A stretch of 62,982 nt of DNA, the filler included, from Collodictyon triciliatum (taxonomy: Eukaryota): assembly GCA_043381765.1 (NCBI GenBank). It is 3 parts of 3 records of this genome, joined end to end, with 100 filler letters (N's around TTAATTAATTAA, not from the genome) between each part and the next. Parts side by side here need not be neighbours in the genome. Positions count along the whole stretch, not along the records: positions 22,811 to 47,572 come from JBHJMP010001075.1; 2 more parts are not named here. One strand, given 5' to 3'. Position 1 is the stretch's first letter; the number at the start of each line of letters is the position of its first letter. Shown piece after piece: positions 1 through 62,982 of the stretch. The translations under genes were made by a program, and so were the position numbers. The notes below the pieces were generated by a model. That model was not told the origin of the DNA, did no database searches, and was given only the letters and a program-made list of their open reading frames with translations.

Positions 1-30
1 ATTTCTCCATAAAAAAAAAAAAAAAGAAAG

Positions 31-69
<39 letters not shown>

Positions 70-2729
70 CGACTGGACAGATGTTGCAATATATCTTGGT
101 GATATTATATGGAAGATTCTTACCAATGGCAATTTGAGCAATGCCTCCCTATTCGACCGATAGAGTCATTGATTAGATACTTTCACAGGGAAATTTAAAT
201 AAAGTGAAGATGAAATATTTTGAAATAACAAAGGGTGATTTTATGTATGAAAGGGGGAGAACAAGAAAGGAAACGAAAAGAAACTAGGGTCATGGCAAAA
301 TTAAACGTAACATAAATCCTGATGAAAATAGTCATACTTTTTTTCCCTTTATTCGATTCAAGTCATACATAAATAATGAGCGAAGGAAATACAATATGAT
401 TACCCCTTCGCGACCGAGGTAACACATCTCAGAGCAGAAATGGTGACCAGTTCTACTGACACCAGCCAATCTCTTTGGTGTGGGTGATGTTTCATAACCA
501 TTGACCTTATGGCACAAATTTTACAATCAAGTATTAAGGTATTGTGCATCTTAGTTGATGAGCTCGGGGTTAATTATGCATAATTGACCAGTTCATACAA
601 AGTCGCGCTGATACTGATTGATATCATATTTGCATAACCATATACCTGCCCACTGTAATTGACAATTCCATCTTCAGCACCACCTAAGACGAGAGTGCTT
701 TGAAGGACCACATTTCCACGGTTTGACACACCAGCACTCGCCATGGGAATGAGGACCTTGCGTTATGATGATTTAGATTGCTATTAGTGTAACCATCTCA
801 ATATGTGTTGGCCCATTATTGTCAGGTGATGCTAAAAAGCTTTGTGTGATTAATCCATCCATAGTAGTTCAGAATCAGCACGCCAATGTACATATGCATA
901 TAATAATAAAAAAAAAAATATATATAAAAGATATACATTAGCAACGTCGCCCATGCCACGAAGAGCCGATGCACCGGCACTGTGTCCACTGACTGCAAGA
1001 CTAAGTGGATATAAATAATGATGAGTTTCAATACTCTTCTTAGCTATTTCTCCAAACTACTCTGGTAACCTCTATATTAAAATATGGAGGAGGAGTAAGA
1101 AAAGAGGGTAGATGTGAGGAATGAAGTTTTGATGCTAAGCCGACCGAGTCATGTCAATGTATCCGCGAAGGAAAAGAAGATCGGGTTCAGTCATTTCTTT
1201 GAGGGCAGCGATGATTTTGTACGCGTCACCGGTCTGGTCGATCAGATCAAACTTGAAGTCCATAGCATCCTAATCAAGAATTAGTGCTTTTAAAATGAAG
1301 GGTTCGCTTTATGCTATGTGAACTATATACTGAATCAGTGGCGTTGCATGAAAAAAAATCATGGGACAATTCTATGTCATCTACAAGTTTTTTTTTTTCC
1401 CCTTTATTCGATTCAAATATGTGAATTCCATATGTATTTGCACGCGGATATGGTATACCTTCAAGTAGATTCCAGGATGGTCCGCGGCAATCACAACGAA
1501 CCCGCGCGAGGCCCAGTGTGTCATGTGATGGAGTGATTGGCCCTTCCATCCTCCAGTTCCATGAATAAAAACCATGACCTGTGCTTTGGATCAGTATCAT
1601 ACCAGAAATATGGCGACAAGAGGAAATTACTGCTTGATGTATATGTGTAACTGCTTTACGTAATTTTCTCCCTTTTTTTTTCCAGTAGAACAGATATGGA
1701 AAAAGAAGGAGATATATTTACTAACGGGATAAGGTCCATATCTCGTGTCAATAGGTAAATCACGATAGCAGAATGGGTCCATGCATATCTGCCATGGGTT
1801 TTCATCTGTCGAAAAAAGTAGGAGGAGGCATAAGTGAATAAACAAGTAAAAAAAAAATAATAAAGAATTGAAGAATTGAAGAATCCAAAAAGAAAAAGGA
1901 AGAAAGATGATATAGTCATTTATTTGCTACTTTGGCCAAATGAATAGGGAAACTCCTCAATATGATTGACTGAGTGTAGCACTTATAGATGTGTATGTTA
2001 ATCTGAAAGAAGTCTCCAAACCGTCTGGAATGAATCCATTGTAGCGGTCAGGTAGGAGCTCACGAATGTCCCAAACCTGGGGCTGTTTTCCGTCGGCTGA
2101 ACCAGGCGTGGCTGGGTACCAGATTTCACAATTCTGGTATGTATTTATATATAGTTGATGACGAGGGACACATAGGGGCCGTAAATGTAAGCGAGAATTA
2201 AGAAAAAGAAATAAAGTAAGGGTATGTGCACGTGTAAAGTTTTCATCAATACTAAATCAATAAAAGAAGAAAGGAGAAAGTGAAAATAAAAGGTTGAATA
2301 TTAATGATGTTGATGGCAAATATGTGGGTCATACCAAGGAACGAACTGTGATAGTAGCGTTGCGGACACCAATCAAGCTACGTATGGAGCCGCATTAACA
2401 GAGGTAGTGTTTAGGACGAATGTATTGAATAGTCCTTGGACTTATTAGACAATAAGTGTCGATATGTTTGAGTATGTTAGAGGGTCGGGATTGTAGTCTG
2501 ATATGAGATGAGGAAAAAAAATATAGCGAGGCACTGTCTTTTAGAAGAAGAAGAAAATGTTGAAGATCATGATAATGGTTCGTCAAGAGGACGAGGGAGG
2601 CAATACTGACTGAGGCCCAACAATGCCAGGATTCTCGGGGTTCACGGGAAGGTTTTGGTCACGGCACACGGACAGGACACACGCAGCGGAGCAAAATGCA
2701 GCAAGAAGCACAACAAAGATCCGCCTCAT
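1..2729 (-). CDS. Secreted alpha/beta hydrolase (chlorophyllase/PAF-acetylhydrolase-like), multi-exon, 3' end runs off the window
   Basis: ATG at 2729 with signal peptide MRRIFVVLLAAFCSAACVLS. Exons encode YGPYP, VFIHGTGGWKGQSLHHMTHWASRGFVVIAADHPG and the nucleophile elbow GHSAGA (~970-990). GT-AG introns. Confidence 0.85.
338..360 (-). mobile_element. Ultra-short A-tailed insertion, copy 1
   Basis: Minus strand TGAATCGAATAAAGGGAAAAAAA flanked by direct repeat AGTCATAC (330-337, 361-368). Intronic. Confidence 0.6.
1388..1417 (-). mobile_element. Ultra-short A-tailed insertion, copy 2
   Basis: Minus strand TTTGAATCGAATAAAGGGG plus A run. The flanking repeat is degenerate (TATGTCATCTACA / TATGTGAATTCCA). 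Intronic. Confidence 0.5.
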
Positions 2730-3298
2730 CGTTTCTGGTTCGACACGTAGAGTGAGTTTCGGTGTTACTTGCACTGGCCTACAAAAGCCCTTCAAAGTAG
2801 AAAGTAACCACTCCCTTTTTTTTAAAAAAAAAAAAAACTGTGGCAGCTGTGGCGTTTTTTGAAGTTTGCAAAGCAGAGGGGTTGACTACTGCTTAATGCT
2901 GTTATTTTCTCACTGTTTTCATTACTTCTTCTCCAAGAGCACATGGAAATTGGCATATTTTGTGGTTCTTTGATGGCTGGAGAGGATCCTTTGGGTTATC
3001 CTGCACAAGCCGCTTCTTTGTCGTGTCCTGTCCTCTGCCGATACCTGGTGCTGTGGTATGCTCGAGCCTTTGGGGTTGTGCGAGGCATCACGCGTTGAGA
3101 GTCATGCCACCGATTCGGAAAAAGGGGGCATATGACACTTTTCTTTCTCTGGAAGCATTTGCTACAATGACTATTTGTGAGCCACGATATTGATATTATT
3201 GCTATCCAGAGCTAATATGCGCTAGATAAAAGCGAAGTCCAGGACTTACATGTTCTATATTTTTATTATGTATGTCTTCCTCCCTAAAACAAGCAATC

Positions 3299-3370
3299 GG
3301 CTTAATGGTCTAGTGGTATGATTCTCCGTTCGGGTCGGAGAGGTCTCGGGTTCGATTCCCGATTGAGCCC
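3299..3370 (+). tRNA. tRNA-Pro (anticodon CGG)
   Basis: Acceptor stem GGCTTAA/TTGAGCC, anticodon arm CTCCG-TTCGGGT-CGGAG, T arm TCGGG-TTCGATT-CCCGA, followed by a T run (Pol III terminator). Confidence 0.95.
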
Positions 3371-3874
3371 GCACTATGTTTTTTTACGCTCATTGGTTCA
3401 TCGGTCTTTGCTTGCTCTCCTTGTTTTTTTTCGGCTCCCTGGTGACCAAACTTGATTTGCCTGTTTATCCTTTTTTTTTTTCTTTCTTGTTCCATTTTCT
3501 TTCCTTCCACGAGACTTTTATTCCATCACCGAAGATGGTTGCTGTAAGCCGAGAGCTCCTCCGCCCAAAATCCATCGCCATCAGTCGACCACATATGAAA
3601 AAAGACAAGGAAAAGAAGAGGAGCTTCATCGCCACCCTAGATTTCCCTTACCCATATATCTATCGCTATCAACATCACCACCAGAGCCTGACCTTTTCGC
3701 CAGCACAGACATTTATTTAGGAGCGCACCGGACTGCAGACACAAGGCAGAAGCGCATGCACGCAAGGGCAAGAAAAGATGTGTGGATGGCTAGGTTGAAA
3801 GCGCAGCAAGAGCTAGAGAAAAAGAAAAAAAAGAAATAGAAAAAAAAGGGGTCTAAAGAAGGAAGGGGAGGGCA

Positions 3875-4942
3875 CTACGCGACCTTGTAGACGGCGTTTG
3901 TCATGTCGTCCATGGCCTTGCGGTGGACAAGGAACTCTGTGACGTTGAAGAGGGTTGTTGCGGCGATCTCGCGGAGGGCGTCGCGGGTGAAGAAGGCCTG
4001 GTGGGCGGTGAGGATGATGTTTGGGGAGGTTGCGAGTGCGCGGAGGACGGGGTCGTCGATGCCGGGGTGCGAGTGGAAGAAGTACTTTGCCTCGTGCTCG
4101 TAGACATCGAGGCCGGCGCCGCGCAGGTGGGCGGAGGCGACGGCTTGGAGGACGGCCTGTGCGTCGACCAGGGCGCCGCGGGAGGTGTTGATGAGGATGG
4201 CGCCGGGCTTCATGCGTGCGAGGGCGCGGGCGTCGATGATGTGCCTGGTGGCGGGGACGAGGGGCATGTGGAGGGAGAGGATGTCGGCGTGCGCAAGGAC
4301 GTGGTCGAGCGGCGCGTACGTCACGCCGGGCGTCTGCGCCAGGGCCGCGTTGGGGTACGCGTCGTAGCACAGCAGGCGGCAGCCGAAGCCCAGGAAGATG
4401 CGCGCAGCCGCCTGCCCGATGGCCCCGGTCCCCAGCAGCCCCACCACGCGCCCCGCCATGTCGAAGCCCAGCAGCTCCCGCGTCAGCGCAAAGTGCCCCG
4501 CCGCGTTGTGCTGCATGGCCTGCGGCAGCCGCCGGTTCAGCGCAAGCGCAAGCAGCGCCGCATGCTCCGCAACCGCCCGCGGCGAGTACGCCGGCACCCG
4601 CGCAAGGCTCAGCCCCGCCGCCCGGCACGCCCCGACGTCCACCCGGTCGAACCCTGCGCACCGCAGCACAAGCAGCTCCGTGCCCCCCGCCCGCAGCGCC
4701 GCCACCGTCGCCGCGTCCGCCTCGTCGTTCACAAACAGGCACACGATCCGGTGCCCCTGCGCCAGCCCCGCCCGCTCCAGGTTCAGCTCCTCCCCCACGA
4801 ACCCCACCTCCACCCCGACCTTCCCGTACTCCGCCTCAAACTCCCGCACCGCCTCCTCGTCGTACTCCTGCGCGCTGTACACAAGCATCCGCACCCGCTC
4901 CTGCCCCGCTCCCGCTCCCGTCTCCTCGCCTCCGCTGCTCAT
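3875..4942 (-). CDS. ldhA: NAD-dependent D-lactate dehydrogenase (LdhA-like D-2-hydroxyacid dehydrogenase), intronless, ~355 aa
   Basis: Motifs LRCAGFDRVD, RVPAYSPRAVAEHA, Rossmann GTGAIG, INTSRGALVD, LDVYEHE, TAHQAFFT. Start taken at MSSGG (4942) because the upstream ORF extension looks non-coding. Confidence 0.93.
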   Translation of the reverse strand: MSSGGEETGAGAGQERVRMLVYSAQEYDEEAVREFEAEYGKVGVEVGFVGEELNLERAGLAQGHRIVCLFVNDEADAATVAALRAGGTELLVLRCAGFDRVDVGACRAAGLSLARVPAYSPRAVAEHAALLALALNRRLPQAMQHNAAGHFALTRELLGFDMAGRVVGLLGTGAIGQAAARIFLGFGCRLLCYDAYPNAALAQTPGVTYAPLDHVLAHADILSLHMPLVPATRHIIDARALARMKPGAILINTSRGALVDAQAVLQAVASAHLRGAGLDVYEHEAKYFFHSHPGIDDPVLRALATSPNIILTAHQAFFTRDALREIAATTLFNVTEFLVHRKAMDDMTNAVYKVA

Positions 4943-5544
4943 CCTGTCCCGCTCTGGCCCTGTGTGGCAAGACTCCCTGTTAGTATCCCCTCTTCTCCTC
5001 TTGCGTAGAGGCCTTCTTTCCTCCTGGCGTTTTGGTTCTCTGCCGTTGCCTCCAATTCGTTCTTGCTTTCTTGCTTGTCTCTTCTGTACTGCTTCATTCG
5101 GATTGCTTGTCTGGCGGGGGCTGTGTCGCCTGAATGTGAGCTTATATGCACCCGAGACTGATTCCATTGCCCTGGGCTGGCTTCCTGTGGTGACGCGCTG
5201 GTGACGCGGCGTGCTGCTGGCGTGACGGTGTCTTCACCTCTTTCGCTTGCCGCCTCTGTGGTCTTCCTTGGTGCCCTGGCACATGCGAAACACACGCCAA
5301 GCACGCAGAAAATGTGCCATTTTTGAGGAAGCAGAGTTTTTTTTTTTCTTCAATAGTGGAAAATATAACACAACTACTGGGCTGTAAAGTTTAATTTCGT
5401 TGTTCGTATCCCTTTGACAGTTACCCAAAGCAGATAGAACAAAGTTGAGTGATATGTGAACATCAAAGTCATTGGCGCATTTAAAAAACAGTATCACCAC
5501 AAACGGATACACCAGCGGTAGGTTTCGCAACACAAAAAGTATCA

Positions 5545-5616
5545 TGACCCCACGCAGATTTGAACTGCGATTGTCAGATTCAGAGTCTGAAGTGCTAACC
5601 GTTACACCATGGAGCC
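5545..5616 (-). tRNA. tRNA-Gln (anticodon CTG)
   Basis: Minus strand GGCTCCATGGTGTAACGGTTAGCAC-TTCAGA-CTCTGAA-TCTGA-CAATCGCAGTTCAAATCTGCGTGGGGTCA folds into a cloverleaf, with a T run downstream. Confidence 0.93.
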
Positions 5617-5757
5617 CGTTGTCAGTTTCGCACGATTTTTAATAAAGTATAAACTATAGTTCACATCCGTGCTTTTCTCTTTTTTTCCTTTTTCTCTTTA
5701 GCGGGTTTATCGTTGATGTTTATGCGAACCGAAGTTGCCTGCAGATCTTCCTCCTAT

Positions 5758-7750
5758 TCATTCATTCGGGCGGCCTTCCTTGATAAAGATGGTTGAAAGC
5801 GCACTAAGAACCACCGCGCAGTTGAGGACTACGACCAACATGCCCGCTCCGAATCGGTCGTAGTATGGGCCGTCTTCTCTGGCTTTCATTTGGAAAGTGC
5901 GGCGAACGTAGATGATATAGGCATAAATTGTGAAAAATACTCCAGTACCTAGCAAAATAAGCGACCCAACCATAACACCTCGACGGTCAGACAGCCTGCA
6001 TACCATCACCAGTTCATACAGAAAATAACAAACAGTACAATCAGTGTCCCATAATGTCATTCAAATTGGAATCAGATGGAGAGGGAAAGGTGGAAGTGAG
6101 GAGGAGAAGAAACAAAGAAAAAGTAAGAAAAAAAGATAGTATGTTTAATACGAGTATACGAAAATTAAAGAGCAAGTGTAATTGCAACATAGCTTTGATC
6201 GTCAAAGTAGAATGAAATAAAATAAAATATGGTTTTGCTTATCAAATCATATTCAATTCTCACCCAAGGAAGCTAAGTGCAAAAACACAAAGCGTAAGAG
6301 AAATCTTGACCCAAGAGAGATAAGTTCTTTCGTTGGCGAAGAAAGTTTTGGGCTCTACTCTCATAGGGTATTTGATTGCCAAATCTTTCGACATGGAACA
6401 ACAACTAGATTCGTACGGATTGTTTTCAGCAACGTGCCTACGATTGGCCAGCTGACTATTCTGAGGATATCCTGGCGGCGATGAATCTCCTTTAATCACC
6501 GGTTCAACCTTCTAATGCATAAATGTTCAGGTTGTATTAAAAATGATTTCGTGCACTTAATCATTATTATTATTATCATTATCATTAAGAAAAGGACTTT
6601 GCTTGACTTAAAATGTAAGAGAAGCCTAAGTCCCTTCCCTTAATGTTTCAGGAAATAAACTCACCGAATAATCTTTCGTCTTTGCTCCTGTTCCGCGAGC
6701 AGATTGTTTTTTGACATTTGTTGAATGAACTTTCTCTCCAACACTGCTGTCTCCAGTCACTGGAGCCTTAAAAGTACTCGAAGATGGTGGTTTCGGTTTC
6801 ATCCCATCGATCCTTTTTATCCACTCTGGATGTGATGGAACTTGTGTGGGCAATAAAGATGCGCATCCATATAAATATTTTGAAAACTGCTCAGCTTTAA
6901 TCAATATGGGGTCATCCAAAAGAGTTTGAATCCAGGACGGAATGCTCTGTCTATTTAATTTTAATTCGAAAATTTTGTTTAAAAAATAAAAGCAACATTA
7001 CAAACATGCTTTTCTTATAGAAAGAATGAGGGGGGGGGGGGGGGGGGGGGATAAAAAAAAAANNNNNNNNNNGGTGGGGTGGGGGGGATGTGGGGTGGTG
7101 TGAAGGGGTGGGTGGGGGGGGGGGTGGTGGTGGTTAAACAGCACAAATTCTAGTGAAAAGGAGAAAATCATTCATACTAAAGTATGTGAATATATCCATA
7201 GATTAAGGTATAAAAATTGAAATGAAATGAAAGACAAACCCAAGGTCATTTTGTGTTTTGATTTCAAGAACAGCGAAAGGCAACTGCGCCGAGTGGTCAA
7301 TGGACATTCCAGTTCTTGTGTCCCTTTTCCATTCACCCATTCTAAATCGCTCGAGTACATAACGAACATTCGCATCCAATGTAATCCGAATGTCACTAGA
7401 CCCTGGTTGTTTAAACTCTGTACGGTTGAAGGACACGCGTACAGCAGGAACAAGTTGCTTCATTTCAACCAACCTTTGAATTTCATGACCAAGCTTCAAC
7501 GTTTCTATAATCTCATCTTCACTCATACCTTGCTCTCGAAATTTAGGAGCTTCGTCGTTTAAACTGGCTGTTCCGGTTAAAAACGGAACCAACTTGTCTG
7601 TGTTCATTTCGATGGATTTTTTTTCATTATATGAACCAGTCGGTGGTGTGTGTAGTGTAATTTTCTCAACTGAAGCTTTCAAAGGTTCCTCATTTCCGTA
7701 CCATCTGATGCAAATCAAGGACGATTTCTAGTATTTGTAAGGGAGGGATA

Positions 7751-7845
<95 letters not shown>

Positions 7846-9262
7846 GAAGGAAGGAAGGAAGGAAGGAAGGAAGGAAGGAAGAAAGAAAGAAAGAAAGGAA
7901 GAAAGAAAGGAAGAAAGAAAGAAAGAAAAGGAAAGGAAAGAGTGTTACTATATGTATCGTTTACCAAAACAAGAAAATTATCCTTAACAATTTTACTCAA
8001 GGAAGCACGCAAAATAAGAAGTTACGTCTTTTTGATCCAATCGGCTAGAGTACATTTCCATGGCAGCATTATCATAATAAACACTAGAGACGTTCTGGTT
8101 ATCTGCTATTCCGTCAACCTGGGTAATCGGCAGGTATTTCGAGATAAGGACCTTCAGTTTTGTCATGTCCTCTAATTTCACCCAGAATTTTCTTGCCCTT
8201 CGAACAGAAATATGAGAGTGAGCTGATCTTTCAGCAGAACCTTGTGCCTTTTCTCCTCTCAATTTGCTGTTCAATTGACTTAAACTTATCAGAACTTTGT
8301 CCAGCTTATCATTCAAAAACGGTTCCTTCCATAATCGCACCATGTAGCTTTGCATCAGTTGAATAGGGGAGTGCTTGTCGTGCTTTTTTAGAATTTTTAC
8401 AAATCCCGTCATATTGAGGTTAACAAATTTTTCTAGATTAATTAGATCCTGCTCGCACGACTCAACTTGCGCTTTCATAGCCTCGGTTTCTTCTGAACTC
8501 TGATTAACAAAAGAAAGAAAGAAAAGAATTTTGATATTCAATCGAAACAAACTTGACATCAACTTCAATTCTCTTTTCTCTCGATCGATATTATCTTTCA
8601 AAGATCAAAAAATAATAATCTACGTTATCTTGCTGGTATGGATCATTTGTATAAGATGTAATTTTGAAAATAAAACTAAATGAATCATGAGCGAGGGCTC
8701 TTTTCTAAAATGTATAAACTCACAAGGTTTTCTTCAGAGGCAAGCAAGCTTGTGACTCGTGAACGTATCTCCTGTCCGGTGGCTATGGTAAACTGATTTA
8801 TCTTGGAGATTTCCTGATCAATCTTCCCAGCAAAATCAGACTCGTTCAACTCTCCTTTCACAGACTTATCACGGCTCGTCACTGACTCTACCAAAGACCT
8901 CTGCGGACCTAGTTGAGGTAATATCAAAATGAAACAGACAGCTCTTTTATAACCCAATAACAAAACTGTTGCTCGAACTATTTGTGCTACACGAAGAAGC
9001 AACAGAAAGAATCAAATAAAATTTAGATGCTCATGGTGTTCAAAAAGAAACAAACAAACAAACAAACAAACAAACAAAAACAAACAAGCAAAGGAAAAGG
9101 AAAAGAAAAAGAAAAAGAAAAAGAAAAAGAAATACTCTTCGAAAGCAGACCTGTTTCGCCCAACTTCATCGTTTTGAGAAGCTCCTTCAGTCCCTTGTAG
9201 TCGATGTAGTGCGCTTCCCAACCAGAAACGAGATTGCTCTCGAGGTAACGGCCAAACTTCAT
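5758..9262 (-). CDS. Vacuolar transporter chaperone (VTC2/3/4 family; SPX + VTC + DUF202 domains), multi-exon
   Basis: SPX start MKFGRYL...YIDYKGLK and FVNLNMTGFVKILKKHDK. VTC domain SSVYYDN, IRWYG, RITLD, VLEIK, FSKY. DUF202 RVEPKTFFANERTYLSW plus three TM segments and GPYYDRFG. Confidence 0.93.
7030..7133. repeat. Poly-G / G-rich tract around a 10-N gap, intronic
   Basis: G run at 7030-7050, Ns at 7063-7072, then GGGGT-like units. Confidence 0.8.
7750..7940. repeat. (GAAA)n/(GGAA)n microsatellite in a VTC intron
   Basis: Seen directly in the sequence. Confidence 0.95.
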
Positions 9263-9794
9263 CTTGATTTCTCCCTGCAGATAAAACTGTGTTCAGACGA
9301 CCATCCACTCCCGCTTATGATTCTGGTCCGTGGCGATTCTTGGGTGATGTTGGCTGGATCCTCGCAGATTTCGATCAGAAAGGCCAAGCACTATATGTGG
9401 AAAAACTGTTTCGATTGCAATCAATCAATGTGGGAACAATATTTGTGGAGTATATACTTTATATTATTTAAAGTAGAATATTAGGCTTAATTGAGAAATT
9501 CTATAATTAAAATAAATATTAATACACACAAAATTATCATTAATTCGGATATTAACCTGTTTCCGTTACTGTCTCACCCGGACATGTTTGCAAAAAACCC
9601 TGATAACGGAATCCTGGTTTTGGACAAAGCAAACGGAATCCACTGGCAGATCCCTAATCAACCGCAACCGATCAACAACCCACCCACCGACACAAGTAGG
9701 AAGCAAATCAAATCCAATCAAAGAAAAAAGAAAAGAAAAAGAACAGATCAAGTAAAAATATCCAAACCCAACCCTGCAAAGAAGCCCCAGAGAC

Positions 9795-10814
9795 ATGAGA
9801 CTAGGCACGCAGTACCGACCAGACGGTCGTGGCCGGGATACATTCATCTTCCGCGAGCCACTCCTGACCTACGGCAAAGTCGGGCCGGTGCATCTCCTTG
9901 AGCCGCCAGTCTATCCCCTTCACGAGCGCGAACAAGAGCGCCTTGCACAGACCAAAGGCCGCTTCAAGCACGTCCCGCCCAAGGTGGACACGGGCTTGCA
10001 CCATTCTCCTCTCGGCAGCGTTTCCCCCCACCAGCAGTCTGGCTACACCACAGAGGCTTCTGGCAGCCCCAACGCCAACACCAAGCCCAGGGCTGTGTCG
10101 GCCGATGCCGTCCGGATATCGTCGCGCTTTCCTCCGTTGGATGCCTCTTCTGCCGGTCTGAGAGCCACAAACGAAGTCTCCTTCAAGGCCAAGAAGGCGC
10201 CTGTCTGGAAGCACACCCCCCAGGCTGCGGCTGACTCGGAGGCTTCCTCGCCGGTCCGTTTTCTGAGTTTTATTTTTTCTTTTTCCGTCCACAGTCAGGA
10301 TGTCGACAAGGAAAGTTTCCTGGTTGTAATAGCTTATCGGGTTCTTTTTGTTTATTCCCCTGCTTTCTCTTTCTCCCTTTCTCCCCCCGGTGCTTCTATA
10401 GGTCAAACATAGCGACCTCAGTGGGTTGAGCATCGTTCGTGATAATTACGATCCAACCCCGAAACTTCCCGAGAGGAAGATTCAAGGCACGGTGGACCGT
10501 TTATACCGCAACCATAAACCCCACGAAGAGGACAGCCAGGAGGTAGGTTGAGACATACGGTTTCATGTAATCTTATGATCAAGAAGCTATTGAAATGGTT
10601 ATATTTCATACAGTCTTGGGAAGATAAACAACACTGAAATATTATAACTCTTCTCCATTCTGAACAGCTTATTTTCCACCAGAACTAAAGCTTACTAATT
10701 TTCTTTTGCTCCTATTAAACGAAGCAGGATACCAGCCCGAAGGCAAAGACACCAAAGAACCCTCATGTGGATTACACACGCTGGCCATACGCATCCAACG
10801 TTATCTCCAAGTGA
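9795..10814 (+). CDS. Unknown basic/low-complexity protein, about 3 exons
   Basis: GC-rich first exon MRLGTQYRPDGRGRDTFIF..., further GT-AG-bounded open segments, ending ...YASNVISK* at 10814. Confidence 0.6.
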
Positions 10815-11242
10815 GGCTTGGTTCCCTTGTAGCCTGACATTCTTTGATACCACGGAAGACTGACGCCACGCACCCTTCTGAGTGTGTATCCTTCCTCTTT
10901 TTCTTCCTTTCTTTATTTCTCTCACTCTCCCATCGCAATATTACCATGATGATTAACCAATGACGAAAAAGAAAATATGAAAACAATCACACACCATACG
11001 AATATAAATCGTGTCAGATGAGGAAGCATGTTGGTCTCTGATTATGTACGAACGAAATAAACACAATACATTAAGAGAAACCCTATGTATTCAAAAAAAA
11101 TTGTCATTCTTTTATATTTATTTTTCTCCCATATCGAAGTGGATTGTGACTTTTTTTTCAGATGAGCATATTGGTGGCTCCAATTTTTCTCTTTATCAAC
11201 AGCGACCGAATCAAATTATGGGATTATTTTCCCACAAATCCT

Positions 11243-11937
11243 CTACTCAGTTCCCAGTCGGTAGCCCTTGGGCTCTTTGCTTGGAGGCTGCGGCTTGTCT
11301 TGGGATGTGGGCTGTATTATTTGATAAAAAAAAATCAGCAACTTTGGGATACCCTAGTCCCAAATATTGTAATCAAATCCTGTTCGCAGGTATCAGAACG
11401 AAATGATACGCGCAGTAGATTTTAGAGCAAGTAACAATATATTGATACTATGATGATATGACCAAAGTGGTAGTGGGAATTTTCCCTCCCTTTGGTTAGT
11501 ACCATATGTGCTTGACTGCCCTGGGCATCCTGCTGGGCCTGAAGTTGTTGTTGAGACCGCATGTAAATAAAATAAAACAGCCCTCCTGCGAGAGCCGGTC
11601 TTGGGCCAAAGATGACACCCATTATCCCAATCAGAACAAGAGCGTAGACCGGGATGCTCATCCCAAGAATCGAAACAGGGGGATACCCAAAGCTCAGCAT
11701 CTCGATGTATTTCTATGTTAAGTGGCACGTCAGTATTCAATCGGACAGATAGTAAGTGGTCTGAGTACAAATATGATTGATTCGGGTGAATCGACTTCAT
11801 GTACAGATACCTGCAAGGGAGTTGATTCGTTTGGCCGAGCGCGGAGTTCCAAAGTCCGTCTGTTTCCTCCTTCCTCCTGGGGCATCGCGTGTGGCTCGCT
11901 CTGTGAAAATAATAATAAAAATAATAAAAATAATAAA

Positions 11938-11980
<43 letters not shown>

Positions 11981-12308
11981 GTAATAAGTGCGACAATAGT
12001 GAGCATCGAGGTTGCGAGACAATAATTTTTTTTTGGACCTGGTGTGTGTCTATGTAAGCTTGGCGAGATACAGAACCCAAAGGATAACTAAGAAAAAAAG
12101 GAAAAAAGAAAAAAAGAAAAAAAGAAAAAAAGGAAAAAAAAAGGAAAAAGGAGGTATAAGATAAGCTCACCCGCTGGGATCCACCCCTGTTAGTTGGGGG
12201 TGTTGACGACAGGGACGACAAAGTTGCAAACTGAGGTGCCCCGGGTCTGCGGTTGGAGCTGCTTCTCGGCTCGTCGGGAACGATCTCGCCGTTCACAATC
12301 CGCGGCAT
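11243..12308 (-). CDS. FAM241/DUF4605-like small membrane protein, 4 exons
   Basis: N-terminus MPRIVNGEIVPDEPR resembles the FAM241 start. Exon with FGYPPVSILG plus hydrophobic hairpin. Last exon ...KGYRLGTE*. Exon phases are consistent. Confidence 0.7.
11906..11986. repeat. (AAT)n microsatellite, intronic
   Basis: Seen directly in the sequence. Confidence 0.95.
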
Positions 12309-12715
12309 TGTTTGCAAGAGTTGTTTTTGTTTTCTGTGTTGTTGTCTGTGCGCGTGGTGTTTTGCTTGGATTTGCAAGATTGGAGTAAAGCGAAGACTTT
12401 GTGCTAAGTACGAGTCACATATATCATGGCTAATGATCTCATCATAACAAAATCTGTAGGATTAGCATATAAAAGGAGTCAAAAAATTGAGTAACAATAA
12501 AGTTTTGTCATATATTCCAGAAATGATAAATTAAAGTGGAATACATAGCATCAATTCTCAACTTCGAGCCACACAAAATCCAGCCATCGCGATGAAGCCG
12601 CCCGCAAGAAAAAGCAACAATCCTGCATACAAGGGCATGACTTGTTTTTCAGGTTTCCTCAAAAAATATTGTAACGTCCCTGCCATGTTCCTTTTTTTTT
12701 TTAACAGCAACAATA

Positions 12716-15700
12716 ATGAGCCTATTACCCAAAACCCGCGAGGATTTTCGCCTGTCCTCCTATTGGGATCAGTTCTTCCAACAGAGAGGAACAGAACAGC
12801 CCTTCGAGTGGTATGGCTCTTACAAGGAGCTCCGAAGGTCGGTGTTTTTTTTTTTTAAATACTCCATGGTGTAAAGTCAATATGATTGAAAAATGACTTG
12901 GATTTTTGTGAATTTTTTCATTCATTTTCTCTGAGTTTTTATCTGCTCCTCGCGAGCAAAGAGCGATCGTATGAATCCTTTTGCAAAGGTGCTTTGGGCT
13001 AAAACTCTTTGTGGATCCTTTCCTTCCTCCTACTTAGTTCTACTTTTAATCATAAATTGTCCGGATTCATGCAGTTTATTTCGAGCTTACACGAAGCAAG
13101 AAAACTCGGTCCTTGTGCTTGGCTGTGGTAATTCGTCGTCAAGTGCGGACATGTACCAAGATGGATACAAAAATATCTTAAACATCGACTTTAGCAAGAA
13201 AGTCATCGACCAGATGAAGTCAAGATACAGCAAAATGAAGACGTAGTAATTTATGCTTGGACACACATTCACCTCTTTGCTTTTTTGAAAATGAAATAAA
13301 ATGAAATAAAATGAAATAAAATGAAATAAAATGAAATAAAATGAAATAAAATGAAATAAAATGAAATAAAATGAAATAAAATGAAATAAAATGAAATAAA
13401 ATAAAATAAAATAAAATAATTGAAGGATGACTTTTCACAAATTCTCTGAAAATATTTGGATTCCTTGTAAAATCATCAATATGATTCGAATATATAACAG
13501 AATGCGATGGGAAATTATGGACATGCGGGATTTGAAGGTTGAGGCGGAATCTTTCAAGGTGGTTTTTGATAAAGGAGGACTCGATGCGCTTGTGGCGGAT
13601 GAAACTCCAGAAATTCGAGCCGATGCCATTAAAATGCTCTCTGAGGTTATTATCAATCACTATTCTTTAGATCAAATATAGGAAAGATTTATCTATCACT
13701 ATTAAAGCAAGACCTGAACAAACGAGGATTTATACAGTCTGAACGTAGCCTCTCATACTTGTCTCAATTCATTGCTATTCTCCTCTTCGTTTGAGATAAA
13801 TATTTGTTTATCGGAAAGATTAAAAATCCAAATGAAACTGTACCCAGTTTTTTTTTTTTAATATGTCTCAAAATTACATCAAAAAACAGGTACATCGTGT
13901 TCTACAACCAGGGGGCATATATTTTTGTGTTAGTATAGCACAAGAGTATGTTTTCAGATTATTGCTGGAGCATTTCTCGAAACTCGATATGGGATATAAG
14001 GTTTCAATCCACCCAGTACCTCGCCTTCCGAGCGAGAACGAGTCTCCTCTTGTATCGTTTGCGATTGTCATTATAAAACCAACTGAAGCCAGCAATGCTA
14101 TTGTGATGCAGGTAAAAGCGACTTTATCGAAAAAATTAATTATAACAGTAGAATCGACAATTCTAAATTTAATTTAATGACCATTACTCGTACAACTAAC
14201 CCCTCGTGTCAAATCAAAGAAATTCACATCCAACATCACATCATATCCATACAAACTGTTATATTGAAGTATACTTTCTAGACAACAACCGAAGGGGAAA
14301 CTGTACAGCATGGAAGTAGTATTGAAGAAACGATGGCTTCTGTCAAAGGACACCAAATGTCTGTTTTTAGCATGAAAAATATCAGACACTACAAAGCCGG
14401 CCAAATCTCCGAGCTCAGCCTACAAATTCCAGTGTCAGGTGCCTCTTCCAGCTCAAGTCAAGAGAAAGATAAACCAAAGTACACGCTCAAAATTGTTGAT
14501 GGAAAGCAAAAAGGCCAGTCAGGCCCAACAGCAGCGTTCCTTGTTCCACAAGGTAAATACCACTTGCATTCCTTCCAATCAAATACATTCGATACAATCT
14601 GACACCAATTCGATTCTTGTTTGTAATATCTAAGATTGCCGAGGTAATCACTAGGAAGAGAGCGAGACTTTATGTTTTCAAAAGATGAGGGGCTTTTACA
14701 GCTAGTAGAAACAACGGGATTCACGCGTCTTATTGTCGTTTATTTCTCACCGTATCACAAATTCCATGATATAGAATCGGTTGGTATATTTAAAATCACT
14801 TTAAGCGAAGCTAGTTTGTTTCTATTTTTCTGTTAATGAACAAAACCAAAACCAAAAACCAAAAACCAAAAACCAAAAACCAAAAACCAAAAACCAAAAA
14901 CCAAAAACCAAAAACCAAAAACCAAAAACCAAAAACCAAAAACCAAAACCAAAACCAAAACCAAAAAGAGTGAGAATGAAAAGTTTATATAAAAAACAGT
15001 GATTTTTTTTTTATCTAAAATGAACAAACAGGTAACAAAGGAACTTTCTCCGTTCATTTTGGAAGTATCGCTGCTACCTGATTCTTCTCAACCTAAAACA
15101 AAATCTAAAGGTCAAAGTTCGAGTAAAATTCCTTTTTTGACGGCTTCAGAAGGACTTGGAAAGAGAGAGTAAGTTACCCAGTATGAACTTAGCTTTTAGA
15201 ATGTTACCACATCCACGCTTTTTTTACCTCCAAGTTTGATAATTTATCATTTGTCAGCCCTAAAATTTTCAAGTGAATTTTCTGTTAAGGTTGGTCTACA
15301 AAGGGGTATCATCATTCAGCGGGTCATATAGAGTAGAGAATGTCGATGAAGGTTGATTTCATCACTATTATTCTTAATTTTTAGGGAAATGTTTTGCATC
15401 GATTTGACATATATTTTTAACATTCTAATATCAATTTATATGTCCCCCAATTCTGCCTATATTGACTCCATTGTCTTGGTTTTTTTTTTTTGAACATTTG
15501 TTTATGATAATTTTTTTTTTTTAAAAAAATAAGGCCTTATTTTAAATTGATTTCTTCATTAAATGTGAGTGGTGCATAGGGGGAAAATATATGCCTTTAT
15601 CTTGGAATTGTACAATATGTGGTCTTACTATATCGAAGGCAAATTATAAATTGATAAGCCATGACAGAGTGTAATCTCCATTTAACGCCTAGATGATGAA

Positions 15701-17632
15701 ACCTACAGGAGGTTAATATTCGATTCAAGCCCGAATGTCGTACAAACAGAGGCGAAACTCACAAAAAAACCTCAAGAGTCTCCAAAACGCAAAGGAAAAA
15801 AGAATAGTGCAAATGCCCAAACGATGTTACAAAAAGTTGAGAGCGAAGCCGAAGCTGTGTTATCTTCCCTGGCAATTTCATCGTCACCTAAATCGCCTAT
15901 CGATGTTGGGTATCTACCTTTTGAATATCATCAAGGAATGGTCGCTGCATTATCGCTTGCTTCACCAGTATTTAAAGGTAGATATTGAGTTCATGAACAT
16001 TTTATATGAAGAATCTGTATCAAGCACTCATTGTAAAATATTGCCAATAGAAAAGTTAATATATGAATAAAGCCAACGATTCAAATGATAGTTAAGTAAT
16101 GTACCGCATTTCCCCTAGAATCGTCAAGCTCTCCATCTTGCTTAGTAATTGGTCTTGGAGGGGGGATGCTGCCGATATTTCTTTATCATTCTTTCCCAAC
16201 TCTAAATATTGATTGTGTCGAACTTGACCCAGAAATCGCCGACATTGCAAAAAGGTTAGTCCATGGGATGTTTTCTTTTCTTTTCATAATGAAATGCTTA
16301 TAATGTTGGGTGACCTGTGATGAAATGAAAATTAGCTGCTTCTTTTTCTTTATTACTATTTATCTTTATTCTATTCACATTTAGATGGTTTGGGTTCGAA
16401 GAAGATGAGCGTCTGACTCTGAATATTGCAGACGGACTTGAATATGTCAAAGGAAAACAAGGTATTTTGAGCGTGGCGTTCAAGACATTTCTGTAGTTCA
16501 AAGAGTACAAAATTTTGAACTAAACTGTATCTACTTTTCTTCTTCATATATATCTATATGATCGTATATTTAATCACTGATATGAAATTCTAATATGCAC
16601 GTATACTTCGCATTCACTTAAAGGTGCATATGACATCGTCATCATTGATGTCGACTCTAAGGATATCACAGAGGGACTCAGCTGCCCACCATCCAGTAAT
16701 ACAATCATTAATTTTCAAGACATCGAGTTATTCCTATACATGTGATTATTAAATGTGTATTTTTTTTTTTTTAAAAAAAAAGTAAAGCGCCCGTTCGGTG
16801 CAAACAAATCAAAAATACAATCACAGGGTCGCGACATTCATAACAAAATGAATTCATAGGCTTCGTAGAGAGTACATTTTTAGAGCAGATTAAACTCAGC
16901 ATGAAGGAACAAGGGCTCCTCCTGCTCAATCTATCGTGCCGAGCTGAAACTCTTCGAAATTCGGTACTGGCGACCATAGGTGAAGATTTCTTAGCATAAC
17001 CAGTACTCCAAGTCATGAACTTTGGTTCTATTTCTTCTCAAAAGTACTAACATCAAGCCACATGAAAACACAGTAATTGAAGAAATTGCGCACATATCCG
17101 ACTTACATTATTCAAACTTAATACTGCGCAAATTGGCCTCTTAAAAAGACAATATTTTAATTCAAGATTTAAATAATATCAATAGCAACATCATTTGTGG
17201 ATTCGTATCAGTTACCTGTGGAAGGTACAGTCAATGTTGTTGTGTGTGGGTTGAAACAGCAGCGACATGCGACACTTAGCAAACGTGAGTACAATCTTAT
17301 CGATGCACGTCCCGGTACAAAACTTGCTTTTTTTCTTTTTGACGGGGTTTGGTTTTTTTTTCTTTCTTATCTTCCCCTTATCCTTTTCCTCGAGAAAAAT
17401 CATTCGGTGTTTTAATTGATACCCACGCCTGGCGTACATTCATCATGGGTTTCATCGTGGATGATTATTCTAATACCACCCATGATTCCCTACGATGTGG
17501 TCCGCATCACATGCAGCTGATGCCGATGTAATCAAGGCTGCGAAGGACAGCAACGTGAGCTGGACTACAGAGATTGAGTTTATCAAGTGGATGATAAAGC
17601 TGAAGCGCATCCCACGTGCTGTCCAAGCGTGA
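12716..17632 (+). CDS. METTL13: eEF1A lysine and N-terminal methyltransferase (dual methyltransferase domains), multi-exon
   Basis: Start MSLLPKTREDFRLSSYWDQFFQQRG..FEWYG. First domain VLVLGCGNS, NIDFS, FDKGGLDAL. Linker AAFLVPQGRE. Spermidine-synthase-like second domain LVIGLGGG, VELDPE, IIDVDSKD..SCPP. Confidence 0.93.
13288..13418. repeat. (GAAATAAAAT)n minisatellite, intronic
   Basis: About 11 tandem 10-mers decaying into (AAAAT)n. Confidence 0.95.
14841..14967. repeat. (CCAAAAA)n tandem repeat, intronic
   Basis: Seen directly in the sequence. Confidence 0.95.
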
Positions 17633-17675
17633 CACGAGCCGCCAAAGAGTCTGCTTCCAAATAAAACCAAAAGCA

Positions 17676-17778
17676 CAACAAAAAAACAAAAAACAAAAAA
17701 CAAAAAACAAAAAACAAAAAACAAAAAACAAAAAACAAAAAACAAAAAACAAAAAACAAAAAACAAAAAACAAAAAAA
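17676..17778. repeat. (ACAAAAA)n tandem repeat, intergenic
   Basis: Seen directly in the sequence. Confidence 0.95.
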
Positions 17779-17861
17779 GAAAAAGAAACGGTCAACCTAC
17801 CATACCGCAGCCAGCACGATCCTGCCGACTCTGCCTGATCTCAGCCCCGCCCATAGAACAG

Positions 17862-19748
17862 ATGTCCTCTTTACTCCAACAGATACCAGAAAGGATCGTA
17901 GGTTCATCCTGTCTTGCCAACTCTGATATGAGCTAATTGATATGATTTAGATATCCATGGTATTGTAAAACATCCACCTTTTCCTATTAGCTGATTGTTT
18001 TCTGTATGGCGAGTTTAGCTCATCTGCATCGATTCGGACGCTTCCTTATTCACTGACGGCGGAAAGTAAGTTAAACACAACGCATGGTTGTTGCGAATCA
18101 CCTCATGCGTCACCTTTTATGACCCCCACACGAATCTCTTGTTTAATCCATTATAAAGTCGCGAACTAAAATATTCTTTCCCGCAGGAAGGGTCATACAT
18201 ATTTTAATAAAGTATATCATGATTCATTTTTTTTTAATTCGCCACACATTTCCCAACAAGATAAACAACTATTGCATCTTTTTTTTCTTCTGTCTCTCTC
18301 TACTATCTTTCTTAACGCCATTATGGCGAAGCAAATAATCGCGACTGTTTAGTGCGTCCCTTTTCCTGCATTCATAATTGCAATCTGTTTATTTATCCCC
18401 AAAATCATACGACCTTTGCACAGATTGAAAGGACTGACAATCATTTGCAAAAAACACTGTTTATTTCTTAAGCTCCCGAGCTCCGCACCCCCTTCGAACA
18501 TCGGTCCTCGCCTTGCGTCACGCACTGGTGCAGTTCTTGGCTGTCAAGAATAGTATGAACCCAAAGACCGAATTTTCCTTGGCGTGCATATCCAACACAT
18601 TCCTTTTGATGCAGTCAATGACAACAAAGGCATCAGAGATTCTGGAGGCTTTTGATAGCTGTATGGTGCTGTCCAACTTTAATGTGAGCTCCAACCAGAT
18701 CGGTAATAGCATTTTCTGCGATTTGTTTCATTTTTTTTCATTTGGTTAATTTCGTACATGTGTCATTAGGAATAAAGTACTGCTATATTGAGTAGATGAT
18801 GTATTTGATAAAAAATGACTTGATTGTAATATGTTATCAAGTATCAAATTAGAGTGCTTAATTTTTCTCTATAACACTTAACCCTTTAGATTACAGCGAG
18901 ATGATAAATGAGTTGTAAGAGACTTTGACAAATATGGATACATGTATAATCGGCAATCAGTTATACTTTGTGTTTTATGACTCATTACATCTCAGCATTC
19001 TTCAGGGACCCCAAAACATAAAGAGTAAAGACGAAGTTACCCATACTTCAAGATTAGTATGGATATACTGCAGGTCTATACATTTGAAAAGCATAGAAAC
19101 AATGGTAGGAAAAGAGACTACACCGAAAGCTAAAATATTATTCCGTAAAGATGATATCAGAATAATGATAAATATTTTCCTCTACCTTATAAGCAACACC
19201 TAAAATCCTCCATGTCGAATGTTTACTTTATGATGATTCCCCCCAATCCAATATGAATAAACAAATACAGATTCCTTCCATAGTCCCGCCTTACTGTTTC
19301 TTGGATATTCTGTTTTTGCATTCAGACATCACCTATATGCCACTGGAGAGAAAGGCTGTGAGTAAACAATAACCAAAACCAAGGGCTATATATTGTTGCA
19401 CATATCACCAATGAAATTCACACATCTGACAACGTTTATAGGCATACAACTTGATATTCGACGGGCTCAAAAAGGCCAGTGACTTGTTTCCAAACAGTCT
19501 ATGTATGGAATCTACTCACATATCAGTAGGGGTTTCAATTCCTTGTGCACCTCGAAGCATGAATACTACACAACAAATCATAGCATACCTCATGTTTTAT
19601 TCGTTTCCTTAAATATGCAAAGATCGGCCTTCTCTGTTCTCATTTTACTTTGGTTCAGAACGGGTTCTTCCGGTGCGTCATGTTTCTTCTTGCAAATCCC
19701 CACCAACGAAACATAAAATCAATTCTTGGGTCATTAAGTGTCGCGTAA
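17862..19748 (+). CDS. BABAM1: BRISC/BRCA1-A complex member 1 (MERIT40/NBA1)-like vWA protein, many small exons; 5' exons uncertain
   Basis: IPERI, LRHALVQFLAVKNSMNPKTEFSL, RLVWIYCR, FLDILFLH and C-terminal FLLANPHQR follow the MERIT40 family pattern. Confidence 0.75.
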
Positions 19749-20172
19749 GAGGAACATACTCGTATTATAGACGCAATGCTCGACTCTAGTATGATTCACA
19801 GATTCCGTGATAAACAAAACAAAACAAAACAATGTAGATTCCTGAACTACGTAGCATGTTATTTCACATTATAATTTTGTGTTGTCGATACTAAAAAATC
19901 GCTTTGGGGTTGACTAGAGATTGACCATCATATTTTGATTAGCGCACAATGTATTCTTGCTTTTATCTTTTTTTTTTGTGTTCAAATGTTTGAAATTACG
20001 CTTCACGCATAGTTAAAACTGGTGTATATGTATATTTAATCATATCACCACTTTACAATGGGCAACATAGCATTTTAAGAAAAGAATTTTCTGGACAATT
20101 TGTTAGATTTGTACAGTATATCTTGTTTATATGTATATCTTTATCTTCTCCTTTTCCCCACTTCCTAATGGT

Positions 20173-22560
20173 TCATTCTACCGAAGACTTGCAAGTGGCA
20201 GCTGGGTCTCTTTTGTGTTGGCGGTGGGCAATGGCAGATTTTACCTCACTTTTAATGCAAGCCCGCCTTTAATTAGTCATATATCGGAATCGGTGCACAC
20301 ACGAGCAATAGTTATAATGATAAATTATTGAAAGCGTTAACAGTTTTGTGAATGAGTTATAGTGTGCAATAAACTTATCCTTACAACATATGCTATAATA
20401 ATAGACATTATCACGGTGCAAATACCTTAAAATCATCAAAGCTTCATTTTTCTCCTCCCACTTCTTTAGCCTATCTTGTTCTTCTTTTCTTTTTGCGGCC
20501 AGTCGTTCCTCTCTTTTACGTGCCATGTAATCTCTCCTTTCTGATGGATTTGTTGGAATCGAGTCCGATTGCTTGGGGACGTCAGCCTCAAAAACAACTT
20601 CAGTTAATTCATCCGTGGACTTCACTACAGTCCCAAACAAGGAGACAATACCATCATCAAAAGGTTCTGTTTGTGAGTCTCTTAGAATTCCATCTTCTTT
20701 TTCACGTTCGGTCTTGTATTGGGGGTCTTGTTGCCAGTCGATACGTTGTAACGCGTGCTCTGTACCCTCAATTAACTGCTGGATTCTTTCTTGAGTATAA
20801 ATGAGTGCCCGAAGATACTCTTTAAAGTGCAAAAGATTCCCTTGAGGGTCTGATGTCCCTGTGGCACGGATTGATGAATATAGTTGCATAGCTTCTTCTC
20901 CGTTCGAGACGTGTCGATATGAGCTCTCCAAGGCTACCCGAATCTCTTGGCTGATAAATAATACTTTCTCTACAGGGTCTTCTATGAAGGACGGCCTAAA
21001 AAATTATATGATTTTACATCCAATTTATGGGATGGGCGATTTTTATGTCACCGATATGATTATATGTTTATTTACTCTAAACTGATTTGTTCGTCTTAAT
21101 AGATTCCTCCCTTAATAGAATACGGATAGTTTACCTTGTTTTGTTTCCAAGAGAGTGGCTTTGAGATATCTTCCGAGGCCCTATATGGCTCTGCAACGTC
21201 TTGTGACATTCGGTCATTAAAAGATAGATTGAATGGTAAACCTCCATCAAATCCATGATTTTGTTCAGTTCTAGAATATTCGAACTCATGACAGAACTTG
21301 TATTCGTGTCCTTTGACTTTCTATCCAAAACCTCTGTGATTACCAATTCGAGTATATCACAGAGACATGCTACTTGATGGTAATGGGTACTTGTAATGTT
21401 CCTGCACATTTCAGAAAGCTTTCGGAAAGAAAGTTGGGTATCGTCTGCAAAATGCGAGGAGATCGGTAAAGGGCTCGAATCCCAGTAATCAAATGGTAGA
21501 AAATACTCCATGTACTTGTATACGCGGAGTTGTTTGGCTGTAACTTCATCACATAACTTGTAAAATGACGTTGCCAAATCGCTTGACAAGTATTCGCTTT
21601 CTGGAAAGGGCACAGATGCATTCCTGTGTTATGGAATCATATAAGATTTCAAGCGATTAGAAATAAGTGTTAACATACAACAGACGCGTTTTTTTTTTTT
21701 TTGAGCGATTAGAAAATTGCAACCTTGCCATAGATTTACTATGGGTTTCTTCATCCCTAAGAATTCGAAGTCCCTGTAAGCGAAATGGAAGAGGAAAGTT
21801 ACATATACAACCAAGTATGTGAAAGAGTTTCATGGGATATGTATGCTGAGCGATTTGGTTTGAATTACATCCAACAGCGTTCCTCTAAAAGAAGCAAAAG
21901 ACTCCTTTTGCATGGTAGACAATCTGTCAAAATGTTTTTCGTATTTCTGTATTCTTGTGTGAGTTTTGAATGTTAGGTATATTAAGGACAAAGAAGCGGA
22001 GGCCCATGCATATCCAAGGCACGAAGCTGCATTCACACTTAATCCTGCTGTCTATGATTTATAAATAAAATTTAATCGCAAATTTACACACTCATCTTGT
22101 CTATTGTAATAATTGAAATATCTAATAAAAACTAATATATCATATCAACCACGAAACAGATCATCAATAAAATTGGAATCCTAGTGCAAAAATTATACGA
22201 GATTGCAACACCTCCTTCACAATCAAAACAGACGCTCCGGACATCAAAATGGTTGGGAGGGCAACTGATTTTATGCAGCTCCACAAATTTTGTTTCCATC
22301 TTGATTATTATGAATTGAATCAAATTCGCGATTAATTAGTACCTCAGACTATAAAGATATTTAACTTTCGAGAAACATACAAACGAAAACGCTTGGGTTT
22401 ATATAATTACAATTACTAAAACTTACAAGTTCACATTCGCTTCCTCCTCACCTAAAATAGAGAAAGTTGCATATGAGCTCTGTTTTTTGCTCTCACACTT
22501 TTCCACTCGGCTATATCTGTCTGCCATTGCATCAGAGTACTCTCTCAAACTCTGAACAAA
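20173..22560 (-). CDS. Unknown helical/coiled-coil protein, 3' part; 5' end lost at the sequence break
   Basis: Long open exons (21131-21630, 20427-20995 with RREERLAAKRKEEQ) bounded by GT-AG. Final exon ...KSSVE*. Confidence 0.7.
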
Positions 22561-22613
22561 ATTCTTCCAAACGGAAACAAATATACAAATGAACGAAGAT
22601 AGTATGAAAATAA

Positions 22614-22614
<1 letters not shown>

Positions 22615-22710
<96 letters not shown>
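22615..22710. repeat. (GAAA)n microsatellite at a contig end
   Basis: Seen directly, abutting the N spacer. Confidence 0.95.
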
Positions 22711-22810
22711 NNNNNNNNNNNNNNNNNNNNNNNNNNNNNNNNNNNNNNNNNNNNTTAATTAATTAANNNNNNNNNNNNNNNNNNNNNNNNNNNNNNNNNN
22801 NNNNNNNNNN
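22711..22810. other. Artificial contig-joining spacer
   Basis: 44 N + TTAATTAATTAA (stops in all six frames) + 44 N = exactly 100 bp. Confidence 0.95.
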
Positions 22811-25800
22811 TTTCCGCGCACGATTTGATCAGGGAAGTCCAAAAACTGATTTATTCCTTTGTTGTTCTGGTGGATGAAAATTCCAGATTTGTATAGAAGA
22901 GGATGGCTCCGGCCTTCGCTGCGTTTGTGCGTTCTCTCGCCCTGTGTCCCGTCTCCCTTTACTGCTATTCTCTCCCTCTCACGTCCTCTCTCTACCTCTC
23001 TCCCTCTCTCTTTTTTTTTCTCTTTCTATCTGTTTGTCCCATACATGGGTAAAATATGGTGTATTTTTTTTTCTAAATATAACACAGCCAAAAGAGTAAT
23101 AAATGCTGTGATTTTGTCCGAATCTTTATATTTTTTTTTATGAAAAAAAATTGATAAAATAAAATAAAAAGAGAACGGTGCTAGTTTTGCAACGATGATT
23201 AATTCATCTGCCGAGGTGAGTACTTGTCGTGTATCCTGTTCTTCTTCCTTCACTTCCTTTTCTTCCAATGCTTCGCCCAGCTGATGGAATTTTAAGATAA
23301 AGCACGGGATTGTATTTCTTTTGGTCAACTGTAATTGATTGACGGAAAAAAAAATACATAGCGTCCCCCTTTCTATGATTTTGTCTTTTTTTATTTCTTT
23401 TTTTAAGAAAAAGGAATAATTTTATGAGCTTTTTGTTATCTTCATTGTGCTGGATTTTTTTGATTTGAATATCTTGATTCCCTTAGCGGTTGTTGGTTTG
23501 ACATATGATGAGGAGCCTCTGGGCGATAATCGGATTGGCCCTTCATTAGGAGGATGTTCAGATATATTGCAATCGAAATCCTGTCGAACCAGGCCATCAA
23601 AGTCGCGAGGAGAGTCAGGATTTGTTGAGCTCAGAAGAGAGATTTGACTTTTTCTTCTGCCTTTTTGAGTGGGAGGGCTCGGTACTGTAAATGATAGCGC
23701 TGCATTAGTCGTGATGGATGCTACAGAAGACCTTCGCCTTTGATTGTATGATTTTGTCCTGCGAAAAGCCAACCCTGGAGACAAAGCTGTATTTGATGCA
23801 AACTGTGATGCTACCGCCTCAAGGGATATATTATCAGGAATAGACCAATCAATCTCCTCTAATGGCTCTGTCGTCTCGTTCTGTGGCGCGTCTGGGAATG
23901 ACAAGCTATTTGCCTCTGAATTTCTTAACGAGGTTTGAAGGCTACTGAGGGATTCTGCTAACTGTTTCATCTTCAAAGTTGTCGACTGAATCCGCTGGAC
24001 TGCTTCGTCTTGAAGTTCAAGAAGGTTTTGACATCGCGCAAGTTGAGGACTAGAGTCCATCGGATTTGCAGCTATTTCTTGATAAAAGGACCAGAGCTCC
24101 GATACCACAGTCTGCAAACGCTTACTGTCATGTTCCAAGGATTGCAACAGCGTTTTGTTCTTCGACAATGCTCCAGGATTCACCGGAGGCGGCAGCTTCT
24201 GCCGAATAGAGGGAATTAATGACTCGGGACGAAAAGGTATATTAAAATCCCTGGCCAATAATCTTAGTTGCAATAGTATTGAACTCATTTCGGTTGGTGG
24301 CATATCCTTGAGTAAAATAAAGTCTATGGAATGGGCACTTGATTTCGTATCAATCACTGAATTTTCGCTTTCAATCGCTTTCCTCATTTGAGCCAAGTTC
24401 ATTTCCTGGTCTTTGGAATGTTTTTGTAAATCTTGAAGTAATTCTTTAACTTGAGACAGCTCTCTTTGTAGATGCTCTTTTTCCTGGCCTAGAATCAGTC
24501 GAAGTTGTCTTTCATAATTGAGTTCTTTTTTCAGTTGCGTAATAGTGTTTTTATCAGCAATGCTCCCAGGGTTTGCTGTGACTGGTGATTCTTTAGAGCT
24601 AAGTTCTGATTGAATGCTTTGTGCTGTAGTCGATTTTCCACCTGCTTCACTCTGCTTATGTGAATCAAAGAATTCTGATATCTTGGTCAAACTTGTTACA
24701 CTGGACTTTCGCTTTGTTGAGTTCGGTATTCCGGGTGGCCCATTTAGTAGTTGAGGACTCGATAGAAAACTAGAATTGGACGATATTGAACGCATTCTGA
24801 TCGATGAAATCGTATTTGAAATTGAGTCTGTTGCTTCAGATATACTTGGGAGGCCAGAGTTATAGATAGATGAAGGAGGGTTCTCGGAGCTCGTTTGATT
24901 CTCCATCAGTGTCTCAATTTCCTTTTCTGTCTGTTCCAGTCTTATTTCCAAAAGATCAGCTCGTTCGCTCTCCATCTGTAACGTTTGCTCGAGGTTGTAG
25001 TTTAGTGCTTCCAGCTGCTTTTGTTTCTCTAAAAGCTCCTCGATGTGTTTATCTTTTAGTTTGAGAGAAATAATTTTGCTGCTGAGAACCATCTCTTCAA
25101 TTGGATAATTAGCTTCTTCCCTTGCTATAAAAGATTCGTCCGTCTACAGAATATTTTCGATATTCATATCGTGCAAGGCCATCAAATAAAATTTATATCA
25201 CTTTTTTTCTTAGGACAAGGACAAGGGTAAGATTAAAATGAATATAATATATCATAGTTTTACGATTTATCTACTGTTTAAAGTACATTTGATACGAAAT
25301 GTCTCTCTTTTTTTTTTTAATAATAATTTTTTTTTAGATAGAGTCAGAGATGAAAAAAAATAAGGAATCAGTCGAATCCAACCTTTCTTATCTCCTCATA
25401 TTGTTCTGCCGACCTCCAAAGGCGTGCGACAACAACACGAAGAACCAGGTCGCTTTGAGGCTTTTGAGAATCCTCTTCCAGTAAGGTAACAGCAACAGCA
25501 AGATGAACATCTAGGAAGGAGAATTTATTTATTAATATTGGTTTCTTTTTTTTTAAAAAAAAAGGAGAAAATTTCGACAAATATTTTTTTCAAAGCTATT
25601 TGCGATAGTTTGGTTTTCTCCATTATTCAACTTACATACAATAATGTAGGATATTAAAAGCAGTATTAAGCATGATTATGTAAGTCTGCATCCTTGAAAT
25701 ATTTTTTTTACATATAAGTCAATTTATGCGATATGGAAGGTAGAGTAAAATAGTGACATAATATTACTAACCAAACTCATCAAGGCTCTTATGGAGGACA

Positions 25801-27064
25801 ATTCCATCTGTGCTGTGAAGAACATGGTCATGAACGGCATCAACATCTGCCTCTGGTGAAAATCGAAACATAAGGAGTTCGTAGTTTTCAAAAAGTGAGG
25901 GAGAGGGTAATTTCTTCTTGTCTGGCTTTTCGTGGGCCCGTAAAGCTATAGAGAATGGTTCATGAAATGAGACCTGCAAGAAGATTTTCGAGTAATTAGA
26001 ATTTTTTTTTTAAAAAAAAAAAAGCTATTAAATGCTTATGTCCTGAAGAAAAATCTTTGAGGAGATTTGAGACTTTGAAAATGTACAATCAAAATATTCC
26101 GATATATATAAATTTTAAAAGAGCTATCGAGGAAAACATATATTTAATAAGAGCTTTTTTTTTTTGGTTTGTTTTTTTACGTTCGATCCTTTCTTGATTC
26201 TTTTCCATAAAAGCTCCACAGCAAGTTGAGCCTCCAAGGTTTCATATGACAGAACCGGATAAAGTCGAGCCCTCTCATGTCTCTGAAGCAGCTCTGGTGT
26301 TCTCCATGCTATTGTGATAATAACGAGTACTTCATCCGCAAATCCACTCGGATCTTTATGAGTGTATCAATAAGTATAGGGTGGGAGGAATTCAAACGGT
26401 ATATATACAGAGAGGACGACCATTACACGATGGAAAAAAAAGTGGGAATATGCTGCCGTAGTTTCAATAACTATAATCCAAGGAATGATTATTTTTCATT
26501 TAATGAACATTTTCTCCATAAAGTAAGCGGCGCAAGGAGAGATAGAGTTAACATTGGGAGCACATAAAATAATCATGGTTCTAGCATATTGAAAATCAGA
26601 GAATAGAGAGAAAATCTTGAGAAGAACGGTACGAAAGAAAAGGAAAAGGGAACGAAGGATAGAAAAAAAATCAATATGAACTCACCGGTCCTAGGTGCCA
26701 TCTGAGAGGCTACCGCGAAGTGAAAGTCTACCGCGTGTGGTGGTGGTGCAGAGAGCAACTTGTGTGTCTCTTGGATAAGACGTTCAGCTGCATCCCGCAG
26801 GATCTGCTCATAGAGGGCCGCCTTATATAACACAGGAAAAACGCGCGCCGAGGCAACATTTGGAGGTAGACTTAACTGTTTGACAAGGCTGTGTGTGAAC
26901 GTGGACGCGGGATATATCTGCCGTCGCTCGAGGTGCTGCTGAATCCCTTCTTGGACGTGCCTCTGAAGCTCCGAGCAAAGGCGAACAAAATATCCGTGCT
27001 GATGGCATAGACGCAAGTATTGTTGTCCGATGGCCGAGGGCAGTTGTGCAAACTGCAGAGACAT
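22811..27064 (-). CDS. Large unknown coiled-coil / Ser-rich protein, multi-exon, 3' end lost at the spacer
   Basis: ATG at 27064 (MSLQFAQL), several GT-AG exons and a ~1.7-kb exon (23422-25145) with heptad-rich segments. Confidence 0.75.
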
Positions 27065-27532
27065 GGTCTGATCTATAGAACCTTCGGCAGAGTGTGTTAT
27101 ATGAAAGCATATATGTGTGTGGATGGATGGTGCCTTAGCTTTGAAGAGCCCCTCTTGGATGAGTGATCTTTGAGTCAGGAGTGGAAACTGTCCTTTGGTA
27201 TGGAAACTATGCACCAATTGGCCGAGCAAACAGAAAATGATGAAATAGGAAAAGGGTGTTGACAGATTTCTTCGTTGTGGGATTATCCGATCCATTCTCT
27301 GACGCGCGGGATGTCTCGGGCTTGGGGTTTGCACTCGCGATGCAGTCTAATGGACGCTCCCTCCGTGATATCAAAGGATTCAGTGAATGATTATGAGTAT
27401 AATCGCAGCTTTTCCATCGCCAAGACCGGCGAGTGCCTCTTCTAATATATTCTCTTTTGATTCATTCATTCACATATACACACACTAAACACTTTGGATT
27501 TCTGCCAAGCACGCTGACAGTTTTTATCTACT

Positions 27533-27660
27533 AACTAGAAGGAGTAAACCAATCTTTCGATTGGTAAACCTGGTGCGCTAGTATCCAAGGTCTCACCACT
27601 TTTTTCACAATGGTCGTGCAGTGTTGAAGGCTGCCCGGAAAGACCCGACAGCCAGTTTTT
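27533..27660 (-). ncRNA. Putative Fanzor omegaRNA scaffold
   Basis: Three stem-loops overlapping and following the ORF 3' end: GCTGTCGGG-TCTT-TCCGGGCAGC, TGGTG...CACCA, ACCAATC-GAAA-GATTGGT. The position matches known TnpB/Fanzor omegaRNAs. Confidence 0.5.
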
Positions 27661-29540
27661 TAGAGGAAGGTGTATGCATGTTTTGAAAGATAAAAAGAAC
27701 TTTCTGGAGTACATTTTTAGCGCTGTTAAAGTCCCTTGTCAAGAATACACTTTGTCTGCTTTCTGAGCGATTGCATTCTTTACATATGAGATAACTATAC
27801 ACTTTTTTTGAATTTCCTTTCGGTTTCACATATTCTGGTTCTTTTTTACAGTTGTAACACATCTTGGAGGTTCTAAATTCATCTACGCTAACAGTTTCAA
27901 AACGTTCGGAAGCATTTTTCGTAACCCTTTTCGGATTGTTGGCATAAAATGTTTCATCGGATATTTTCTGCTCCAGTCTCCATACGCCAGTACAACATCC
28001 TTGCCAAATGTCTTTTCGATTCAGTTCATAAACAACTGTTCACTTCTTTTTGCATTAACATACTGCCTCAACTCATCTTTCGAAAAGTTACGTGTTTATA
28101 AAATCTGGATAGTTCTATCTGGTTTCTTGATTTCATAGAAACATATTTTCGAAATTTATCATAATCGACCGTGCATGAATTATGTTTAATCAGTTTTGTC
28201 TCTAAATCGATTAAGGATACTCTTGATGTCTCAAACTGCTGATTCTCTTCAAAAGTCATGTGACCAAAAGAAACAGCACTTTGTAAATCTGTTTCCATGT
28301 ATATCGCTGAATGATTGTACTTTTCTTTTTTCTTGCACAAGAGTACTTTTTGATTTTTAGGAGATTTGGTATCATGTTTTCTTTGGTGTGCCGTGTAGCG
28401 TAATTTCTTGCCTGTCTCATCCACCATGTAAACAAAATTAAACTTGCCTGCATTCAGTCCAACTATTTTTTTGTCGCTAATAATGATAACTGCTCTTCGG
28501 AAAGTTCATCCATATAAACATAATCATAGGTTTTTTTGATTAAATCGGATTTGAATTTGAAATACCTTCCTTTTCAAACAACGATGACACCGCCAAGCCG
28601 TCTGTTTGTATCATGTATTTAAAATTGTAGTATCTTTGATGAAAGACCCTCTTCTTCATTTCAAAGAAATTATCCCATAGTGTCTCTTTGCATCCTGATA
28701 TATTCTTCAGTAAAATGGTTTTTTCAGATAAAACTCATATATTTATCAAACATGCAGTATCTAGAGTAATTTGCATGTCATATTGTAGTTCTTATAGAGA
28801 TTGGTTGAAACAGTTTGGCTCCAATGTCCTAAAAAATGCGACTCATGTAAATCAGACATGGAATGCACTTATTTGGATTGGCTTTGACGACATATTCGAT
28901 ACCATTTACAATGTCGCTAGGAACGATACGATGCAAATGGATTATAGCCCATTATTTATATTGTTCCAGTATTTCGAGTTTCTTGAAGATAGATTTTTTT
29001 TAACTTTCATAACTTTGCCTTTTTCAATAGCTTCCGTAATATTCTCATTTTTAGGAACTGTTTGATTTATAAAGCGCAGTAACATCTTTACAAAATGTTC
29101 CTTAATATTACTATGATATGCTGTTAACATTTGCTTCACCAAGTACAGTAATATATGAGACAGTGTAAACAACTGAAAGCGTTCTTCTCGGGAACAAAAG
29201 TAATCGAAAATCATTGAGATAAAAAGTCATCATGTCTTCTCTCATATCTGGTAGTTTTTTTTAATCTTGCGTGTCTATCTTGTGGGACTATTCCGACTGT
29301 CATTAAAGCGTACAGAAAAACCATTTCATGGATTGTTGGTGGTTCTTGTGCTTTCAATATGTAACATGTTGCAAAAAAATAAGTGTCGGTAACCAAATTA
29401 TGACACAATAAAACCGTATCGTTGATTTCGTCATAGTCATCTGCATTTTTTTACAATTGACTTTAGAGATATTTCACATTTCGATAGTCTGGGTTTACAG
29501 ACTTTAGATTCTCAGACTCAAGGCGTTTTCTTTTCTTCAT
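27605..29540 (-). pseudogene. Fanzor1 (TnpB-like RuvC RNA-guided endonuclease) pseudogene with several stops and frameshifts
   Basis: Reconstructed motifs in order: FKYMIQTDGLAVS; RuvC-I KIVGLNAGKFNFVYM (canonical D-P-G decayed to N-A-G); KKLRYT; FGKDVVLAYGDWS..MKHFMPT; RuvC-II VDEFRTSK + CxxC; CxxC; RuvC-III TRDFNSAKN. No introns evident. Confidence 0.9.
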
Positions 29541-30396
29541 CTGAAAGTCTTTGTTCTACTTTTTTGTTTAGAGCACTACCAAGTTTTCAATTTCAATAAA
29601 ACTTTAGTCAATTGTTAATTTCACGAAAAAAAACTACACAAAATCAATTGTGTAAAATTAAGTATCTACTGAGACTCTCAAAATGTGCGCGTTGTGGCAA
29701 ACAAACACACACAGTTTTTTACAAGTGATTTGAGACAAACCTTTGAGAGCCGATTTGGCGAGTTCGAAATGACGGCCATATAGCCACGGCGACTAAAAGT
29801 CAACATATTGGCCCCAAACGACATGACTACCGCCGCAAGTGAGGATATTATGCTTTTTTGAAATGCATGCTTGGTGGCAGGTATATAGAGTGGGTTCTGT
29901 CTGAGCCAAAGCAAGGACTTGTTTGTATTTTTTGAATTTTAATGCAAAACATTACATCATATAAACGAAAAAATAAAGTATGAATTGATTACAGGAATAG
30001 AATGATTATTAAGTATTGATTAACCTTATTATATACACTAATCATACTATTATATAATTCAGATTGTTTCTTGGATTCATCAAAGCTCCTGCTTTTGTCA
30101 ATCCATATTTAATTCGATGGTTATATGTGCAATAAATTGCTATGTTGATGAGTACACTTTCGTTGTATAAAAAGTGGGGTGCTTTGAAAGGGATAAAATC
30201 AAGTTCGTCACAACCTTTGTCATGAAGTTAATCCATTTACAGGCTGAATGAGACCGAAGATAAAAGAAAAAAAAGAAAGGACAAGTGAACCAGAGCAACT
30301 AATACTGAGCATTACATTCGTATTAATCTCGCCGCCCGTGGGTTGATGGCTAATCAAGAGATATTTTTTTATTCCCTTTTATTACCATTACCATTA

Positions 30397-30794
30397 NNNN
30401 NNNNNNNNNNNNNNNNNNNNNNNNNNNNNNNNNNNNNNNNNNNNNNNNNNNNNNNNNNNNNNNNNNNNNNNNNNNNNNNNNNNNNNNNNNNNNNNNNNNN
30501 NNNNNNNNNNNNNNNNNNNNNNNNNNNNNNNNNNNNNNNNNNNNNNNNNNNNNNNNNNNNNNNNNNNNNNNNNNNNNNNNNNNNNNNNNNNNNNNNNNNN
30601 NNNNNNNNNNNNNNNNNNNNNNNNNNNNNNNNNNNNNNNNNNNNNNNNNNNNNNNNNNNNNNNNNNNNNNNNNNNNNNNNNNNNNNNNNNNNNNNNNNNN
30701 NNNNNNNNNNNNNNNNNNNNNNNNNNNNNNNNNNNNNNNNNNNNNNNNNNNNNNNNNNNNNNNNNNNNNNNNNNNNNNNNNNNNNNNNNNNNNN
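30397..30794. other. Assembly gap
   Basis: 398 Ns. Confidence 0.99.
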
Positions 30795-30802
30795 TATGCA
30801 TA

Positions 30803-33800
30803 GCCTATCGACCGCGAAATCTACTCCCATAAAATGCTAAAGAAAGAAAAGAAAGTTCGTGGATATGTGTGTGCTACAAGAGATGGCGCTATCCGAATCA
30901 TGTATTTTTAACCTTTTTTTTTTTTAAAAAAAGTAACACTTATGTGAGCTGAAATACTACCATTTTTCTTTATATATGTTGTTCTATTTGTATTGAGATT
31001 ATTTATTTTTTTTAAAAAAAAAGGGTTGGCCGCGAGGTCTATGTCCAGGTGCACCACCCTTCCTTGGCATGGGCAAAAAGCCAAGAGCTCTTAGAGAAAT
31101 ATCCAATAGGAACACTAATTAGCGCTGAAATTAATAAGTTTGTTCTTAACAAAATATTTGTTTATATATCCAGCGTATGATATTCTGTCTCAAAACGGGA
31201 ACCGAAAATTGAATGCAGCTGTATTGACTTTTAAGATTTTTTTTTAATACTCAACCTCATGATGCTGCTAACGTCTATTAAAATTCATTTGCTTTTTTTT
31301 TTTTTTTTTAAAAAAAAAAACACTACTAGAGTATCTGTCCGCAGGAATGTATGTATAGGGACTATGATTACAACCGATCAACCTGAGAAGGAAGTGTGGG
31401 AGAACCATAAGGCATTCAAAGTTGGTGATCTGGTGAGAGATTTAAAAGCCCCTCTAAGATCTTTAAAGAAAACCGCACACAATCTTTTCTTCTCTTTTTC
31501 TTCGCTATTTAACATCGCAAATGATGCCAATTCCTTGCAGGTTAATGCACAAATCAAAAAAATTCTTCCTTGTGGTATGATTCTCAAATTGAAAAACACT
31601 CCGATTTCAGGGCTGAGTCATATTTCTCAGGTATGAGTTGTTTTGCACGATTTGATGCCATATCTATGGTTATTTACCGTGGTATACTAACCCTTTTTGA
31701 TTTTATGCTTTATGTTACCCGCAGATTGAAAAACCTTTAACAGAATTTTCGGAAGGAGAGAAAGTAGAAGCTATCATCATAAAAATCAACACAGAGAAGA
31801 GTAAAATGTCATTCAGCATGAAGGTTCGTATGGTCAGAGTTTGAGGCAAAATCAAAATAGTGTACTAATCAACATGTTTCTCGTAGAGTTCAATCATTTC
31901 CGCTGCCAAAAAGGGTAGCAGTCAGATCATTGACGACGACGAAGAGGATAATGACATGGTTGATGATCAGACTTTGCAAGATGATGAAGACGAGGACGAA
32001 ACTGTACTTTGGGATACGGCCGACTATGGTATGCGCTCAGTAGAAGCGGGTCATCGATCAAAAGGTTCAGAGATCGAGGATGAATATGAAGATGCAGGTG
32101 AAAATGAAAGTGAAGACGAGAATGACGATGAAGATGTTGATGAATGGAGTAGTGACGATAATGGAGAAGATGATGAAAGCGAGAATAATGAAGACAGCGA
32201 TAAAGAAAGTAAGAAAACTTTGAAAGCCTCTCGCCCACCAATCTTTCCACCGATTGCGAGCCTATATTTTTTTCTTTTTCCAAAATCTATTCTATAGGCG
32301 CATACGCACCGGGCAGCTTTGGCTGGGATGACCTAAAATTCAGCAGTCTACCGACTAAAAAGTCGACCAAAGAAAGCAAGGTTGAAAATAACGACGAAAG
32401 TGATGGAGATGACGAGAGCGAAAATGACATGGATGGTAGGACTGTTCTTATGGCTGCACTCTATAAGAACTTACAAAGTTTTATTCTATTCAAACGCGCA
32501 CTAGAGAACCACTTTCCCTTCTTTGTATATAGAAAAAAAACCTCTATATTTATTACACGTTTTAACACATTGAAGAAGCCGAGAAGCAGAGCAAATCGAA
32601 AAGGCAAAAAACCAAGGAAAAAAGACAAGAGGAAGAGAAAATTAAGAAGGTAAGAAATTCCATTACATATTGTGCAAGAGGTTTGAGTGGGTATGTTTCT
32701 TTTTTAAAAGAAACGTGCCTAGTTGCTGTTCTTTTAGTTTTCTCTCTTTTCTATTTGAAAATCAACATGATGACGAGGACCGAAACTTATAGATGGAAGA
32801 CACACTCTTGGACGAGGACAGAGCTCCCCAATCGATAACAGACTTTGAAAGATTGCTTCTGGGAAATCCTAACAGCTCATTTATTTGGGTTCAATACATG
32901 GCATTCCAGGTATGCTGTCCATCTTTCTCCTTCTTTTCTATTTTCGCCCTCACCAACAGTGCTTTAGGCATATAGTTCAAAATCCATCAAACTGACGCAT
33001 TTCCTTCCGAATTACTCATTACATGTTTATCGTTATACATGAGTTTAATTTACATACTAACATTTTTTATTTTTTATTTGCTAATTATAATATTTTTCTA
33101 TTTGTAGATATCCTTGACCGAAATAGAAAAAGCTAGAGAGATTGCAGAGCGAGCTTTAAAGGTTTTTATTTGATTAAAAATAGAAAACATAATAGAAACA
33201 AAAACAAAACAAAAAACTAAGGATTAATTGAATTTTCGCTATGTTGTGGCTATGACTTTAAATCTCAACCATGCAACAAGATAATGTAAGTGCCCCTACG
33301 AATGACTAATTTAATTATTATTTTTTTTTAAAAAAAAATAATAATACCTGTTTGGTATCAACAGACCATCAATTTTAAGGACGAAAATGAAAAGCTGAAT
33401 GTTTGGACTGCGTATCTCAATCTAGAGAATACGTACGGAACAGAGGAAAGCTTAATGAAACTATTCCAACGAGCATTGACTCACAACGACGCCAAGAAGG
33501 TTTCAATTTATAGACACCCAATTACTCCCAACTCAACTATGATAATTTGTTGTTGAGAACCAATTTTGACTGATTGAATACAATCAAATGAATCTCATTC
33601 TAAAGGTTTATCTGCGCATGGTGGACATCCTTGAAAGCTCAAAGAAGAACAAGTTGGCCGAACAAGTCTTCAAGGCATTAATATCAAAGTACAAGCACAG
33701 CAAAAAGGTGATGAGTTCACCGTTATCGTGAGGCTGTTGTGGAATGAAGAGCAATATGATGTGCTGAAGAGACACAAACTGAAAGTGTTGGCGAATCCTT

Positions 33801-34805
33801 TCCTTCCTCTTTTTTTCTTTAACTCCGGAATTCCTGGATTGTTATCAATATATTTATTTGTAATGTTCAGGTATGGGCTCGATATGGGCAGTTTAAACTG
33901 GCTAACAAGCTTATTGATGAGTTCAGGAAAGTCCAGGAGCGTGCAATTCAAATGTTGCCTCGTAGAAAACGTAACAACACGCCATTGTGCAAATCTGATA
34001 CACTTAGTCCATTCATTTTTATAAACACCAACAAATTAATATATAATGGGGATGCGATGAGACATGATAGCCATTTTAAAACGGAATACATGTACATATG
34101 ACCGCATAACAGATATCCAAACAATTGTCAAGTTTGCCATGATGGAGTTCAAAAACGGCTCTAGTGACCGTGGTCGCATCATCTTCGACAGCATATTGGG
34201 GTTCGCACAGACATACGCATATCTATTAGAGTTTCAACCACCTAAAATACATTCGGTTCATTTGATACGATTCTCCTTTGCTGTGTAAACCTCACAAATA
34301 GTCATTCAATTTTGTTTTGAAATGTTATATTATCCAGTAACTTCCCGAAAAGAATCGACCTTTGGTCAGTCTACCTCGACATGGAAATCAAGACGGGCAA
34401 AGCAGACATTGTCCGGTGCGCACATGAACACATTTTTTTTCTTCTTTTTAGTATACCATATCTTCACCAGAAACTACGCATACTTTTTTTTTCATTTTGA
34501 TGCGCTCATTTTCGCCCTTTGCATATGCGCGGTGTGTGCGGCTATACCTTTGTCATAATGATTACGCAGCGGTGGAATTATATTATATTTTGTCTACGCT
34601 ATTTTTTCTAATATCTTCTTTCTTTCTTTCTTTCTCTCTCAGCACACTTTTTGAGCGCGTTACAAGCCTGAACCTCTCATCCAAGAAGATGAAGTTCTTT
34701 TTCAAACGATATCTGGAATGGGAGAAGGAGACGGGCAACGAAGAGCGCATCAACCACGTGAAGGAGAAAGCGCGCCTTTACGTCGAGTCCAAGATGACCA
34801 AATAA
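30803..34805 (+). CDS. RRP5: rRNA biogenesis protein RRP5/PDCD11, 3' part (last S1 domains, acidic linker, HAT repeats)
   Basis: KVRGYV S1 motif, [87 protein letters not shown]. Confidence 0.93.
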
Positions 34806-35016
34806 ACGGATAATGGCTTCCTTACCGTTCAATCAAATCCATTCCTTATCTGAGGCACCGCTCGGTATTCTGGCCTTGGCTTTTCTCTATTTTTCGTTCT
34901 CTTTTCTGATGATAATGATGATGTGTGTATGAATAATGTGGGCGGGTCTATTTATTGGGTGTCGGCCATGTTTGTCGTTCGGGCACGAAACAGAGAAGTT
35001 CAGGGATGATGACCTC

Positions 35017-36941
35017 TCAGAAGAACACCACAGCGATGATACTCAACACAAGGAGGAGCACAGCATTTGCAGAAGCGCCTAATGCAGAGGAAATTAGACA
35101 GCACTTAGTTCAGCGTGACTGGGCTGAGCTGGGTGGGCTGGTTTGTGGATGGAGCGAGTCTTGAAGATGTGATGTTTAAATTATTTTGTCTGCAAATAAT
35201 TATGGGAAGGTGAATATATGAATCAATAAATCAACATAACGGCGTCAACCAGATGTTGTGGTTTTTTTTTTTCGGTGGGGAAATATAGGTGAGATGGGGT
35301 AGTACAAACCTGTAGCCCAGTTTCCTTGGGATTTGACATCGAAGTAGGTGATAGGGTCATACTGCAATAGGGACGGGCGCGTCATGTGGCGGAATGAGTA
35401 TCACAGATGGAACTGTTATGAAGAAACAAAGAAGACATAGACGAATAGACAGGATGAATGGGGGTTCCTTACGATGGCATATTCTTCGAAACGAGGGATT
35501 TCAATGGAAACTGCCACAGTGTTTCCTTTCACTTCAATTTTGGCCTCTGCATCTTCAAAATCGCCGTCCACATCGATCTTAAATGAAAGATAAGGGGGGA
35601 AAGGAAGAAAAAATAAGGACGGATAATTTGCATCAGGTTTTTTTTTTCAATGTGTTATGGTATCAAAATCCAAATGTTAAATCGAAAAAAGGATGAAATA
35701 TTCATGAGTCAAACTGCAGTGTTTTTCAACGAAAATATAATCACATGAAATAGATATTGGAAGCGAATAAAACGATAGATTTGTTAATACTTTGTGAAGT
35801 GGTAAAAATAAAAATAAAAATAAAACTACCTCGGAAGCGAGAACAAATTGTGTGGATGAGCCAAGTTCGAACTGCTGCTCTCCATTTGACTTGAAAGAAC
35901 CTCCACTCATGTTGTGTGTGAAGGAAAAGTTTGCAACAATGTGGGATCCTACTTGATCGTTTTTTGATCCACAAGCATCGCACCATTCCCACCCGCGCAG
36001 CTCGATGTTCACTTTGAATGTCTTATCGTTTACCTAGCCATCATTCCATACCCCCAAGTGATTGAAAAGAAAAGAAAAGAAAAGAAAAGAAAAGAAAAGA
36101 AAAGAAAAGAAAAGAGGACATATGCGCGTGTCATTACCTTTGTTCTATGATTATCAAAAAAAAATATATATATTTATGAATTAAAAAAGGATAAAAGATG
36201 AACAAGACAATAAAAAAAAATACTAATAATAGTACCGAAAAATCATCCTCTCCAATAGAAAAGTTTCCTGACTCCTTGAAGAAAAAAAAACTCGATCCCC
36301 AAGACAGCATTTCCTTGCGAGGGAGAACCAGGAGCCTCCAAAGGTGCAGTCAGCTTGATGGACTCAGCCGCAACGTCGTAGTATTCATCATCAGTCTTGA
36401 GCGGCCCGAACGTGAAATCCTACCAAAGCACAAAAGAGATAAAGTGTTTAGGAAAGTCAACGGAGAGAAATATCAATCAGAATCCTATTGATGAAGGTAA
36501 ATGATAAAGGAGGATGAGAAAGACTGGTCAAGGCCAAAGATCAAACTATGAGGGCACTTTGACAGGGATCGAGCAAGACCTGGTTCGCCAGAGTCTGGTA
36601 AACGTGCCCTTTGTCGTTGATTCGTTGGCCATCGGTGTCGATCTCCTGGAGAGAGTCCAGCTTGAAGGTGAACCTGGCATGAATAAACATCAAGAGAGGC
36701 ACATCAACCATGACTCATAACACATATACACACATGTTTATTATGTTGATAACAGCAACTCTTACTTTGTCGAGTTGGCCGAATGGGTCCAGTAGGTGAT
36801 CTTCCCTGACTGGCCGAGGATTTGGGCGGAGATGTGTTCCCCAACATAGTCCTTGGACCCACCCATGACAGCAACGAGCAGACTCAGTGATAGAACAATC
36901 ACGCACAGTGTGGAGGCAGTTCCCAATTGTGTCTTCGACAT
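35017..36941 (-). CDS. Secreted, probably GPI-anchored protein resembling the SAARP/CARP (skeletal aspartic-acid-rich protein) core domain
   Basis: Signal peptide, then ILGQSGKI, LDSLQEID, FKVNIELRGWEWC, IPRFEEYA and YDP, ending in a hydrophobic tail SANAVLLLVLSIIAVVFF*. Confidence 0.65.
36065..36114. repeat. (GAAAA)n microsatellite, intronic
   Basis: Seen directly in the sequence. Confidence 0.95.
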
Positions 36942-37561
36942 TGGAAGGCTGTTTCGTCTCGGCTGTGGAAGAAGGTCAGCGCATCAGGTTGGGGTTTGAG
37001 GCTGAAATGATTGATACCTTTATTTCTCTTCTTTTCTTTTCTTTTTTTTTTTTTTGCTTTTTTCTTGTTACGAAAGCAGAGCTCTTTGGATGCAACTCAG
37101 AGATTTGAAACTCGGATCCTGGTCGCCATTCACCAAGACCGACTTGTCAACCGCTCGCTGTGCGTTGGGCCCTTCTTCCAACAATTGACGCGCTGCCAAA
37201 CGCATCTCCACAAACGCCTGTCGCTGCCGCTGTCTCTCGCTACAAATTGTGACGCCATTATGCAACGCATCGCCCAAAGCAGGCGCATTATATACTTGCC
37301 TGAATTCAGTGGAGCACAACCCAAAGTGTGCATGGAAGATTCAACGAAAGTTCGGTACAGACCGCCTAAACGAGAGAAAATATATTACAGAATATTTTCT
37401 ATTTGTGTGTGATTTTCTCTAATTATTCTAATAAACATTACATATGTGGGCTATGAGAATTCCAAGTTTGGAAATAACACAGAATTTCTGGCTTTGCAGG
37501 CGCCTAGCCAAGTCGTTGACAAATATTAGAGTGTTCGAAGCCTAGAAGGAAGGGTTTTTTT

Positions 37562-38227
37562 TTGTTTTTTTGCATCGTTCTGCAGGCTCATTCAGGGCTG
37601 TCAAACAATCTGAACTCTCCGCAATTCTCGATGGCAGTGTTATATTCCAAGCTGTTTCGATATAAAATCATCAGTCCGAATCCCTACAAACCGGAGAAAT
37701 TGAGTCGATGGGCCGAAACTATAGGCATTATAGACCCACCAATAGTCAAAAGCTGGAAGCAGGCCCGCATATCTCAGTTAATCCCGAAACACCGCGCCCT
37801 ACTTCTCAATATCCCCAACAGAGAGCTGTGGATAGGTGCGCGTGTAGTCCATGCAGCAACGACCTCTCCAGAATGCATCATGTGCCATAGTGGAGATGAT
37901 TCTATCGAACACACATTTGTGAAGTGCTCTATTGCTCAAAAAGTGACAGAATCTACCCACAAGATGCTCTTTGAGCTTGATTATGCTCCCAACCGACTCA
38001 GCGCGTCTGACATCCTGTTTGGTCCGCAATACCAAATGACCCACGACTCTAGAATACTCAGGGCAGTCACAAGGGGACATATGCTGTGGTCCTTATGGAG
38101 TGTGCGTGCATTCTCTCGCTCCAATGATTCACCCGAACGAGAAATCAATGTATCCAGGCTTGAGAGCCTCGTGCAATACAGCGTATTAAAAGGATTAAGC
38201 AACGGCAATATATCCAGAAATCTATAG
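37562..38227 (+). mobile_element. Non-LTR retrotransposon (L1/Tx1-like) ORF2 3' fragment with zf-RVT
   Basis: CIMCHSGDDSIEHTFVKC zinc-binding motif followed by LWSLWSVR, typical of the L1-clade C-terminus. Intronless. Confidence 0.75.
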
Positions 38228-39035
38228 ATGATTCATCGTACTCTATTGCATAAGGGATAATATTATGCAAAGATTGGTGTAGGAAAGGGCATTTTAAGTC
38301 TTGAAGTGAACGACTAGGTATGGGGCATTCTTTCGCTAATCCACTTGTGGAGCATTTCTACAAAATATTTCTGAGTATTATTACCTGGTGCCTTCTTAAA
38401 GTTCGTGAGATTTTACAAATATTCAATCTGAATATAAATAGGAAATGCCACAGGTCATGTCATAGGAATAAAACTCATAGCTGGACGAAAAAAAAAGTTA
38501 TATAAAACTTAGTCAAGACATTGAAAATGGCATAGAAACTCTCCGTAAAATAGAGTAACAACTCGAGAAGACAAGGAAAAATATGAGAGAATCTATACAA
38601 CATGAATAAGGAAATCGACGCCTTTAAGAAAATGGATAAGACTTATGAAAAACATAGAAACTTAAGAGTCTCAAGAGAAGGCGCTGGACTGTTTATTCCT
38701 CTGCTAGGTGTTTTCAAATAAGGGGAATGATGAATGCTACAATTATGGCTTTGCTAAATGTCAACTCTACCGAGCTTCATCGAATTCAGACTTTCTATCA
38801 ATTTCATGTCATAAGAGTTTCGGCCAAGGAGATAAAGATTAATAAGTAGTTTCTGGTATGGTTTATATTTAGACTCGAGATACAACAGATAAACAGTTAC
38901 TGTATAGATCTTTGGTTAGTATCACTTTTAGAGAATGCCAGCGCCTGATTTTCAATCAAGCCTCCCCACACATGATACGAAAAAAAAATCGCAAGCCGAG
39001 CTTCATCGAATTCTAACAAGTAGCAGCCGATTCTT

Positions 39036-40510
39036 TTGGTTCCAACACGGGTGCGGAGTGACCCCGAGTTTCACTTAAGTCTAGAAAGACTCGTACAAGG
39101 AAGCCGCCTGCAAGTCTGTCTGATCGGACAGTATTTTTGCACGGGGTCGAGCAAGTCGTTTACAAACAAGAACAAGGCCCGCAGGCTCACAGATGCGCTC
39201 GCCTCCTTCTTGAAAGCGAACAAACTTTGGGAAGAGTCCATCCAATTGTGCTTACCGGACAGCGAAGGCCTTTGCCTGATTGCCTCCGCACTGCAGAAAA
39301 CGCCCGAAAGCTTCTGGAGCTGAAGCAGGTAAGTTTGAGTGATATTACAATCAGCTCCAGCAGAAGTAAACCAACAGATACCTCGGTGATGCTCTACCAA
39401 CTACCGCTGGACGTGTGGCCGCAACTCATTCGCGAGGAGTTGATGCCGTTCAGACTGACCCACGTGGTGATCAAAAAGGACAAAGGCTTCTTCACGTATA
39501 CAGCCGGTGAAGCTTCCTAGCCACAAGAATCAGCTCCCTGCAAAGTTTACGGTCATGGGAAAAAGTGCCCAAAGCGCAACCTCAAAGAGCATCCACCAGC
39601 CGCGAACAACTAAAGACAAGCAAAAGCTTCGCAAAAGAATACACCAGATAAGCAGACAAGCAGCAACGGGGTCAAGGAAGCCAAGGCCAGGCAACAACTG
39701 AGCCCGCAAGACATACAGCAGATAAGCACATACAGCGACATCGACAATGACATGGAAGGAAATCTCGGTTCCTCTTCAGAATCCTCGCACTCGAGCCCTC
39801 CACTGCCAACACCGGACAAGCCCACTTATCACAAGACCCAAGAGCAGCGCATCTCCATACCCCGAAAGAAATCCCCCCTTAAACAACCTATTCAGACTGA
39901 CGTGAATATGGTTAACATAGGAGGCATCAAGGTAGTCTTCGTTACTTATCCGAAAGTATACTCCAAAGCGAAGGCAACACAAGAACCAGTGCCCACCAAA
40001 GATAGTCCGTTTACGCTGCCCCAGCTCGTCACACCGAGAACCAAGGAGCAAGAGCAAACACCACAAGTCGAATCCAAGTTTGGAACTCAATACCAAAGAC
40101 AGTCCGAGCAAGCAGGAGCGTGTGTTTCTAAAACCAAAAACGCATATCCATACTCCGGTTAAGCAAAATCCACTGCCGGCTACGCATGGTCTCGAAACCA
40201 GGGGACGGTCAAGCGCCACTACCGTTGATACCAGACAAACAACGATGCATCGCTTTTTGTCAGAGTCGCCCAGCAAGAAACGCAAGGAATGTGACCCGTT
40301 GTCTCTTCAAAAGACTCATCCTGTGGAATGAAATAGGATGTAAACCTTGTCTGTGATGGATGATTGAAAGGACTCGTCAGAATCGATTTGAGAAGTAACT
40401 GCCATGTGCGTACTTTCATCGACCCGACAACTTTATCCGCTCTTCTGTCAGTCTCGAATACAACCAGAAATCGTATTGGATTGAACCACATCGGGTAGAA
40501 TAGTCTTCGT
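39036..40510 (+). mobile_element. Decayed non-LTR retrotransposon 5' part (ORF1-like, possible start of endonuclease)
   Basis: Frameshifted intronless ORF with RRM-like LYQLPLDVWPQLIREEL and a low-complexity Ser/Lys/Gln tail. A second copy lies at 42530-43214. Confidence 0.55.
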
Positions 40511-40680
40511 GTGAGAACACTTTCTCTCCTTTCTATATGTTCTTTTTCTTTTTCTTTTATTCCTCTTCCACCCAAAACACAAAAACTCCAACCACACAAT
40601 CCGGGGTTTTCCACTGTCTTGTCCACAGCTCATTTTTGTCCTATAAGCAAAGGCAGTGACCTGGTCTTTTTCCTTAAAAT

Positions 40681-40703
40681 TTTTTTCCTTTATTAGATTC
40701 AAA
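40681..40703 (-). mobile_element. Ultra-short A-tailed insertion, copy 3
   Basis: TTTGAATCTAATAAAGGAAAAAA flanked by an 18-bp repeat (40663-40680, 40704-40721; 15/18 identical). Confidence 0.65.
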
Positions 40704-40926
40704 GATCTTTTCCCCTAAAATAAGCTGTTGAAATGAAACCAAAACAAAATACAACTGGACAAGGGTACATATGAAAGAATTCATTCCTTCATACATAAGG
40801 GCAGCTTGCGATCTATTAAAAAGACAATCAGGAAATTTCAATAATAAATCAGTAGTGGTGAAAAATAAGATGGGAGAAAAAATTGGATGCAGAGGGAGAT
40901 ACAATTTAATAAATTACTACCAAATA

Positions 40927-40946
40927 TTTGAATCGAATAAAGGAAA
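40927..40946 (+). mobile_element. Ultra-short A-tailed insertion, copy 4
   Basis: TTTGAATCGAATAAAGGAAA flanked by 19-bp AATAAATT(A/G)CTACCAAATA (40908-40926, 40947-40965; 18/19 identical). Confidence 0.7.
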
Positions 40947-41263
40947 AATAAATTGCTACCAAATAAATAGAAATTTAAAAATAGAGTGACTATGAGAATG
41001 AAGAAACCTCTTGAGAAAGCTCAAACATGAATACGATATAAAAGTGAGTAGATTAAAACTGCAGGGGCTTCAACCTGGGAGATGTTATTGAAGATGACCG
41101 AAAACAAATTTCAAAAGTCCCTAAGCATCATCTCAAGGGGCTCCTATAGCTACCCATCCTTTAAAAAATAAAGAAACAGTGAGAAAATAATAACATCCTA
41201 TTAGAATTGAGTTGAATAAAAAATTTTCCTTGAAATTAGGTACGTTTTAAAGTAATGAATACT

Positions 41264-41288
41264 GTTTCTTCCCTTTATTAATACAAAG
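41264..41288 (-). mobile_element. Ultra-short A-tailed insertion, degenerate copy 5
   Basis: Plus strand GTTTCTTCCCTTTATTAATACAAAG flanked by AAAGTAATGAATA(C/G)T (41249-41263, 41289-41303). Confidence 0.5.
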
Positions 41289-42529
41289 AAAGTAATGAAT
41301 AGTATAATAATTTTACCTTTGATATTACGTACAAAACAACAGTAAAAGGGATGTATATTGCAGAAAATTATTCTTTAGAGTGTTTTAAAACTTTGCGAAC
41401 TACCAAGACACACTTTACCCAACAAAGAAATAAATTTCACACACTAGCTATGGACAATGGCGGCACTAAAGCTGGATTGGGAACATGATACACTCTTCAT
41501 AATTAAACATGAAAGTGACGTAAAAATACAATAATAATAACCAACACGGTGTAAAATAATACAAAAACACTCGCTGCTGATAACCATGCAAAATACGACA
41601 CGACCCTTCCAATTTTTAGATTATTTTTACGATAGCTTAAATGATTTAAGGACAGCAGCATCGACTTTTTTTTTAAATATTAGGCATAAATTGATGGAAT
41701 CGAAAAATTACTAAAGACTGTTTTTAGACAAAGTTTTGGCCATATCTGCATTCTATTTCAAGATAGAAATTATAACCAAAATTTTAATGTAAATTTTAGA
41801 GAAAATCCTGGATACATAAATCGTCTACTTTAATAGAAAAATTCTAGTCATGCTATAGACGAAGGAAGATAGAAATTTTCCTGATGCAGGTTAGCTGAAT
41901 ACAAATACAAATACAAATTGATATAAGAGATAAACAGAATAATTGGAACATTCGAGAAGGGTTGGGTAGTCTAATTATTAGCGTGGACATATATTTGTAT
42001 GGAATGGTTGAAAATTCACCCAATATTTCACTCGCACTTAAGAAAATATACAGAAATTAATGAGAAATACATACATGATTGAGTGAAACTTTTAGTCCGA
42101 AAAAATAAAATGATATCAAAAGGGGAGAATAATGGAATAAATTGATCCTTAAAAGTTAAATGCAAACAGGGAACACGGAATAGATTCGCGCGAGGAAAAA
42201 TTGATGGGCAAGAAAGACGAAAAAGAATTTTAATTAATACCCAGGAAAACAGAGCGATGAATGAAGCAAGGATAAGCGCCATGAAAAAGATAATGGGGAC
42301 AAATAGCTAGCATCGAGATTGTTGCTTGAATAATAATGAAGTAGTAACAAATACATTCCCAAAAGAGTGACATATACTCAAGTGTCTATCCCCAATCTAA
42401 ATTCAACATTCATGTCTTATTGAGTGTCCCTAAATAACAAATTGAGTGTCCCTAAATAACAAACAAAAGATAAAAGATGGGAACAACCTAGTCTTGATAG
42501 GATAACATCTTTTCCATAGCAAAAATTTT

Positions 42530-43214
42530 ACTTGTTTTATGACCATGCGTAGCCGGCAGTGGACTTTGCTTAACCGGAGTATGGATACGCGTTTGTGGTT
42601 TTAGAAACATACGCTCCTGCTTGCTCGGAATGTCTTTAGTGTGTGAAGTTCCAAGCTTGGATTCGACTTGTGGTGTTTGTTCTTGCTCCTTGGTTCTCTG
42701 TGCGACGGGCTGGGGCAGCGTAAACGGACTATCTTTGGTGGGCGCTGGTTCTTGTGTTGCCTTCGCTTTGGAGTATCCTTTCGGATAAGTAACGATGACT
42801 GCCTTGAGGCCTCCTATGTTAACCATATTCACGTCAGTCTGAGTGGGTAGTTCAAAGGGGAAATTCCTTCGGGGTTTGGAGATGCGCTGCTCTTGGGTCT
42901 TGCGATGTGCGGGCTTGCCTAGTGTTGGCGGTGGAGTGCTCGAGTGCGAAGATGCCGAAGAGGAACCGAGATTTCCTTCCATGTCATCGTCGCTGTCGCT
43001 GTATGTGTGTATCTGCTGTGAGTCTTGCGTAATCTGTTGTTGCCTGGCCTTGGCTTCCGTGACCCCGTTGCTGCTTGTCTGCTTGGCAGGTGTATTCTGT
43101 TGCGGGGCTTTTACTTGCCGTTCGTTGTTCTCGGCTGGCGGACGCTCTTTGAGGATGCGCTTTGGACACTTCTTGCCCATGACCGTAAACTGTGCAGGGA
43201 GCTGGTTCTTGTGG
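42530..43214 (-). mobile_element. Inverted partial copy of the ORF1-like element (matches ~39521-40200)
   Basis: Shared HKNQLPAxFTVMGK ... MEGNLGSSS ... TDVNMVNIGG ... KQxPLPATHG at protein and DNA level. Confidence 0.85.
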
Positions 43215-43933
43215 GTGACGAACTGGTTGCAGCTTGAAGTCTTCGATACATGTAGCACTCCTGTATTCCATCAGGCGTGGGAAGCTCAGTTACCAGAAGT
43301 GTTACTTTTTGAGATAAGATTTGAAAATCTGCAAGCAGACTCGTTGAAAGATTGGCAAACATCCGAAAAGTTCAAATCCTCTATCAAACACATAATCGAA
43401 ACTGACAACGGTCGATTCTGTGCCGCGCAATGTCATGGCGATGCACAACCAACCATATTTCAGTATGATTTATACTACCCAAATGATATTGGACCAGAGG
43501 CATTTGATGAGAGAATGGTATTAGAGGTCTTTGAAGCGACAAATGATAGCACGAAGCACAGTCAAAATAACTTCAGCATCAAAACATGAACAAAAAAGAA
43601 AAGAAAATGCGATGAATTGCAAAAATCAGGAGTTGGGATAGAATATCCAAATGCATGGCACGTGAAGAGTGCAGGCGATGCTAAGCAACAAGAACAAGTT
43701 GGGATGCTTATTCATAATTGGTGTCAACGAAATTGACTGATTGTTGGAAAGTTTTTTTTTATCTATTTCTGCCCACGCTGGCGGAAGCATATAATTCATG
43801 TTTACCAAAAACATAATAGACATTAGATTATCACATGATAAAATAAAGTAGACAAATGGGGCGAAGAATAAGAACATAAGCCTAATCTCAAAGGAAATCT
43901 AGTATACAGGCTCGGTGTATGGAACATCGGACG

Positions 43934-47168
<3,235 letters not shown>

Positions 47169-47334
47169 CAATGTGGACTGGGGATCTAATACCCCTACGT
47201 TTAGCCAACTGAAAAAAATTGTGACATTAGTTAGGGTGATGTTTTTGGTACGTGTTTTCTTCTTTCCCCAAACATTAGAGGAAAGACTATGGAGGCGACT
47301 TTTGGCTGGAAACAAGCTGTCGATTCCGTACAAG

Positions 47335-47572
47335 TGTTTTTTGTTTTGCTTTTTGTTTTGTTTTGTTTTTTATTTTGTTTTTTGTTTGGTTTTTTGTTTG
47401 GTTTTTTGTTTGGTTTTTTGTTTGGTTTTTTGTTTGGTTTTTTGTTTGGTTTTTTGTTTGGTTTTTTGTTTGGTTTTGTTTGGTTTTTTGTTTTGTTTTG
47501 TTTTTTTGTTTTTTTGTTTTTTGTTTTTTGTTTTTTGTTTTTTGTTTTTTGTTTTTTGTTTTTTGTTTTTTG
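47335..47572. repeat. Compound (TTTTTTGTTTGG)n/(TTTTTTG)n tandem repeat at a contig end
   Basis: Seen directly in the sequence. Confidence 0.95.
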
Positions 47573-47672
47573 NNNNNNNNNNNNNNNNNNNNNNNNNNNN
47601 NNNNNNNNNNNNNNNNTTAATTAATTAANNNNNNNNNNNNNNNNNNNNNNNNNNNNNNNNNNNNNNNNNNNN
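47573..47672. other. Artificial contig-joining spacer
   Basis: 44 N + TTAATTAATTAA + 44 N = 100 bp. Confidence 0.95.
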
Positions 47673-48540
47673 CCTCCTCCCTATTTGTCGCGCCTCCTTT
47701 TTGTTTGTTTTCTGTTATTCAACCCTGTGGGGGCCTCTTTTTTTTTTTTTTTTTTTTTATTATTATTAACCGTGTAAAGACATAACTATCATCTTTAGAT
47801 ACCATTCTCAAGACACACTGTGGGATGATTCACACTTAGCTTCTTTATTTCCAGTATAACACACCCAGCTCTCTTTGCGGCCCTGGTCTTCATCGCATTC
47901 GTCGGCGTTTATATTTTCTCTATAAAATCGCCAAGAGTACCTGTTCAAGTTTTCGGATTCAACCTTTCAGAAAAGCAAGTGTTTGGACTGTATGCTGCTT
48001 GTAAGGGACTCTTTGTTTCAACAGTATAATATTGAGCCATCATTTTTGCGATTTTCATTTTTTTAACCTAGTTTCGCATTACTTTCCCCCAACCGTCTCG
48101 GAAGCATCTGTTGTACTTCTTATTTGGACTGGAGCCATCCACAATCTGTCTGGTCTGTACTTTGCAATGCTTGGTATGAATTAAACAGCAACGACTAACT
48201 AGATTTGGTTGAAATAATAATTGAGGTGGTCAGCCTCTTCACAAACAAGGCGACCTTGGCATCCGCCCAATAACAGAGTATCCAAACATCATAGGTTGCT
48301 CTTTTCACTGCATACTTCGCAAGAGAAACTTGGCCAACAAGGCCTCCGCTTTCGCTGCAGAGTTGAGGATTTAGCAGGACAATATCTAACACAACAAAAT
48401 AATATGAACCAATTACAAGGTGTCAGATTCGATGACTGCAGTGTAGAATTTCTCACTTTCGTTTATGTTGGTGTGCCTTTAATGAGAAAGAAAGAATGCG
48501 CTTGTTGTCGAACGCGATTTGAATGTTGGTGTCACATTCG

Positions 48541-51500
48541 TCACACGAAGAGCCCGGCTAATGCCATTAGTACAGCAAAAAGCATGCAGCTTGAGTTGAG
48601 GTGGGCACTGAAAGCACTCCCAGGTTCAGGTTGTTTCGAGTCGCCCCAAAGATTCTCAGTGCCAAAGTACTGCTTCGAATAGCTTTTGACGCGCTCTGTT
48701 TCTGGGACGAAGTCTATGGTAATCCTTTTGGCAAGGCATGTCGAATCGAAGCGGTCTGAGTCAGACTTGACGAATGATGCAACAATCTCCAAGCCGCATG
48801 GAATATCGCTGGATGTTTGCTTCGAAAAGATTCCGAGTGCGTGAACCTGTTTACAGAATAGGAAAGCTTTAAAAACATTTCAAAATATTAATAGGCTTGA
48901 ATAAATAAGAAAAAGAAAAAGAAAAAGAAAAAGAAAAAGAAAAAGAAAAAGAAAAAGAAAAAGAAAAAGAAAAAGAAAAAGAAAAAGAAAAAGAAAAAGA
49001 AAAAGAAAAGTAGAATAATAATCGTAATTACAGAGACTATCGCAAAAGTATATGAGCAAACCCCTTCCTCGAAGACAACATACTGCAGCCTTGAAAAGCC
49101 ATTCTCTCTGTACTTATCATAGACAAGGTTCGCAAAGTCCAAGGGTGTAGCAGAATCAAGGTCTCCATTCATCAACAGAACGGGGACTGTAATTCCAGAC
49201 GCGAATTGGTTGTGGTACTCATCGGGTACATAAGTATTCCAATAAGGCTTCAAAATACATGACTCGTAGCTAATATATACTGCTGAATATCCTATATCTG
49301 CATCACTGTAGACCTAGGGTCGAATTTCGTTTAGTCTTTTGTGTTCAAAAGTGAGACAGTTGTATACATTTTAACAAAGAGTCTAGATGAAGATGAAACA
49401 ACAAGGAAGTGAAGAAAAAAAAGAAAAAAGAAAGAGAAAAACCCGTTCGCAGCTCGGAATGGGTTCTCCATCGTTGTACAGTTCAGAAAGGCGAATATTA
49501 TTTCCAAGTGATTCAGACGAGAGGATTGGTTCGTCTATGCGAGGTTTCGCTGGAGCAGATCCCTTGTAATTTACCAAGTAATCATCAAAGAACTTAAGAA
49601 TGGCAGTTTTGTCATCACTGTTGCATCGCTTCGCTCTGTAGATGAAGGCGGGCCACAATTCACGCAGCAGCTCGGATGACTGGAGGGAGAAAAAGGCAAT
49701 CCTATGGGTTTATTTATCGGATAAGGGTCGTTATGGTATAATATACCTTTGCTATTACTCAGCACGTAGAAAAAATATTGAAATTTTGTCATTCGTCAGA
49801 AGAGAAACCTAAAGTCACCGTCTGTATAACCCGGGCGTTCCCGTTCCACACAATATTGCCCCTCTTTGGCCATTTTTAAGAAGTTTTCGACATTGAACAG
49901 GGCTGACGCTTTGTTACCAAGTTTAGACGAACAAGTAGCATCGTCACTACAGCGCTCATAAAACTGTTCAGCAACAGTATCAGCGATTGTGTCGTATGAA
50001 AGAATGCGACATTTAGTTGATGGACATACACCGTCCAGAATAACCTAAATGGGTGATTCATGCGTTACTACTTAATGGTCCTCATCGATTCGATTGTCTC
50101 CTTATATGTAAATTTATCAAGGCCAAATATGCGAGAAAAATACATATAAAATAGAAAGAATATATCAGAGTGGTACCTTCGAGGCTAGGGTCGGATAAAG
50201 CAACATGAAGCGATTGAGCAAGTAGGTTCCGTACGAAATTCCGTAAACAGTATTAGTCTGCTCTGCTACAGACACATCCTTGATAGCGAAGGCCAAATCT
50301 CTACAAAAAATAATTACTTTTAATTATATATGCATCAAAAGAGACTTGGTGCACAATTTTCCTAGGACAACAATCGTAAAGGGCGACCTCGCAGCCATCG
50401 TGGTGGAGAAAAAATGGAGTTCATCCCCATATTGTTCATTCAGTTCTTGTGAGCAGTTACTTCCTCTAAATTCATTGGGGCATCCCTACGGTTAGCCATT
50501 AAGATCGAAAGAGTTTAGGAAAGATAAAATGACATCAGCGAAAAAAGCGAAATGAATTCAAATTCAAACACTGTGAGTTGACAATTACAAGTCTAGTGGA
50601 ATAGCCCGTTCCTCTGTGATGGGGAACATAGACATTGTATTCATCTCCAAGAATTGAATAAAGGGCATATGCTAGGTCGTTGATGAGACCACCAGCGCCT
50701 CCAGGACCACCGTCAATGACCCAAACATTTCCTTTTGCCGAACCAGCCCCTATAGTTTAACCGCCGATATAGAATCTCAGGTGACTAACACGTCGATAGA
50801 GGTCATCACACCCTCATATTTTGGAATACTCGATAGGTTTCAATCAGATATACACGTATGGTGGCTGATCAGAGTTTTTCATGACCGAGGAGATTGATCA
50901 TTAACGGGGCGATCAAGGAAATGAGCTGGACCAATAAAAGGTCAGCAAACCTCGGGGTGGTGTAAAACGCTTCATGAACCAAGTGATGTTACGAGACTCC
51001 TTATCATCCCAATTGAGAGGAACGCTCACAGAAGTGCATTCAACCTAGATAAGCAGAAGCATGTTTGCTGAAAAGGCATGGACTTGGTATGTGTACATAT
51101 TTAGAAATGCGTAAAGAAAGCACTGGCAGCATTACGGATCATTTGGTTAACGAGGTGAGTTATATTTGCATTTAGTGATCTTTGGGGCGATTGGGCACTC
51201 GAAGTTTACTTACAATAGGCTCAGCCTTTGAGGCGAATATGCTTTGGCCAAGAACATCAGCTGGGCGATATGGACCTCTCAACTTGTGGAACAGTTTCTG
51301 ATCAGCGGTCTGATCGACAGCGGAGCGATCGGAAGTGATTGCTGCACAAAGTTATTTCGAACAAGTTAGAGAAGCGCTGCGTTGCTTCAATCTGTTTCTT
51401 TTCACTACTTTTGTTTGTAAATAGGAGTTTTGGTCAGAGCCCTTCTTTTCTTTCTCTTTCGAGTCTTGAGCTAGTCGACAGGCTCGCTTTTGTGCTTTGG

Positions 51501-51625
51501 TGTTACATACGCTCGTCTCGATCGTTGACGCTACAGGATGCCCACTCGGAAGAGCCCGCGCTGCCAACTGCGAGCAGAGCCGCAAGTACGCAGGCGAGAT
51601 AGGCCAGGGCCAAGGAGCGCAGCAT
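48541..51625 (-). CDS. Secreted, probably GPI-anchored S33/TAP-like alpha/beta-hydrolase peptidase, multi-exon
   Basis: Signal peptide MLRSLALAYLACVLAALLAVGSA + WASC, VPLNW, GGPGG, HRGTG, nucleophile YGISYGT, NGDLDSATP, hydrophobic C-terminal tail. Confidence 0.88.
48909..49009. repeat. (GAAAAA)n microsatellite, intronic
   Basis: Seen directly in the sequence. Confidence 0.95.
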
Positions 51626-52194
51626 ACGATAGACCTGGAGAAGTTGTTAGTTTGCCACATGCTTTCCTTGCGTGTTGGGATTCCAGGGCAGGAGAGTTTG
51701 GTTGCGCGTATGAAGTCATGATGTGTGGTCTCTGCGAGTTTGACAGCTTCTTGATGGGTGATCGAGACTGCATTTGATGATGATTCTTCAGTCATTATGG
51801 GTGTGTGCATCTTCATATGTAATGTTGACATTTGTTCTTTTCGTTGTAACTGTTCACAATTCTGGAATTTTCTTGATCAAATCTGAAAAAACGAGCGTGA
51901 AAAGCGGCGATCAAACAGCGTGATCCAATCAAGGCTTCGCCCGGTGAAGCAGCTAAAACTCGACTCCAGGGCGACGGCGCCTTCCTTAGACTCCTGATGA
52001 AGCGCACGAAATGAGTTCTCTCTCTGTCATGAGTATTGCTCAAAGTCCTCCGCAACCGTAGCTGATACCGCGCTTCCCTTGGCTCCTCTTGGCTCTCCCT
52101 CCAAAGCCGCCTTGCCCAAAAGCCGACGCGCACGAGAACACAAGCCAAAGGCCGCATTATCTGCCGCTCTGTTCAAGTCCTCTACAAAAACCTC

Positions 52195-55100
52195 ATGGAT
52201 CCGAAAGTCTCTGCGTCGAAGCCTTTGGTCTCGATTCCCCCGCAGCCGCGGAAGTTGCCCGAGACGTTCCGAGACACAACGCTTTGGGGCAGCATGTCGC
52301 TTGCAAAGTCACTTGACAAGGAGCGGCCTCGCAACCAGTCGGACGGCCACTATCCTGCTTATCGAGACTACGATCTGAAAATGTTTGAGAGGCAGAAGAA
52401 GTGGCTTTCGGCTGCGCCTAATGCCCCGCCTCCCGGGGTGCCTGCGAAAGGGTAAGTCGTACCTGCAGATATCATTTTGTTCCAATATCATCGTTTTTTT
52501 TCTTTCGTTATTCGGTTGGAGATACCTTCCTCTTTTTTCTTTTTATAATTAACATGTCGCATCATGTTGGAGTGTTTCTTCTGGAGTTATTGTGCTGGTG
52601 GGCGAGTTACTTTGCCCGGTTTATTGCGTCTGGTTGGAGATACATTCAAAGCCATGCCGTATCTCATGACGAAGAAAATGAAAGCTTGAAATACCGAAAA
52701 TCTTTATTGAACAAATAAGACAACATCAAAATTGATCGAAAATACCATAAGCCCGTCATTTCTATGTTTAAATCTAGTTGTTTTTAATCAAAATCATCAG
52801 ACTTCCTGATGATGAAAGGGACACCAAGATCGAAGAAAACGAAGATGCCCTTGTTGCCAACCTTCAAAATACTGATGAACCTGGAGCATCACAATCTCAC
52901 AATAGCCGCTTACAACAATTTCTTCAGGATAGAAAACAAAGGTTTTTTTTTTTGGTGACTCAGTCGATATATTCGATGTCTATTCCAGAGTCAAATACAT
53001 AAGTGCATATATAAACTATCCTCGAATTCAGGAATCCTAAAATATTTCATTTGGTAGACATGACATCGCCTACCAATTGTTCTGTGACTATCTGATCAAT
53101 GTTTCTGAAGATGCCAGACTGAATGTAGAAAATGCCATCATACAGTTTAAAGATAAGATGAAGCTCAGTGATGAAGGTTTCTTTCTCTCCATGTTTCACT
53201 TTATGTATTCACTTCTCATTATCGATAAACTGGTTTTTTTTATACCAAGCTGATTTGCTACCCAGTCAAATCTTAACCACGAAAATCTTTTCTGTCCTGA
53301 ACTAGGTATCGCTGCTGAGCTGGAACTGCTAGACGACTCCAACATAGCCGAGTTGAATAGTATCGGTTTCGACCAATTATGGGAGCGTGTTGCATCGCAC
53401 ACCCCCGTCCGACTTGCCCATATTCACAGTCTGGAGAGCGATTTAGAACGTGCAGAGGTTCGGCGATGCAAACTGATGGAGAAAGGAGCAAAAGAGGCAG
53501 CCATTCAACTGGTTAACATCGGCTACCATCTAGACGATGATGTGGAAAGAATTCTTCAGGTTTCTGCGTCACCTTGAAACAATACTCAAACTTCGAATAC
53601 AAAAATCATGGACACTTACATCATATTCATATTTTTCATCAGGATTATTACATGTTCACCCTTTTCTATATCTCATCCAAGTATTATTGTTGTTATTGTT
53701 ATTATTGCCTCCGCCTATTTCTATGAAGGCAGCCTTTTGAACATTTCGGTATGTCTGACTTGTAGGCCGACGCGCATACTGTCAATATGTCAGCTATTGC
53801 TAATAGAATTGCTTATGCGCAATTGATGGCTTCGTTGCGTATTGAAGAGGCAAAACGAGAGCAGATACAGAGGCGGTATTGGGAATCAAGACGTTCCTCA
53901 TGGAGACAGCTGAGGCACCTTAGAGCTATTTGTAATTTTCTATCATAATTCCTCAACGTAAATAGTTTGTTGTCTCTTTGACAGGAATCTAACACGCGAT
54001 TGCTTGTAATTAGCTAAATTCAAGGAGGCCGTTGCTCAGGATGACTTTACTTTTCCTTCAAGTTGGAAAAATATTTTGAATGACATGAAAATGAAACAGG
54101 AATCTTTTATGGAGAAAGTTAAGGATAAGGTCTGGGAAGGTTTCTTCGTTAAAATATAATGCACGGACGATTGTCTCCCACTTTTTTTTTGAAGTAGCTG
54201 ACTTGTAGCTTTTTTCACAATATTGTTAAGATTCATAGTTTACAAGGAATCAAGCCTCCGTATTACAACGGAAAGTTCGCAAATCAATGGTGCGATGGTT
54301 TAAATGAATTGACAAAACAAGAGGCAAAATCAGTCCACAATTGCATTGTTTCTCTGGGTCACGAACATGTAATATTCAATCTTCCCGAATTTACGTGGAT
54401 GTCAAACCAGAAAAAACGTTATCCTACAATATCATAAAGTGTCCAAATAAAATAAATGATTGATTCCGTCCTCGGTAAACTAACTTTTGTGGAATTAACT
54501 TAGGAATCAATACTCAAAAAATGCGAGACGCTTTTAACTGAAGTTAAAGAGGAATTAATATCATATGGTGTGATGACGCCAGAGGAAACAGAGCAGATGA
54601 TAGAGGGTTTGAAATATCCCATACAGATTTTAATATGATTTTTTGGAGTCAAATGCAATCAACGTGCTTTGTTATCTAAAAAAAAAAAATCATAATTTTA
54701 CCATGCTTGCGATGATTGCTCGCACTACAAACGCCAACATATTAGATGAGTTGCGGCCCATGAGCAAGAGTGTTGTGGATAGTTCCTCTTCTTTTGTTGC
54801 CAACATAAAATCATATTTGAACCAACAATCCGCAAAATTTGTAATCTTGGTGGGAGGCCTGAAAAAATACGTCAACGAAACATCGTTTCTGTTCGACTCG
54901 CATGAAGTAAACCCTTTATGATAAATGATTTACTCGAATTACCATCACGAAACTCTTTGCTGGACTGTATTAACAGTCGCCTACCCGACGATTCATAACT
55001 TTGACTGCAGGAAAATTTGAGGCGTTGTAGAGAGCTAAATCAAACATCCTTAGATGAATTGAAGGCCGGATTCGACGGAACCAACAATGTATACATATTT

Positions 55101-58100
55101 TTCATATCATGAATTTTTGCAATTCATCGAGCATTTTCCTGGTTAACTAGTACACCTCAAATAGAGCCTTGAGCAAGATTTTAACAGTTTCACTGATACG
55201 ATACGAACCGGACCATCTCCTTCAATAATTGACGAGTACCTTCAAAAAGCACTTACTGTTTTGAATAATATGGAAGACGGTATGATTTTTTCCTATACTT
55301 GTACATTCTAGTTTGACTTTATAACATACCGGTGTTTTTTTTTTAAGCTACGTGTGATTGTTCATAATCATAGATATGATTCTACTACTCGAAATCTGAT
55401 TATTTTTTTTTATTTTTTTGCTGTGCAACAATATTTTCTTTATTTTATTCAGGATTTCGCCAATACCAAGAAAAAACAGTGGTTGTCAAACAAGAATTGA
55501 TTCCATCGCTTCAGCTTCAATACGACGAATATGAACGCAGTCTATGTCAATATTTCAAACTTATCAAAGGACCGCAAATACCCAAGTATTACTTTGTTTG
55601 CTGCCACAATCTTTTCCATGTTAACCTGTTGAAAGGCCGTGATTTTTAACCTTATCGAATTGGTCATCCAGTTCGGAGAGAGCAGAGTCGCCTGACACAG
55701 ATGGCTCTCGGTCGGTCACTGGTGGGTCACGACAGCCACGCGGACGGAAAAGAGATGGCACAACGGAAGGAAAGATTAGTAAGAGTCCATCCCAGACAAG
55801 GTTTTTCTTATTTCCTCAGAAAGAATGAGACACTTACCTGGGTTTTTTTTAATGTGCGCTATGTTTTGCAGCATATCCACTGTTTTGCACATTTATATAT
55901 ATTTAAGCCTTGATTTGTTCGAAATTAGGGCAGCCACCCCAGAGCGGGACAGATATAGCTCCATCAGCCGCAGTACTTCACAATATGATGCTGTAATGAT
56001 TCAGCGAGTTTCATCGAAATTTATCACCATTTTCTAAAAATTAATACCTGAAGAAAAACAAGCTTCCAAAATAACAACTCTTTCATAAAATAATATTACG
56101 TATAAACATTCAAAGTACAAGAAAATACCAAAAAGAAAATAAATAAAAATCAAAAGCGTAAGATATGAAAGAAGAATAAAATATATAAATATAATTCACT
56201 TTCATATTATATTCTTATATCATCGAATGAATCTCATTTGTTTTAATTGCTGTTTAATTCAGCTTTGGCGAGGTCAGTGGGTGGAAGAAACAACCGGTTT
56301 CACATCGGCAAAAGGGTATCGCTACATTTTTATGCCGTTCGAACCAGAGCCCAAGCTTGAGCAACGTAAGTTTTCTTTTGTCCATCCGTTCCTTTCTTAT
56401 CTGGTTACTTTTTTTTTAAAAGAAAAAATCGAATAGTTATGATAGAAAAAATAGAAAACATGTGGAGATACTGGTCAACACGCTCAACAAAATATCATTT
56501 AAAGCTGCGGCCCCAGTTGCGGAGGAATTGGCAAAGCCTGATGAGAAAATGCTCAAGAAGGACAAAGCAGCCAAGGATATGAAAGATACAAAGGACGCAA
56601 AGGACACAAAGGACCCTAAAAAGCCCGAAAAAGAGCTTAAAATCGAGAAGAAAGACGTCAAACCAACTCCAGAGCCACCAGTTGTGCCAGAAGAGGTAAC
56701 ATTATCTCAATACCCCTTCTGATATTAACTCATAATTTAAAGATAATCTGCTGACAAAATAAATTTCATATTGCATGCTAATTATCTAATAGAAACAGGA
56801 GCCTTCTGTCATCGCTGACCTGTCAGTCCCCATAGATCCGAGCGGAATCGAGCTCCTCATCGTATTTACTCTATTATTGCATTTATCTGGTCATGTAACT
56901 TGTGTTCGATGATTTGTTTCTCTTGTTACTGTCTGAAAATAAAGTGCATTCTCCAATCCCTCTCTTAAATCATCGTACAGGAATATAGTTTGCCTTTGGA
57001 TGATGTAGTGCAGTCAAAACGATACATTCGAACCTCCTTAATAAACGATTGCGAAGCAACATCTGTTTCTGTCGTCGATGCCACCCGAGAAAAGGTGAGT
57101 GTGGGTCTACAAAATATCTTATGATAGCCCTCATAAACAGTTCACTCCCAACGAGTTGTTTGATGTTAACAAATTTCAAAAAATAGGTGAAGCAGTTTAT
57201 CGATGTTTCCACAAAATCTTTGAATGACCAGCTTAGACAACATAGGCCCCGTGCAGGTAGCTATACTTTGTGACTATCGTTAGTTATAATTTTTTTTATA
57301 TTAGAATCTGAAGTGAATTGTGTAAATTATGTGAATTGTGTGAATTTTAACATTACAAACATTAAGTTGAGCCAATCAAAATCTCACTCGGCAAATCCTA
57401 CTTTTAACTCAAAAGGCCAACTTGAACTCGATGTGCATAACATCCGATTGGGAGAGCTGACCAGCAACAGACAGAAATTTGAGAGACATGCCCAGGTTTC
57501 CTCCCATACTTATAATAATAATAATTGGAGTGGCGTTGTTTCGTACATTACTATTACTTTACTGCATTTTTTTTTATCATTAATGTGATATTTTGATCGG
57601 AAGTCCATAGTACACCTTGGTGACAGGCAGCAAAAAGAATTTGATGACCTATTTGAAAAAGTATACCTAGTTACAAAAATAAACATATTTTAATAGATAT
57701 AATATTATAAGTTCAATTTATACAGAGCATTCTCTACTAGATTCCTATCTCATTCACGACTGGTTTTGATCTCCTTCATTTGAAATAAAAATCCATATGT
57801 GCAGGCAGAGAAGTATTTTGCCGAGTTTACAAAAAATATGAGACAGCAAAGTGCACACCTGACGAACGTTGATAACACAAACTCTCTCCAAGTTTTGGAA
57901 AGGGCAACTGCAAAAGTACTTTAATAACCGACATAAGAACCCATATTTAGCTTCTTCGTGCCTTTCCCCATATTTATCTTATATATGAATTCGTGTGGAT
58001 TTTATTCAGAAGTATGTCTTTGTTCTGCGTCTCACTACAAAAGTCAATATTCCTTACACTTATTAACATTCAAATCTCGACAAAGATTCACTTCACTTTT

Positions 58101-61100
58101 GTTGAGGGGATGCGTGAGCGCACAAACGCCATGAAGAAAAGAGCAGAGGAGATGCAAACAAACCTTTCACATGGCAATGACGTTTTTTTAAAGGTATGAA
58201 ATATATTTGTCGAACCCCATGCGTTGAAACTGAGAGTTGCAATTTTATATTTAATATTTTGGGAAACTTTTTATATTTTTGTTTTCCATAACTTCAACGT
58301 CTGATTTTCATTAACCATGAACGAATGAAGGGCTGGAAGACCCTTTCGGAGGGTGGGTCGGTAAGTTCTGAGGAGCTGCAGTCATATAAGGTAACGTCCA
58401 ATCTCTTATTCTTCAAACGAAAAATGGACATCCTATGCTGTATGTAAAGAGTTCAGAAAATTTAACACAACCCTGTCAGATAAGTCAACTATTGAAATAT
58501 CATTTTATTCCTTTCTTCTTTTTTCCAACGGGAATTTTAGAACCGAATAGATGAGCTAGAAAGTCACACAGCTATTGTTTGCAAAGAGAGAATATCAACA
58601 GCGGAATCACTGGAAGAAAAACAACTGGATGAAGTTATTATTTATTAATTTATTTGATTGTTCTGTATGAAAATACTGGATAGCTATACCTTGCAATACC
58701 ATTATTGCCGGGGATCACTTACTACAAAGGAGTTGTTGTTCACCTTTTTATGTATAAAATCTATCTACTTAGCAAGATATATATATACATATTAGGCAAC
58801 AAGAATACTTAACAGTTTCAAGACCGAATACGCCTTGCATGCCCAAGATATCCTGTTACTTGAATCTTTGAGTATGAAATACAATGCTGTTCAGTCAAAA
58901 GTGCGAGCCGAGGTAAATTCCTTTTATACAGACAATCCCCATATCTGGATCAATTTTTTTGTTTTTCTTTTTTAATATAACAATTGTCCAATATGACTAG
59001 TTCATCGCCAGTGATAACGCCAAAAAAGGTATCGATACAGTGTTGGATGACTTGGAGCAGCTCTGCCAAAAAGACACAAAGAAAACTAAGGTCCATTCAG
59101 CATTTCACATCAAGAGGAAAGATACTTATTTAGAAACCAATGCTGCAAACGAGAGGATACTCATTCTTATTCTTGCATCAGGGTTCACTTCCGCAACAAA
59201 TTCTAAAGATGCTTGATCTATTGAGGCGTTCAATTTACAACAGAGCCCAATACCTTACAATACTTCAGAGCAAGATAGAATTGACAACAGTAAATATAGC
59301 TGAGGAGTCCAAGTGAGACACAACCCTCTCTTATTTCTCTCCTAATTTTTTCCATGTTCCTCCGTCATCGCATATCGATGTATATTTTTAAATGATTATT
59401 TAATGATGAGTGATTGATTTGATGTGTGCCCAGAGAACAATCGAGCACATCCCCACGCACCGCAATATTGGCTGCAAACCCAGCAGAGGATTCTGACCCG
59501 AAGAAAAAGAAGGATGATTCGTATGTACATTTATCAGTATCTATTCTCGACTCTGTAACTGACTGGATTTGTTGATGGTTACTGACATTGGGAGGTCTAT
59601 TATTCAACTAGGAGAAAGGGTGATGGTGGAAAGAAAGCTGTGTCAGCCAAGAGTGGTACTCAGTCACAACAAAGTCAGCAGCAAGCAACCGCCGCAAAAG
59701 GGTCAAAAGCAGCAGAGAAGAAGGAAATACCCAAGCCCGTTGAAAAAGAAAAACCTGTTATAATAGCCACTGTAAAAGATAACGTTACCGCCATTGTGTC
59801 AAATGCACGCCAAGATATCATGGCCTTGATTTCAGTTAGTTTTGGGTTCTAAATTTTTGATTAAATTGATTTTAAGAAGGGTAAACAATATCAGACACTA
59901 GACAATATCAATCTAATTTATTTGTTTTTCTTTCTGATTTTTATTTCCCCCCATTTCTTTCCACATTCGAATCAGACTTTTCTGCAATCAAAGTCCAAGG
60001 ACGCTATTACAAGACCAAATCAAATACCCCCTTCAACGGAGGAATTCATGCAGCGCGTTGATACCAATCTTCAAAAGCATTTCGAGGAGGCTGATTCGCA
60101 CAGAAAGTCTTGTGCACAAGGTATTGTGTGACCCTATACATTTTATGATGTTTTTTTTTTTAAAAAAAAAGACAGGTGAGTTTCATACGACCAATAAATG
60201 TGCAAATGAAATACCGCGCTTATCGTAAAAATCACTTGATAATCAATTACCCACAAGAATTGAGGGGTCAGGTCGTTCGTTTGTCGACACTGCTGCTAAG
60301 AGCACCGAATGTCTTATTTAAAGATATCATGAGCTTCTGTCTTAATGGCGCTGCAGATAATCGGGCTGTTGCCGAGTCAAAGTATTCGTCAATCTCCTCT
60401 GCCCTTGAGGACCAAAGGGTAAGCATTCATAATGGCTCTTCCTCGCTCTTTATATCTTCTACATACTACACTCGATGAATTAAATATAAAATTCAGATTT
60501 GATGAAGCGAGCGCTCGAGTGTATCCCACTCGGATTTTATTTTTTTTAACAATCTAACCAAGGCAATTTTTACGATTATAGATTCGCCATGTGATGACTT
60601 TGAAACCATCGTACAGCCACCCGCAAATGAGACAACACCTAGACGAAGTTTGCCGCCAAGAGGTGTGTTCTTTGAATTGATTAGGCCATGCACTATTTCA
60701 TTGAAAGGCTTCCTAAATTATCGTCTGATATCTAACCTTTTTTCCTATCCGGACAGGAATCACGGATTGACAATTCTTTGGATGCATTTCATTCTCACAT
60801 ACGAGCTGTCCAAGTCAGCTTCATCACGACGACAAAAATATTTTTTTTTATCTATTCCTTGATAATTCCTTTCTGGTTGCCCTAAATGTTTATCTCTCTC
60901 TTTTTTTTTTTTGACAAATCATTAATCGATATCCCCTTACAAACACCAGGAAATCGAATCAGAATGGGCAACAAAATTTCTGGACAAAATGATATTTTAT
61001 TCAACAACACAGCTGCAACTACTGGACAGCATGGTTTTTCTAGAAGACCTTCTTCCAGGAGGTACGCTATGCTTCATTTCTGACTTGATTATTTGTTTCA

Positions 61101-61894
61101 GGATTTTACTCCCCGATAATCACTCTGCCGTCCTTGTGCCTTTCTCTCCTCCCCAGAACAACCTCTGGCAACAAAGAGGAAATCTCTCAAGCAACTGATT
61201 CGAGCCAACGAGTTGAAACAATCGGCTGCTGCCTCGGCTGCAACAACATCCATGGCAAATGGAGCAGGTTCCACGAGCGGTCCATTTCCTATCAGAACAT
61301 GGGCTGGGCTACCTCTGGGCGAGTTTGCTGCGCTGGTGACTATGCCAGGGGACGACGCCATGAGCACCGGACAGCCGGCCGCCTCAGGCACTGCAAACCC
61401 CGCCTCCTCCAAACCAAAGTCAATATCCGGCAGGGAGTCAGTCAAGAAAATGGCTGGTGATAGTGGACCACAATCGCGAGATGGTAATCTTGGCTACGTT
61501 TCACGACTCTGTGCGTATATGTCTGGATTGTGTGCTGAACGCAATATCTTTTGTAGACCCCAGCCGCAATCGCCAGTCCCCATCCCAAACAACAAATGAC
61601 ACACCTGCGCATCGCGCTGTTGTTTCACTTCGAGACCAGGTTTACACGCAATACCGTTCGCAGTTCGAGATTCAACAAACAGCTATTCGCGAGCGTCTGG
61701 AAAATGGCATCACGAAGGAACAGCGATGGAGGGCCGAGTGGCGCGCTTCGATTCAAAACTTGCGAAGTCTCGCTGCCGAGCCCCTAGCAGCCCCAACGCA
61801 ATCGCTTAGTCCTTCGCACATTCCGAACTCCATCTCTCAAGCCACAATCGGCACCAGCGGAGTCTCTGCACAGGTTGTCTCGCGTCTGGGATAG
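52195..61894 (+). CDS. CCDC180: Coiled-coil domain-containing protein 180 (DUF4455 + DUF4456; cilia/flagella-associated), many exons
   Basis: N-part QLVNIGYHLDDDVERIL, LLLANRIAYAQL..EE...WRQLRH. C-part AITRPNQIP, ELRGQV, HVMTLKPSYSHP, TPAHRAVVSLRDQVY. Confidence 0.78.
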
Positions 61895-62028
61895 CCACAA
61901 AAAGTGGACGATATGCAGCATGCTTGTGATTATTTTCCCCTTTCCTCTTCTCACCTGAACTCGAACCGTCTGAATTCCTCTCCTTTTTATTCGACTTGAT
62001 TGCAATAAATAAATTAGTAAATAAGCTT

Positions 62029-62045
62029 GATTCTGGAATAAAGGG
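62029..62045 (+). mobile_element. Ultra-short insertion, degenerate copy 6
   Basis: GATTCTGGAATAAAGGG flanked by AAATAA(G/A)CTT (62019-62028, 62046-62055). Confidence 0.4.
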
Positions 62046-62149
62046 AAATAAACTTTCTCGGCAAAGGATAAAATCATCTGGCTCAGCGCCCTCATTGATT
62101 CAATTCAACTTCATCGAACACGTTGAAAACAATGATGAAAAGCCAAGGT

Positions 62150-62982
62150 TAGCCCGTGCATAGCCTAGCCTGCATCGAGAAATGCATTAATATTCGGCTG
62201 TTTGTGACTGACTCAGCACGACAAAAAGTGCAATCGAGAATGGACTCTTCAAAGACGAAGACTACTCTGTCCGCCTTCAGGGCAAGCGATGGCTTGTTCT
62301 CTCTCCCTCTCTCTCTCACAAACTGAAAGAATATCTGCGAGCAATAGCAAGCTGTGATGGAAGCCCGAAAGTGCTACGAAAAGAACGTGACGCTTGTGGT
62401 AGACAACCCTGCCCTCGAACTCAGAATCGCCTTCCCAAGAAAAGAAAACGCAGCAGCCTTCATTTAAGAGATACCTTTCATCTCCTCAATCGCCAACAAA
62501 CCCCCGATTTCTGGCCAAAATAATCTTCAAGGTCACGCACTAGTCCAAATATACCGCGGGTTTACTGAAACGACTGTTTTGAAGCCTGCAGTGAACACTT
62601 CACCCCAAGCAAAGTCAACTGGACAAAGCCTGGAGGAAATTTTTATTTCGGTTTCATTTCAGTTTATTTGGAATGATTGAGAAGAGCTTGGTGGGGAACG
62701 GCTTGGTAGGACGCGTGCTAGGGAAGCTCTTACAAAGGGGTGTCTGGGGGGGCATGGGGGTTTTCCAAGAAGGGCGGACGTGGAATAGAGGGGGGACAAT
62801 TCTGTGGGGTGTGTTTTTGTTAGGTCGAAGCTCGGCGTAGATATGGAATCTCATTCCTCTCCATGGAAGCACTCTTCTGGTGACGTCATTTTCTTCGAAA
62901 GTTGTGGGGTGTGCTCCGTTGTCCGGCGAAGCACACCCCGGCTGCCCTGGATTGGGTATAACTGAGGGCACAGGAGGAGGGC
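62150..62982. mobile_element. Possible decayed transposable element fragments (ORF1/gag-like)
   Basis: GC-richer, intronless, stop- and frameshift-broken coding-like sequence on + (62150-62640) and - (62654-62982). No clear diagnostic motif. Confidence 0.25.

Follow-up and report, generated by a model that had tools for sequence, protein, structure and literature searches.

A probable omegaRNA scaffold remnant with a flank-derived guide at the right end of a decayed Fanzor1 element

Described Fanzor1 guide RNAs and their resemblance to the locus

In the TnpB systems of IS200/IS605 elements such as ISDra2, the omegaRNA (also called reRNA) has a scaffold that overlaps the nuclease gene at its 3′ end, and takes its guide from the flank past the right end of the element. 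The locus described here would share with them a scaffold lying over the 3′ end of a nuclease gene and a guide taken from the right flank. Unlike it, TnpB is a prokaryotic family associated with another transposase type, and comparison of the RNAs, made via Rfam only, gave no match. Fanzor1 genes are also carried by mariner-type elements of giant viruses, which are reportedly named after Bao and Jurka 2013. In the parts of the published accounts that deal with the guide RNA, the Fanzor1 omegaRNA consists of a scaffold spanning the 3′ inverted repeat and, after it, a variable guide of 14–15 nt (PMC10432273, PMC11423790); its first stem-loop has a constant seven base pairs, while the rest of the scaffold is variable (Xu et al. 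2024, PMC11423790). The corresponding sections of Saito et al. 2023 (PMC10432273) also report ‘ghost’ Spu-1 loci, which are omegaRNA loci without a nuclease gene.

The window analysed here, a stretch of 62,982 nucleotides (filler included) of the eukaryote Collodictyon triciliatum, contains a decayed nuclease gene on its minus strand. The reading towards which we lean is that a dead Fanzor1 element has its right end at the 3′ end of this gene, and with it the remnant of an omegaRNA scaffold and a guide derived from the flank. So far as the SpuFz1 omegaRNA is set out in the relevant parts of PMC10432273 and in structure 8GKH, the candidate resembles it in its place, the sense strand of a Fanzor1 gene at the gene's 3′ end, in having a putative scaffold that runs to the right end of the element, and in being followed by a variable flank that could serve as guide. 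The proteins belong to the same family, the link being P0002, the best full-length protein related to the window gene, which matched the solved SpuFz1 chain (8GKH, Spizellomyces) at E 9.2e-37. The candidate scaffold differs from that of SpuFz1, as described there, in lying wholly within the former ORF, with the stop codon 1 nt from the apparent end of the element. It also differs in showing no RNA similarity at the level of sequence or model; moreover, the gene is dead. The likeness to the ‘ghost’ Spu-1 loci, as portrayed in the sections of the report devoted to them, is that of a guide-RNA end that lacks a functional nuclease next to it and to which one might in principle be supplied in trans; the ghosts, by contrast, are conserved, flanked by repeats and expressed.

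A broken Fanzor1-type gene and the right end of its element

The decayed Fanzor1-type gene occupies positions 27535–29540 of the minus strand, with an ATG at 29540–29538 and an ancestral frame that apparently ended at a TAG (27537–27535). A protein search with its C-terminal piece returned 87 proteins at E ≤ 1e-3, the full-length ones being 610–650 aa long; a cluster look-up of these relatives yielded no informative protein names. Residues 110–603 of P0002 (634 aa, intact) aligned by tblastn to window positions 29223–27665, in four pieces spread over three frames; the match contains stops in frame and an extra ~34 aa. P0002 also matched PpFz1 of Parasitella (E 7e-34) and GtFz1 of Guillardia (E 7e-16), and via P0002 the window gene is homologous to Fanzor1 over the RuvC/TNB region. 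A three-frame translation of the C-terminal piece showed the E motif and the last D motif to be kept, along with two CxxC pairs; against the Pfam family Cas12f1-like_TNB this piece scored 22.4 bits, under the cut-off of 26.3. The RuvC-I motif has N in place of the D of the relatives, and neither an intact ORF nor a full RuvC D-E-D set was found, the gene being interrupted by frameshifts and stops and its RuvC-I D being lost. These protein matches and the resulting pseudogene map identify the gene as Fanzor1-type and broken, in agreement with an earlier note on this DNA, which had recognized here the 3′ end of a Fanzor gene and had called its ORF decayed. By our own reading, the last coding piece shifts frame and reaches the TAG at 27537–27535, and its tail would resemble that of the closest relatives. 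The extra segment (~34 aa, ~100 nt) that splits the alignment to intact Fanzor1 lies in the RuvC region, at 28200–28301 of the minus strand.

Paralogues of the gene were searched for in several ways. No second copy of the element was found within the window. A metagenome scan with the C-terminal piece returned no family member, only one locus (L001) with 39% identity over 46 aa; prokaryote genome contigs searched with P0002 gave no match, and neither did protein look-ups with the 59-aa tail peptide at near and longer lengths.

Five public sequencing runs, none recorded as RNA among those listed, were found to contain small shares of the window. The end of the element was located with related contigs from four public runs (X1–X4), placed on the window at 80% likeness. 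The evidence that these contigs provide consists of loose ends of 30 letters and a few listed differences, and the parts they leave uncovered carry no meaning. Their coverage extends from ~27552 up to at least 29700, with 319 of the contigs coming from X4 alone, and left of 27552 their depth is near zero. Two X1 contigs were identical to the unique flank (27105–27255 and 27310–27460), and the source organism is therefore present in run X1. The right end of the element would fall within 27525–27538 on the minus strand: the match to other copies ended at 27534 according to the aligner, with weak likeness to 27525. Loose ends were seen at 27534 (an X1 contig), at 27554 (a second X1 contig) and at 27552 (two X2 contigs). 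The last three share one continuation, unlike that of the window, and may come from one locus; allowing a gap of 2–3 bases, they still show, by eye, the last 7–8 element bases of the window. Past the position that corresponds to 27534, the window and the two continuations all diverge from one another; over the next 8–10 bases an A+T-rich, weak likeness of 6–7 positions in 8–10 was seen, and none beyond 27525. The element end was placed between 27534 and 27525 because the continuations of the copies diverge there; with four contigs, two continuations and 30 letters each as evidence, it may lie anywhere in this range.

Taken together with the published design, the end defined by the contigs points to the flank at 27514–27533 (minus strand) as candidate guide; with 27525 as the end of the element, it would start at 27524. 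The guide start of about 27532 proposed in the earlier note lies within the range where family similarity ends.

The 8-base word AGTAGATA occurs both at 29670–29663, upstream of the Fanzor start, and at 27532–27525, just past the apparent 3′ end. The pair could be a target-site duplication, or else a chance or internal repetition; the former is in doubt because related contigs cross position 29663.

Structured 3′ modules in giant-virus relatives and the hairpins of the window

Separate scans of giant-virus contigs detected intact P0002-like genes at 5, 77 and 78 loci. The closest to the window, that is, the nearest proteins whose DNA could be compared, were L002/L203 (46% identity over 87 aa), L204 (50% over 74 aa) and the L003 type (56% over 71 aa). 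These relatives possess a 3′ module that starts within the tail of the ORF and finishes with a conserved end of the GGTGTAAA or GGTGTAAT type. In 19 modules of one giant-virus clade, four helices were recognized in which 95.5% of the cells were paired, versus 43–50% when the partners were slid; both sides had changed in 10 of the 26 pairs (55 cells). For nine modules of the clades nearest the window, with six helices, 94.6% of the cells were paired, versus 38–52% after sliding. The last helix is formed by an internal TTTTAC-type motif, plus the bases that follow it, and the very end of the element; in this terminal helix TTTAC pairs with the last bases, GTAAA, and a hairpin lies between the two strands. 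Just before a conserved CTTCAC-type motif, the ORF tails of L002, L003 and L204 contain one more covarying hairpin, carried by just three distinct sequences. The fold of the L002 module had a z of -4.77.

A pattern scan of the viral contigs returned mostly chance 15-mer matches, and filtering for neighbouring motifs kept 12 loci. Eleven belonged to a single subfamily and had 10 different flanks between them; the twelfth, L105, was of the L066 type and had a flank of its own. In all 12 the last conserved bases are the same and are followed at once by the flank. In L204 a TAA stop falls inside the most conserved motif of the module, and nucleotide conservation continues behind it (L204:1657–1877); since the stop codon sits inside the motif, the conservation of the latter is not protein-coding. 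The ORF tails of these viral Fanzor1 genes look like by-products of an RNA. Sister loci translate the bases that follow the stop of L204.

The sequence L002:1637–4952 is a complete element, bounded by perfect 32-nt inverted repeats (1637–1668 and 4921–4952), with an intact 634-aa Fanzor1 gene and, on the opposite strand, an ORF for a DDE_3 transposase. Its right repeat makes up the final 32 nt of the structured module at the 3′ end. As judged from these alignments, the module of the relatives matches the published Fanzor1 design of a scaffold over the 3′ inverted repeat, followed by a variable guide. The arrangement that the earlier note had taken as its premise, with a scaffold that overlaps the ORF end and runs to the end of the element and with the flank coming next, can thus be seen in intact relatives. 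A small upstream ORF, located ~70–330 nt before the Fanzor start, is conserved in L013, L018, L019, L024, L009, L012 and L025; in L013 it has 84 aa and no Pfam match, and ends ~70 nt before the Fanzor1 start codon.

Compared with the giant-virus mariner-type elements (L002–L029, L203–L215), the window is alike in its protein (46–56% identity over 71–87 aa) and apparently in having an ORF-tail hairpin, a central motif able to pair with the final bases, and another hairpin lying between those strands. It is unlike them in that the viral modules terminate in a conserved repeat of the GGTGTAAA type and are recognized across clades by a covariance model (R1, below), whereas the window shows neither their motifs nor a left repeat or a transposase. 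No inverted copy of its last 17 nt was found in the window at up to three mismatches, the best 22-mer match to a left inverted repeat in the window reached just 14 of 22 positions, and tblastn of the window with the DDE_3 protein of L002 returned nothing below E 3.6. The terminal inverted repeats and DDE gene that define a mariner-type (DDE_3) transposon are therefore missing from the window, whereas its relative L002 has both.

Two hairpins are predicted at the 3′ end of the window gene, both inside the last 120 nt of the former ORF and on its sense (minus) strand. Hairpin 1 (27629–27653) consists of a 7-bp outer stem, separated by one mismatch from two further pairs that close a 5-nt loop; its outer stem may correspond to the seven-base-pair first stem-loop of the published omegaRNAs, a resemblance and nothing more. 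The second hairpin (27548–27565) is a perfect 7-bp stem with a GAAA loop, and is followed on the minus strand by a 14-nt tail that ends in CTAGT (27538–27534) and then by the A-rich flank. Both are present in the MFE and in the centroid structure. The complementary 5-mers TGGTG (27598–27594) and CACCA (27575–27571), also on the minus strand, are paired with each other in neither. Coordinates, strand and sequence of the hairpins, the tail and the flank were all as quoted in the earlier note; its description of the hairpins as intact holds for these two, but not for the third stem that it had drawn from TGGTG and CACCA, which appears in no predicted fold. In the related contigs one difference only was listed for this stretch, at 27619, outside the stems.

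The 148 nt from 27513 to 27660 had an MFE of -44.6 kcal/mol and a z of -3.16, with one in 200 shuffles equally good, a score that owes part of its value to pairing between element and flank. With the flank included, the proposed terminal helix discussed below adopts an alternative register of 7 bp that reaches down to 27529. For the element alone (27534–27660) the z was -2.03, eight of 200 shuffles being equally good, and the terminal helix was absent from the MFE. In a sliding scan (130-nt windows, 26600–30369), the segment 27520–27649 ranked second lowest among 92 minus-strand windows (z -2.69); on the plus strand its z was -0.09. The 3′ structure is thus strand-specific, but just moderately above chance. 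Nor are perfect 7-bp stems closed by a 4-nt loop rare: such hairpins have 30 start positions at ~16 places in the window, compared with 5.2 ± 2.5 in 30 block shuffles. What lends the 3′ structure weight is its position. Rfam gave no match in 26500–30400 except a chance SCARNA7 fragment, and in the whole window it detected two tRNAs only. The lowest z of the scan (-2.87) was recorded at 29640–29769 of the minus strand, upstream of the Fanzor start codon, and short inverted repeats (29447–29464 with 29640–29657) were seen close to it.

Two covariance models, both built from viral sequences only, were run on the window: R1, made from the 19 viral modules, and R2, made from the nine modules nearest the window. 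In the whole window R1 gave 26 matches at E ≤ 10, none of them within 27420–27720; on this interval alone its best minus-strand score was 0.9 bits. At E < 0.01, R1 did detect a module at the ORF end in 13 of the 22 viral loci outside its training set, L002, L003 and L204 included, so that its failure here is not for lack of sensitivity among viruses. R2 scored 6.6 bits on 27420–27720 (301 bases), which is not significant (E 0.19), and the window gene's 3′ end was not among its six matches at E ≤ 5 in the whole window. With the modules of the relatives as models, the window was thus left unrecognized at significance by R1 and R2.

The best R2 alignment was nevertheless on the minus strand, global, and ran from 27628 to exactly 27534, the end obtained independently from the contigs. 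It sets ACTAG (27582–27578) and CTAGT (27538–27534) where the viruses pair TTTAC with GTAAA, which makes ACTAG the proposed 5′ strand of a terminal helix. It also contains 3-bp counterparts of two further helices, weak ones given the non-significant 6.6 bits overall, within 27594–27626 of the minus strand: in P1, positions 27626, 27625 and 27623 would pair with 27594, 27595 and 27597, so that TGGTG is paired upstream instead of with CACCA; in P2, 27618–27616 would pair with 27606–27608. By our own reading, hairpin 1 would sit at the place of the ORF-tail hairpin of L002, L003 and L204, and the GAAA hairpin, by analogy of position only, would sit like the hairpin between the terminal-helix strands of the relatives. 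The window thus appears to share with the viral modules the order of the parts, without demonstrable RNA homology.

One could take the stretch for decayed coding sequence and nothing else, with hairpins formed by chance in a family that never used an omegaRNA scaffold here or no longer shows one. The modest fold of the element alone, the frequency of perfect 7-bp tetraloop hairpins in the window, the lack of significance with both models and the blank Rfam search speak for this account. It would leave to coincidence, however, that two stable hairpins fall in exactly the last 120 nt of a Fanzor1 ORF and on the sense strand only, that a structured module occupies the same place in all the intact relatives examined, and that the R2 alignment stops at an element end found by other means. 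We regard it as unlikely.

Interpretation of the 3′ end

A different objection concerns where the element ends. It might continue to ~27475, in which case the supposed guide would be a variable linker within a longer scaffold, TTTAC at 27548–27544 would be the 5′ strand of the terminal helix, and a hairpin at 27508–27494 and a TG-rich end at ~27490–27475 would correspond to the last hairpin and the right repeat of the relatives. MAFFT did set these segments of the window under the conserved motifs of the relatives, the distance from TTTAC to 27475 (~73 nt) is close to the 65 nt of the relatives, and R1 aligned 27508–27494 to a hairpin of the model, albeit at -0.8 bits. The other copies, however, show two different continuations right past 27534–27525; besides, neither R1 nor R2 gives a worthwhile match over 27475–27533, and the terminal helix so obtained would have mismatches at four of 14 positions. 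A longer element is accordingly quite improbable. Still less credit can be given to the idea that the structures are DNA-level signals of a transposon end (a terminal repeat or subterminal hairpin read by a transposase) and not RNA: the last 32 nt of the L002 module are indeed the right inverted repeat of a DDE_3 element, but the window has no matching left repeat or transposase, the covarying helices of the relatives reach far inside the repeat, and the fold advantage is confined to the minus strand, which indicates G-U pairs and thus RNA, the DNA and RNA roles being in any case compatible with each other.

The stretch is thus probably what is left of an omegaRNA scaffold whose guide came from the flank, one more representative of an already described kind. 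In working relatives, the same-strand DNA at the right end of the element would be transcribed into an omegaRNA whose scaffold overlaps the ORF end and includes the right terminal repeat, and which would continue into 15–20 bases of flank, the guide. The equivalent of this scaffold in the window would extend from ~27653 to 27534 on the minus strand. Its survivors would be the hairpins at 27653–27629 and 27565–27548 and, possibly, a terminal helix between ACTAG (27582–27578) and CTAGT (27538–27534), the middle of the putative scaffold being poorly defined. The candidate guide, should an omegaRNA be made, would be the flank that starts at 27533 (or at 27524) and runs downward. We infer that these hairpins derive from a scaffold of this type and formerly worked as a guide RNA; today the locus is most likely inert.

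If the omegaRNA reading is true, this would add a diverged Fanzor1 family to those whose guide-RNA end is legible in the sequence, and would link a host-genome family to the Fanzor1 elements of giant viruses; even then, the understanding of how Fanzor systems work would stay unchanged. An intact member of the family, if there is any, would be a Fanzor1 with an unusually ORF-embedded scaffold. Any action of the window RNA in trans is pure speculation, no intact paralogue having been seen. One may picture a host-genome Fanzor1 family, related to those of giant viruses, whose scaffold lies wholly in the ORF and ends one base after the stop codon, and whose dead copies feed folded guide RNAs with guides of their own to a few intact paralogues; such a family would mirror, in a host genome, the fungal ‘ghost’ loci, but we give this picture little chance of being correct.

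Elsewhere, the window contains ORFs with SPX/VTC, 2-hydroxyacid dehydrogenase and zf-RVT domains, and is eukaryotic. The zf-RVT ORF (37562–38227) is a retroelement remnant. The 2-hydroxyacid dehydrogenase ORF (3875–5167, minus strand) encodes 430 aa without interruption and lies in a G+C-rich region (59%) of a window with 35–45% G+C; it is flanked by two tRNA genes, at 3299–3370 on the plus strand and at 5545–5616 on the minus strand (3299–5616 in all).

What the first reader, a model, noticed from the sequence alone, without database searches (positions are those of the whole stretch)
27605..29540. Fanzor1 (eukaryotic TnpB-like RNA-guided nuclease) locus hidden among short broken ORFs
Seen: joining the minus-strand fragments across stops and frameshifts gives an intronless ~600-codon protein. 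Its motifs, in order, are FKYMIQTDGLAVS, a decayed RuvC-I (IVGLNAGK, Asn at 28452-28454 where the catalytic Asp is expected), FGKDVVLAYGDWS, RuvC-II VDEFRTSK (Glu 27878-27880) just before a CxxC...CxxC zinc finger, and RuvC-III RDFNSAKN (Asp 27731-27733). Established: the Glu placed directly before the zinc finger is the rearranged RuvC of Fanzors, and the YGDWS/TDG motifs occur in Fanzor1 proteins of fungi, algae and giant viruses. Inference: this copy is dead, but it implies a Fanzor family in this protist whose intact or consensus copies could be an uncharacterised programmable nuclease.
Basis: partly seen in the sequence, partly recalled or inferred. Interest (0 to 1): 0.9.

Follow-up and report, generated by a model that had tools for sequence, protein, structure and literature searches.

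The report
Dead Fanzor1 nuclease gene copy
This stretch is a broken, non-functional copy of a Fanzor1 gene, a known kind of RNA-guided DNA-cutting enzyme carried by transposons of eukaryotes and giant viruses, so the identification is right but the thing itself is ordinary.

Summary
The minus strand 27605-29540 aligns collinearly with residues 1-633 of an intact 648-aa metagenomic protein, P0001 (summed E 7.7e-147, 59% identity). The alignment crosses 10 frameshifts and 4 in-frame stops (TAA, TAG, 2x TGA). The catalytic DPG motif reads NAG.

A profile of 43 intact relatives, built without the window, matches the solved Fanzor1 proteins of Parasitella (E 5e-96), Spizellomyces (E 3e-89, full length) and Guillardia (E 1e-69). 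The same profile hits seven collinear pieces of the locus (E 3e-5 to 3e-28) and nothing else in the window. The locus is therefore a Fanzor1 pseudogene.

Relatives are abundant on giant-virus contigs (331 in IMG/VR). 87 of 93 fetched loci have uninterrupted ORFs. They lie in inverted-repeat-bounded transposons with a conserved 3' non-coding element.

None of those ends, no partner transposase and no second copy is detectable in the window. No whole genome was available.

Short contigs from freshwater metagenomes, 85-92% identical, carry Asp instead of Asn and the frame-restoring state at 4 frameshifts and 2 stops. Less decayed copies therefore exist somewhere.

Fanzor1 is already characterised and catalogued in thousands, and degenerate copies are common. 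This is a new member of a known kind, of modest interest.

The parts
27605..29540 (-). Fanzor1 pseudogene, about 630 codons when read through. ATG at 29538-29540, stop TGA at 27605-27607. It has 10 frameshifts and 4 in-frame stops.
28585..28623 (-). FKYMIQTDGLAVS motif. The Asp at 28600-28602 is an invariant family column (D313 of P0001).
28443..28466 (-). Decayed RuvC-I motif IVGLNAGK. Asn at 28452-28454 stands for the invariant catalytic Asp, and Ala for the invariant Pro.
27970..28008 (-). FGKDVVLAYGDWS. The invariant Gly (27979-27981) sits at the position of the lost canonical RuvC-II Glu.
   Evidence: PMC10530073 passages
27863..27886 (-). VDEFRTSK. The relocated RuvC-II Glu is at 27878-27880 and is retained.
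27773..27859 (-). CxxC...CxxC zinc finger (CYNC 27848-27859, CKEC 27773-27784), retained. It gives a sub-threshold PF07282 match.
27713..27736 (-). RuvC-III motif RDFNSAKN. Asp at 27731-27733 is retained.
27400..27604 (-). 3' non-coding flank, where relatives carry their conserved guide-RNA scaffold and right end. No such element is detectable here and the role is unknown.
   Evidence: all negative
29541..30396 (-). 5' flank up to the N gap. Metagenome contigs that match the gene also cover this stretch (several are identical between 29253 and 30176), so it probably belongs to the same repeated element. No ORF, inverted repeat or transposase remnant was found.

Best explanation
Window 27605-29540 (minus strand) is a dead, intronless copy of a Fanzor1 gene. 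Fanzor1 proteins are the eukaryotic and giant-virus branch of the TnpB-type RNA-guided RuvC DNA endonucleases, and they ride in DNA transposons.

In living relatives the 600-700-aa protein binds an RNA transcribed from the 3' end of its own element. The RNA scaffold ends at the transposon's right end, and the flanking bases that follow serve as the guide. The protein then cuts matching double-stranded DNA next to a short target-adjacent motif. Cutting uses Asp (DPG), a relocated Glu directly before the zinc finger, and Asp (RDxxxxxN).

This copy cannot do that. It has 10 frameshifts and 4 stops of all three kinds, and its DPG reads NAG. It still keeps 11 of 14 invariant and 30 of 34 nearly invariant family residues, so it appears to have decayed from a functional-type gene.

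It is most likely a fossil of a transposon insertion. The lineage also circulates in giant viruses of freshwater microbes.

Shown here: the homology, the family assignment, the decay, and the architecture of the relatives. Inferred by homology: the RNA-guided cutting mechanism. Inferred: the route of arrival.
For: (1) The locus aligns collinearly with the intact 648-aa P0001. The summed tblastn E is 7.7e-147. Identity is 59% over residues 1-633.

(2) A profile of 43 intact relatives, without the window, hits seven collinear pieces of the locus at E 2.7e-5 to 3.2e-28. It hits nothing else among 2,539 six-frame pieces.

(3) The same profile matches solved Fanzor1 proteins: 9cf0 Parasitella at E 5.3e-96, 8gkh Spizellomyces at E 2.5e-89 over profile positions 5-614 of 622, and 9cer Guillardia at E 9.9e-70. 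The next hit is at E 0.03.

(4) Invariant family columns include DP of DPG, the Glu before the zinc finger, RD of RuvC-III, the Asp of TDG and the Gly of YGDWS. 39 of 43 relatives fit the Fanzor1-like pattern of preprint 10.1101/2023.08.09.552727. The window's read-through fits everything after DPG.

(5) 19 of 43 relatives hit PF07282 at E 1e-3 or better. The window's own C-terminal piece scores 22.2 bits, E 1.6e-4.

(6) Decay is clear: 10 frameshifts of mixed direction and stops TAA, TAG, TGA, TGA, plus D364N, P365A and E391D.

(7) Metagenome contigs identical to the window cover the shifts at 29471, 29451 and 29261, so these are not peculiar to this assembly. Diverged contigs (85-92% alike) carry the frame-restoring indel at 29471, 29451, 29194 and 28070. 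They read sense codons at the stops 28952-54 and 28021-23, and Asp and Val where the window has Asn and Leu.

(8) Relatives: 87 of 93 loci have uninterrupted ORFs and the other 6 run off their contigs. 331 relatives lie on viral contigs, many of them giant-virus bins. A conserved 3' non-coding element ends in an invariant ...GGTGTA. Its closing helix is 94% paired, against 36-62% when slid, and 3 pairs show compensatory change. Inverted copies of that end lie upstream in 30 of 69 loci. L001, L003 and L005 have a divergent neighbour ORF of one family. Only the L001 ORF was scanned, and it carries DDE_3 and an HTH domain.
Against: The window's own pieces do not reach significance against solved structures. 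The best is the mimivirus TnpB-like L79 at E 0.098. The Pfam match is below the curated cut-off. The Fanzor1 assignment of the window therefore runs through its relatives.

P0001 itself gets no Pfam or NCBIfam hit.

The right-end/guide-RNA element and inverted repeats of the relatives are not detectable at the locus. The 3' flank does not fold better than shuffles (z -1.57). No transposase remnant or inverted repeat flanks it. The transposon context of this copy is thus unproven.

The RNA-guided activity of this particular lineage has not been tested by anyone, as far as my two literature searches show.
Confidence: 0.93

Rival explanations
1. The gene is really intact. On this reading the breaks are assembly or sequencing errors, programmed frameshifts, or stops that the organism reads as sense codons.
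For: Several shifts lie at A or T runs, for example 29451, 29261 and 29001. The scaffold has N gaps.
Against: Four in-frame stops of all three kinds, ten shifts of mixed direction (4 of one base, 6 of two) and substitutions at invariant residues cannot be explained by one code or one slippage rule. Contigs from other public runs identical to the window carry the same shifts at 29471, 29451 and 29261. All 87 complete relatives are plain uninterrupted ORFs under the standard stop codons.
Confidence: 0.03
2. The copy is part of an endogenous giant-virus insertion rather than a transposon fossil in ordinary host DNA.
For: The nearest labelled relatives are on giant-virus contigs. Fanzor1 elements move between integrated giant viruses and host chromosomes in Chlamydomonas (10.1101/2024.09.03.611062, passages).
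Against: Six-frame pieces of 22900-34000 share nothing with the 93 related loci except the Fanzor ORF itself. Neighbouring ORFs look like cellular genes: a coiled-coil-like 573-aa ORF, HAT-repeat pieces, SPX/VTC and a 2-hydroxyacid dehydrogenase. No viral hallmark genes were searched for specifically, and only loci holding a Fanzor were compared.
Confidence: 0.08
3. The protein gene is dead, but the locus still supplies a guide RNA or transposon ends that an intact copy elsewhere uses, like the 'ghost' elements of Spizellomyces.
For: Ghost loci lacking the ORF are described in Saito et al. 2023 (PMC10432273, passages). The 5' part of the locus has identical copies in four metagenome runs.
Against: No conserved 3' element, inverted repeat or stable fold was found at the locus. 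No Rfam family matches.
Confidence: 0.05

Closest known systems
Spizellomyces punctatus Fanzor1 (SpuFz1, PDB 8GKH; Saito et al. 2023, PMC10432273)
   Same: The full-length profile match (E 2.5e-89) covers the N-terminal REC/WED half as well as the RuvC half. It shares TDG, GDWS, the Glu directly before the CxxC finger and the RD motif. It is a single-ORF element of about 2 kb with a 3' guide RNA. Its genome also holds partial copies (42 loci, 19 of them full length; passages).
   Different: SpuFz1 is intact and biochemically active. The window copy is broken and has NAG for DPN/DPG. SpuFz1's ends and RNA are defined, whereas none could be found here.
Parasitella parasitica Fanzor1 (PDB 9CF0) and Guillardia theta Fanzor1 (PDB 9CER)
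   Same: These are the best and third-best profile matches (E 5.3e-96 and 9.9e-70), with the same motif order.
   Different: Both carry long insertions relative to this family: the match splits into 2 and 3 stretches. Both are intact proteins.
Fanzor1 plus IS630/Tc1/mariner elements of the integrated giant virus of Chlamydomonas reinhardtii (preprint 10.1101/2024.09.03.611062)
   Same: Fanzor1 genes there sit on giant-virus DNA, with full-length, Fanzor-only and degraded arrangements, and there is a degraded fragment in a host chromosome (passages). Here too, one of the nearest viral relatives (L001) has a DDE_3 transposase beside the Fanzor gene, and the window holds a degraded copy in cellular-looking DNA.
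   Different: No sequence comparison with those elements was possible. The source organism here is unknown, and no viral genes flank the copy.
Fanzor2 and prokaryotic TnpB (IS607/IS200-605)
   Same: They share the RuvC fold with D-E-D, a zinc finger before RuvC-III and the guide-RNA logic. The window's C-terminal piece weakly matches the mimivirus TnpB-like protein L79 (E 0.098) and PF07282.
   Different: The family profile does not reach any Fanzor2 or TnpB structure at E 1 or better; the next hit after the Fanzor1 proteins, LaTranC, is at E 0.03. The proteins here are 600-700 aa with the large N-terminal half typical of Fanzor1.

Membership tests
Fanzor1 | Full-length sequence homology to experimentally characterised Fanzor1 proteins | tested here: met
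   The window matches P0001 at E 7.7e-147. The family profile matches 9cf0, 8gkh and 9cer at E 5.3e-96, 2.5e-89 and 9.9e-70. The profile hits window pieces at E down to 3.2e-28. The window's pieces alone against PDB are not significant.
Fanzor1 | RuvC-I DPG motif with catalytic Asp | tested here: not met
   The window reads NAG (Asn 28452-28454, Ala next). Asp and Pro are invariant in 43 of 43 relatives. This marks a dead member, not a different family.
Fanzor1 | Canonical RuvC-II Glu lost, with an alternative Glu downstream directly before the zinc finger | tested here: met
   The Gly of AYGDWS (27979-27981) and the Glu at 27878-27880 are both invariant family columns, 34 residues apart. The criterion comes from PMC10530073 (passages).
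Fanzor1 | CxxC...CxxC zinc finger followed by RuvC-III RDxxxxxN | tested here: met
   CYNC, CKEC and RDFNSAKN are present. The window's read-through fits the part after DPG of the pattern in preprint 10.1101/2023.08.09.552727, and 39 of 43 relatives fit the whole pattern.
Fanzor1 | Enlarged N-terminal REC/WED half, with a protein of about 600-700 aa | tested here: met
   The profile aligns to SpuFz1 from position 5 to 614 of 622. The window covers residues 1-633 of P0001. This is by sequence only.
Fanzor1 | Bilobed fold superposable on solved Fanzor1 | not tested
Fanzor1 | Guide RNA (omega/fRNA) encoded at the 3' end, ending at the transposon right end | tested here: inconclusive
   Relatives have a conserved 3' element ending in invariant GGTGTA, with a covarying closing helix. 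In the window, no hit with profiles of that element, no Rfam match, and a fold z of -1.57. The window's lineage may use a different sequence.
Fanzor1 | Residence in a DNA transposon (terminal repeats, often a partner transposase) | tested here: inconclusive
   Relatives have inverted copies of the right end upstream in 30 of 69 loci and a DDE_3 transposase beside the Fanzor gene in L001, the one neighbour of that family scanned. None of these was found in the window. A 398-base N gap starts 857 bases upstream of the ATG.
Fanzor1 | RNA-guided double-stranded DNA cleavage | not testable with these tools
   This needs biochemistry. The window copy cannot encode a protein.
Fanzor2 / TnpB | Closest profile matches among Fanzor2/TnpB proteins, a compact protein of about 400-500 aa, and an IS607/IS605 TnpA neighbour | tested here: not met
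   No Fanzor2 or TnpB structure is reached at E 1 or better. The proteins are 600-700 aa. None of the six neighbour ORFs scanned with Pfam showed a recombinase or TnpA; one was a DDE_3 transposase, one a C2H2 zinc-finger protein and four had no Pfam match.

The most novel reading that the evidence does not exclude
The window and P0001 form a distinct Fanzor1 lineage that is still alive in the source organism or in a giant virus that infects it. Contigs 85-92% identical in four freshwater and aquaculture metagenomes restore the catalytic Asp, two stops and four frameshifts. The 5' part of the locus has identical copies in those runs. On this reading the pseudogene is a footprint of ongoing virus-host traffic of an RNA-guided nuclease transposon, and the intact copies would be an untested programmable nuclease with its own guide RNA and target-adjacent motif.
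Probability: 0.4. Interest if true: 0.35.

Novelty: new member of a known kind. Interest (0 to 1): 0.25.

Why it matters
It shows that a heavily broken Fanzor1 gene can be recognised from raw sequence.

It adds one more case of a Fanzor1 fossil in cellular DNA whose relatives are mostly on giant-virus contigs. That fits the picture of giant viruses as carriers of selfish RNA-guided nucleases.

Practically, the dead copy is of no use. The intact relatives could be screened as genome-editing enzymes: P0001 and the viral loci, which have a sharply defined right end. Many Fanzor1 proteins are already known, so the gain is incremental.

Tried and rejected
Whole-genome paralogue search: no genome is held for this window.

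Paralogues within the window: none (self-blastn; tblastn; profile).

Closer relatives:
- The metagenome scan with the 28068-28505 piece gave 18 loci at only 32-56% identity.
- The near-length protein search gave nothing.
- Exact 29-nt and 20-nt words of the locus are absent from the viral contigs.
- The closest hit to the C-terminal piece, P0105 (74% over 70 aa), is itself frame-broken.

Guide RNA and right end in the window:
- By eye, 27485-27506 (minus strand) resembles the relatives' terminal motif.
- Profiles of that motif and of the whole 3' element give no hit there; the best hits, elsewhere, are at E 0.48-3.7.
- The left-end profile gives E 74 at best within 27300-31500.
- I therefore drop the resemblance.
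- RNAalifold on the mixed 60-sequence alignment gave no structure. Only a homogeneous subgroup did.

Partner genes:
- The relatives' transposase and small upstream ORF have no remnant near the locus.
- The weak hits at 34327-34467 lie among HAT-repeat-like pieces and were taken as chance.

Sequencing runs:
- No RNA holder was listed.
- All eight listed runs hold only 5-8% of the sampled words, and four of them were laid.
- The stretch 23400-27400 had no cover apart from one bin at 25400-25649 in X2.

PF26935.1 is the precomputed label on nearly all relatives. The local Pfam copy did not report it, and I could not see its name.

Supplementary tables of the Fanzor papers were closed. They may already list relatives of this lineage.
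Full report
WHAT IS THERE

The minus strand of 27605-29540 contains no ORF longer than 145 codons. It is a chain of short stop-to-stop pieces in all three frames. The piece 28068-28505 found one long relative in the 5.8-billion-protein collection: P0001, 648 aa, 58% identical over 94% of the piece, E 1.1e-38.

P0001 is uninterrupted and carries IVGVDPGK, AYGDWS, VNEFRTSKLCCNC and RDFNSANN. A tblastn of P0001 against the window gives a collinear chain of matches from 29540 down to 27644, with a summed E of 7.7e-147. Every other match in the window has E 0.30 or worse.

I wrote a frameshift-aware alignment.
- It starts at the ATG at 29540 and covers P0001 residues 1-633.
- 368 of 624 aligned positions are identical.
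- It needs 10 frameshifts and passes 4 in-frame stops.
- The shifts are of mixed direction: four skip one base and six skip two.
- The stops are TAA, TAG and two TGA.
- No extra sequence sits at the shift points, so these are not introns.

WHAT FAMILY IT BELONGS TO

A search with the whole of P0001 returned 104 proteins at E 1e-3 or better, nearly all 560-730 aa (only the 8,000 candidates sharing most words were scored). I aligned 43 of them, chosen to span the identity range (A1).

The invariant columns are the Asp and Pro of DPG, the Glu of NEFRTSK, the Arg-Asp of RuvC-III, the Asp of TDG, the Gly of YGDWS and a few others.

A profile of A1 searched against all PDB chains gave these hits:
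- Parasitella parasitica Fanzor 1, E 5.3e-96.
- Spizellomyces punctatus Fanzor 1, E 2.5e-89, in one stretch covering profile positions 5-614 of 622.
- Guillardia theta Fanzor1, E 9.9e-70.
- The next hit, LaTranC, has E 0.03.

The same profile does not contain the window. It hits seven minus-strand pieces between 27608 and 29450 at E 2.7e-5 to 3.2e-28, in collinear profile order. It hits nothing else better than E 0.95 outside the locus, among 2,539 six-frame pieces of the window.

Other membership evidence:
- 39 of the 43 relatives fit the Fanzor1-like pattern published in preprint 10.1101/2023.08.09.552727 (passages read). The window's read-through fits everything after DPG.
- 19 of 43 relatives hit Pfam PF07282 at E 1e-3 or better.
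- The window's own C-terminal piece scores 22.2 bits, below the 26.3 cut-off.
- On their own, the window's pieces are not significant against PDB. The best is the mimivirus TnpB-like L79 at E 0.098. The assignment is therefore transitive, but each link is very strong.

THE REARRANGED ACTIVE SITE

Jiang et al. 2023 (PMC10530073, passages) report that Fanzors replace the canonical RuvC-II Glu by Pro or Gly and use a conserved Glu about 45 residues downstream. In this family the invariant Gly of AYGDWS stands at the canonical site. The invariant Glu lies 34 residues later, directly before the CxxC finger.

The window keeps this Glu (27878-27880), the zinc finger and the RuvC-III Asp (27731-27733). 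It has Asn-Ala for Asp-Pro in RuvC-I.

Saito et al. 2023 (PMC10432273, passages) give the metal ligands of SpuFz1 as E541, D383, N385 and D606. The lost Asp of the window lines up with D383 in the alignment.

HOW DEAD IT IS

The read-through keeps 11 of 14 invariant and 30 of 34 nearly invariant family residues. The copy therefore descends from a functional-type gene and has decayed moderately.

The breaks are not artefacts of this assembly. In four public freshwater and aquaculture metagenome runs (4 of the 8 listed were laid), contigs identical to the window span the shifts at 29471, 29451 and 29261.

Contigs that are only 85-92% alike differ from the window in an informative way (rows shown; 274 substitution rows and 18 indel rows were not shown).
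- They carry one base more after 29470.
- They carry one base less at 29452 and one base less at 29193.
- They carry one base more after 28065.
- These four changes fit the frame-restoring state at the window's shifts at 29471, 29451, 29194 and 28070.
- On the minus strand they read GAA for the TAA stop at 28952-54, where P0001 has Glu.
- They read CGA for the TGA stop at 28021-23.
- They read GAC (Asp) for AAT (Asn) at 28452-54, and Val for the preceding Leu, as in P0001.

Less decayed relatives of this very lineage therefore exist. Which organism or virus holds them is unknown. These runs hold only 5-8% of the sampled words.

RELATIVES AND HOW THE FAMILY WORKS

A scan of viral contigs found 331 stretches encoding relatives. 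75 loci were kept, many from giant-virus bins, with the best at 44-47% identity. Of the 93 loci fetched in all, 87 have an uninterrupted ORF and the other 6 run off their contigs.

Right after the stop codon the relatives share non-coding sequence.
- 76-82 loci are matched by a non-identical partner over the first 80 bases (counted per 20-base bin).
- This falls to 18 by 121-140 bases and to 5 or fewer beyond 180.
- The shared stretch ends in an invariant motif: the consensus ends GCGTTTTAAATGTTCAAAGGTGTAAAA.
- Beyond that motif the loci diverge completely.
- 76 of 87 loci match a strict pattern for it. The end lies a median of 81 bases (range 42-173) past the stop in the 60 distinct 3' ends.

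In a homogeneous subgroup of 23 sequences this terminal motif pairs with a 5' TTTTACAC... segment.
- 94% of cells are paired, against 36-62% with the partner slid.
- 3 of 13 pairs show compensatory change.
- The covariation score is reached by 0 of 500 shuffles.
- One caveat applies: the structure was derived from these same sequences.

An inverted copy of the terminal motif lies 390-650 bases, or about 1.4 kb, upstream of the gene in 30 of 69 loci. In L001, L003 and L005 the ORF upstream of the gene is divergent and of one family. Only the L001 ORF was scanned, and it carries DDE_3 plus an HTH domain, Tc1/mariner/IS630-like. Most others have a small upstream ORF with no Pfam match.

This is the known Fanzor1 layout: an inverted-repeat-bounded transposon whose right end doubles as the 3' end of the guide-RNA scaffold. 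[quoted passage not shown]

Full-length, Fanzor-only and degraded arrangements on an integrated giant virus, plus a degraded fragment in a host chromosome, have been described in Chlamydomonas (10.1101/2024.09.03.611062, passages).

WHAT COULD NOT BE FOUND IN THE WINDOW

- There is no second copy.
- The relatives' right-end and left-end motifs are absent.
- There is no inverted repeat between the two flanks.
- There is no remnant of a partner transposase or of the small ORF.
- No Rfam family matches.
- The 3' flank has no unusually stable fold.
- The flanks share nothing with the giant-virus loci.
- The neighbours look like cellular genes.
- A 398-base N gap begins 857 bases upstream of the ATG.

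In a FastTree of 176 rows the window's read-through (X at each break) is sister to P0001 with support 100. The next nearest rows are viral (L005, L003) and unlabelled. The tree is unrooted and has many long branches, so it gives no direction of transfer.

VERDICT

This is a dead Fanzor1 gene.

Fanzor1 proteins were defined a decade ago (Bao and Jurka 2013, recalled, not seen) and shown to be RNA-guided nucleases in 2023. They have been catalogued at 3,655 sequences, with up to 122 copies per genome (PMC10530073), and partial copies are known to be common (PMC10432273). The finding is a new member of a known kind.

The only forward-looking element is that related, less decayed copies circulate in freshwater samples. 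The intact relatives have cleanly delimited ends, which would make them easy to test.

Noticed in passing
window 2816, 15515, 16765, 25547, 26004, 30918, 31006, 31302, 33322, 60154: Palindromic T8A7-or-longer runs occur at 10 sites (18 strand matches, against 0 expected in 100 shuffles), mostly in gene-poor stretches. They could be a genome-wide intergenic signal, such as a two-way terminator or polyadenylation site, or a nucleosome-free spacer.
   Followed up: partly
window 3875-5233 (-), inside the 59% G+C island 4001-6000: An uninterrupted 452-codon ORF for a D-isomer 2-hydroxyacid dehydrogenase (PF02826, E 4e-49) sits in a G+C-rich island within an otherwise 35-44% G+C window. It may be a horizontally acquired or unusually composed gene.
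   Followed up: no
window 37520-38227 (+): This ORF piece carries a reverse-transcriptase-associated zinc-binding domain (zf-RVT, E 1e-7). A retroelement remnant lies about 8 kb from the Fanzor copy.
   Followed up: no
L001-L093: 3' flank of the Fanzor ORF and 0.4-1.4 kb upstream: The giant-virus Fanzor1 relatives share terminal inverted repeats of about 30 bp and a 3' non-coding element whose last bases (...CAAAGGTGTA) are invariant, across proteins only about 30% identical. Most also have a small same-strand upstream ORF of 90-126 aa with no Pfam match: a cluster of 50 neighbour ORFs, out of 74 upstream and 79 downstream neighbours clustered together.
   Followed up: partly
window 29253-30176: All seven 151-base metagenome contigs that are identical to the window fall in this 0.9-kb stretch, which spans the first 95 codons plus 640 bases upstream. 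The rest of the gene is matched only at 85-92%. The 5' part may belong to a younger or higher-copy derivative.
   Followed up: no
protein P0105 (136 aa, from a 582-base record): This is the closest relative of the window's C-terminal piece (74% over 70 aa). It is itself frame-broken just after RDFNSAN and continues in the frame that is also open in the window at 27535-27738. It is another decayed copy of the same lineage elsewhere.
   Followed up: partly
window 22711-22810 and 47573-47672: Two identical-looking pairs of 44-base N runs, each pair separated by 12 bases, lie about 24.9 kb apart. They may mark masked or unresolved copies of one repeat.
   Followed up: no
window 23422-25143 (-): A 573-codon open frame with no Pfam match. 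Language-model features resemble coiled-coil proteins of the CDR2/SOGA kind (score 0.93, low recognition). It is probably a cellular gene and not part of the element.
   Followed up: partly
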